Origin: Eledone cirrhosa
Lineage: Eukaryota
Direction: 5' to 3'
NCBI GenBank assembly: GCA_964016885.1
Contig: OZ024740.1
Location: 186,310,001-186,374,000, forward strand
Length of the DNA stretch: 64,000 bases
Each line of letters opens with the position of its first letter. Position 1 is the first letter of the stretch. Position numbers and translations under genes: made by a program. Below are positions 1 to 64,000 of the stretch, piece after piece. Below the pieces are notes generated by a model. That model was not told where the DNA came from and searched no databases. It was given only the letters and a program-made list of their open reading frames with translations.

Positions 1-531
1 TATTTCATCAAATCATTAAGAGTTCGAACATAAATACATCACAGCAAATAAATGTCACAACCTTTTCTATACAGCTCTATACGTAACGCAAGTAGAAAGC
101 CACCATGCGGGATACATTTTAAGTAAAATGACATTTTCATCAGAACAAATTGACCCAGAAAATACTTAAAGGGCTTTCGGAAATAAGCATTTATCCTTTA
201 TTCATTTTAATTTATTCTTCGCAAAAATTTACATTAATCAATTCCAGCCAAAGCAAAATTGTTCCTTAATGGTCTTTTCTTGTTTTCGTCAAAGTTTTAT
301 TCAATTAAATTACTAAAGCATGTTGATAATTTATCTGGTTATGTTACAATATTTATTTATCTGAATAATCCCTCCTTACACTATCGTCCACCCATTCCAC
401 TTAGCGTTACTGTAGATGACTACCAGAGGAAATTACAGTATCAGAGGCTTTGCTTTAATATTTTCAGGATTTCGTAGATTCTGCAGGTCTGAATCAGTCG
501 ACTTTACTAATCTTAATTATAAATACTGCCA

Positions 532-650
<119 letters not shown>

Positions 651-707
651 GACTAAATGAACGGTTGTATTGACTAAAGAAAGCTCTCTCTATGTAATCA
701 TAGAGGT

Positions 708-925
708 AAACTTACTGTATTGATTAAATACATGGCAAACCGGGGTATACCTTCTTAGGTACTCCGAGTTTCCGACGCAAGTTGATATCCTTCGTTTTTC
801 GGCCTTTAGAAATGTACTGCCGGTGACTTTATAAAGGATGAAGAACGAAGGAAAATAATTTGTTCAGGAAACTCAGAATACTTAAGGAGGTATACGCCAG
901 CTTGCCATGTACGTCATACAATAAA

Positions 926-928
<3 letters not shown>
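708..928. mobile_element. Diverged palindromic element with two degenerate head-to-head HHRs
   Basis: Arms ~708-808 and ~830-928 are imperfect reverse complements. + arm: agg ATGAAGA acgaagg...GAAAC tcaga ATA ctt. - arm (757-805): agg CCGAAAA acgaagg...cttgcgtcg GAAAC tcgga GTA cct. Their consensus restores CTGAAGA/GAAAC/GTA. Right end abuts (TA)n. Confidence 0.55.
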
Positions 929-959
<31 letters not shown>

Positions 960-961
<2 letters not shown>

Positions 962-1160
962 AAAAATGTCAGGAATCCGACGGCTGAGCTCCGGCCGTTT
1001 CGAAAGCTAGATCCGATTAGTTCGGATGTAGCTGTCGAAACAGCCGGACGACACCCGTCGGGGTCCTGACTTTTTTCCTATTACCCACTCTACTACACTA
1101 AGTATCGAGTACTCTGGGGCGTTATGGTCCACCTGGCATCTTACCACACCTTCTTTGTTA
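960..1160 (+). mobile_element. Family A hairpin element, copy 1 (3' half of HHR, TA-flanked)
   Basis: Inverted repeat 960-1080 followed by an unpaired tail containing GAGTACTC (1107-1114). Homologous to 6273-6420, 45662-45853 and 59311-59514. Family consensus GAAAC GGC...GCC GTC matches HHR stem III plus a GUC site. Confidence 0.75.
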
Positions 1161-1164
1161 TATT

Positions 1165-1222
<58 letters not shown>

Positions 1223-2807
1223 GTGTGTGTGTGTGTGTGCATACGTGTGTGTTTGTGTGTGTGTGTAAGTGTGTGTGTGTGAGTGTGTGTATATATATAT
1301 GAATATATGAATATATGTAAATTATCCAATAAATATCTTTAATCACTTTTTTTGCAAATAATTTCTAACTTTCCATCGAACAAAATCGATCACTTCAGTT
1401 ATTAACAGCCTCTCTCTCATTCTTCTAAAAGGTATTTAACTGCTTTTAATAAATACACTATTTCCATTGTCCGATATACAAAACAGAATATTTTAATAAT
1501 ATCTTTAACATGTGAAAATGCAGCACTATCTAAAATATTTTCATCTCTGAAAATATGAATGTATAGCATTATTTAATTATAGTTCTCATAAGAGACCAAT
1601 ATTAAGTAAAAATAATTCTCTTGACATTCACTTTTTACAAATATGATATTTCGAATCAGACAGTTTTCATGATTTCATAGCTTATCTAAAGGAAACTGTT
1701 TTTCTTTATCGGTCTGAGAAATGGATGGGGAACATTTGATTATAGCTGTGTGATATATCTTTGCTACAGAAGTAAATTTTATATTAGTGATGATATTATT
1801 CAATTTCTTTTAAATTTTATCTTTTTCTTTTCTATTTTGATCTCCCAATACTCGCCATTTCCCGACTGTATTGCAGTTTTCATAACTTTCAAAGTGATAA
1901 GATGAGTTTCACACATCGAAAACTAATCAATAACATGCGACTGAATAATCATCAAATATCTTTTTCTAAATACTGCTGTCTTTACTTATTTGCTGGACTA
2001 CGTGTCAATGAAATATGTGTGCAGGCCATCTTAGAACTAGGGCTAATATGTTCTTATGGATTATTTTAGCTAGATAACAATTGCATAAATTTCAGAGTGC
2101 GTGTATTCTGAAATGAGAACATTGTATAAAAGTATTTATAATTGAACTAAATCGGGGACCCGAATCTGATAACAAATTTATCTTCACACCATATATTGCG
2201 TTTACCAATTAATTATTTATGTCACCAACGCGTGTGTTATTAAGCAAATTAAGGCAAACCAATTTAGTTCTATCCGAGTTTCTGTAACCTATTAACATCT
2301 ATGATTTACTATTTTCTCTATGATGAGGATAATTACAAAATTATGTGCCGTTAAAATTATTGAAATTAGATATGTTATGACTACAGAGAAGAACCTGTGG
2401 TTTAAACTCAGAATCAACTCTTCTCAGTTAACGTTATGTGTCCTAATGCCGTGTAGTGCAACTAATAATTAATATCTATCACTCTGTACAGTTACTGTAT
2501 ACAGTGTAAATCATTAAGCTGTAGCCAATCCAAGGTTCTAGGAGAGGGGGCTTGATTGAAATTCTACGTAGTGTGTTCGAATTCCGTGTCATGGGGTTGC
2601 AAATCAAAGCAAATAACCTAACCACACACCCCTGTTTGTGGATATCTGTGCGTGCGTACATGCGAACTTTCGCGCGTGGAGGCATGTGTGTGTCTGTGTA
2701 TGTATGTATGTGTTATAGAAAGGAAAAATGTGTTAACGTGACACGGTTCCTCATTTAAGTTAACTCAACATTTTCTTCTTTCTGTTGTACAGTTCCCTAC
2801 TATATTT

Positions 2808-2879
<72 letters not shown>

Positions 2880-2994
2880 GATATACGAAGATATGTCAGG
2901 TTAAATTTTGTTTGCGTGTATCAAATTACTCCTTGCTTAGTCATTTGTTTTTCCTTGTATTAAACATTTACAATTATATATTTAATGTATATAT

Positions 2995-3085
<91 letters not shown>

Positions 3086-5362
3086 CGTGTGTGTGTGTTA
3101 TATGTGTGTGTATGTGTGTGTTTTATATATATCTGTGTGTATGTGTATGGAGAGAGAGAGAGAGATTATTTCAGATGATAACATTGTTTCTATATCCTCT
3201 AAAATTCATGAAATTCCATTTGACGAAAGAAAGATAAAAACTTTCCCTTTTAAATTAAAAACACGATTGTGGAGTTAGTTAGCATTTACACTGTGGTTAT
3301 ATATTCTGAAAAAGTTTACGTTTGTAGATTATTTGGAAACGCTTATATAACCGATTTCCAAAGCTTAGATATTACAAGAAGGACTGGGACAAAGCCTATT
3401 ATTTGCAAAGATATTTTTGTAAAGAAAAATATAGGAGTGACATGAGGCACTATAACGGGTCTTTGTTCTTAAATTAACTTCTACTCTAGACACATTAAAT
3501 GCTCAAAATACATCTAAATTCTTTTATTGATATTGTTTGTATTTTATTGTTGTTTTTATGTTGTGATTTCATTACTGAAAGTTATGTACTTATCCATACT
3601 TCCAGACATTTCAGTGAAAAGGAAATGAAGCATATTGGCGCTAGTTATATGTAGTCATTGTGGGAAAACGGTCACTCTCGGATCGATTGCACAGCCAAAT
3701 CAATTTATCAATAGTATTGCAGAAACCGCAATAACAACTGTAGCAGCACCAAGACCACCACCACTGCCACCACCTACAACAACAGCAAAAACAACAACAA
3801 AAACAATAACTCAGAATCATGTAGCAATAGTGGTAACAAATGGCAATTTATTACATACACTCCTTTCTATTGCCGGCACTAAATTTAGAATACACTTAGT
3901 AATCTTTTCCTTTTTTGTGTAGAAATATATTTTTATGGTTGAATTAGGAAATAATTCCTGCATCCATTTACAAGTGACCTTTCTTTGTATGAATCATAAT
4001 CAAAACAAAGATGAATAAATAATATGAAATAAAAAATAAAATTCTGAAATGAATGAATAATTCCGACGTTGCAAATAGATTAATGTTGTAATTTGTTTTG
4101 ATGCTAAGCTGAGTCGTTATATTCAAAGATTTTCTATTGAAAAAGCAAGGCCTTTTTGCAAAAGTCGGCAGGTCTCTAAACAGGGCTTAATACCCATTGA
4201 ATAAACGGTTGCAATTATTGTTAATGTTTTCAAAAATGCGTTTAATTGCCAGAAAATGCAGCAGGATAAATAGACGTTTTTTTGTCTATGCTATCATATA
4301 CAATTTCATCATTTCGACACTTTCACAGTCTTAGTCTTTGTCACTCATTTTCCCTATATTTTAAAAACCTCAAATATGTTTATGAGTCGCAAATTCTAAT
4401 ATAATAATGATTATCTTCTGTGACAAAAATTCATTATATCAGTTTGCTACAATATATCTGTTGTTTTATTGAAATATAAAACTTAATTTGATGAAGGTTA
4501 ACGCATAAAACATAACTTAAGATCTTAGAATACTTTCCCGTTAAAGTATAAATTAGGCTATTTATGTTGTTTTATTTTGATTTGTATTATGCCGTTCAGA
4601 TACAACATTTCACTTTGATTTACGTCATTACTAGAATGTTCCTACATAATGTATTCGAATTAGAATCTCTAATGTTACTAGCGTCCAAATTAGATAAGCA
4701 TAAAATGTAGGAGGTTTTATTTGAACATGACACGATAATTTCTTCTCTTTGTAAAAGTAGTTATCTAAAGACTAAAAAAATATATTATTACGTGCGTGCT
4801 TTTTTTTTAAGGGGTCGGCGACTTACGAGAATGCTTCTAACAGTGAATCAAAGCTGTATTCCGAACTGTGTGCTATGCTGAAAATGTATTTCTACACTAT
4901 CTTCCGGTTTGTTTATACGTATTTGTGAGATACCAACCCTGTGGAATTCTGAATCACAGAATTTCATAGTATTGGATCATTCCCAAAGTTTTACAGCTTT
5001 AAAGCTGCTTAAGAACATAATTGCTAACATGCGAAGTCATAGATCACGTCTGGTTCATAAACTATTCAACCGAAACGGATTACCGATTCTTATTTCTATT
5101 GCAACACAGTGGAACTTCAACTACATTTTATCACTCTTCAACAGAATCACTGAAATAAAATCGTAGAAAGATTTGGAAGTGTTTTCGCTTTAGGCTGAGT
5201 TCATGGAAAAATATATTTACACACTGGAGTGCACGCACATAAGTCTATGCCTATATATATATAGTAAGAATTTAGATCAATATACCGTGATTCCGATCTC
5301 GTTCGCTATACATTGGTGGAATTGTTGTAAAGCGACAATCCAAATCAGAACATAGAAAAGTG

Positions 5363-5428
<66 letters not shown>

Positions 5429-5599
5429 ATGTGTGTACGTGTGTGTGTGAATGTGTGTGTGAATGTGTGTGTGAATGTGTGTGTGTATGTGTGAGTGTGC
5501 GTGTAGCAACTCTCCAGTTCAACTCATACATACAAGCATGGAAAACACGGTCATCAACACGCTACTGCAATGGCAGAAAGCACTAAGTACCCCTTGTAA

Positions 5600-5868
5600 A
5601 TTTGTCATGCTGGTGACACAACAAAAGCCCCTATTCCACCATGTAATGTGTTTGCGCTAGTGACAGGACAACTGATCACCAAGTCCACCCAGTAATGTGG
5701 TCGTACTTGTGACAAGACAAATAAACACTCAGTCCATCCTGTGGGGTGGTCGTGCTGGTGGCACGATGAATACGTACCCTGTCAATTTGTCGTTTTGGTG
5801 TCACAATGAACAGTACCTAGTACACACTGTAATGAGGTTGGCATTAGGAAGAGCATTTAGTTGTAGTA
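5600..5868 (+). repeat. Degenerate ~50-55 bp tandem units (GTC.TGCTGGTG.CAC.A), probably SINE-associated
   Basis: Five variants (gtcatgctggtgacac, tgcgctagtgacag, gtcgtacttgtgacaa, gtcgtgctggtggcac, gtcgttttggtgtcac) followed by ggttggcattaggaagagcat. Confidence 0.5.
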
Positions 5869-6040
5869 CCACGGTTACTTGATCTGAATCGTCTAATAAC
5901 GAGAAAACTCGTCTAACACACGGTAACGTGTAAAATAGGCGTTAAACGATAATGATGAAAATTATATATACATACCTATATAGAGAAAGACTGAGAGTGA
6001 TAGAGAGATTTATGTATATATATATATATATATATACATA

Positions 6041-6067
<27 letters not shown>

Positions 6068-6071
<4 letters not shown>

Positions 6072-6213
6072 GTAATGAAGGAGTAACCAATCGTCCTTGT
6101 TATCTTTTCACTATAATACACTCTGTCAAGCTCTACACATCGACGCAGAAGTGAACCTAAACATCGAGTGCTCACCCGGGTGAACCTATAGTAACTCCAA
6201 GTTACACTTACTG

Positions 6214-6216
<3 letters not shown>
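6068..6216 (+). mobile_element. Short microsatellite-flanked element 3' end with GAGTGCTC motif
   Basis: gctcacccgggtgaacctatagtaactcc...ctgga(TA)n recurs at 53397-53444 (gctcatctgggtgaacctacagtaactcc...ctgga(TA)n). Confidence 0.55.
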
Positions 6217-6272
<56 letters not shown>

Positions 6273-6275
<3 letters not shown>

Positions 6276-6420
6276 CATAGAGGGTGTGGTAAAATACCAG
6301 GTGGACCATAACGCACCAGAGTACTCACTCAATTCTTAGGGTAGTAGAGTGGGTAAGTGGGTAATAGGAATAGAGTCGAAACGGCCGGAGCTCAGCCGTC
6401 GGAGTCCTGACTCTTTTCCT
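6273..6420 (-). mobile_element. Family A hairpin element, copy 2 (internally deleted)
   Basis: Reverse complement of the 960-1160 tail plus gtcgaaacggccggagctcagccgtcgg. Confidence 0.75.
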
Positions 6421-6516
6421 GTATAGTTTCAGAAGATCCCGTTAAGTTGAAAGCAGAGATTCTTTGCTTTAACTTTAATTTGTTATTTAAATAAATTAAT
6501 ATATATATATATATAT

Positions 6517-6726
6517 ATAATTGAATATAAAAGAGAGATAAACACAGATATAAATAAATATGTGTTCAATCGTAAGGGACCAGATTCCCTTACTCCCTTA
6601 CGATTTGAACACATATATGTTTATATCTGTGTTTATCTCTCTTTTATATTCAATTATATTACACGGCTCAGAAAACCTCTTTCTTTGGGCTATTTAATTG
6701 CAAGAGACTATTTTGAATTTCTAACT
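6517..6726 (+). mobile_element. Family B palindromic element, TA-flanked
   Basis: Arms ~6517-6579 and 6594-6657, then tail acacggctcagaaaac...ttctaact. Homologous to 55666-56065 and 60180-60350. Confidence 0.75.
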
Positions 6727-6880
6727 ATATATATATATATATATATTGTTATACTTTGGAAGGGTCATGTTGCCAATAAGAAACACACGCACCAGTTGCT
6801 TTCACTTCAATTTATTATAATAAATTTATAAATTTCCGGTTGGTTGGTTGGTTCCACAACCAGATGATTGTTTATATATT

Positions 6881-6923
6881 GTCAAAGTTCTTTCGTCACA
6901 CATTATGTGACCTCTTCAGTGAC
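6881..6923 (-). ncRNA. Minimal type I hammerhead ribozyme (predicted)
   Basis: Reverse complement: gtca CTGAAGA g gtcaca taatg tgtgac GAAA g aa c TT tgac. Confidence 0.8.
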
Positions 6924-7068
6924 TGGGAATTCTTTTCTTTGTTTTTGTGCCTCTCCTTTGTTCTGTCCTATGCCATCTTGTTTTTGTGTGTGTTCCATGG
7001 TAACTCAAAAACAAGATGGCATAGGACAGAACAAAGGAGAGGCACAAAAACAAAGAAAAGAATCCCCA

Positions 7069-7111
7069 GTCACTGAAGAGGTCACAGAATGTGTGACGAA
7101 AGAACTTTGAC
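7069..7111 (+). ncRNA. Minimal type I hammerhead ribozyme (predicted)
   Basis: gtca CTGAAGA g gtcaca gaatg tgtgac GAAA g aa c TT^tgac; stem I gtca/tgac, 6-bp stem II, CUU site. Confidence 0.82.
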
Positions 7112-7319
7112 AATATATAAACAATCATCTGGTTGTGGAACCAACCAACCAACAGGAAATTTATAAATTCCTAAATTTATAAATTTATTATAATAAATTG
7201 AAGTGAAAGCAGCTGGTGCGTGTGTTTCTTATTGACAACATGACTCTCCCAAAGTATAACAATATCGGTTTCAACACACGTTTTCAGATAAAGAATCTTG
7301 CTAAACAAATTCAGAAACG

Positions 7320-7392
<73 letters not shown>

Positions 7393-8697
7393 GTTTAAGA
7401 ATAGACAAGACAAATACAGATGCAAAAGCACATTGTTCTATTAGTTTCAAGCTTAGGCGAAATTGTTGCAAATTACATTGTAGAATATATGGAAATTGGT
7501 TGTGTTTAGGAGGAAACGGTTATAATGCAGATGGTGCTGTAAATATAGAGAAATCAATTTCAAAGGAAAAAACCGGTTAGGTGAGGTTGAATGCAGAAGA
7601 CTAGAACAGGAAAAGGAAAGAACCTGTGATAATATTACCATGGAAATATTATTGCTGCCTATATATCGGATATACCATCCATTGTCAATGGGGTTCAAAA
7701 TAAACTTTGGGGAATGTCGGAGAGGGTAGTAATGTCGTACGTTGTGATGTATTTTGAAACACTTCACAGAGACAATGATGCACTGGGGATTTAATGAAAA
7801 TGAAATACTCTTGGTTTCCAAATTTATTCTGCCACGGAGCCGTTTTACGATTTTTCAATCATCGCTGAACACAATTCTATATGTTACGGACAATCAGGAA
7901 TTTCTTAATTTAAATAAAACATTAAATTAAACACAAATTGTTTTAGAGAAAGAATTTATTAATGTAATAAATATATAATACTTCTTCTTCTTTTTCACCC
8001 ACTTATTCCTGGGAGGGTAGTGGAATATGTATTATATTTTAATACATTTTTTAAAAGACGCATTATCTTGCAGAACCACAGAATATTTTCACGAAACCAA
8101 ATTAGGTTAACACTGATTAAGACTATAGGAATATAGGAAAAGTAAGTTGGCGAACATCACAAGAGCCAATCCGCTACACCACAAATCCTGTATGTCTCTG
8201 TATAATTACAATCTAGTCTAGTGGTATGTCTGTCTGTGATTTCAAGTCATTAATATTTCGACGGTCATTAAATGTGTTAGCACGCTTCAAGTTTACATAA
8301 TTCTGTTTTGGGTCCGTCACAATTGAGTGTTAAAAACTGATTGAACTTAACGATGTTTATGTCTCATGAAATCTAAAACAGATGTGTTACTATGGTTTTA
8401 TTCAGAATAAATTTATTTGTTCGTTTGTGTATTACTAGTTAAAGCAACTTTTCTTTCAATTAATTTCTTAAAGTTCAAAGCTTCGTTGTTAGTTTTATGA
8501 TAAATGAATAAAACAAAAAAGATAATAATTTGGGCTGGCTTCATTAGACTTAGACATGAATCATTTTATACCTTTCATGTTTATCTACTAAATATGAATG
8601 TTATACTTAATAGCAAGCGGTGAATTTAAAGCTGATCTCTAATAAATTGTCGCATTAGTACAATAAATCTGAATTCGTGGATTTTTGTATCCCCCTC

Positions 8698-8701
<4 letters not shown>

Positions 8702-8785
<84 letters not shown>
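8702..8785. repeat. (CT)n microsatellite
   Basis: Perfect CT run. Confidence 0.97.
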
Positions 8786-8789
<4 letters not shown>

Positions 8790-9055
8790 TTACTCTGTCT
8801 CTCTCTCTATCTATCTATTTATCTATATATCTATCTATATATCTATATATAAATGAAAATAGAGAAATTAATGTAAGCAAAATGCCAACAATAATTCAGA
8901 CATATAAGTGACTATAACATCAAGATGAAAAACATTTTAATGTAAGATGAGGGATATATCTATTTATCTAGCTAGCTAGCTATATCTGTTTGTTGGGCGT
9001 TTGTGTTTTTCTAATATATTTCTTACGTAACTGTGCGTACATGTATCTGTCTCTA

Positions 9056-9164
<109 letters not shown>

Positions 9165-10142
9165 ATATGTGTGTATACATATGTGTATGTATACATGTGT
9201 GTGTGTGTGTGTTGTGTGTGTACAAATACGTTTTTGCTCTTGTGATAATGCTTTCGACACTATCAGTTACGTTATCTAAATTTTAATTTCATGTGTTTAT
9301 ATTCAATGCGCAAAGAAATCAATGTTTAAGTTCATACATTTAACACCATTAAAACATGAGATATTTAAATCTATATATGTGTGAGTCATTATATTCATGG
9401 GTATCGCATAATACATATGTAGTTTATGACATTTCTGGAACTCTATGTATATAATGAGAAGGAAACAAAGATATAGATAAGAAGTAAGCTCTTAATTTAT
9501 GTTCCATATCAATAATTCTTTGGATATTGAAATATGTAGGCGTATTCCTATGTATAATATGTATTCTAAACGACATGCGTATATTCGTTGAAAATAGCAG
9601 TTTGTTTGTGTGATTATATATTGTGCATGTATGTAAATAAACATTGCATATTATTCAATATGTAGAATATAACAATAAAGAAAATAGGTATTAAATCAGT
9701 CATTTAATTTAGTTTTCTGTAATGTTGTGGATTAGCAGAAATGCTAGTTGCATAATTTCATTTCAAATCTCACAGGATTTAATTTCACCTTTTGTCCTTC
9801 TGTGGTTACTAATATGTATGCAGGTCAATAACTATACGCGTCAACATGCAAAAATCAACATAAATGGAGAAGCAGTATACACTATGGGGCATTGAAATGC
9901 AGCTGGGGTTGATTTTACTTTTCATTCTTTAAGGAACAATGATATATGTATCAGTGAAGCGCTAGAGTGGATTAAATCGACTATACTCTCATCTCTATCT
10001 ATCTCTCTCGCTCTCTCTCTCTCTCTCGCTCTCTCGCTCTCTCTCTCTCTCTATCTCTCGCTCTCGCTCTCTCTATCTCTCGCTCTCGCTCTCTCTCTCT
10101 CTCTCTCTCTCTTTATATATATATATATATATATAATATATA

Positions 10143-10315
10143 TCCTTTGGGAGCCCCTACATGGACACACTAGAAGAGGAAGACCAAGGTTAACGTATGT
10201 TGATGCCCCAAGGACAGACACTGGTCTGTTAGAGACGCAGGACATGGCAGCGATAATGAGGGACAGAGACCGCTGGAGAGAACTCGTCCATGGATCTCGG
10301 GAATTTTACCCCCCT
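10143..10315 (+). mobile_element. RTE-clade LINE 3' end fragment
   Basis: Encodes LWEPLHGHTRRGRPRLTYVD; closely similar to the reverse complement of 34860-35030. Confidence 0.75.
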
Positions 10316-10610
10316 TAGAATATATCAACAGGTAAATGAACTTTTGGGCACACTGCAATGCTATAGTGATATTTTAACATTTGATATAGGTTGAAAAAGA
10401 TTTCAGGCGCTAGTCATTCATTGCAAGATACGAAATAGAAGAAAGGCTAATTGGGAGAGAATAAAGACACAGACATAGTCACAAACACACACACACATAT
10501 GTGTGTGTGTGTGAGAGTGTGTGTGTCAAGTGAGAGAGAGAGATGAAGGTATAATCTTTTTAACTCATACATATAATTGTTCATTAAAAATGTATAAATT
10601 TGTACGAGAA

Positions 10611-10661
<51 letters not shown>

Positions 10662-10694
10662 TACATGAATCAAAGTTCTGTTTAAATAATTTAT

Positions 10695-10743
10695 TTGCTT
10701 ACAATTGTTTCTTCCAAACCGAGGTTTGAGGTCTTCGGAGCAA
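10695..10743 (-). ncRNA. Hammerhead ribozyme, U4C variant (predicted)
   Basis: Reverse complement: ttgct CCGAAGA cctcaaac ctcg gtttggaa GAAA CAATTG TA^agcaa; 5-bp stem I, palindromic stem III. Confidence 0.75.
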
Positions 10744-12248
10744 TTATTCAGTGATTTTCTACATACTTGACCTCCTTTTCAACACAAGAGACATATAGAA
10801 ACATATGTATATATTGACCCACAGTGGGTTGACATCCATTATAATAATATAGCATGGCAATTTACATACAAAGATTACAGTCATATTAAAGGACAAAATT
10901 AAAGTTAAAATTAAAATTAAAATTAAACATTGGCAGTTTACGAAGATAAAGCAAGAGGATAGTTTGGAGTAGCCAGTGTATGCAACAGTCACACGTGAGG
11001 CATGCACGCCTGTCCTATTTATACAAGATTATAGTGCGGCAGATTGTTACATGTAAAACAAGCAGTCAAAGCAGGCAATCAAGAGTATCATGGGGGCTGT
11101 ACTGGTAAAGCATTTTTCACACACACCTGTACGATATAGAAGCCCGTGTGTAGAGAAACACCAAAAATATCAAAAATATTACAAATGATAAGAAAAACAG
11201 CACCACTGTCCTCGCACACACCACCACTCTCACAATCCAGGAAACGCAATTAATAGACTACATGTCCATCACACAATCCACGATGATTCAACATTGGGTG
11301 CCTGGTGAACCATGCCAGAACATCACAGCTTGTCGTTCTTTAATTCGATTCTATAGAGAAGGTTGTTTTTGTTGTGAGAGTTGACATCGTATTATATTCC
11401 GGAAGTGTGTGTGATTAAGGGGAGTTAATGCGTAATGGGAGGTAACTAGCTGATTTCTATAGCTAAATTTATTATCCTAAAGTACATTAATGGTGTCTCA
11501 AATGAGTCCCTATCATATAAGGTTATAAACAATTTCTAAATTAAGTATCTTATCTATAAATTACAGTGTAGTCTATCAAGAAGTACTAAAGGTGTTCATA
11601 TTAGGATGATTACCTTCTATCATAGAGTGCCACAACCGAATATTCTACATGAAGAGTCAGATCTCCAAATCAATGATCTTTGTAAGTGTAGTCCGCCCGC
11701 AGAACCTGGCAGGGTCATATTAGAATCACTTCTATATATGACTCCTGGTAAGTTCTGGGTCATTGCATGTCTAATTGCATGGCAAAGTTAAATATCACTA
11801 GGGTAGTCCAGAGATCAATTCTCACTTACAATGACACTAATCTGACGATCAAGTCATACATGTATGTATAACTCATACATCACCTGTACATAATTCATTG
11901 CACTCAGCATATAGATTATATAGCTCTTTTATGTTAGTAAATTAATTACTTAATCTCCCATTATCCAATGATGGCACTCCATACACAGGACAATGTTAGC
12001 ACAACCAATTCCGTGCTAAAAGTTTACATTAATTACATATTGGTGTAATGTAGTCTAAGTAATTGAAGGCCATTATACCAAAAGTAGAAGTACATGGGGA
12101 TATCTCTAGGGTAAAAGGTACTAGGAGGATGTCACTATTTGCGTTAAAGTGGATTAATGGGTGTGGAGATGGGGTGTAAGGTGTGCCCCTGATGTTTTCT
12201 GCTAGAGGTGGTGACGGGTTCAAGTTTGACATTGTTATATATTGGGTT

Positions 12249-12516
12249 TTAAATTTTGGAAGGAGTGCGGAAGCGGTGTTGGCAAGACGCGAACACTTCT
12301 GATTTTTTATTAAAGTGGTTATGGTTTGAGAAGATGATAGTATGTGTCTCTAGTAGACAGAGGTTACAAAATTTATTAGGTGGTTTGTACGATGTCGCGT
12401 TACCTAGCACTTCCCATTTAAGTGTATATGGTTTATTTTTAGTTTTTAGATAGTGTATGTAGCTAGATAGTGAAGTGGAGTTGGCTAGACTGTGTTTTTT
12501 GAAAGAGTGGAGGTGC

Positions 12517-12518
<2 letters not shown>
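12249..12518 (-). pseudogene. PLE GIY-YIG endonuclease C-terminal fragment (absent from the ORF track)
   Basis: Hand translation: SHLHSFKKHSLANSTSLSSYIHYLKTKNKPYTLKWEVLGNATSYKPPNKFCNLCLLETHTIIFSNHNHFNKKSEVFASCQHRFRTPSKI*. Aligns with the 40072-40287 ORF (W...Y...CNLCL.E...N.R.D/E...C.H). Confidence 0.85.
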
Positions 12519-12574
<56 letters not shown>

Positions 12575-13037
12575 ATATATATGGTGGCTGCCAACTCGTT
12601 TTCGAGTACGGCCACTACTTTATATCCATGTTGGAGAACCCCTACAAATGCGCTGAACGAGTGTGACTTTTTAATCCAACCAGCGACTTGAAAACTCTGG
12701 TACAAACACTACACTTGTGACAATTACTGACACATAGTGCTGGGCCCATTTTACCCTGTGATAACAAGTGCAGAGAGATCTCCAGATATAAAGCAATACC
12801 TGTGCCGTGAAGCTTTTATAGTAAGCAAAGGCACTGCACAAAACCAGTCCCACTCTCTTAACCAAGATGATATTTACCAAAAAGAAGAACAAGTCAACAT
12901 CATTGGATACCATCAGGGTTGCAGGTGTTATATCAGAGTTTTCCTTCTCCTAGAATTCTGCCTTGACAAAGGCTAAGGGGTCATCTATATATATATATAT
13001 ATACATACATATATATGTGTGTGTGTGTGTGTGTATG

Positions 13038-13038
<1 letters not shown>

Positions 13039-13081
<43 letters not shown>

Positions 13082-13091
13082 GCTGCTGCTG

Positions 13092-13124
<33 letters not shown>
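13039..13124. repeat. (CTA)n/(CTG)n microsatellite
   Basis: Direct reading. Confidence 0.95.
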
Positions 13125-13951
13125 TTTTGAATTGAAATAGTTCAGAAGAGAAAATTTAAATAATGCAAAACGAAATCAGACCTATCAAATGATTTCAGCA
13201 ACAAACTTTCCAGTTCTTTCTTGAGTTGCAGATAAATAATTGAAGAAAATAATACAGAATTTCCAACTAAGATGACAGTATTTATCATAATTTAGTTGAT
13301 ATAGAACATGTCAAGAAAATATCCGGTATATAAGCAAATGTAGGAGTCCTTACGTTATTGCTAAATCTCCGAGAATAACAGCAACATCTTCATATCACAC
13401 ACTCTACTGATTTAAAAGGCGGGAAGAACCTGTTGATAGTATTTCCTCGAGTTTGCTCCATTAGATCGGACATTGAACCTAAATCGCAACATCGGCAACA
13501 ACACCAACACGAACGCAGTTGATTTCTGCACATTAAAGACAAAACAAAAACCTAGATTATGAAAGATGGCCAGCAGCAGAAAAGTTTTCGTAACTAATAT
13601 TTTCATAAAACTTGGTAATTTTTCCCTCACTCCTCTACTCTTACAGCAGCAGCCCTAAGTTTTCCATTTTGCTTTTGTTTAATTCGTTTTAATAATATTT
13701 ATAATACATTTTATAGCAATTTACTTATGAATTACAATAAAATGGAGAAAACAGAATTTATCAATAATGAAATTAGAAAGAATGGAATTTAACATATGTA
13801 TCAACAGAATTAAGGAAAATTTGAAATGGAAAGTTTGAAATGGAAAATTTGAAATAGAAAATTTGTCTTACTACATTTTGTACTAATTCACATATCCCAC
13901 TTACTTTCATATGTTTATTCATTTTGATGAAAAGAATAAATAACAACATGT

Positions 13952-14170
13952 AGCCGTGGAGACTTCAGGTGCCCTTGAACATCTAGGACCAACTAGGACC
14001 ACCAGCATCGGCACAGAGTTTGGCTATCCGCAGGCGTGAGCCTCGCAAGCTGGAATGGCTCTTTCAGCTCGTCTCCTTTGCCGTCTTCTGCGGAAACGCC
14101 TTCTCTATTCTGTCCGCCGGGGCCGTGGGGCGACCAGCGCGTCCAAACACACATACACCTTTGCCTATAA
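13952..14170 (+). mobile_element. CRE-like LINE 3' fragment
   Basis: AVETSG...EPRKLEWLFQLVSFAVFCGNAFSILSAGAV; homologous to 17148-17335. Confidence 0.75.
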
Positions 14171-14554
14171 TAGTGAAAGATGGGGAGAGCGGGGGAGACA
14201 TAGTCAGTGGCAGTTTGGTTCCATTGTGTTCGGAATTGATATATATATCTACCAATTCCGAACACAATGGTTTTGGGGATTTTTTTTAGTTAATTCTATT
14301 GATTGATTAATAGCTCTTGTTAAATTTTAAAACTAATCTGTTGAGAGCTTAATTCGTTTTGTGATATTTTGTAATTTTGCAATAACACACATACTGAATT
14401 CATCCGCTAAAACTAGGGGTTGTCCCCCTTATCGCACCCCACGTGGGTTTTGATAGCGGTCAGTCCTTTGCTTTGCACAGAACTAAATGCCTGTTGAAAA
14501 AGTGACCCCCTTGTTCGATCATCATACGAAAAGCTTAACATTATTTGTTTAAGC

Positions 14555-14745
14555 GGGCGGTGGATTGGCAGTATCGGTAGAGGGTCGGACGCCATGCTTT
14601 CCAGCATAGTTACGTCCCTTTACGATCTGAGTTCAAATCCCGCCGAGGTTGACTTTGCCTTTCATCCTTACGGGGTCGATAAAATAAAGTACCAGTAATG
14701 CACTGGGTAATTGCTGGCCTTGTGCCTATAGTAGAAACAATTATT
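14555..14745 (+). mobile_element. tRNA-derived SINE, full length, 18-bp TSD
   Basis: A-box-like tggcagtatcgg, B box GTTCAAATCC, body gcctttcatccttacggggtcgataaaat; direct repeat attatttgtttaagcggg at 14540-14557 and 14740-14757. Confidence 0.92.
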
Positions 14746-16574
14746 TGTTTAAGCGGGTATAATTTTCAATCATATTTTATTATTCAATCATTTTTTATTT
14801 CAATTATATTTTATTTTATCGTTTCTATGGCTGTGCGGATAATGGTTTAACCATCATCTCAGTGTGTTTGGCCTTTTAACTTACGTTGTTGCTCTAGTAC
14901 ACTAGCTTCTATGGAGTGATTGCCTTACATCTCGGATGTTGTCTTTCGCTAATTTCCAATAGCCGAAATACGATTCTCGCTAATTTATATTTGTATATAT
15001 ATATATATATATTTACCACACCGCCCTATGAAAGATGTTTAAAATGAATTTAATAACCACACGAGTCAAACCTCTCAACTTTAATACAGTGTAACGTTAT
15101 GATCGGTAGAAATCGCCCCTCACACATTTATTTCACTTTTTATCCGCTGTACCTTTCTTCCAGGATACGATGGCCCTCTGAAGTCCTTAAGCTTGAAACC
15201 CCTGCTCCAGAACGAAATATAATTGAAACCTGATAATTATATGAAAAGCAAATAATCAAACAATCACAGAGTTCATTCTATTTAACACCAGGTCACACAT
15301 GATCGAGCAGACTTGACTATCTAAAAAGCTAAATGCAATGCACTAATAATTTCATTATAGAATGTTCTCCTCTTTTCTGTTAGGATATATTTAGTTGCTA
15401 TTTCTAGCAGGTCGAACGGCGGCTTTCCCGTTGATTTAATGACTAAAAAACATTGACGGGGAGGATCAGTAAGCATATGTATTGGGAAGTCCTTGCAAGC
15501 TTTTTAAACACTATTACCGTTTTTATTTAGTATAACTAATATCACATCGTGGACAATAAATATGTTGGACCAACTAATTATTAACTAGTTTTTAACGAAA
15601 TATGTATATAAATTACTTATTTCATGTCTTGGAATAATTAAGATGAAAAAAATATCATTGTTTTTCCTTATTTTATAACATTAGATAGGGACAATGATTA
15701 TGAAGAATAACCGGGTATTATATATTTGTGTGTATGTGTGAGTGTGTGCGTATATATACATATGTCTATGTGTGGAGATGTACATATAAATGTATATAAT
15801 TATGTCTTTCAAGTATCATTTAGGAGACACCATCTGTAACAAGCTTAAATCATTACATTAAACGTTACTGTGATGGTTATTATTGCTGCATAATTTTCCC
15901 TGCGGCTGATTCTTTAGAGAAATCTGAAATTTCTGAAAGATATAGGAAGGCGATTATAACTTTCCTCATTCTAGAGAAACGTGTCACTTTAAAAGCACTT
16001 CAAAGAAAAGCTTCCATTTTCATTGGAGTACTCTCCTTTTGAAGCATGCTTGAAATTATTAACAAGAAATGAGGCGCATTTCTCCTCAACTATATAAGAT
16101 GGAAGTAAATATTTACATGCTCATTCGTCTCTGTTAGAAAGAGAAAGGCGGAATTTGCATGAACAAATGATTATTTTGAGTACTATATCGTGTAGTGGGA
16201 ATGTTGAAGATTTCAGTTTATATGTTACATAATATTAAAATTCAAATCGAGAATTATTTGTTCAATGCATGCGGAGTCACATATTCAGTGACCGGAATTT
16301 AATTCAAAGATAGTTTCATTTAGAGTTACATAACATTTAGTTAAAAGAAATTACATTTCACACCGACAAGGTTTCCGTCATATTTGTGGAGAAAGCTACA
16401 AAAATGCTATTTGTTCTATCCTAGACTGTTCTGAGTTGACTGAAGGATATTTTACATATGAGTTTTATGAAGGTAACATAAATATATCTAAGGATCAAGA
16501 TTTCGAAGAAAAAAACGTATCTTAATTATTTTTAATATTTAAAAAAGATATAATTTTACTATATTTAAATAACA

Positions 16575-17400
16575 GAACTTCCGAGCCTTGCCTCAGACAG
16601 GCTCACGCGCCAGCTCGACCAGCACCGGTTTGCCTCTTTTCGCGCGGCCTCCAAACCCCACACTGGTGCCTGGCTCCATGCCTTGCCATCCTTCTCCACT
16701 GGCACGCAGCTGGATAACGATAGCCTGCGCATCGGTGTTTCCTTGAGGCATGGACTCCAGATCTGCGATCCACAAAAATGTCTCTGTGGATCCACCGTGG
16801 ACTCTTTCGGACTCCACCCGCTTTCCTGTCGCCACAGTGCCGGCCGCTTTCCACGCCATGCTGCCCTCAACGAGGTCATTAAGCATGGCTTGGACGCTGC
16901 AGGCTTCCCCTCCCAGCTCGAGCCAGTGGGGCTAGACCGAGGAGATGGCAAAAGGCCAGACAATATGACCATCTTCCCGTTCCGCGGTGGCAAACCCCTC
17001 GTCTGGGATGCCACTTGCAACGACACTTTCTCCAGCCGCAACCTGGTGCAGTCTGTGATTAACCCAGGTACAGCTGCACGTCGGGCTGAGAAGGCCAAAC
17101 TCTCCAAGTACCGGTCAGTCTCCGACAGGTTCGCGGTCGTACCTTTGGCAGTGGAGACTTCTGGTGTCCTTGTTTCTAGGGCTACCTCCCTATTCACCTC
17201 CATAGGCGCTGAGCTGACCAGCCGCAGATGTGATCCTCGCAAGTAGGAATGGCTCTTCCAGCGCATATCCTTTACCCTCCTCCTGGGAAACGCCTTCTCC
17301 ATCCTGTCCGCCGGGGCTGTGGAGAGGCCAGCATGTGGGACCCCATTTGCTCACCATACGGATTAATAGGCAGTTATAAACTATTGTAAATAAATGATTA
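16575..17400 (+). mobile_element. CRE-clade non-LTR retrotransposon 3' fragment (CCHC knuckle + restriction-like endonuclease), disabled
   Basis: ORF 16683-17246: CLCGSTVDSFGLHPLSC, RH, GKRPD...LVWDATC, AEKAKLSKY, PLAVETSG. In-frame TAG at 17244 followed by EWLFQRISFTLLLGNA. Confidence 0.85.
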
Positions 17401-17934
17401 TATATATATATTATAATAACAGATTAAAGTTTAAACATTTATTTCACTTTAGTGAATAAAGGAATAAAGAATGAGATTACTACAAATCATAAAAGTTGAA
17501 AAAAAAAAAAGTCATATGAATTTATCATATTTCAGATAAACTGCTTTAAAACGGTGATGAGAATCTTTAGTTAGTTTGGGAATATAGTTTCGGAATTCTT
17601 GCATCAAAGTAATTCAAAAAATGTCCAGGTTGAGCTTCATAAAATATAAATGAACAAATTAAAAACTAATAAATAATTGTATTCTTGCATTTCTTTTGGG
17701 GGGACTATGGTTCAAAATACATTGTTTCTTTTTTTTTGTTTTTGTTTTTTTTTGTTTCTGACTACCGCACTAATTTACATAAGATTCTAAATCAAATATT
17801 TTTCTCCTCCGTAATATTTCCAATATCTATTGAAGTACTTGGGTGCATACAATCATAATTTTGTTTTCTTTGTCTGTCACTGACTAAAACGTACAGTTCC
17901 AACAAAACCTGAGATGAAAAAAATAATATTAATA

Positions 17935-18032
17935 ATGATAATGAGGATAATGATGATGATGATGATGATTATGATGATGACGATGACGATGACGATGATG
18001 ATGATGATGATGATTTGGAGGAGGAGGAGGAG
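17935..18032. repeat. (GAT)n/(GAC)n/(GAG)n microsatellite
   Basis: Direct reading. Confidence 0.9.
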
Positions 18033-19363
18033 GAAATACAGTAATATAATAATTGTCACTTATGATTTTGATACCTTTGGAATATGTATAATGAAATAAT
18101 TTCCTATCATTTCCCATTGTTAAAACCTCTGACTTTACATCCAGTTCTGAAACTAATATTAGAATATGGATTCTGTAATTTCACGCTGATAAATTGAAGT
18201 CCCCTCCGCAAAAATTATATTTAATAGCGAATAGATGAAACTATGATAGACGCTACCATTAACCTTTAAATACGTCGTGAGATTAGATGAAAATCTATAA
18301 CTATGAACGTGTATTCATTTCGCGAATGTTTGTTCTCAGACCAACTTGTACGAAAATATGATACTTTATTTGATTGTTATCTCATCATCAACACGTAATT
18401 TTATTCTTTACTGTTAAACCCAGAACAATTTTAGTATTAATTGCATAATAATCTTACTGAAAGGTTAATACTCTAGTATAGACTGATAAATATTCGTATA
18501 ACTAAAAACAAATTATTTCCAAACACCATTTTATGTGAAATGAGGTACAATATGCTGCCATATCAACGTTCGCTTTCTGTAACACAATATGTCTATTTTA
18601 ATAGAAATCAAGTGATTCATTGCGGTCAAGTGATTTACTCCTCTCGTTTATATTCCCCAAATCAAATAAGGCATCACATCAGAGGACGTTTGTCATGATA
18701 CCAACAAGCATTTCATGGAAGAGTTCGCCATATTTTAGCCAAAATTGTTCAAATACATCAAACTCACTGACAATATCGGTATAAAATTATGAGGCATTAT
18801 ATCATGGTATCTGACTTGGCCTAACGTCATCTTAGTCTTTTGAAAATGTTTAAACAGCTGACGAATCAGCAAATGTTATTGGCAAACGAACACACTGGCT
18901 TGCAAATGGTACACTTATAGGGCAAATAACTATGTTATCAGTCAATATTGAATGGAATATGTGAGGAAAATGGTGAGATAACATTTCATCAATAACTCGT
19001 TGTTTATAAACATACTGGAATATTGATTCTCCCCTTCAGAATCTGAATAATCTAAAGTACATTTTAGAATATTTATTACCATTGCCAGTCCTTCCAGAAT
19101 CATGTAAGAAGCATGTATTTGTTTAAATTGATTAAATTTGTAATTATTTATAATTCTTTTATTCAGATCTAAAATTTCAAAACAGTTGTATTATTTCGTA
19201 AGGAATATTTAAAAGAAAATACGGTTTCGTTTAATTACGGGTTAGCACATAATATTATTAAAACGTGTAGTACAAGTTCACATATTAGATTAGACTTTTA
19301 GCGTTTTATATTATTGAAAAAGTGGATTGGTTTCTATTTGTGAACTTGCATTTTATTAGAAAT

Positions 19364-19470
19364 TATCATCATCATCATCATCATCACAATCATCATCATC
19401 ATCAACACCATCATCATCAGTGTCATCATCCCCATCAACATCATTACCATCGTCATCATTGTCATCATCA
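19364..19470. repeat. Degenerate (CAT)n microsatellite
   Basis: Direct reading; explains the poly-His and poly-Met ORFs. Confidence 0.9.
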
Positions 19471-19719
19471 TTGCCGTTGCTGTAGTTGTTATCTCTGTAG
19501 TTTTGTTGTTATTAACTTTTCTGCACTGCAAATTTGCAAAAGGCTCCCAGTGTAGTGCGTGTTTGCGTTGCAATTTCGATTTCCAATTTCGTCACTTCTG
19601 TTATCTCGCTCCACTTATCTTCTCTCTCATTATGGTTGTTGAAACCTCTCATTTTAAATATCTTCTTTACGTTCCGTACAATGTCCCATTAATACCTCTC
19701 TCACATTTCTATTTCTCTG

Positions 19720-19850
<131 letters not shown>

Positions 19851-19894
19851 TATATATGTGTGTGTATACGAAGACGCGCACGCTCCACACACTC

Positions 19895-19926
<32 letters not shown>

Positions 19927-19952
19927 ATGTATGTATGTATGTATGTATGTCG

Positions 19953-20090
19953 TCTTATCATAGAAACGACTTCAACGGGACTGACTAGAATAGTTCCATT
20001 CCTAATAAATAATCGGGAAAGGACATTTCTGGTAGTTTCTCACGAATTGAACAGTTCTAGTCCTGTAGAAGCCATTTCTATAATAAAATG
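19953..20090. mobile_element. Diverged inverted-repeat element
   Basis: ttatcatagaaacgacttc...gactagaa versus ttctagtcctgtagaagccatttctataataa; related to 51126-51195 (gaaacagttctagtcctgcagaa). Confidence 0.5.
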
Positions 20091-20151
20091 AATATACCTA
20101 TATTCTACTAATGTATTGAGTACGTTTTTGATATTTGGATCTTACATATAT

Positions 20152-20282
20152 ATGTATAATCCCGAACACGCCATCAAGGGGTCGCGATTATACCTACCTA
20201 GAAACCCACTCTGCGTCTCCCCATGCATTGAGTACTCCCATTACTTGTTATCTCTTACTTCTCGGCCTCACTGACTCTATCT
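20152..20282 (+). mobile_element. Short TA-flanked hairpin-plus-tail element with GAGTACTC
   Basis: tataatcccga...tcgcgattata hairpin; ccatgcattgagtactc resembles ccatggactgagtgctc (reverse complement of 51735-51751). Confidence 0.45.
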
Positions 20283-20285
20283 ATA

Positions 20286-20326
<41 letters not shown>

Positions 20327-21452
20327 GTGTGTGTGTGGGGGGGGTGGCGTATGTATATATATATTTGGCTGGTGGTATATTTATGATCATATGTGAACGT
20401 ATGCGCATATTCACACACATATCATACTGCCATTAAAAAGCCGTTTCTTGCAAAACACTGATGTAATTGTACATAAGAAATTTTGCAATATATAAAAATA
20501 TAAATTAAACCTTTCAGAGCGTACAGATATTGCTGAAGTTTTCAGACTAGAGCATAAACGCCTTTACAATTGTAATAAAGAGACGTTCTGAAAATCAGGA
20601 AGAGAATAACTGAATTTTATTGTCAAATAAAAATAGCACTACCATCAATAACTCTAAATACGATCAGTTTCACTGTGCTTGGTCTTTGCACGTTCCAGCC
20701 ATTGATATGGCTCACTACACAGCAACGTGTGTATATTTTGTTTTTATACTCACAGCGGCTTGGTGAATAACTATCATATCTTCATATATTGGAGAAAAAA
20801 TAGTCTTAGTACAAGAGTTAGAATAGATTCAACGCCCCACATGTATCCCCTTCTCCTGCATACATACGCACGCACATATACAGGTATTCTCTGCACATAC
20901 ATAAGCATTATGTGTACATACACAGGCATTCTGTGCACAGACATACACGCAATTAATGCTTCGTACTTTTAGACTTATAATATTGATTTCTGGACAGTTT
21001 CCGCTTATGTGAGCATGATAGTGTGTGTATCTCTCTGTCTATATGTGTATGTAAATACACATATATATGTGTATGTGTGTATGCGTATGTGTGCGCATGC
21101 GTGTGTGTGTTTATGTGAGGAGAGAAAAATCTATAGAGTGAGAGAGATAGATCAACTGGGAGAACGAGCGATTGGGAGATGATTTTTTTTATAGGATTCG
21201 TGGAAGACATCAAAATCCGATTGTTTTCAACGAGGAAAATCAGTTTTTGAAAGCTGAAGAAATACTTACTATATACTTCGCAGAATATCACACGTCAGCA
21301 GTCTTAGTACAATACACAACTTCTAATTTTACATTACTACGAGACAACTATATTCTAGAAGGATATTAAACACGATTTTTATTGCTAGTTAATATCTATT
21401 CTGATATCATTAGAAAATATCCTGTTATAGTTACTTGCCATTATTTAGCCCT

Positions 21453-21642
21453 GGGCGGTGGATTGGCAGTATCGGTAGAGAGTCGGACACCATACTTTGC
21501 ATCATAGTTACGGTCCTTTATGATCCGAATTCAAATCCCGCCGAGGTTAACTTTGCCTTTCATCCTTACGGGGTTGATAAAATAAAGTACCAGTAATGTA
21601 CTGAGTAATTGCTGGCTTTGTGCCAAAAGTAGAAACAATTAT
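21453..21642 (+). mobile_element. tRNA-derived SINE, full length, 13-bp TSD
   Basis: Same family as 14555; direct repeat attatttagccct at 21440-21452 and 21638-21650. Confidence 0.92.
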
Positions 21643-22774
21643 TTAGCCCTATTCAATGCACCTTATCTTGCATTTTCTTCTAGAATTGATCACAATTCTT
21701 AGAATTCTAAACACATTTTACCTTATAGGAGTGTTTACCAGTGATCTAGTCTTACATTTCAATGCGCTTCACTATGTCCAATTAAATAACATGAACAAAA
21801 GCTCAGCTAACAATCTAGAGATGAATCGATGGAAGGAAACCAAACATGATATGATAAAATGCATCACTTTATATATCATATGGGTATAGACCATTAAATC
21901 TGCTCTATATTTGATCCGTTGATCCGATGAATTGTCCATAGTGATATAACGTATTTGTTCCGATCGCTAATGTTCTGAGTTCCGGCAAAGCTAAATTGGC
22001 TTTTTTCATCTTTCTGTGAGTGATAAAACAAAGTATTCCGGTGGAATAGCTAGAGGCCTTGAAAGGCTGCTTAGTCAGATTTGTTTAACATTTTGTATTC
22101 TGTGTCTTCTTGGGTGGTACACGGATTCTATTGCCTGGTTTAAAATTACCATTCGTCCAATGGAATGTTCTCTGTTGCAAGAATTCGGGACAGAATCGTT
22201 TATACTTTAGTCTCCACTTATCTCGAAGGAACTGAACTCTTCAAATATCGACTTATATAGTGATACGAATTTAAAAATATGTTGAAATATATTTACTTAT
22301 TCGCATTAATAAGTAGCAGATGTGATATTGTTTGATCCACAGATCAGCTCTGATGCGGTAAATCTAAGATGAAAGGGGTAACAGCGATGACCAAATTTAT
22401 ATATATATATGTATATGTGTGTGTGTATGTATGTATGTGTGTGTGTCTGTATGTGTGTGTCTGTTTGTGTATCTGTGTATGTGTGTGTCTGTGTGTATGT
22501 GTGCGTGTGTATATCAGAGAATATATTGTCTAATATTTCCTTTTTTATGAAGGTGTTATTTGATATGTATTTTTGTCCATCTGAATTTAAATCCTACGAG
22601 ATAGACTTTGCTTTTCATCTCACTGACATTGGTTAATTTAATACATGTCAATTTTTTTAATTTTGATTTGGTTATAGGCAGGTCTTATGCGTTGTTGAGA
22701 TTGATATATAACTCGTAAATTTATTCACGTTTATTATTATCATTAATTCTACCATTCCCCCACATTCTGTCTCT

Positions 22775-22882
22775 ATCCCGCCGAGGTTAACTTTGCCTTT
22801 CATCCTTACGGGGTCGATAAAATAAAGTACCAGTAATGTACTGGGTAATTGCTGGCCTTGTGCCTAAAGTAGAAACAATTAT
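22775..22882 (+). mobile_element. SINE, 5'-truncated
   Basis: Starts within the B box; flanked by tgtctcta direct repeats. Confidence 0.9.
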
Positions 22883-25549
22883 GTCTCTACTTGCTATAAT
22901 TTACCCTGCCACTGACGCTCATGTTATTTTTCCTAATGCTATTCACTCTACTTCATTTTCCATCTTCTCTTACTTCCACACTGTCTGTTTCTTGTGACAG
23001 CTCATAAATACATGAAGCAAATTATTAGAACTGGGTGAAGATGGTGTTATTGTTTAACACCGGATCCACCCTGATTGAGCCGATCGGTGATGAATTGCAT
23101 TCTAGGTATGACTAACCCACATTTATGTATTATATAATTGCTTGTATTATATAATGTGTGCTTCTTTATTTAAGTGATGGGATTTGAGATAGATTTGGTT
23201 AATATTTTTAACAGTGTGAACGACCGAATACAAGCTCCTAACCAGAAAACCTAAAACCCCGAAACTAAAAACTAATAAGAATTCAAATATACACCTTCGC
23301 ACACATGCGAATATATTAAATACATGCCACTAAATTCTCCTGAGGACTAATTCTATCCGCTATTTTGTATTTTTACAAACCAAGGTGTGACGATGCAGGA
23401 ACTTCTATTAAATCTATTCATTTGCAGGAAATGGCAGCCAGATTACACCCTAACGTCTTTAAACAGGGAGGCACATTAAATAATATAACCCTAGAAGTCA
23501 CGTTTTTATTACTGTATCTAAAACACGATAATGGAATAGTTTCGGTTGGGCAAAGTCGATCATGCTTAAGCTGGTGTTCATTAAAAACAATACTTAAAGC
23601 AGAATAAATCAATGAGGGAGACCATATGAGATCGCTATTATACAGAAAGATTTCTGTCAAATCTCGTCAAATCAATATCCAAATACTTCGAAAAATCGAA
23701 GACGGTATGATCATGGCTGAATCCCGGTTAATCACAGATTCGCCAGGTGAGAGCTGTCCTGACTAAACAACACATACGGCAACAATATATTTAACTAGTA
23801 AACATCTCTCTAAACAGTGTTAGAAAACATTTCATATAGTAAGAGATAACTCGTCATTTGGATATCGAAATAGTAATATTTCTTCAAGATAGGGAAAATT
23901 CGACATTTTGATCAAGTAATAACTTTTTATAACCAGTCGAAATGTTGCTTTGCGTTGATATATTTATTATATCCACATGAATACTTCTGAAGAGGTTCGT
24001 TCTTAAAATGACGTCCGTAGTTGAAATTGGATGGATAACAAGTGACATTTGGAAGATATTTCAATAACATTGTGACATCATATTAGCAGATACTCCAAAT
24101 GAAAATAATTTCGTTCATATATATATATATATATATGTATATGCCAATAGCCATTTGAGGGGATTCATTTAACAGACGTGCTATAAATGTAAATATATAA
24201 GTGTGTGTGTTTGTGTTTGTAGGTATATGTAGGAGATTGTATGCAACCTAGCCACGCGCAATCACACACACGCACACATATAGAACTATATATAATCATT
24301 GAAAAAGTATGTGACTATCCATTTCAATGTATTCAAACGTGCCATAAATGTGAATATACATGTGTGTGCGTGTATGTGTGTGTGTATTTGTGTGTGTTTT
24401 TCGTTATATATAAAAGATTGTGCGCAACATACCTTCCTAAGCGCAGTCATACCCACACACAGAAATACATATGTATTTATATATATATATTTCATACATA
24501 CACCAATAGACATATACATACCTACAGACATATTCATAAATACAAATATATTTACATACAGACACATATATAACATATATATATGTGTGTGTGTATGCGT
24601 GCGTGCGTGTGCGCGCGCGCGCGCGTGTGTGTATAGTACAGACACGCATACAGATATAATCCCTTTGCAACATTTTCGCCTACATCAGGAAAAAGCTTAT
24701 CAATATACAGTTAAATAATTTCTATCATCCTATCTCTTTGGATGACTGTATAGTGTAAAGAAATCGATTAGATACATAATAATCTAGGCTGTGTCCCTCT
24801 CTCTACATCAAAGCACCGAAATATTATCGTGTTATTTCTAATTACTTTTATTACAGCATTTTCAGTGAAGTTACTTTTAAAAGTAAAGTTGTTCCGATAG
24901 TAAACTTCAAAGTGATACCGTAGGAGACGATATCAACAGAATAAATTTGTACGGAAATTCGTAGGGCGGTCAGATTTACAGTCATGATACTGTGTTGTAG
25001 TGTGATAAATCAGCAGAATTTCCACGTGGAAATTAGATGTTTAGGTTATCTTCTTACGACTGCCTTATTATGGAGCAGGTTAAGGAAGATTGTTCACTGA
25101 TAAGATAATCAGCTAGTTCCTCTCTCCTTCTAACCAAAGTAAAATTAGATACAACAATCTTTTATTATCACATTAATTTCCCACTTACTATTGAGAATGG
25201 TTATAGATGTCTTCGGCAGAATGTAATATATTTATTCTCCTGGTATTCTATTTTATAAGTTATATTTTATAATATGTAATATTGCAAGTTTAATTATGTG
25301 TGGCAAGAACATTATTTCTGTTTGATTAATTAGGAAAATTCTTCGTACGTAGCAATTGTTGAAAATCGATGAGACCTGAACTGTAACCAACGATCTTCCG
25401 AGAAACTCTGGAATAGAATCGTTTCACCAGATCTACGATTACTCTGATGCTAAGAATTTTTGCTCAAACTGGCCCACTCGATGATGAACAACTTCAATGC
25501 ACACATACATGCACTCATACACAATACACACACGCGCACGTGCACACAT

Positions 25550-25634
<85 letters not shown>

Positions 25635-25684
25635 TGTATGTATGTATATATACATATATGTGTGTGTGTGTGTATATATGTATT

Positions 25685-25718
<34 letters not shown>

Positions 25719-26351
25719 TATATGTGGGTGTGTGCGTGTGTGTATATATATTTATATGTATGGTACTTTTCGACCAACAAATAGAAGTAGAAATTTCAAG
25801 ACAATCTGGAGGCCTACTCTATAAAAACACAACCGAACTTTGGAGAGAAGGTTGTGAAAATGAAGAACTCATATTTGTTCAGCAATGGGGAAAACATGAT
25901 GTTTCATTCAGCCATTATGAAAGGAAATCCCAAAACGAACACCATACTGATAGCCCATTCCTATAAAAAGTAATTCATAAACTACACTCACAACCAACAA
26001 CACCAGTATCAAAATGTCAAATCTCCACTCACCAACGTTATAGTGACGATTCCAGAACTTTGGACAACAAAATACCCCAACTAAAAGAATCCACATCTTC
26101 CTTTCCTCAACAAGTATTTGTTCCGAAACCGTACATCCCAACATACACAAAGGAACAGAAACTACAACCCACAATACAATTCTAAATAGGAACAACAACA
26201 ATCTGCAACTAAGAATATCCAAAATTACTATAAAAGACTACACAATAAGAGAAAAATGCCATGGGTTACATAAATACCCAAGAAAGGAAAACGTCGAAAG
26301 ATCATTTTTTGACCAAGTCGACAGAATCAGCGACAATCGGTGGTTAAAAAA

Positions 26352-26533
26352 AATAATTGTTTCTACTTTAGGCACAAGGCCAGCAATCACCCAGTGCATC
26401 ACTGCTACTTTATTTTATCGACCCCATAAGGATGAAAGGCAAAGTCAACCTCGGCGGGATTTGAACTCAGATCGTAAAGGGACGTAACTATGCTGGAAAG
26501 CATGGCGTCCCACCCTCTACCGATACTGCCAAT
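26352..26533 (-). mobile_element. SINE
   Basis: Reverse complement of the 14555 family. Confidence 0.9.
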
Positions 26534-26534
26534 T

Positions 26535-27260
26535 GATCAACCCAACAAATCAAAATTGTCTCAAAGAGATTTAAATTCACTCCAACACCACAAAATTCCA
26601 ACCTTAATGAGATACATAATGAGATTTCACACTTCTGTAGATAATTACGCCTATCAGTGGAATCTTTTGACAGAGAAAACTGTGACGAGACAATTGAATG
26701 GAATAAAAGCAACTACAAATCTACAAATAACGCCTTGAAGATATGGTGTGACTACATATCAACTTTCCCATTCAATGAGTTGCCACACCCTAAACCTAAA
26801 TTCAACAGCAGGCGAAAGGAATGGGAAATTATTCACTGATTGAAAAACAATCCCGACAAGATAGTTAGGAAGGCAGATAAGGGAAGTACTGTCGTCAGTA
26901 TTTATGTTGAATGCTATACAAATTCTATAACTTCTCACCTACAAGAAACTTCCTATCAAAAAAGGTAAACAATTACCATCAATCAAACACGGTGACCAGA
27001 CTTGTTTTTCAACATCAAACAGAAAGTCTTACTTTTTAAAGCTTTTGGATTAAAAACCTAGCAATCCTTACGGACTTCCGAAAATTCACAACAGCAAAAT
27101 TATTAACGATGCCTGTAAAGAATCGATTTCAACCTGCATAAACTTACAACACCCCAACGACCTTAATTTAAGACCAATTATAACTGGCCCAAATTGTGAA
27201 ACACACCGACACAGTAAATCTATAGACATATTACTTGAACCAGCTGCCTAAACGCGTCAA
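26535..27260 (+). pseudogene. Decayed PLE reverse transcriptase N-terminal region
   Basis: Frameshifted motifs SKRFKFTPT, NNPDKIVRKADKGSTVV, YGLPKIHNS and LRPIITGPNCETH, matching the PLE ADKG, GLPKIHK and RPI motifs. May extend left to ~25760. Confidence 0.8.
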
Positions 27261-28232
27261 CAGAGACACTATTATTGTAGCTTTTGACTCCCTCGCATTA
27301 CCATCTGGTGGTGTTAGTGTATCATTCTTTCTCACTGGCAGCTGTAACTTCTATTCGTTTACTGGGTAATAGTATAAATCCAACTTTGTTTTTTAGATAA
27401 CAATAAATTAGAAAGATTATTTTAAATAATGTTTTATTCATCCTCAGTGAACCTAAATTTACGTTTTATGTTTCGTTTTATAAACAAGGCGTTTATACCT
27501 ATATCTTCGTTTCTCTTTTTCCTTATTTTCACCAAATTAAAAATGCGCATGAAAGCGTTATAGATAAATGATTAAAAAAATCGATAACTATTATGCGTTA
27601 AACCAACGAAGGTAGACTAAACATTACATTTATTAATATTTTGAACTTTTAAAATAATATTACATATTTTTACTCAGTAAATTTAGATGATTTACGCTCA
27701 TATTCATTATATAATGCAAGACCAAGTACAACAGAAGAGATTTCAATTTCCCTTCATCATCACACTGTTCAATTATATATATATATTTATATATATATAT
27801 ACACATATATGTGTGTGTGTGTGTGAGTGTGTGTGTGTGTGTTTGGGTGTGTCTGTGTATGTGGGTGTGCTTGTGTGGGTGTGGGTGTGCTTGTGTGGGT
27901 GTACACTTGGACGAAATCAGTAAATGGCATTATATCCTATGCTTAAACAGACCGAACAGTAAATCCATTGGTTTACTGACCAAACAATGTTTATCAAATC
28001 AACCCTTTAACTATTCTGTTATTATTTGATTTTATCTTCCAACTGATCAAACTACCTTCTCTTTTTAATAACGTCCTCTGGTTTCTTAAGACTATGTCAA
28101 CACAACCCGTCGTCTTTAAGTAAATATAGTCGAAATGTATTCTATTGTATGGCATTCTATTGAAGGACCACTAGTTTTTAATTCATTTCACTGAGTCACA
28201 AGGCTTTAACACGTAGGAATTCCCACACACTC

Positions 28233-28288
<56 letters not shown>

Positions 28289-28327
28289 TTATATATATAT
28301 ATGATACATATATATGATATATATATA

Positions 28328-28370
<43 letters not shown>

Positions 28371-28457
28371 GATATATATATATATATATTTATATATGAT
28401 ATATATATATATTTATTTATTTATATATTTATTTATTTATATATATATATATTTATT

Positions 28458-28564
<107 letters not shown>

Positions 28565-28786
28565 AGAGAGCCAGAAAGCGAAAGACAAATGAACAGAAAA
28601 CACTCAGATAAATAGACTTACGAATAAGGAGAGTAATTGAGATTGAGGAGTGTGAGGCGTCAAAATAAAGAATACAGCAGGAGTTGAACGAATTGAATCA
28701 ATCGATGATGGAGCGATACAAAGAAAACATCCTCATACACACAGACACATACACACACACGTGTATACATACAATCATATATATGT

Positions 28787-28829
<43 letters not shown>

Positions 28830-28831
<2 letters not shown>

Positions 28832-29076
28832 AGTTTTATTTAAAATTGTTGGGTTACAACGAGTAAATATTTTATAACTGATATAAAGCACTCAACAACT
28901 TTTTTAAATGGAAGTTGATCAATATTTTATGGTACGTCAAATTTATTTATAAAACTGCTTATATATTGTATTTTATCTGAAGAAGGCATGCCATATTTTT
29001 AATATGGTATCCCTGAAATATGTATAATGAAATAAATATGGTTTTATAAATATAGTTTCCATTTGTTTAATATCGT
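28830..29076 (+). mobile_element. Short TA-flanked PLE-type 3' end with HHR
   Basis: Bounded by TA tracts; HHR about 40 nt from the right end. Confidence 0.65.
28969..29034 (+). ncRNA. Hammerhead ribozyme (predicted)
   Basis: tattttat CTGAAGA aggcatgccatatt ttt aatatggtatccct GAAA tatgt ATA^atgaaata; stem I extended by atttataaaac/gttttataaat. Confidence 0.8.
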
Positions 29077-29127
29077 ATATATATATATATATATATTTAA
29101 TGTATAATAAACAATACAATATAATTA

Positions 29128-29194
29128 CTTCATTACCAGAGGTTTCCCGAATAAGACGAATACAAGAAACGTCCTCATTCGTTCGTCAGACAAG
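29128..29194 (-). ncRNA. Hammerhead ribozyme (predicted; weak stem I)
   Basis: Reverse complement: cttgt CTGACGA acgaatgaggacg...cgtcttattcgg GAAA cc tct gg TA^atgaag. Confidence 0.72.
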
Positions 29195-30535
29195 ACAATT
29201 TAAAACATAGTGAAATATTTGAAAAGTCTCCTCAAGAAAGGCAAATGTTTAACGGGAAAAAAAATAATAAATAAATATAAGTAATGCAAGAGATATATAA
29301 AAATAAAATAAGGAAATATAGTTAGGGTATGTGTATAAATGTGTGTGTATGCGCTCACAAATGTACATATGTGTGTATGTACAAATGCATGTGTATAGTG
29401 AAAAAATGTGTGCTTAAGTACATACATGAGGGCAAGCATATCAGTGTATGTGTGACCAAAAATACGTATATAATATATGTTGAAAAAATAAATTGTAAGA
29501 TAATAGAGTTAACGTACATACAGACTCAGGTACTAAGGATTGAAATATATACACATACAAGTATGAAAGCACGCGTATAAACACGCACACACGCGCAGCC
29601 ACATACGTGCAAGTGATATATACAGGGAAGGGAGTGTGTCAGTCAAAGCATTGTCAGGTTGAAGGTCGATACATATATTATATGAAAATGAAAAAATGAA
29701 AAAATGAAAAATGAAAATATATCTGAGAAAAAAAAAAATTAAATCAAAGAGAAAGTAAGAGGGAGGGGTTATCAATTATAAAGTAACACTAAAAAAAATA
29801 TAAAACATACATAGGTTCGTACATACACATATATATATATAAATATATATATAAATACGCACAGACAAAGGCACCTACATGCGTACATACATACAAATGC
29901 GCGCATACATACACACGAAGCACATATATATATACACGTACATGTACATCTAATCACACGCACGCACGCGACTATATATATATATATATTCACACATACA
30001 TACACACGCATATATATACATATATATATATATATACATACATATACACACCCACACATATATAAGTATGTAAAAAACATAGATATAAAAACACACACAC
30101 ACACACATACACAGACACGCGCACATACGAATGCATTGGTATACATATACAAACACGAATACACACACATGCACGCTCACACGCATAGATACAATATACA
30201 AACCAGCCGTATGAATAAATGAGTACAAATTATACTCAAGTAAACATACATAAAAGCGGCTGAGAGACAACAGAATATATCTGGAGGTGAAAACGCAAGT
30301 GACAAGTGATATCAGGTAGTGAAAGAAAATGGGGAAATAAAATATGTAAAATTGTGAAGATATAAAGTAAGTGAATCAAGAAGTAGGGAGGGGGGTCACT
30401 GGTGGATGTGAAGTAAAAATAAAGTTAAAAATAAAAATAAAAGTAAATCAAAAAGAGAAGTCTGTAAAGAGGATAATTTAAGGAAAGTGAAGAAAAAGAG
30501 TTTATGGAGGATAAGTATCTGAAGGTGAGTTAAGT

Positions 30536-32276
30536 TTATATGAGCTGGAAAGCAAGTGTGATTTCTTGTGTGGGCAACTGGTGAAAATTTCGGTTTTTGC
30601 ATTTAGGCAGGTTTTTTGGTGATTTAAGATTCTGTAAAATCCAATATTTGTCATGTATGCTGAGTGCGCATATTTTTGTTCCTCTTGCATATTCTTTAGA
30701 TTGGTTCAAAATTGACCAATCTAATTTATATTGGATACCTTGGTCTTTCAAATCCCATATTCTGCTAGCCAGAGCTGTTGTAAATCTTTTTTTCAGGATG
30801 CTGGAAAGAAGCGACATGTGAGTAATAACGCGTTTTGAATTTGTCTTGTGTCATACCCACATATCGTTCGCTGGTGGCTGGTAGGTTGTTGCTGGTGGTT
30901 GTCACTTTAGCCGCATATACAATGGCTTTGGTGTTGCATTTACCTTGTAATGGGCATTCACTTTTGACTCTACAGGAGCAATTTTGATGTTCTCTGGGTA
31001 TTTTCTCATTGAAGATATAAGATTTATTAGGGGGACCGCAGGAGTAGCGGATTTTGACACAGTTTCTATTGAAGATCTTATAGTATCTATGTGTTCTAGG
31101 GAAATGTTTATCTAAGAGCTCTAGGAATTTTTTGCCTACATTAGTTTTAACTGCTAAAGAGTATGGGGGTGTGAACCAGATTATTTTTCTTTTCCTATTA
31201 TTATGTTTAAAGGAGTTAGTATTGTTGGGTATGTACTTAATCGGTTCGCTAAATCCGCTATTTTGAAGGGCTTTATTATAGTAGGGAGATGCTTTATTGA
31301 AAATAGCTTCTGAGGAAGAGAGGGTGGAGATCTTACGGCTAATATTAGGGATGAGATTTTTAAAAACTATAGGAGGATGGCAAGAGCCTTTATTTATATA
31401 TTTTAAATATTCATTAGGTTTATGGTACGGTTTATAAGAAGCAGTAGGCAGATCTAGGTTTATATCTAGAAAATTAATATTAGAAAGGTTAGTGTCAATG
31501 GTAATTTTAAGATTAAAACTAGCGAAGGTTTTTATTAAGTCTTTCCTGAATCTATCTAAGTTATGGCCTATAGTAGTATGGGAAAGTATTAGACCATCGT
31601 CGCGATAAAGCCCAAAGGTATGGTTAGGGAATTTCTCTTTAAGTGTGTGTAGGAAGAATAGGCCGACTAAATCACACACGTTAGCACTGTCAAAAGAACC
31701 CATTGAGACATCGAATGGGTTCTCTGGGTTAGATTTGTTTACCCAAGTGACATTATTAGTAAATAGTAAAGTGTTTCTAGCATGTTAAATGACATTCTCT
31801 TCAATATCAGAAATATTGATAAACTTTCCAGCGAAATTTAAGGCTTTCGTTAAAACGAGTAGACGGGTAGAAGTCTACAATGTCAAATTGGGTGAATCTA
31901 AAACTATTTTTATCTTTAATATTATTAAACCAATGTACTACAGAAGAGTTATTTATCCATTGGAGTAATTCAGACTTACTTCTAATATGTTTGCTTATAT
32001 TATTTATTATTTTTTTGCTAGCAAGACCGATTTCAGTCTTAGCAGGGTTGATTAATCTACAACTAAGACGATTAATAAAATCAGGTTTGTGATCTTTGAG
32101 GGTGATATAGGCATTACGTTTATCAAGTTTTTCTGTTCTATTGTCTATTTTAAAAAAAATAGATAATTCTTTAGCTTCCTTATTTATAGTATAATAGGTG
32201 TTTATATTAGCTATTTGGTATTTAGAGGTGATGTTATCTGTTAAGAGTTGGTCATGTAAGTTATTATTAACTTCGT
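30536..32276 (-). pseudogene. PLE reverse transcriptase / GIY-YIG endonuclease, frameshifted
   Basis: YITLKDHK..CRLINPAK, FDIVDFYPS, MGSFDSANVCDLVG, GLYRDDGL, INFLDI, IIWFTPPYS, CSCRVKSECPLQGKC, IVYAAKV..RYVGMTQDKFKTRYYSH, IWDLKD..W; several frameshifts and a stop. Confidence 0.93.
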
Positions 32277-34273
32277 ATATATATATATATATTATTATTA
32301 ACTTCGTATATATATATATATATATATATTACTTAAAGCTTGAGTTGTGGGACATGTACTTCATCAACTGTCAACTGGACATCACTCTCATTTATACACA
32401 CACTCCCTCGCATAAACTCTCACACACACACCTACATCCAAGCCCCCTACCCCATATATATATATACATATATATATTTATATGTATTCCTGGGGTTCTT
32501 TTCCCAATGTCCCATTGTTTATGCGTATGCTAGCACAAGTATGTACACAATTCAATAGTTATGTTTCTGAAACACTATGAGTCCTATAACATATTGTAAC
32601 TTATGTATGCAAGGTAGACTCTCAATTTCTCTATCGGTGTAAGACTTGAGAATTTTAATGAGTAATTAGGCATTTTATGAAACTGGCAACAACTTCACCA
32701 CAAGTGACGGGATGGTTGCAGAGAATATTTAGAGTTAGAAAACTGGTAGGGATATTGAACCAAACATAACGTAAACCATTTAGACTAAAAGAAATGAAGA
32801 GAAGGCAAGTATTTTGCAAATAATAAGATTTGAACAAATTCAAGCAATCAATCTTAGAAGAATTAGATGTACGATGTACTTCTATAGCATGGTAAGTAAT
32901 TAAATAGTTCAAGAGAATATTTTATTACTTCTATCAGGATTATATGGTTGTAGCTTGCATCACACACAAACGCTGCACCGGTAGTTGCGTGAGTGTGTGC
33001 TTGTGTGTCTTTGTGTGTGTGTGTGTGTGTTTGTGTGTGTTTGTGTGTGTTTGTGTGTGTGTGTTTCAGTAGTCTAGATTGCTTCAGCCAGTAATTTTCC
33101 CTTCATAGTGTCAAGCTGATTATTGAATAATAATAAATCCAGCCATCGTAAACAAGGACTATTGCTTAGCATTTGAATCAGCTATTGCAAAATGTTGAAA
33201 GCTTGAAGACTCTACTCTCTGTGGTAAAAAGGTAACGATACACGTTTTTTGACATGTAGAAACTAACTACCCGTGCTAGTATCAAACCTGAGTCCTACAA
33301 CACATCAAAGATGTTCAATTTTCTTCCTTTAACATTGCGACTAAGTACCGTAATACGCTGCTTGTCAAAATAACTCAATTGACTCATAACTTCCATAAAA
33401 CATAAGGCAATAAATTGCCTGAAGAGGGCTGTCATAAGACAATATTTGGTATAATGACTCATACTTTCTGTGTTAACTGCGTTGTTTGTCTATGTCATAA
33501 GACAGTTCACCTATTTTGTGTGTGTAATATTCTTGTTCTCTCCCATATGCACCTTCTCAATTAGCTTGTTTATTCACATCTATTGATACACAGTGGCATA
33601 CAGTTGTGATCTTGCCCATAGTGGAAGAAATCGGATGATCCACTTGCAGGAGCTGCTATACTGGAATATCGATAGTTTTATATATCCGTTTCATTTATTG
33701 TACCTTAAGACTGTCATTTCCTCCTTTCTTTTGTTCCCTTGTGCATTTTCCTCTACGTATCTCCATACGTCAATGCTACGCTGATACACACGTTACACTT
33801 AATCTCTACATATATATGTGAATATGCATATATATATATATATTAATATATATATATGCGTGTGTGTGTTTGTGTGTTTATGTGTGAAAGTGTGTACACA
33901 TATATTTATAAATACGTTCATGTAAACATATCTATATACATACATGTAAATATATGTGTGTTTATGTATGTACATATGTGTTTAGGAACACAAAAACTTT
34001 AAAATATTGACAGCATCATAGAGGCTTGAATACAAGATACATTTTCTTAAGTAGAAGAGGTTTTTGATATTTTATCGTTTTGAATTACTATGCCATTAGA
34101 ATTTCTAGGGTAATAGCACTTTTTCCAATGTTTTTTTTTTTTATTCAGCTTCTGCATAAATGCAATAACGTCTTGCTGAATTTGTTATCATTATGTAATG
34201 ATACAATAGTAATAGAATCGCGGGTTTAAATGGATTTTAAAGCAAAGGAGTGGCTATCTATTTATACTTAAAA

Positions 34274-34335
<62 letters not shown>

Positions 34336-34337
34336 AA

Positions 34338-34845
34338 TTTTTAGTATATGTTGGTTGTTTACCGACACCTCAGTATTCAGATTGGAGCACTCGACGAAGT
34401 ACGCAGGTTCGTTTGGTTACTCCGGAGTAATGTAAAATAATTAAGTCAAATATTTAAAATTTGGCTTCGTTTATTAAAGATGTACTGCTATATATATTTC
34501 ATTGGATGTGACCTCTTCAGGCAGTCCGAATGGGTGTGGTAGAGACAGGTACACATGTTGTTGAAGTGTTTTACTCCGTCAATACTCCGATATATCCAGC
34601 TCCTGGTTGGGTTGTTATTTCTCTGAGGAACTGGAATCATATGAATTCGAACATACGAATTTCGGCGTCATAGGATACTCTCTCCTCCCATTGGTCAGTT
34701 GTGAGAACATTCCTCAGTCAAAAGTCTATAGAAATTTTTCTGAGGCAAGACAATCTGTTGTGGTTGTTTTTGTTAAGTAAAGCTGACCTCCTCCTTTGTA
34801 TTGGTAGTGGTATTGGTGTTAAGGGGTCAGCTGGCAGGTCAGTTA
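34338..34845 (-). mobile_element. TA-flanked PLE-type 3' end with degenerate HHR
   Basis: Reverse complement of 34484-34525: actgc CTGAAGA ggtcacatccaat GAAA TATATA TA^gcagt (stem II damaged). GAGTGCTC on the - strand at 34385-34392. Right boundary uncertain. Confidence 0.6.
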
Positions 34846-34856
34846 TATATATGTCC

Positions 34857-35272
34857 TAGGGCGGGTAAAATTCCCGAGATCCATGGACGAGTTCTCTCTA
34901 TCCGTCTCTGTCCCTCATTATCGCTGCCATGTCCTGCGTCTCCAACAGACCAGTGTCTGTCCTTAGGGCATCAACATACGTTAACCTTGGTTTTCCTCTT
35001 TCAGTGGGTCCATGCAGGGGCTCCCACAAGAGCTCTGAGTGCAGTGTCAACTCTGGATGTCGGTGAGCATGTCCAGCTAACCTCAGCTCCTCCGTGTCAC
35101 TTTTGAGCTGACTTTTGGGAGACTCCCATACAGCTCTGAATTTGTCATCCTTAGTGTATGCTGATTAATATTCAGAGCCATCCTCAGCATTCTCGTGTAG
35201 CACCCATCCCACATCTGAGTGAGTTTCTTGGTTAGTGTCCAAGTCTCAGACCCGTACAGCAGCACAGACTCC
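34857..35272 (-). mobile_element. RTE-clade LINE 3' part
   Basis: VESVLLYGSETWTLTKK..DGCYTRMLRMALNI..LYGSLPKVS..RLAGH..LLWEP. Confidence 0.85.
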
Positions 35273-35478
35273 ACTACACCAACACCAAAGCCCAAGTCAT
35301 TACACCTGATGGGATGACAGAGTTCTTTGAGATACTGGCTGGAGTTCTCTAGGGAGATACAGTGGCTCCCTACCGTTTTATCATCGTAGTGGACTATTGT
35401 ATGCGCCTTGCACTGGAGAAACACCACGACTCTGGCTTTACTGTAACACCGGCTAAGAGCAGGAGAGTTAATGCGAAA

Positions 35479-35480
<2 letters not shown>
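35273..35480 (+). mobile_element. RTE LINE RT-core fragment, inverted relative to the adjacent 3' part
   Basis: YTNTKAQVITPDGMTEFFEILAGVL*GDTVAPYRFIIVVDY, matching the QGD.LAP.LF RT motif. Confidence 0.8.
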
Positions 35481-35542
<62 letters not shown>

Positions 35543-35557
35543 TTGTGTGTGTATGTG

Positions 35558-35588
<31 letters not shown>

Positions 35589-35589
35589 C

Positions 35590-35700
35590 CTTTTTGTATA
35601 TGTTTTATCATAGTTTTATCGTGAGCCGGTGTGTTGAAACATATTGTTATACTTTAGGAGACGCATGTTGTAAACAAACCCACGTGGACCAGTTGAGATT
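35590..35700 (-). mobile_element. Diverged 3' tail related to the 6745-7322 family
   Basis: gtgtgttgaaacatattgttatactttaggagacgcatgttg matches the reverse complement of ~7235-7280. Confidence 0.6.
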
Positions 35701-35744
35701 AAGATCTTATTATTATTATTATTCTTCGCCCAATTATTCATGAG

Positions 35745-36530
35745 AGGGTCGTGGGAGCAGAGTTCTCAAACACTCCTTCCAGCAGGTCTTTTCAAATTTA
35801 AACGTTTCCAACTGATCCGGCTGGATCCCAAAGTGATACCAACCATCATGCTCGGTCTCTACCAATGGGTCTCCTGCCAGTTGGTTTTGCCAGTAAAATA
35901 TGTCCAACAATTCTTTCCTGAGACATGCTTATAGTATCGGAGCTGTGATTTGTCAATTCTGAGAAATAGCGGCTCTACCTGTAGCGACTTACTGATCTCC
36001 GAGCTACGCACTCTATCGAGTAACGTTACTTCAAATTTCCTTCGGAGGACCCCCATTTCGGCTGCATTTCTTGGCGACCGTATCATTTCGGTAATTACCC
36101 ATGATTCATGACAATAGGTAGGGATTGGTACTAATACGAACATAGCGAGTTTTGCTTTTACACCTACCTCTCTTCTGATTCCCGAATGCTGAAGCTGGCT
36201 CATTACTGCACCAGCTCCTGCTATTCTTGCACTTAATTCAGCCTTCTGCCTTCCAACACTCATGAATACGGCCTCGAGATACTGCTTCGGTGGAACTTCA
36301 TTCCGATATAGAGTGTACTGCGCAGGCCTTCTTCAGAGGACGAGTACCTCAGCAGTTTTCGCAGCACGGATTTTCATTCCATCTATGCAGCACTCGGCAT
36401 CTAACATATCAAGTGCAAGTCGGAGTTCACCTTCTGTCGAGTTAAGTAATACCATGTCTTCTGCCCCTTTCAGCCGACTGATCTATACCTACCAGTCGCG
36501 ATACCACTTCCAGCCCGACTGCGTATATCA
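35745..36530 (-). mobile_element. Second RTE-clade LINE fragment
   Basis: ORF 35859-36263: KAKLA..VPIPTYCHESW..AAEMGVLRR..TLLDRVRSSEI..VEPLFLRIDKSQLRY. Confidence 0.8.
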
Positions 36531-37137
36531 ATCCTGTTAAGAAATTAATGCATGCAAGATATCACAGCTCTAGCATCATTCCATCATATTCAGCCTGTCA
36601 GCCTTTCTGTCGACCCTCGTATATATAGAGTTGAGAGGTGGGGATGATAATGTTGGGTTGTAAATTCATAAGTATAAGAATAAAGATAACAACAAACATT
36701 TACTGATGGGTTAAATAAATATATGTGGTACAGTCGCATTTATTATATGTATCTTGCTTGTCTGTTATTCAAGTATCGCGTGGCCAACCGCTATTTCATC
36801 CAATCCAATTATGTATTAAGTGTTGGCTCCACGAAACTCGAGAACTAATGAAGCACGATACAATTGACATATAAGCTTTACATATATATGAACGGAATGG
36901 TCTGTATCCATGCATGTATGTACAAACATGATCGTGTCTCTGTGTTTAGTGGTGTAAAATGGTGAAACGCATTGCATACTTTTACGTGAAAAGGTAACTT
37001 GCATATTCGATAAATAGAGATCGATGAAATAAGTGCCAAACTAAAATACTTACTGGCCTCGAAGATCGTATCCCATTAGCTCCGGAACCTGCCCAATCAC
37101 GGAAATCAATAAAATAATAAAAGAATATACACACTCG

Positions 37138-37206
<69 letters not shown>

Positions 37207-37956
37207 GCACACACGCTCAAACATCCGTGCGCATGTGCACTGACGCACACGTGCACGATATGAAATAAAGAATAAATCACAACCTGATAAACTGATAGTA
37301 GAAAGAAAGAAGGAAAGAAAGAAAGACAGGAAGAAAGAAAGAAAGAAGCCGCTCCCCACTCGTTATCTTCTTAGCTCGTTATTTAAAATGTCTCATTTTA
37401 TTAGGGAAGGGATAATTGCATGAGCCACACGACGAGAAGGCGTTTCCTCTCCTATCGATTCTAAATAAATCTAATGATTGTATTGCCGTGTATTAGCACT
37501 AAATTTGTATCTTAATCTAATCCTTCCTCCACAATCCACTGTCACTCTCCCTCACCAACCGCTCATCACACCACCACCAAAAGTGCACCACCTACCTTTG
37601 ACAAATAAGTTGAAAATTACTCTTGCTTGTTTGAATGCAGTTTTCGTCTGTAAGCTAAAACATTAGTTATATGAGAATCTCGTAACTATAAACTTTAAAT
37701 ACAAACACAACGGAGGGGGGAGAGAAGGATATAAAGCAACGTCAGAGAAAGGAAAGAAGAAAGAAAGTAAGGAAATGATATAGAAATGATAAGAAATCCA
37801 AGATATTTGACAAATTGCATTTCAACTGCTATCCATAGCAGTTCGAAAAGGTTGGTCAGTAACAATTATTTTACATTAAAAGACAGCACAATTCCCATTC
37901 TTATATTTGCCTGCCCACACACACACAGACACACACGCACACACGCACACACACAT

Positions 37957-38618
<662 letters not shown>

Positions 38619-39005
38619 ACCTATTCAACTGTCTTATATATTTACCAAATCTTGTTCTCTTCCAAGTACCAAGATATTTCTCAAGTGTCAAGATTTCCCG
38701 AACAATTCTTACGAAAGCTTCATCTTATCTTTTCTAAGAATTATATGATAATTCCTATAAAACGTGATAGTTTTATTGAAGTTATTCCTATATTGTCTTC
38801 GTCTATTTTACCGTTCACTACGTATTCTGTAGCTTTAGTTTGGATTTTCTATTTAGAGCTATATATATATATACATTTTCCTTCAATATATTGATTACAA
38901 GTTGATTCTACTGTGTTTCGTCTTATTTTTCTTTCCAACTAATATTATTATTGTCATGATGGGTGAAAACCATCTACATTCTTCTTTTGTCTCACATATT
39001 TCGGC

Positions 39006-39049
<44 letters not shown>

Positions 39050-39053
<4 letters not shown>

Positions 39054-40297
39054 AGATCAAAAGATGGTTAAAAGAGTTCCATGTATTTTATTATGCGCAT
39101 TTCAAAAACAAATATCATCATGCAATAACATTTGTGTTTTCATCAGATAAAATAGGAAGACATGATATGAAGGTTAAAAAACACTTGTGAATAGTGCAGT
39201 TTTAAATCAACATATGAAAAGTAGTTTTAGATTGATGTGTGATATTGGGAAACAAAGTTTTGATGGGGGGTGGGGGGTGGAAAGGATGAAAAAGAGGAGG
39301 AGATGAGAGTAAAAAGTGAAGGGGGAGGAGTATAATGAGGAAGGATGAGATATGAGGAGAGATGGGTGATAGAGAGAGATAGATAGCTTTTATAACTGAG
39401 AAAAATATATTGTTTTACATAGAGAGGTTGAAAAACCGTTGGAAGATAATATATAAATTAAAAGAATTTGAAAATTAACGAAGAGAAAAATAATGTTAAG
39501 TTAAGGTTTGTATAATATGTGCGATGGAAAGAAATTGTTAATATGTATTAAGAATAATATTTAAGGGTTTAATAATATGTGCGATGGAAAGAAAATGTTG
39601 ATATGTATTATTAAAAAAAATGTAAAAATATAGCAATAGTAATGTAAGTAAGGATATATTGTGAAAGAAGTAGAAGATAGGATGAATAAGTTAGATGAGC
39701 ATGAAAGGGAGAAAAAAATAATGAATTGAGGATGAATAATCTAACGTCAAAAAAATGTTTATGTTTACGAAGGATTTTTTCAAGGTGATATAAAGTAAGA
39801 ATATATTGTACTGTGTAATAATTGTTTCTATGTTAGGCACAATGAGAAAAGGTACAGATTAGGGGTTAGAAATTAAAAGAAAAAGAAAAGAAAAGGAAAA
39901 GGAAGAAAGTGAAGTGATAAATAGGAGTGATATAGAATGAGTAACTAGTATTATATAATGTATAATAAATAACTTTGAAATAAGGTAGAAAGATGGGTAT
40001 ATTTTTAAAGAAGTATATATATATATGTGTGCCTTTGAGAAAAGGATTTTAAATTGATAAAGTATTAGATATTAGCTGTATACTTTATGGAATGTTCTGT
40101 GGAATTTATGCAAGCAGAGAGAAAACAAGTCAGTGCGTCTATTTATTATAGAATCTAAATTAGATATAATGGTAAATTTTTCATTTAAACAGAGATTGCA
40201 AGTCTTGGATAGAGAACTGTTTAAGTATGGAGAAGCAGAAGAAACCTTTTTCCAAGAGATGTTATATTTAATATTTTTGTCTTTCAAGGACCATATG
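39050..40297 (-). mobile_element. 5'-truncated Penelope-like element (GIY-YIG C-terminus, ~1-kb 3' UTR, HHR)
   Basis: ORF 40072-40287 KYNISWKKVSSASPY..TCNLCLNEKFTI..NRRTDLFSLCLHK; HHR at the 3' end; (TA)n at the 3' junction. Confidence 0.85.
39084..39154 (-). ncRNA. Hammerhead ribozyme, intact-looking (predicted)
   Basis: Reverse complement: tattttat CTGATGA aaacacaaatgttattgcatgatgatatttgttttt GAAA TGCGCA TA^ataaaata; 8-bp stem I, long stem II, palindromic stem III. Confidence 0.88.
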
Positions 40298-40775
40298 AGT
40301 TCTGAACGGCACTCTCAGACAACTAAACATGCCAAATATTCGTATATCCCTATTAATTGATTAACTTCACTCGAATTTTGAACCTATAGTGAAATATATA
40401 TATTTGGCATATTTACACGTCTGTGTACTACAAATGTATAAATTTATATACACGTTTCAGTGTCTTGGATTCCTTTATTATATATATATATGACTATAAC
40501 TTAAATATATATAAATATATATGTACCCAACGTTAGTCACTAGACATTTGTCGACTTGGTGCTTCAAGAAACTAAACCCAGACTATGTGGTTGAGAATAT
40601 CTTATGCACAACGAAAACGGGGAGAGACTGGGAGGTATATAGCGACGAAAAGGCACATAACATTGTTAGCAGATACGATGATGTATTCTGGCGTTAATAA
40701 AAGCAATGAAATAAAACGATTTCATTACAATGTCATCAATTGTGAGGGAGGTGGATCTTATTATAATGCAGGTGT

Positions 40776-40984
40776 GGCGGTGGATTGGCAAAATTAGTAG
40801 AGCACCGGACAACATATTTTCCGATATAGAGTTACAACCCTTTATGTTCTTAGTTCAAATCCCGCCGAGGCTGGCTTTGCCTTTCATCCATACGGGGTTC
40901 TAAAGCACCAGTAATACACTGGAAGTCGATTTAATCGACTTTCCCCTCTCCAAAAATTAATTGCTGGCCTAAAGTAGAAACAAA
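40776..40984 (+). mobile_element. SINE, diverged/longer subfamily
   Basis: ggcggtggattggca..GTTCAAATCCcgccgagg..gcctttcatcc; extra segment gtcgatttaatcgac; flanking taat(g/a)caggtg repeats. Confidence 0.85.
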
Positions 40985-41574
40985 TGTAATACAGGTGGAT
41001 CAGACCTCAACTTAACTATATAATTCCTTGCCAGTTTCTCACTTGAGTTGTTCCTCCTAGCTCATTATGCAAATTACTACTGCTGAACCGTCTTTAACTT
41101 TCTCTGGCTAGGGTCAATAAATTCGAAATATGTTCATATCAGGCTCTTTGGCGGACTCATTAATTTCAGACTTGGCAAAGTCTTTAGAGTGTCTTATTAA
41201 ATGCCTCATTACGGTATTTCTTCCGGTTCTCAGTATTCAAACCAGAGTTCAAATCCCACGATATTCAAATATTCGAGTCATCGATTTCAAATTCGATGAA
41301 AAAAAGGAGGGTTGATTGGCAAAAATTGTTGAAAAGTTGAAGGGTAGTTTTTGCGTTCTATTTTCTGAGTTAGTAACGTTCCTACCAAGAATTACGACCG
41401 TGGATAGTACAATTAATGGAAAGACCAATAAAAAACAGTTTTATTGGACCGATCTAACTATTGGCTCCTGTCCTTTCGTTTCTCATATAAAGATTTGTGG
41501 AATTGGTTCTTCATTTTTTGAAATTTACCCTTCTTTTCATTCACAATGAGCACCATGTATGTATATATATATAC

Positions 41575-41673
<99 letters not shown>

Positions 41674-41884
41674 CGTGCGTGTGTGTAGTTATAAGCGACT
41701 GCCTGCCTAAGAACATGAGCGTATATATATATTTTAGCGAATGTATATGCATACACACACGCACTTATATTTTTCATACATACATATATTTGGAAGGTGC
41801 GTATGTGTATATATATATGTGTGTGAGTGCATATATATTCACGTATTTATACATATATATGTACATATATATATATATATACAC

Positions 41885-41950
41885 ACGTAGAAGACTGTTG
41901 ACGTCAATATACACACATATAAATAAACACAGACACATACATACACAAAC

Positions 41951-41996
<46 letters not shown>

Positions 41997-42062
41997 GTTT
42001 GTGTATGTATGTGTCTGTGTTTATTTATATGTGTGTATATTGACGTCAACAGTCTTCTACGT
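41885..42062. repeat. Perfect 178-bp palindrome centred on a (TA)n tract
   Basis: 69-bp arms 41885-41953 and 41994-42062 are exact reverse complements around ~(TA)20. Confidence 0.95.
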
Positions 42063-45000
42063 AAGAAACCTCAACGAAATCCACAAAATAATAAAACGAA
42101 ATAAAAACACAATAACTATAGTTTTCCAGCAACCAAGAATTGATATCGAGATTGAAATAATAGAATTAAGTACTGAATAGAAATAAGAACTGGAAAATAC
42201 TCATAAGATTTCCTTTACATATGCTGGCTTAATTTGCTTTTCAGTGTTGTTGGTATTGAATTTGTTAGTGTTGACGGAGTTGTCGTTGCTCGTATTTTCG
42301 TCATAGCTGCTGATGCCCTTGTAATAGTTGCAGCTCTTTTTGGGGGGGTTCTTTATTTATCTATTTACTTTTTTTGTTGTTGCTGTTGTTGTTGTTTTGT
42401 TTTTTTTTTTACTTCGTTGGTTACACAAAATACGTTATTCAGTTACAACTACGTTGTTTATTATTAAAGATTTGTTGTAATCCAAATAGAAAAACCGCGT
42501 AAATATTATGATAAATGCAACCGTCATGAATATCTTATCAGAAAATGAATGAACAATGTTTAATTGCGAATAGCAAATAAGACAAAAAGGAATCCAAATA
42601 AAAATAAGCAATTTACGTTGTCATGTGTTGCTTTTTCATTTATTTATTTAATGGCTACTGTTTTAGTTCACAAATTCCTCATGTGAACAACATAGTGTTA
42701 TTGGAGAATGAATGAAGACGAAAATGATGTCGAAACATTAAAGAAGTTTCAGAATTATATGCTATTTAGAGTCATGTGATCAATGTTTCCTTTTTTTTTT
42801 TACTATCAACCACTTTTATGGAATATATTTCATCAGCGCTCCCGCAAACCCTCTTGTTTAAAGTTGAGGAAACATTATACGGTGGATTCTATATTTTAAT
42901 ATATTCTGAAATTTTGATTAAGCATTTAGTGACAGTGTTACATGCAACATTTAATTGTTATTCTTTTCCCGGATCTTCCCTCACGAGTCGTTACCGTTCA
43001 ACGACTCAACCTACAACCCGCTAGCGTTTCAGTGCACAGACTGAACCTCCCAATATCCCAGTGCAGCCAAGAGAATTACTGGTTTAACCGTTTGACATGT
43101 TTTTCTTTGCATTCACTGCATATTTGAGGAATGGTGCCTATATTAGAAATAAGTGAAAATAAACCTTTAGATTTTATTCGATCCCAATACAATCAACTCT
43201 GTTGTACTTCAAAATTCTCTTATAATTCTCTTATAATTTTCCTTCTCGTTGCTTCTAACACAAAAGCGAACAAAACGTTGACGTAGTTGTTCGGGCTGCT
43301 AAATTAAGCCCTATTGTCTTACAAATAAATGGCTGGCACATTAAACAATCACATACAACATGGTATGCAGAACCTGTATGGCAATGACTATAACGGCTTT
43401 CATCATCGTTCTGCTCAATCTTGACATGAGTTAAACAAGGAAGTCACTCATGAATATACCGCTAACTTGGATTTAAACAACAATATATTCTTATAGTCCG
43501 CATTTGCCTTAAAGGCTTATACTAAAACCTTGTCAAAATAATTCAATATTGGATCTGTTCAGTTATGCAGATAATGTGTTGAATAATATATAAACTAAAC
43601 ATGAAATCAGTGAGCATTCTAATTAATATATTTTGTAATTATATATCCATACAAAGCTACACCAGCGACGAACATATTTTAGTCTATTTAATGAGAGCAA
43701 CTTTGAAAAATCTGTTGGAATCTAAATAAAACATGATGAAATGCTATCTACATCTAAGCGGTGGGTTCTTGGACTTGTTATATTAGTGTATTTCTTCGTC
43801 TTTTTGAGAACTCATCGTGGCAGTGAGACACTGTATATTTACATGGAAAGATGACGCGGGCTTATGAATTTGTATTTCATGGCTATTGGCTGCATATATT
43901 TGCTATTAAGAAAACGGCTCGCGTGCGCCTAGCTTCATAGATATAGCAGTTGTATTTTCATTACATAACATCCTATAATGAGGGGATGAAAGCACAATGG
44001 ATAATATAGTCCTAAATAAACTGAGAAATAAAAGGAAGGTATTGGGCGCAGCTGGCATGTTTTAGATTATAGGTTTACAGTTAGCAGACTGAAGTAGAAC
44101 ACGATTCCTACAAATAACCCCAAATTTAAACTGAACTTTGCGCATCTTTGCAAGTAAAACACCTAGATTGGGAATTAAAATTCGCATACAGGACCTTCGT
44201 AAGATCAAATGATTCAAATATATGGCGATGGATTAGGGCAACTATCACGCTGTATACGTTGTGTTAATATATGTGTATATTCAAAATCAAATATGTGCCT
44301 ATATGGTACTCTGCTTGCTTACACAGTTATTATACGGTTTTATTGTTGTGTATATGCATGTGTATGTGAGAGCTAGTATGTGTGTGTGTATGTGTTTGTT
44401 TTCGTTAAAATCTGTATCTTTGCTTTCATTTGAATTGGCCTTTCTCTTACATCGCCTTCGTACACATAAGCATCTCCCTTTTTCATTTCAAATGAATGAA
44501 TGAATGAATGGATGGATGAATGAATGAATGAATGAATGAATGAATGAGCAGTTTGATGACATCAATAGTAATACATGAGATATGCTATCCGCTTCTCCAC
44601 CATCACCATCAGCACCACCTAACGAAAAGACACTGAAAGTAATATAAAACATGTAAAGATTGAAAGAATGAAAAGTAAAGGCTTGTAATAACTGTTCTCT
44701 GGTAGCCATTGATTGCGATAAATTTTACGTGTGGTCATAACGATTTTCTACTTCAAAGATCTTCTCACTTCGCTTTAATATTTTAGTTTTCATCTCTCCA
44801 AATCAATCCATGATAGGGTTTTCATGATAAGGGGAAACTGCATCTTCCCTTTTATTTAGCTTCTCAATGTTCAGAGGGGGTTTACCTAAAAAAATGTTTC
44901 TGTGTCTGTGTGTGACATTGTTGTGTGTTTATGTATATTTATGTGTATGTGAATATCTTCCTGCCATTCATATGCGACTGTCTGTCTATGTGCATGAGTA

Positions 45001-45602
45001 TGTGTGATTATTGCAAGTCTTTGTCCTCGTCTTATATTAGCCAAAACAGCATTAGCCATCTTTTCAATTCTACATTCGCTAATGTTTTCTTTTTGACATT
45101 TTATATTCAATAAATCCGTAAGTGCACAACATTTCATATTGCCTATGTGTATGAATATGTGTGTGTGTGTGTTAATGTTTATCTGTGTCTATATGTGAAC
45201 GTTTATCTGTGTCTATACGTCAATGTTTATCTCTCTGTGTGTATGGATGCTTCTGTGTGTATCTGTATATACGTATGTATGGGTATGCATATGCGTATAT
45301 ATATAAATGTGTTCTATACATTTGTGTTAGTGTCTGGCCTTCTACGTGTATCTGTGAATAAGCATCACTGTATATTTGTCTCTATCAGTGTGTGTAGTAG
45401 TGTATGTATTTCTGAGGGTGTATATGTATTTATGGCCCAATATATGTCTTTATATGCATATGTCTAAGCGTATATATGTATGTGCGTTTGTGTGCGTATT
45501 TTTAAGACTTCTTTTAGAGATTTCTCATGATTTTAAACATTACCATCATTTAAAGAATGTTAGACGCATAGCAGCAGTACAGAGACTGTATGTACATATA
45601 TG

Positions 45603-45660
<58 letters not shown>

Positions 45661-45661
45661 G

Positions 45662-45853
45662 AGGAAAATAGTCAAGACCCCGACGGCTGAGCTCCGGCCG
45701 TTTCGACAGCTATTTCTGAAATACCTGTCGAAACGGCCGCAGCACGGCCGTGGGGGTCCTGACTAGTTTCCTATTACCCACTCTACTACCCATAGTATCG
45801 AGTACTATGGTGCGTTATGGTCCACCTAGTTCCTTACCACACTTCCTTCGTTA
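45662..45853 (+). mobile_element. Family A hairpin element, copy 3
   Basis: Homologous to 960-1160 over its full length. Confidence 0.8.
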
Positions 45854-46705
<852 letters not shown>

Positions 46706-48449
46706 GAAATTGGAATAAATGCTCTGAAATAGCGATATATATGTGAATATAGACACAGAATATTCGAAAATATTCTGTATGTTTATAATAAACATTTTGA
46801 AGACCTAATCGCTATAGAATAGAATACGTCACGTATTACAATTAGATTCTCGATAAAAGCAAGGGAAGTAAGTCTACGCGTTTCATTCTTGTTAGAATTC
46901 ATCAGGACTACATATCCAGTGCTTTTATCGAGAATGACACAGCTAGAGACTTATAGAATACTTAGCTGTGTACAGGAACTGGTTTGAAAGAGCGGTTGCC
47001 GGTCCGGCAGAAATTAGAAATTGGAATAAATGCTCTGAAATAGCGATATATATGTGAATATAGACACAGAATATTCGAAAATATTCTGTATGTTTATAAT
47101 AAACATTTTGAAGACCTAATCGCTATAGAATAGAATACGTCACGTATTACAATTAGATTCTCGATAAAAGCAAGGGAAGTAAGTCTACGCGTTTCATTCT
47201 TGTTAGAATTCATCAGGACTACATATCCAGTGCTTTTATCGAGAATGACACAGCTAGAGACTTATAGAATACTTAGCTGTGTACAGGAACTGGTTTGAAA
47301 GAGCGGTTGCCGGTCCGGCAGAAATTAGAAATTGGAATAAATGCTCTGAAATAGCGATATATATGTGAATATAGACACAGAATATTCGAAAATATTCTGT
47401 ATGTTTATAATAAACATTTTGAAGACCTAATCGCTATAGAATAGAATACGTCACGTATTACAATTAGATTCTCGATAAAAGCAAGGGAAGTAAGTCTACG
47501 CGTTTCATTCTTGTTAGAATTCATCAGGACTACATATCCAGTGCTTTTATCGAGAATGACACAGCTAGAGACTTATAGAATACTTAGCTGTGTACAGGAA
47601 CTGGTTTGAAAGAGCGGTTGCCGGTCCGGCAGAAATTAGAAATTGGAATAAATGCTCTGAAATAGCGATATATATGTGAATATAGACACAGAATATTCGA
47701 AAATATTCTGTATGTTTATAATAAACATTTTGAAGACCTAATCGCTATAGAATAGAATACGTCACGTATTACAATTAGATTCTCGATAAAAGCAAGGGAA
47801 GTAAGTCTACGCGTTTCATTCTTGTTAGAATTCATCAGGACTACATATCCAGTGCTTTTATCGAGAATGACACAGCTAGAGACTTATAGAATACTTAGCT
47901 GTGTACAGGAACTGGTTTGAAAGAGCGGTTGCCGGTCCGGCAGAAATTAGAAATTGGAATAAATGCTCTGAAATAGCGATATATATGTGAATATAGACAC
48001 AGAATATTCGAAAATATTCTGTATGTTTATAATAAACATTTTGAAGACCTAATCGCTATAGAATAGAATACGTCACGTATTACAATTAGATTCTCGATAA
48101 AAGCAAGGGAAGTAAGTCTACGCGTTTCATTCTTGTTAGAATTCATCAGGACTACATATCCAGTGCTTTTATCGAGAATGACACAGCTAGAGACTTATAG
48201 AATACTTAGCTGTGTACAGGAACTGGTTTGAAAGAGCGGTTGCCGGTCCGGCAGAAATTAGAAATTGGAATAAATGCTCTGAAATAGCGATATATATGTG
48301 AATATAGACACAGAATATTCGAAAATATTCTGTATGTTTATAATAAACATTTTGAAGACCTAATCGCTATAGAATAGAATACGTCACGTATTACAATTAG
48401 ATTCTCGATAAAAGCAAGGGAAGTAAGTCTACGCGTTTCATTCTTGTTA
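46706..48449 (-). mobile_element. Retrozyme-like tandem array, left arm (5.6 x 311 bp, 5 intact HHRs)
   Basis: Units start at 46706, 47017, 47328, 47639, 47950, 48261; no differences seen by eye; HHR on the - strand in each complete unit. Confidence 0.9.
46868..46911 (-). ncRNA. Hammerhead ribozyme (first of 5 in the left arm, period 311)
   Basis: Exact reverse complement of 48704-48747. Confidence 0.92.
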
Positions 48450-51057
48450 ATCGAGAATCTAATTGTAATACGTGACGTATTCTATTCTATAGCGATTAGG
48501 TCTTCAAAATGTTTATTATAAACATACAGAATATTTTCGAATATTCTGTGTCTATATTCACATATATATCGCTATTTCAGAGCATTTATTCCAATTTCTA
48601 ATTTCTGCCGGACCGGCAACCGCTCTTTCAAACCAGTTCCTGTACACAGCTAAGTATTCTATAAGTCTCTAGCTGTGTCATTCTCGATAAAAGCACTGGA
48701 TATGTAGTCCTGATGAATTCTAACAAGAATGAAACGCGTAGACTTACTTCCCTTGCTTTTATCGAGAATCTAATTGTAATACGTGACGTATTCTATTCTA
48801 TAGCGATTAGGTCTTCAAAATGTTTATTATAAACATACAGAATATTTTCGAATATTCTGTGTCTATATTCACATATATATCGCTATTTCAGAGCATTTAT
48901 TCCAATTTCTAATTTCTGCCGGACCGGCAACCGCTCTTTCAAACCAGTTCCTGTACACAGCTAAGTATTCTATAAGTCTCTAGCTGTGTCATTCTCGATA
49001 AAAGCACTGGATATGTAGTCCTGATGAATTCTAACAAGAATGAAACGCGTAGACTTACTTCCCTTGCTTTTATCGAGAATCTAATTGTAATACGTGACGT
49101 ATTCTATTCTATAGCGATTAGGTCTTCAAAATGTTTATTATAAACATACAGAATATTTTCGAATATTCTGTGTCTATATTCACATATATATCGCTATTTC
49201 AGAGCATTTATTCCAATTTCTAATTTCTGCCGGACCGGCAACCGCTCTTTCAAACCAGTTCCTGTACACAGCTAAGTATTCTATAAGTCTCTAGCTGTGT
49301 CATTCTCGATAAAAGCACTGGATATGTAGTCCTGATGAATTCTAACAAGAATGAAACGCGTAGACTTACTTCCCTTGCTTTTATCGAGAATCTAATTGTA
49401 ATACGTGACGTATTCTATTCTATAGCGATTAGGTCTTCAAAATGTTTATTATAAACATACAGAATATTTTCGAATATTCTGTGTCTATATTCACATATAT
49501 ATCGCTATTTCAGAGCATTTATTCCAATTTCTAATTTCTGCCGGACCGGCAACCGCTCTTTCAAACCAGTTCCTGTACACAGCTAAGTATTCTATAAGTC
49601 TCTAGCTGTGTCATTCTCGATAAAAGCACTGGATATGTAGTCCTGATGAATTCTAACAAGAATGAAACGCGTAGACTTACTTCCCTTGCTTTTATCGAGA
49701 ATCTAATTGTAATACGTGACGTATTCTATTCTATAGCGATTAGGTCTTCAAAATGTTTATTATAAACATACAGAATATTTTCGAATATTCTGTGTCTATA
49801 TTCACATATATATCGCTATTTCAGAGCATTTATTCCAATTTCTAATTTCTGCCGGACCGGCAACCGCTCTTTCAAACCAGTTCCTGTACACAGCTAAGTA
49901 TTCTATAAGTCTCTAGCTGTGTCATTCTCGATAAAAGCACTGGATATGTAGTCCTGATGAATTCTAACAAGAATGAAACGCGTAGACTTACTTCCCTTGC
50001 TTTTATCGAGAATCTAATTGTAATACGTGACGTATTCTATTCTATAGCGATTAGGTCTTCAAAATGTTTATTATAAACATACAGAATATTTTCGAATATT
50101 CTGTGTCTATATTCACATATATATCGCTATTTCAGAGCATTTATTCCAATTTCTAATTTCTGCCGGACCGGCAACCGCTCTTTCAAACCAGTTCCTGTAC
50201 ACAGCTAAGTATTCTATAAGTCTCTAGCTGTGTCATTCTCGATAAAAGCACTGGATATGTAGTCCTGATGAATTCTAACAAGAATGAAACGCGTAGACTT
50301 ACTTCCCTTGCTTTTATCGAGAATCTAATTGTAATACGTGACGTATTCTATTCTATAGCGATTAGGTCTTCAAAATGTTTATTATAAACATACAGAATAT
50401 TTTCGAATATTCTGTGTCTATATTCACATATATATCGCTATTTCAGAGCATTTATTCCAATTTCTAATTTCTGCCGGACCGGCAACCGCTCTTTCAAACC
50501 AGTTCCTGTACACAGCTAAGTATTCTATAAGTCTCTAGCTGTGTCATTCTCGATAAAAGCACTGGATATGTAGTCCTGATGAATTCTAACAAGAATGAAA
50601 CGCGTAGACTTACTTCCCTTGCTTTTATCGAGAATCTAATTGTAATACGTGACGTATTCTATTCTATAGCGATTAGGTCTTCAAAATGTTTATTATAAAC
50701 ATACAGAATATTTTCGAATATTCTGTGTCTATATTCACATATATATCGCTATTTCAGAGCATTTATTCCAATTTCTAATTTCTGCCGGACCGGCAACCGC
50801 TCTTTCAAACCAGTTCCTGTACACAGCTAAGTATTCTATAAGTCTCTAGCTGTGTCATTCTCGATAAAAGCACTGGATATGTAGTCCTGATGAATTCTAA
50901 CAAGAATGAAACGCGTAGACTTACTTCCCTTGCTTTTATCGAGAATCTAATTGTAATACGTGACGTATTCTATTCTATAGCGATTAGGTCTTCAAAATGT
51001 TTATTATAAACATACAGAATATTTTCGAATATTCTGTGTCTATATTCACATATATAT
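48450..51057 (+). mobile_element. Retrozyme-like tandem array, right arm (8.4 x 311 bp, 8 intact HHRs)
   Basis: Reverse complement of the left-arm unit; CTGATGA at 48710, 49021, 49332, 49643, 49954, 50265, 50576, 50887; ends at the unit's internal catatatat, which merges into (TA)n. Confidence 0.9.
48704..48747 (+). ncRNA. Minimal type I hammerhead ribozyme (first of 8 in the right arm)
   Basis: gtagtc CTGATGA attct aaca agaat GAAA CGCG TA^gacttac. Full core, 5-bp stem II, palindromic stem III, GUA site at 48740; stem I extended by a 16-bp attctcgataaaagca/tgcttttatcgagaat helix. Confidence 0.93.
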
Positions 51058-51076
51058 ATGTATATATATATACATA

Positions 51077-51120
<44 letters not shown>

Positions 51121-51599
51121 TAATTCCATATAGAAATAACTTCAGCAGGTAAACGAATGAAACAGTTCTAGTCCTGCAGAAATCATGTGTATATGAAATT
51201 AATGCAGATATGTATGTAACTATGTAAATATATATGTACGTGTGTGTGTGTGTATGTGTGTGTCTGTGTGTGTGCGCGCACACGCGTATACGAACACATG
51301 TATAAGATCCAGAGAAAAGTCCACGAATTCTTGAAGGCCGCGTGTTATCTAATTCAAGCTGACTTAGTTAATGCTGGAACATACATTTTATCCACCACCA
51401 GCACCAACGCGTCCAATATTTCTACCATGAAAATAGCGACTCATTCGCTAAATTATTGACGTGTAATTAATTTTATAACTTTTAAGGCACATTTAATTAT
51501 TGGCTTCAACAGTGAAACTCGTTTATCACTAACAGCGGGACAAGGATAACGACGGTATACTTAATGGTAGCAGGACATACATATATACTGCACACATAC

Positions 51600-51667
<68 letters not shown>

Positions 51668-51699
51668 GTGTCTGTTTATATATATATAGAGAGAGAGAG

Positions 51700-51880
51700 A
51701 GGTAGAACACTGGAAGGTAATATCCGTAGTGGTAGAGCACTCAGTCCATGGCACGAGTTAGGTAGAAGTGGTTATACAACAGTTAGTTCACCATACCGAG
51801 ACCAATTGTTTCACCTTAGCTGAGGATCCGCTAAGGTGAAACAATTGTTCTCGGTATGGTGAACTAACTGTTGTATAACC

Positions 51881-51884
<4 letters not shown>
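51700..51884. mobile_element. Palindromic element centred on an HHR core
   Basis: 55-bp arms 51766-51820 and 51830-51884 (1 mismatch); ag CTGAGGA tccgctaaggt GAAA CAATTG TT ctcgg at 51818-51854; the left arm continues to ~51700 with GAGTGCTC on the - strand. Confidence 0.75.
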
Positions 51885-51936
<52 letters not shown>

Positions 51937-52098
51937 AATGAAGTAATTCCGTCGGAAAAGTCCAGTAAAAATGAGTGCTCTATGTAGGTAACAGAGCTTA
52001 ATATATAGGATTTTTTCATTCTGAGGATTGAAAGCAAAATTTTTTGCTTTTAAGAAACCACTGGTAAATGGAATAATTGCCTTATGTTGTTTATTACA

Positions 52099-52152
<54 letters not shown>

Positions 52153-52379
52153 TATATATATTTACAGATTAATATATATATATATTTATATATACACGCA
52201 CATTCAACCATATATATATATATATGCGTGCGTTTGTGTGTATATGTATGTTTATATATGTGTGTGTGTAGACATACATATAGATTTTCTTTAAGCTGTG
52301 ACACAATGTAACATAGTAAAGAAAAGTTATATAGAATACACTATTGTCATAAATGGTTCGACACTAATAACAATTGCCT

Positions 52380-52545
52380 TGTGACCCTCCAAGACGCCAT
52401 TTCCCTATTGAGGATTTTGTTATTCAATTTATTTTTGTTATATTTTATATCTTATATTTTTATATTTTGTTATTGCCTCCTCCTTATTGAGGACGCCTTT
52501 TTGTGTAAACTCCCCCCATTGTACTTGTTCCACTCTTTGACGTCC
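52380..52545 (+). mobile_element. Diverged LINE 3' UTR related to 57450-57570
   Basis: cccta(t/c)tg.ggattt...tgtaaactcccc..ttgta shared with the Tx1-like copy. Confidence 0.45.
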
Positions 52546-52799
52546 TGAAAGTTACCTTACATAAACCGTTCTATCAATCTGACCAACACCTATTTGTTTA
52601 TCAATCGACAGTGTAATTTAACTATCCACCTTTGTAGAGACTACTCTCTCCCTCCCTCCCTCTCTCTCCCTCTCACTCTCTCTCTTTCTCTCTCTCCATC
52701 CCTCTCTCTCTCACACACAGACAGTCAGATACACACACACACACACACATACATAAACATACACAAACTCTATCTATTTATATGTCAATATATCTATAT

Positions 52800-52980
52800 T
52801 TGGCAGTATCGGTAGAGGGGCTGACGCCATGCTTTGCAGCAAAGAGTTATGGCCCTTTGTGGTCTGAGTTGAAATCCCCCGCCGAGGTTAACTTTGCCTT
52901 TCATCCTTACGGGGTCGATAAAATAAGGTACCATTAATGTACTGGGTAATTGCTCGCCTTGTGCCAAAAGTAGAAACAAA
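52800..52980 (+). mobile_element. SINE
   Basis: Same family; aatatatctata repeats at both flanks. Confidence 0.9.
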
Positions 52981-53169
52981 TATATCTATATATCTTTATC
53001 TTCCCTCTCTCTCACTGTTTCTATATCTACATATCTTATATCCTCTTATCCTTCTTTCAACCGACATATCTATGTACATTTCTATTTCTTTAGTCTAATG
53101 TGAGACCTGATCGAGCAGAATTATGATCAAATGTGTTTCAGCGTGACCGGATATATATTATATTATATT

Positions 53170-53337
53170 TTGGCAGTATCGGTAGAGGGTTGGACGCCAT
53201 GCTTTCTAGCATAGTTACGTCCATTTACGGTCTGAGTTCAAATCTCGCCAAGGTTAAATTTGCCTTTCATCCTTACAGGCTCGATAAAATAAAGTACCAG
53301 TAATGTACTGGCCTTGTTAAAAAAGTGGAAACAATTA
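53170..53337 (+). mobile_element. SINE with a small 3' deletion
   Basis: Same family. Confidence 0.9.
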
Positions 53338-53349
53338 TATACATACGTG

Positions 53350-53398
<49 letters not shown>

Positions 53399-54177
53399 GC
53401 TCATCTGGGTGAACCTACAGTAACTCCGCGATACAGTCCCTGGATATATATATATATATATATATACATGAGTGTGTGTGTGTGTTTGTGTGCGCGCGCG
53501 CGTGAATCTGTTTGTGTGTGCGCGCATCTGCCCGAAAAATGTATACACGCGTTGATTATCTGTGCAGGCAAGCTTTATTAGTATGCTGTTGACGAGTGTA
53601 TACATTTTGGGAGGACACGCTGTATATGTAAGAGTCTACATTGAGAAATAATTTTTTCTTTATAACAAACCACCAGTTGTGGTTTGAGGGATATATCGTA
53701 TCTATTTATAGCTGGTCACATAATCACTCAGAGCCGCTCTTCTTGGCTCCTCTAAACTTTCTAGAAATCTGCTATCAATCTACATCTATATATCCACTTA
53801 TTTATTTAAATAACTACCTGTCTTTCTATCATTTATCTACTTCTTAACTACAAAACTTATTCGTATACCTATCTATCAATTATCTGACTATCAATCTATC
53901 GGTCTATCTATCGGTCTATCTACTTCTCTATCTAAATAAACATATAACTACCCGCATTTCCATCTATAATTTATCTGCATAACTACGTAACTGTTTCCTC
54001 TATCTATCTATCAATTATCTAAATCTCTCGCTCTCCTCATATATATGTGTTTATGTGTGCATAATACGGAGTATATTTGTCTACCTGTCTACCAATTATC
54101 TATAAATTTATCTACCTATCTATTTATCTATCAATCATTTAGGTAGGTATGTATTTATCCATTCCATCTATCTATCA

Positions 54178-54258
<81 letters not shown>

Positions 54259-54259
54259 C

Positions 54260-54294
<35 letters not shown>

Positions 54295-55519
54295 GTTAGT
54301 TATATATATATTGATGTCTTTCTTTATTATATATAGTTATATAGATAGTTAGATGGATAGATAGAAAGATAGAAAGATAGTTATATATATATAATTGTCT
54401 ATGAATTTATCTATTTTTCTATATCTATCAATGTATCCGTCTATAAACTCATATATACATATATATAACTATCTATAAAAGTAACTGTCTACGTATTTAT
54501 CTATTTATCTATCTATCAATGCATCAATGTGTAAAGCCACATATACATACAGCGACATTATATTTTAAAAAATGAAAATAAAGAACAAAGAGAAAAAACA
54601 CAAACGAGAACAAGGACAAGTGTAAATACCATCTCATGTACAAATAATAACACGGTCGAAAAAGTAAAGAAAAATAAAACCTACACACACATACATATAC
54701 ATACACATACACATACACACACATACGCGCCATAACTTTTAATCGGTTGACTAGATTTGATCAATAATCAACTATCTATATCAGTAAATATATTCCTCTC
54801 ACGGACTTTAAAGCCGTACTTCTAATAAGTTTACCATCAGCTGACTCCTGGTGGAGTCGTCAGCTTTTTACGTATACGCCATCTGCTTATTTTTTTATTT
54901 ACTTTTCTTTTTTTTTTTGTATATTTACTTTTCCTCATTAATTTTGTTATTTTTCTTTAAAATTTATTGTTTTTTATTTGGTTTATTATTTCTTGCTTTA
55001 GTTTTTTTTTCAGTTTCACATAATTTTTCAAATCATTTTTTTTTTTTGAGGGAGGGGGGCTATATTTTCGTATATTTCTTTCTGTTTCCTCTTATTTGTA
55101 TTTACCTTTTTATGATTTTCTTTTGTTCTTATTTATTTTTTTTCCTTTTGTGCTATTGGTGATTAGAGTATTGCAATCACAATCGATTATTTAAGAGAGC
55201 GAGAATGAGGGAGAAGAAAGATTAGAATGTGAACCAGAGATATAAAGACACATAGAATGAAGGGCGTTTGAATACTAAGAGATTGTCAAAGAGAGGTAGA
55301 AGAAGTGAGTGAATGAATGAGAGAGAGAGAAGGGGAAGGGGAAATAGAAAGAGAAACAGCTAAATTTCACTGTTTCAATGTTTGGAGATTTCTAGATTAA
55401 ATTTAGCTGATAATTTCTTATATGTAAACTGAATACGCAACGTATGTGTTTTTTTCTTCTCATTTTTCCTCATTTTTCCTCCGTTCTTTCCTCTCATCAC
55501 TCTTTACTTTCTAACTCTA

Positions 55520-55553
55520 TCTTCTGATGAAGGACTAGTGTCTAAAACGTTAG
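55520..55553 (+). ncRNA. Degenerate hammerhead in a short TA-terminated element (~55500-55645)
   Basis: CTGATGA a ggac tagt gtct AAAAC g TTA g (G12A). The sister copy at 60355-60420 retains ggac ctat gtcc GAAAC and a similar downstream aagcgt..ctaata. Confidence 0.55.
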
Positions 55554-55665
55554 TACACTCTCCTTGCTATTTCAAGCGTTAAACTAATATATTTCTTCCA
55601 TGTACTGTGGCGTTTGTTTGTTTTTTTATTCTTGCTTTTACTTATACATATATATATATATATAT

Positions 55666-56182
<517 letters not shown>

Positions 56183-56446
56183 AATGAGAATCGGCGGGTA
56201 GAAATTAGCGAAACGCAATTTCCGATTTGTGTTGGCAAGCGCTCCATGGACCAAAGGATACCAGAGCAATAAACATATGTTATAAAGGCCATACAAACTG
56301 AGACGGCGGTTAAGAAGCTATCAACCACCTAACCCAATAAAACGAAGCAAGCTAAACGGGTCAAACAAAATGTGAATGAAATATATATATATATATACAA
56401 TGGATTCTCCTGACGTATATCAGCGTATGAGGGTTCAACAATCTTC

Positions 56447-56665
56447 TCAGTTCATTTTTTTTTTGTGGTTATTCCTTAAGTGGCACTTTAGTCCAGCTGC
56501 TGATTTACATATCAAGCCGCATTTAGTGCAGATGACAGTATTTCGAGCAGAAAAGGATGAAGGGTTTGATCGGATCTTAGATCCCGAAGATGGACCAGAT
56601 TTACTAGTTATATTTATTTTTCTCTCTCGCATTCTGCTTTTACATCTTCAGCAATTGTTTTCTCC
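56447..56665 (-). mobile_element. RTE/BovB-type LINE C-terminal C2H2 zinc-finger fragment
   Basis: ICTKCGLICKSAAGLKCHLRNNH followed closely by a stop; typical RTE ORF end. Confidence 0.55.
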
Positions 56666-56669
56666 TTTT

Positions 56670-56895
56670 TGGCTGGCTAGCTGGCTGACCCGCTAGATGT
56701 TTCGCAGTCTATCTTGCTGGCTGGCTGGTTGGTTGACTGGCTAGCTAACTGACTGTCTGGCTGACAAGATACTGGCTGCCGCTGGCTGGCTGGAGGGAAG
56801 TCTGGCTGGCTGGATTGGTACCTAACTGGCTGTCTCACTGGCTGGCTGCCTCACTGGCTGGCTGCCTCCTTGACTGGCTGTCTGGCTATCTGACT
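56670..56895. repeat. Degenerate (GGCT)n tetranucleotide repeat
   Basis: Direct reading. Confidence 0.85.
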
Positions 56896-56899
56896 CCTC

Positions 56900-57582
56900 T
56901 AAAGACACGGGCGTTTTCTCTTCGAAAAAATCTGTCCGAGATGCGTGCGCGACGAGGAAACCGTCGCACACGCATTTGTACACTGCCCGGGCGTTACCGA
57001 CCTGTGGGGCTATGTAGAACGACTATTGTCGCGGGTGGGACCAATCCAGTTGACCATCGAGTCCATTGTCATGATCAAACCGCCACCCTCCTTCAAAAAC
57101 GAGGGAGAGGCGGTTTACCTATGTGTCATGGCTATGTTGAAAGAGGTTATACGGTGCACGAGGTTAAAAAGGGCTGAGGTCAGACACCTTTCTCTCCGGT
57201 GAGCAACTGATTCGTTTTTTCAAATATCATTTTGGAAGAAGAATCAGGATGGAGAGAGAGGTGCTGTACTCCAGCAAATTTTATAAAAGGTGGGTGAATG
57301 TGGAAAAGATGGTCCGAGTGGTTGGGCCTTCTCTCTATATAAGCCTGTAGGTTTAGGAAAAAGAGGAAGAGAGGAAGGGAGTACTCACTCATGGTGCTCC
57401 TGGAGATGAGGGTTGTACATTTTTTTCGGGGTGTGTACAACCACTGTGTAACACCTCCTCCCTACTGGGGATTTCAATTGTTATTTGTTATTGTATTAAT
57501 AGTTTTATTTTCATATACCTGTATGTAAACTCCCCATTTGTATTGGCCCCCTTCTTTTGTGCCCTTGTGGCTAATAAAAAAA
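56900..57582 (+). mobile_element. L1/Tx1-clade LINE 3' fragment
   Basis: CPRCVRDEETVAHAFVHCP..LW (CCHC zf-RVT-like motif); 3' UTR ending in aataaaaaaa. Confidence 0.8.
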
Positions 57583-59310
57583 GTTATCTGACTCGTAGCT
57601 CCTACGTGTTGCTATGTGACTGAGATTGTGTCACTATCTATACAAGACTTTTGACATCTCAATGTTTTTCCCTCTCTTCCTCTCGCTCTCTCATTATAGA
57701 TTCCTTAATAAAAAGAATATGGTACCCAGAACATAATGCTTGTGAATTGCAGAGTCTGTAATGTTTATGTGTTTATTTCTTAAAAACTGAACCTTTTCTT
57801 CTGCGTCGCGCTTCATCTGATAATATCTTATTTTTCGATCGACTAAACTATCTAGATCGATTTTTCTATTTTGGCCTGGATCGTTTGACTATGTTATCCA
57901 GGGCCAGATGTATCGTGAGTGTTGGGGAACGAATGCTCTGCATAACCCTTGTCAAACAGAGCCCTCCGAAACTGGAACTGACCCGGAACCACCAAAGTCT
58001 AAATAAAGCCCTAATGTCATCCATTTTCCAACCGTAGTGAGGATGGGGGGGGGTCTTCCAAATAGCCTCGGTCTATCTCTTGTATACTATTTGACAACTG
58101 CATGGGTTCACCTATTGTCTGTATGTAGACTTTGCGATATGTCCGGCTCAGCTGAACGGGTAATTTCGGAACTCTGCGATCACATCGTTCAATCCGTTTT
58201 ATTTTCGAATTGCCTGGTTTCGGTATGATTTCTCAATAATGTTCCTAGCTTAGATCATTCCATCGTCCCCTCTGTTCTAGACAATCTTTCGTAGTAACCC
58301 GCATCTCACTTGTTTATAAGTACAGTAGTAGAGAACTATTGAAAATATTTACACACAGGGTCGTGTCGATGAGTGCATTATGTGCTTCATCAATGAAGAC
58401 ATTGATTTCCACCCAGCTTTATTCAGTTCGTAGTTTCAGCATTCATGTCTCCGCATATATTTACTGTCTGCACAAATATAATATGGGAAAATTTGTTAAG
58501 GAGAATTCATAAAAACAAAGGTTGAGCATAAAACAAAAATTAGAACGAATACAAATGTAAAAAAGGAAGATTACATAGGAACGAATAAGATAGGCCGTTG
58601 AAAACGAGTGTGGTTGATGTATGTATGTGTGTACGAGTGTGTGTGCATGTGTGCGTGCTTGTATGTGTGTGTGTGTGTGTGCGCGTGTGTATGTGTGTTG
58701 TATCCATTATACGCAATAAGAACTGGCAGTCTGTATGCAGTGAATGTAAAGTCAAAACTTGGGAATTTATTAAGCGATACAGCTACATTGTAAAACAAGA
58801 CAACTGACTGGCTTCACTAAATCTGTGCCTCGCTATATTTAATTGTGCACCTAATGAAGTATAAAGATAGAATTCTCTTGAAGTCGAACTTGTATAGATG
58901 ACTAGAATACGCAGAAGCTAATATAGCTTAGAATATTAATAATACAAGAAAATGTGCTGCTGAGGATTGGGTAATAAAATAAAAGATTTGAAGTAATATA
59001 TATGCATATATAATATGATATACATACTTTCCCCTATTAATATGTTATGTAAGTTTCTATATGTTTGAACTCACATTATATTTGATAAAAGCATATTATG
59101 CTAGTCTTATTCGTAATTTCGGCTACATTAACACAGCGGAGAGGTAGGACGACAGATGGTCTTTTATACAATTTTATCCAAACTTGCGCTTTGGAGAGAC
59201 CATAGTTGCGTACCACAGAAGGAGTCCAAATACAAGAATATATGAATAGTAATATTAAAACACCATATGAAAAGTAATTGTACATCTATGTGTTTGTGTA
59301 TATATATATA

Positions 59311-59511
59311 TAACAAAGGAATTGTGGTAAGGAACCAGATGGACCATAACGCACCAGAGTACTCAACACTTAGGGTAGTAGAGTGGGAAATAGGAAAAAG
59401 TAAGACCCCGACGGTAGAGCTCAAGCCGTTTCGACGGCTATTACTGGACTATTTGAGTCCAGAAATAGCCGTCGAAACGACTTGAGCTCTGCCGTCGGGG
59501 TCTTACTTTTT

Positions 59512-59514
<3 letters not shown>
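59311..59514 (-). mobile_element. Family A hairpin element, copy 4
   Basis: Near-perfect hairpin ~59390-59515 plus a tail with GAGTACTC (59357-59364); TA-flanked. Confidence 0.8.
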
Positions 59515-59576
<62 letters not shown>

Positions 59577-59775
59577 TTGTATATATATATATATTTAGGT
59601 TTGTTGGTTCACCACTGGATAGAACTGGTCATTCTATATGGTCAACCTCGATGTAATATTATGGAGAGCACTCGGCGTAATGCAACTCACCCGTCTTCTT
59701 GGTGGTGCGAGTACGGAGTTAATTATTATAAATTAACAGGAGGCTGGACTGGTGTAATTCCTTAAAAAGTTTATT

Positions 59776-59833
59776 ATACTATGATAATTTCAATGACCGG
59801 GTTCTGTATGAATCCGGTGACATCATCAGGTAT
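59776..59833 (-). ncRNA. Hammerhead ribozyme (predicted)
   Basis: Reverse complement: atac CTGATGA tgtcaccggattcatacagaacccggtcatt GAAA ttatca TA^gtat. Confidence 0.75.
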
Positions 59834-60002
59834 TCGAAATATAACAAAGGAACATAATAGACAAAATCCATGGTGCTGAAAATCAGAGACATGAGGGCGG
59901 CCGACCATTTAGCAGCTCCCAGCCTGGTCAACCGCCCTCAAGTATGTCTATGTTTTTCAGCACCATGGATTTTGTCTATTATATTTCTTTGTTATATTTC
60001 CA

Positions 60003-60060
60003 ATACCTGATGATTTCACCGGATTCATACTGAACCTGTTCATTGAAATGATCATAGTAT
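60003..60060 (+). ncRNA. Hammerhead ribozyme (predicted)
   Basis: atac CTGATGA tttcaccggattcatactgaacctgttcatt GAAA TGATCA TA^gtat; palindromic stem III. Confidence 0.75.
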
Positions 60061-60113
60061 AATAAACCTTTTAAGGAATTACAACAGTCTAGCCTCCTGT
60101 TATTATATATATG

Positions 60114-60172
<59 letters not shown>

Positions 60173-60179
60173 TATCATA

Positions 60180-60420
60180 TATTGAGTTAGAAACTCAAAA
60201 TAGTCTTTTACAAAAAAATAGCTCAAAGAAGGGAATCTTTCCGAGCCGTGTAATATAATTGGATTTGGATCTATGAGAGTATTTTTTTAACCTAGCTAAT
60301 TTGGTCATTTGCAATTGGAACACATGTATACTTATATCTGTGTTCATCCCTCTCATATAAGAAGGACCTATGTCCGAAACATCAAACCTTCTTCTACTTC
60401 CCCCTAAGCGTCGATCTAAT
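60180..60420. mobile_element. Composite of family B pieces and a 55520-type HHR remnant
   Basis: Reverse complement of the family B tail (60180-60262), a forward family B arm piece (60318-60354), then gaaggacctatgtccgaaacatc. Confidence 0.55.
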
Positions 60421-60548
60421 ACATACACACATTTATGCATGCATACATTCATTCATGCATACATACATACATACATACATACATACATACATACATACAT
60501 ACATACATACATACATACATACATACATACATACATACATACATACAT

Positions 60549-61981
60549 GTGCCTGTCCTAACACCAACGTTTGGAATACTCAATTGGACGATAGATGAAA
60601 TCCGAGCAGTTGATGTTGGAACTCGAAAAATACTGAACAACACCGGAAACTTCCACATCAACAGTGACATAGACCGCCTTTACTTGAAACGTAAGCAGGG
60701 AGGCAGAGGCCTAACATCAATCCAGGCAACATTTGAATGTCGCATCATATCTCTCCGACAACATCTACGAACCTCGAAACGTAGGAGCCCGCTTCTCGAG
60801 CAAGTCTATCTGCATGAAACAGATAAGATCATGAGAGTTGGGAAGGAACTCCTTGAGAGATATTCCCTGTGTGATAATCAAAAACTCACACCCAGGGATG
60901 TCGCTCAGCAGTATCGCAGTGAATCCATGGATGAAAAACTGCATGCCTATCAGCAAAAAATCATGCATGGATATGTTGCCAGGAAGCTCCAAAGTGAGAG
61001 TAATATAGATAAGGAAAGTAGTCTATCTTGGACCAACAACCGCTATATTGGCTCCCACTTTGAATGATACGCTTTTGCAATCCAAGAACAGGAGATTAGC
61101 ACGAAATACCTGATTCACAAAAGAGATAGGGATGCAGGCAAAACACCTAGATGTGATAACAAGTGCAGACTCTGCAGAACTAACATCGAGGATATCACCC
61201 ATGTCATCTGCAGCTGCCCAAAGATGTCATCGCGGTACTATCTACCTATGAGGCATGATGTAGTGGCCAAAACACTGTACAATGCAGTTCGTAATAAAGA
61301 TAGCCCCGATAATAAACACATTAAAAGCTACAACAATGTGGAAGACATCCATGTACATAATATGAAAGAGTACTGGTGGAATGTTCCAGTAAAAACCCCA
61401 ATAAAATGCAGGCATAACAGACCAGATATTATGATATGGGACAGGGAGAAGAAAACATGCACAGTAGTGGAAATTAGCTGCCCAGCAGATGCCAATATAA
61501 TATCAAAGATTATTGAAAAGGAGAATATTTATGCAGAACTGATGCGAAATCTGCAGATACTCCACCCTGATTACACCTTCAGATTTATGCCTGTGATTAT
61601 TGGGGCACTGGGATAAGTTAGTAACTGCCTCAATACAAATCTTGAGAAGCTAGGCTTCACAGGAACAGAAAGAACACAACTAGTTAAGAAATTACAAGTA
61701 CAATCCATTAATGGAACAGTAAAAAGATGTAAAACATTCCAAAAATGTTGCATCTAATAACTGCATATACACATGTACAGATACAAAGCATATACACATG
61801 CACACATACAACTCAAAACATACACATCCACACATACAATAACATCCATATCTACACATGCATGCATATATATCTACCTAGTTGATGTTGTGTAAATTCC
61901 AATGAGAGAGTATTGTGTCTATGTTAGAAACCGACTCTCCCTCTATTGGTAAAACTTTGTGAAATTATAAAACCAGAAGAA
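60549..61981 (+). mobile_element. R4/Dong-clade non-LTR retrotransposon, 5'-truncated, in (TACA)n
   Basis: DIDRLYLKRKQGGRGL, AIQEQEI, CRLC..EDITHVICSC, RHDVVAK, RPDIMIWD..VVEISCP..K..Y, VIIGALG; stops at 61065 and 61614; (TACA)n on both sides. Confidence 0.9.
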
Positions 61982-62003
61982 CATACATACATACATACAT
62001 ACA

Positions 62004-62030
<27 letters not shown>

Positions 62031-62034
<4 letters not shown>

Positions 62035-62489
62035 TTATGCAGAACTGATGAGAAATCTGCAGATACTCCACCCTGTACACCTTCAGATTTATGCCTGTGA
62101 TTATTGGGGCACTGGGATATGTTAGTAACTGCCTCAATACAAATCTTGAGAAGCTAGGCTTCACAGGAACAGAAAGAACACAACTAGTTAGGAAATGACA
62201 AGTACAATCCATTAATGGAACAGTAAAAATATGTAAAACATTTCAAAAATGTTGCATCTAATAACTGCATATACACATGTACAGATACAAAGCATATACA
62301 CATGCACACATACAAGTCAAAACATACACATCCACACATACAATAACATCCATATCTACACATGCAGACATACATACATATCTACCTAGTTGATGTTGTG
62401 TAAATTCCAATGAGAGAGTCTTGTGTCTATGTTAGAAACCGACTCTCTCTCTATTGGTAAAACTTTGTGAAATTATAAAACCAGAAGAA
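62031..62489 (+). mobile_element. Second R4/Dong-type 3' copy
   Basis: Highly similar to ~61525-61981; ends ttataaaaccagaagaa(CATA)n. Confidence 0.9.
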
Positions 62490-62514
62490 CATACATACAT
62501 ACATACATAAAAAA

Positions 62515-63058
62515 TCAGCTACCCAGCAGATGTCAATATAATGCTAAATATTAGGGGAAGGTTTATGCTAAACTAATTAGAAATCTACACATACTCCACT
62601 TTGCCTATACTTTTAGATTTCTACTAGTGTTCATTGGGCCTTTTGGATATGTTACTAACTGCCTCAGTACAAAATTTGGAAATTTTGGCTTCAAAGAACT
62701 AGAATAAGCACGGCTAGTTGGGAAGTTGCAAGTAGACAATCAATGGAACTGAAAAATTATGTAAAACATTTCAGAAATAAAGCATGTAATAACTGCATAT
62801 ATACAGAAGTATACATACAGAAACATATGCAGATGTATGCTATAACTCACAACATACTGATCCACACATACAATAACACCCATAGCATACCTACCACACA
62901 CGTGCGTGCGCGCGGTCTCACACACATGCATACGTATTGACCAATTTGTTGTTACCTACATGCCAGGGAAATTGCCTTGTTTCAATGTTTGATATCGGCT
63001 CCCTCTCCTCCCTCTCTCTCTCAATTGGTTAAAATTTATAAGATTATAAAACCAGAAC
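62515..63058 (+). mobile_element. Third, more diverged R4/Dong-type 3' copy
   Basis: cagctacccagcagatg..ggatatgttactaactgcctc..attataaaaccagaacacacatac. Confidence 0.75.
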
Positions 63059-63086
63059 ACACATACACATACACACACACACACAG

Positions 63087-63126
<40 letters not shown>

Positions 63127-63129
63127 CCG

Positions 63130-64000
63130 CCATTCTCCTCAGGGTCGAACAACGAACCATCTTCACCCTACAGACCCACACTATCCCCGGCCTGAACTCC
63201 CCACCCTTATTCCTTTAGCCTTAGACCGCCCCCCTTCCCCCACACATATCCCCCACTAACACCACTAACACACCCCTCCTTTTCACCGCCCACCCCACAA
63301 CTAACAATACTAACACCTCCAACCCACACCCGACCACCCTTCCCAAACTAACATACTAACTTCCCTCCCTTCTTCTCCCCCCCCTCTCTATCACACGCAC
63401 ACACCCACCGGTACATATATACACGCGCTCACACTAAACACACACCCTACTACCACCACTAACCCTCATCCCCACACATCCACCCGACCACCCCGCAACT
63501 AACATCACTAACACCCCCCGACCCCAAGCACACGAACACACACCCACTTACACCACCCACTCTACACGCAACTAACATCACTAACACCCCCCAACCCTAC
63601 GCACACACCCTCTTACACCACCCACTCTACACACCCTACCACCACTGACCCCCACTCACACCCGCATTCAACCCTTTCTCCACCTCCAGTATACTAACAC
63701 CCACTAACACCCCCTTCACCACATACACACTCATCCAAACACGCACACACACACCAGTACACTACACTCCTTCCATCGGCCCCCACACCCTTCTCTCCCC
63801 GCTCCACACACACCCTTTCTCAAACACACACATCCCACTAACACCTCTACTAATACACCCCCCCCCTTCTCACTCCAACTTTCACACCTACCCATCCTCT
63901 CCCCTGTCCACCGCACCTCCGCACACACTGACACACCGACTTTCTTCACTTACCATTCTACCCTACTGCTGTTATGCCTCTCTGACCACCTCCCCGCACA
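63130..64000. repeat. C/A-rich, G-poor low-complexity region with degenerate caactaacatcactaacaccc units
   Basis: Strong strand asymmetry; runs off the window end. Confidence 0.7.

What the first reader, a model, noticed from the sequence alone, without database searches (positions are those of the whole stretch)
46706..51057. Retrozyme-like concatemer: ~14 apparently identical 311-bp units with 13 intact hammerhead ribozymes
Seen: period 311 bp, no differences between units by eye, no ORF of 60 aa or more, one complete minimal type I HHR per unit (CTGATGA / stem II / GAAA CGCG TA), inserted in (TA)n. Known: metazoan non-LTR retrozymes are tandem repeats of a few hundred bp with minimal HHRs that yield monomeric linear and circular RNAs and are thought to depend on Penelope-like elements; a palindromic stem III allows dimeric cleavage. 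Inference: a recent rolling-circle cDNA of a 311-nt circular RNA. Whether this family is already described cannot be told from the sequence.
Basis: partly seen in the sequence, partly recalled or inferred. Interest (0 to 1): 0.92.

Follow-up and report, generated by a model that had tools for sequence, protein, structure and literature searches.

The report
Two-armed hammerhead retrozyme insertion family
This is one of over a thousand young insertions of a 311-base repeat with a predicted self-cutting RNA motif, most built as two back-to-back runs with fixed end points, which likely record a Penelope-type retrotransposon copying round and round a small RNA circle from both ends of a DNA break.

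Summary
The repeat and its 13 hammerhead cores are real, but it is not one concatemer. It is 5.61 units on the minus strand joined head-to-head to 8.39 on the plus strand, inside (TA)n. The genome holds 18,116 such cores and at least 1,268 insertion ends. All 111 complete inverted insertions examined have one arm ending at unit position 131-140 and the other at 160-173: the inverted-copy-plus-tail mark of Penelope-like elements (PLEs). Ends avoid the ribozyme site, neither arm is consistently longer, and locus-specific variants are fixed through both arms (127 of 127 sites). Best reading: a non-LTR retrozyme copied by a PLE enzyme from both ends of a break, mostly rolling on a unit-length RNA circle. 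A few mosaic loci point to multimeric templates instead. Fixed variants lean to A>G on the ribozyme strand, a hint of RNA editing. Cleavage, the circle and the partner PLE are not shown. The family type is known; I found no paper describing this architecture. The scan noted PLE-type ends on a ribozyme-free array in another genome.

The parts
46706..48449 (-). Left arm, 5.61 units; outer (3') end at unit position 169, the 'tail' end (positions counted from the base after the predicted cleavage site); inner end at 292
48450..51057 (+). Right arm, 8.39 units; inner end at unit position 21; outer (3') end at 140, the 'short' end
48449..48450 (.). Head-to-head junction, no overlap and no added letters
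48710..48740 (+). First of 8 plus-strand type I hammerhead cores (others start at 49021, 49332, 49643, 49954, 50265, 50576, 50887); predicted cut after GUA at 48740; palindromic stem III ACGCGU
46875..46905 (-). Outermost of 5 minus-strand cores (others 47186-47216, 47497-47527, 47808-47838, 48119-48149)
48680..48769 (+). Long stem I closing the ribozyme (outer 17-bp helix 48680-48696 with 48753-48769); carries the recurrent A>G sites 21, 260 and 277
48839..48858 (+). 8-bp UUCG hairpin just 5' of the two end points, kept in the sister family with one double-sided change; candidate protein-binding site (inferred)
48873..48880 (+). AUAUAUAU, unit positions 133-140: site of the short end, complementary to a (TA)n primer
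48881..48906 (+). Tail between the two end points (positions 141-166); TCGCTATTTCAGAGCA is shared with the sister family
45852..46705 (.). Left (TA)n target tract, about 850 bp with repeated interruptions
51058..51120 (.). Right (TA)n target tract

Best explanation
This is a young copy of a non-coding, hammerhead-bearing repeat family whose two back-to-back arms were likely written in one event by a Penelope-like retrotransposon enzyme, which would cut both strands of a (TA)n tract and extend both DNA ends on a predicted unit-length RNA circle. Steps. (1) Arrays are transcribed (inferred). (2) Neighbouring ribozymes pair through ACGCGU and cut after GUA (predicted fold), and a host ligase closes 310-311-nt circles (inferred from other retrozymes). 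(3) One DNA end starts at position about 166 with 1-2 matching letters; the other anneals to AUAUAUAU at 133-140 (end points shown, priming inferred). (4) Each cDNA runs on average 5 rounds, up to 23, across the ligation site without a scar (lengths shown). (5) The two cDNA ends are joined bluntly or by a few matching letters (shown). A minority of events use multimeric RNA or switch template.
For: 111 of 111 complete inverted insertions pair one short with one tail end. Among outward-facing end pairs on the first 166 Mb of contig 1, 50 of 50 are mixed, p 1.8e-15 against free assortment (these overlap the 111). 12 of 12 inverted loci chosen by unit identity alone follow the rule. A protein-coding Hydra-type PLE of this genome does too: 21 of 29 loci had an opposite arm and all 21 were short-ended. 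108 of 111 sit in TA-rich flanks; at the short end 73 of 111 carry target-derived T in place of unit C132. A PLE protein extends both target strands and starts at two internal sites bounding the tail in vitro (PMC11167929). Unit-length template: 127 of 127 testable fixed variants agree between arms; 45 haplotypes among 116 insertions, 20 with a private fixed variant; inner ends within 5 nt of the cut site 6 of 222, expected 7.9; 3 clear single-unit substitutions near that site in 1109 passes. RNA stage: fixed A>G 13 sites vs T>C 5, single-unit 9 vs 23, Fisher p 0.0035; A>G recurs on 4, 4, 3 and 2 backgrounds at four stem positions. The lowest-energy fold of a dimer is the double hammerhead.
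Against: Three insertions carry the same unit-level difference at the same round in both arms (L229, L122, L217), L139 at different rounds, L134 switches letter within one arm, and L060 and L267 have a variant in 2-3 separate units. A monomer circle does not give these without template switching; a multimeric template does. No autonomous element sharing the unit's sequence was found. Rfam score is far below threshold, and the commonest allele has U-U instead of A-U at the base of stem II. The A>G excess could also come from tolerance of G-U pairs. Most loci were chosen by an end pattern and come from one contig. 19 of 130 insertions have a single arm. A PLE hammerhead was dispensable for insertion in vitro, where uncleaved RNA was the main template (PMC11167929).
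Confidence: 0.68

Rival explanations
1. Same PLE-driven two-ended priming, but the usual template is a long uncleaved or partly cleaved multimeric RNA (read from existing arrays, from excised DNA circles or by RNA-level rolling), with single-unit bottlenecks only now and then.
For: L229, L122, L217 (same round, both arms), L139, L134, L060, L267. Uncleaved RNA is the main substrate of the Anolis PLE in vitro. A minimal ribozyme may cut slowly (PMC4209133 passages).
Against: Copying from arrays with random truncation cannot lengthen arms or fix a new variant in all units, yet arms reach 22.9 units and 20 of 116 insertions have a private fixed variant. Read-through past a source junction should leave nested inversions; I saw one complex case (L045) beside 111 simple ones, and no junction pair recurs. 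Only 6 of 111 testable single-unit events appear in the other arm.
Confidence: 0.22
2. A short PLE-type insertion (one or two units per arm) later grew in place by slippage or unequal crossover, as proposed for vertebrate retrozymes.
For: Explains variants fixed in both arms; proposed in bioRxiv 10.64898/2026.07.22.740005 (Discussion); L267 could be a 7-unit local duplication.
Against: Stepwise growth should spread variants in blocks, but only 4 of 241 arms show a variant in several but not all units, against 122 single-unit substitutions in 1214 units. This locus has 14 units with no difference. The 30 best-matching loci of the older sister family are mostly about two units or shorter per arm, the opposite of growth with age.
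Confidence: 0.05
3. One cDNA folded back and copied itself, so the second arm is a copy of the first.
For: Gives the same head-to-head layout and shared variants; three loci have mirrored differences.
Against: A copy cannot exceed its template: the short-ended arm is longer in 52 of 111 and the tail-ended arm in 59. 105 of 111 testable single-unit events are absent from the other arm.
Confidence: 0.03
4. The inversion is an assembly or library artefact on an ordinary satellite.
For: Some loci lie on unplaced contigs or show scattered indels (L032).
Against: Fixed, family-specific end points, a different junction at each of 111 loci, and the same layout in a subfamily at about 95%, a sister family at roughly 70% and a coding PLE.
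Confidence: 0.01

Closest known systems
Metazoan non-LTR retrozymes (Cervera and de la Pena 2020, PMC7229834; Li, Clavereau and Pollet 2026, bioRxiv 10.64898/2026.07.22.740005)
   Same: Non-coding tandem unit of about 300 bp, low GC, one type I hammerhead per unit, short palindromic stem III, thousands of copies, PLEs in the same genome.
   Different: Described there as tandem repeats. The word 'inverted' occurs 0 times in the 2020 text and once, in a reference title, in the 2026 text. Mobilisation by reverse transcription of circles is a proposal in 2020; in 2026 the arrays are ascribed to local amplification of PLE ends. Here most insertions examined are two opposed arms with fixed ends, and no PLE end homologous to the unit was found.
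Endonuclease-bearing Penelope-like elements (Hydra, Naiad, Neptune, Penelope/Poseidon; PMC8557442, PMC11167929, PMC4209133)
   Same: Inverted 5'-truncated copy, a 30-40-bp tail on one end, (TA)n targets (Hydra, Naiad), internal start of reverse transcription at two sites, minimal hammerheads.
   Different: No reading frame. Both arms are long multimers of one unit. The two start sites are always used one per arm, whereas the Anolis protein in vitro showed no strand difference in start site.
Twin priming of LINE-1 (recalled, not read here)
   Same: Two target ends prime two cDNAs, giving an inverted 5' part joined by short matches.
   Different: No poly(A) priming, fixed internal start sites 26-42 nt apart, occurs in most insertions rather than a minority, and each arm passes the same sequence many times.

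Membership tests
Non-LTR retrozyme | Tandem unit of about 150-450 bp, low GC, no coding capacity | tested here: met
   311 bp, 108 of 311 letters G or C, longest frame 59 codons
Non-LTR retrozyme | One type I hammerhead core per unit, conserved across copies | tested here: met
   13 cores; 18,116 genome-wide; the only core position with fixed variants is the free N7; stems I and II covary with the sister family; Rfam score below threshold
Non-LTR retrozyme | Dispersed mobile copies without long terminal repeats | tested here: met
   At least 1,268 short ends over the genome; 130 complete insertions read, bounded by unit sequence and mostly (TA)n
Non-LTR retrozyme | Self-cleavage of the transcript | not testable with these tools
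   Only a predicted dimeric fold
Non-LTR retrozyme | Expressed as linear and circular monomer RNA | tested here: inconclusive
   No run on record as RNA was available; indirect support from fixed variants and the A>G bias
PLE-mobilised element | Inverted 5'-truncated copy with a tail on one end only | tested here: met
   111 of 111 inverted insertions; 19 further insertions single-armed
PLE-mobilised element | Microsatellite target | tested here: met
   108 of 111 with TA-rich flanks on both sides
PLE-mobilised element | Sequence shared with the terminal repeat of an autonomous PLE | tested here: inconclusive
   None among the PLE families met in fetched loci, except a similar core and stem II in one Hydra-type family; the genome's PLEs were not surveyed fully
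Autonomous PLE | RT plus GIY-YIG reading frame | tested here: not met
   No frame above 59 codons

The most novel reading that the evidence does not exclude
These insertions are a frozen record of the PLE reaction on a circular RNA. A paired enzyme loads one circle, starts one cDNA at the tail site and the other at the TA-matching site, and both roll for kilobases before being joined. That would explain at once the tandem, inverted and tail features of all PLEs, show that animal hammerhead circles are true transposition templates, and make host A-to-I editing of the circle a heritable source of their variation.
Probability: 0.45. Interest if true: 0.85.

Novelty: new variant of a known kind. 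Interest (0 to 1): 0.66.

Why it matters
Two open questions meet here. How PLEs make their tandem, inverted and tailed insertions is named as unsolved in PMC8557442, and copying of retrozyme circles into tandem DNA is only proposed (PMC7229834, PMC4209133). This family offers over a thousand near-identical recent events in which start sites, arm lengths, junctions and template sequence can be read, and a 311-nt substrate with two mapped start sites for an in vitro test. If true, a PLE enzyme can write multi-kilobase inserts from a small RNA circle into a double-strand break.

Tried and rejected
Rfam at gathering score: no match. Search for the autonomous partner, without success: loci ending in the tail motif were all the repeat itself (20 of 20; later sets likewise); a young Hydra-type family with 821-aa frames has its own ribozyme and no homology to the unit; a motif from a loose end in short-read contigs had 0 matches and resembles the sister family; the 272 bp between the arms of L060 match a different repeated element, by its reading-frame motifs likely a LINE (class recalled); the 3' ends of ten further PLE fragments and seven more loci showed no homology. 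Expression: no RNA holder listed; the four runs laid were contigs of unknown kind; neither says anything on expression. Target-site duplication: 14 of 111 with an interrupted direct repeat against a shuffled mean of 7.2 and maximum of 13, inconclusive. Pile-up of inner ends at the cleavage site, expected for cleaved linear templates: not seen; inner ends are mildly non-uniform (p 0.002). Two enzymes moving in step on one circle: arm lengths correlate only weakly (rho 0.21). Pfam did not name the window's PLE fragments. Literature: nine searches gave no title or abstract on inverted retrozyme arrays, twin priming by PLEs or editing of retrozymes; subscription journals, Repbase and Dfam were not searchable, and I read no supplements. 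Earlier scan notes: none on this genome or sequence.

Full report
Observation. The window holds 14.0 units of a 311-bp repeat with no mismatch, but in two opposed arms: 46706-48449 on minus (5.61 units) and 48450-51057 on plus (8.39 units), joined bluntly, inside (TA)n. There are 13 full hammerhead cores, 8 plus and 5 minus. The longest frame is 59 codons. Rfam finds nothing at gathering score and a weak HH9 match at E 0.21. The monomer folds better than shuffles (z -4.72). Stem III cannot form in a monomer, but the lowest-energy fold of a two-unit transcript pairs ACGCGU with ACGCGU and swaps stems I, the double hammerhead. Positions below count from the base after the predicted cut (48741 = 1).

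The family. The host is a 3.0-Gb, microsatellite-rich genome. The core pattern occurs 18,116 times, control 0. An exact pattern for arms ending at 131-140 in TA (short end) has 1,268 matches; one for arms ending at 166-169 (tail end) has 665 on the forward strand, the reverse count being inflated by double listing. I fetched loci in four sets: 14 by unit identity, then 20, 40 and 58 by end pattern, mostly from contig 1. With the window they gave 111 complete inverted insertions and 19 single-armed ones; 7 entries were left out because they ran off the fetched stretch, met a gap or were complex. All 111 have one short end and one tail end (tail ends at 160-173, 73 at 166). In the two end lists for the first 166 Mb of contig 1, where short-short or tail-tail pairs would have shown, 50 of 50 outward pairs were mixed (overlapping the 111). 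108 of 111 lie in TA-rich flanks. Arms average 5.1 units and reach 22.9; junctions are mostly blunt or overlap by a few letters. A subfamily at about 95% has the same two ends. An older sister family (961 candidates, roughly 70% alike by eye) has the same layout and keeps the tail motif and the hairpin before it. It shows double-sided changes in two stem I pairs and in 3 of 12 stem II and hairpin pairs; these are single events between two lineages.

Link to Penelope-like elements. An inverted truncated copy, a 30-40-bp tail on one end and (TA)n targets are PLE marks (PMC8557442: passages and sections 11 and 15). A purified PLE protein cuts and extends both target strands and starts at two internal RNA sites that bound the tail (PMC11167929: main text and first part of methods). 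The genome has many PLE families, among them a young Hydra-type one with 821-aa frames. One coding Hydra-type family obeys the same one-short-one-long rule in 21 of 21 loci with an opposite arm, of 29 examined. At the short end 73 of 111 insertions show T instead of C132, as expected if a (TA)n end annealed across AUAUAUAU and a mismatch (inference). The tail end shares only 1-2 letters with the target, which suggests a protein-set start (inference). I did not find the partner element.

Which template. Fold-back copying fails because either arm may be the longer (52 vs 59). Cleaved linear RNA should end arms at the cut site: 6 of 222 inner ends lie within 5 nt, 7.9 expected. Near that site there are 3 clear single-unit substitutions in 1109 passes, besides alignment-ambiguous calls in three loci of one subfamily. 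Variants are fixed through whole insertions: 127 of 127 testable sites agree between arms, and 116 insertions fall into 45 haplotypes, 20 with a variant seen nowhere else in the sample (the sample is roughly a tenth of the family, so some are not truly private). Such fixation needs a single-unit bottleneck followed by multiplication, which rolling on a monomer circle supplies. Growth in place is unlikely, because only 4 of 241 arms carry a variant in several but not all units. Against a pure monomer model: L229 changes haplotype after round 2 in both arms, L122 and L217 carry a variant in round 1 of both arms only, L139 at different rounds, L134 changes at 277 after round 4 of one arm while the other arm has the new letter throughout, and L060 and L267 have scattered repeats of one variant. 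These fit multimeric templates or template switches, so I take both to occur, circles more often.

RNA-stage hint. Among 38 fixed variant sites, A>G on the ribozyme strand outnumbers T>C 13 to 5, while single-unit changes run 9 to 23 (Fisher p 0.0035). A>G at 21, 277, 260 and 219 recurs on 4, 4, 3 and 2 backgrounds, all in paired stems; one other change recurs, on 2. Editing of the RNA template is the simplest reading. Tolerance of G-U pairs and recombination between templates are alternatives; no RNA data were available to decide.

Comparison. By unit size, ribozyme and dispersal this is a non-LTR retrozyme (PMC7229834: abstract, first part of results, discussion and word search). That paper and PMC4209133 (passages) propose copying of circles by a PLE but do not show it. 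The 2026 preprint (parts 1-3 of 5 and a word search) links retrozymes to PLE ends by sequence and invokes local amplification. Neither retrozyme paper describes inverted arrays in the text I saw; supplements were not read and could bear on this. Nine searches found no title or abstract on the two-armed layout. LINE-1 twin priming is recalled, not read.

Verdict. Shown: anatomy, copy number, strict end rule, variant patterns. Inferred: transcription, cleavage, circles, two-ended priming, editing. Unknown: the partner. Mobilisation by a PLE about 0.9; monomer circle as main template about 0.7; whole mechanism 0.68. New variant of a known kind, interest 0.66.

Noticed in passing
window 30536-32328 (-): Broken Hydra-type PLE (RT, CxCx5C linker, C-terminal endonuclease), about 35-39% identical to the young family; another such end at 12270-12518 (-)
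   Followed up: partly
window 6885-6919 (-) with 7073-7107 (+); 59783-59829 (-) with 60007-60053 (+); 39092-39146 (-); 51820-51846 (+): Other hammerhead-like cores, two as opposed pairs, likely ends of other PLE families
   Followed up: no
L252 (G000:C1:186304600-186309900): A second insertion of the same family about 50 kb from this one, of a different haplotype
   Followed up: yes
L060:1162-1433: 272 bp of another repeated element captured between the two arms; its 39 best other matches all lie on contig 25
   Followed up: partly
L031, L048, L270, L271 flanks; window 45852-46705: The interrupted TA target seems to be repeated several times on both sides of some insertions, as if the target were copied repeatedly
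   Followed up: partly
L045:2910-3087: The same inner junction occurs twice, with short alternating pieces between the arms
   Followed up: no
L038 (several places, two cores 468 bp apart), L049, L057: A third hammerhead family with a different palindromic stem III, apparently tandem
   Followed up: no
runs X4, X5, X6 laid on window 48586-48896: Each holds one 340-base contig of the unit that closes on itself, nearly identical, though the runs are labelled as three other organisms; carry-over, diet, related species or transfer cannot be told apart
   Followed up: no
window 48859: This window's subfamily has G where most copies have A, opposite a C in the hairpin stem; A opposite C is a favoured editing context (recalled)
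   Followed up: partly
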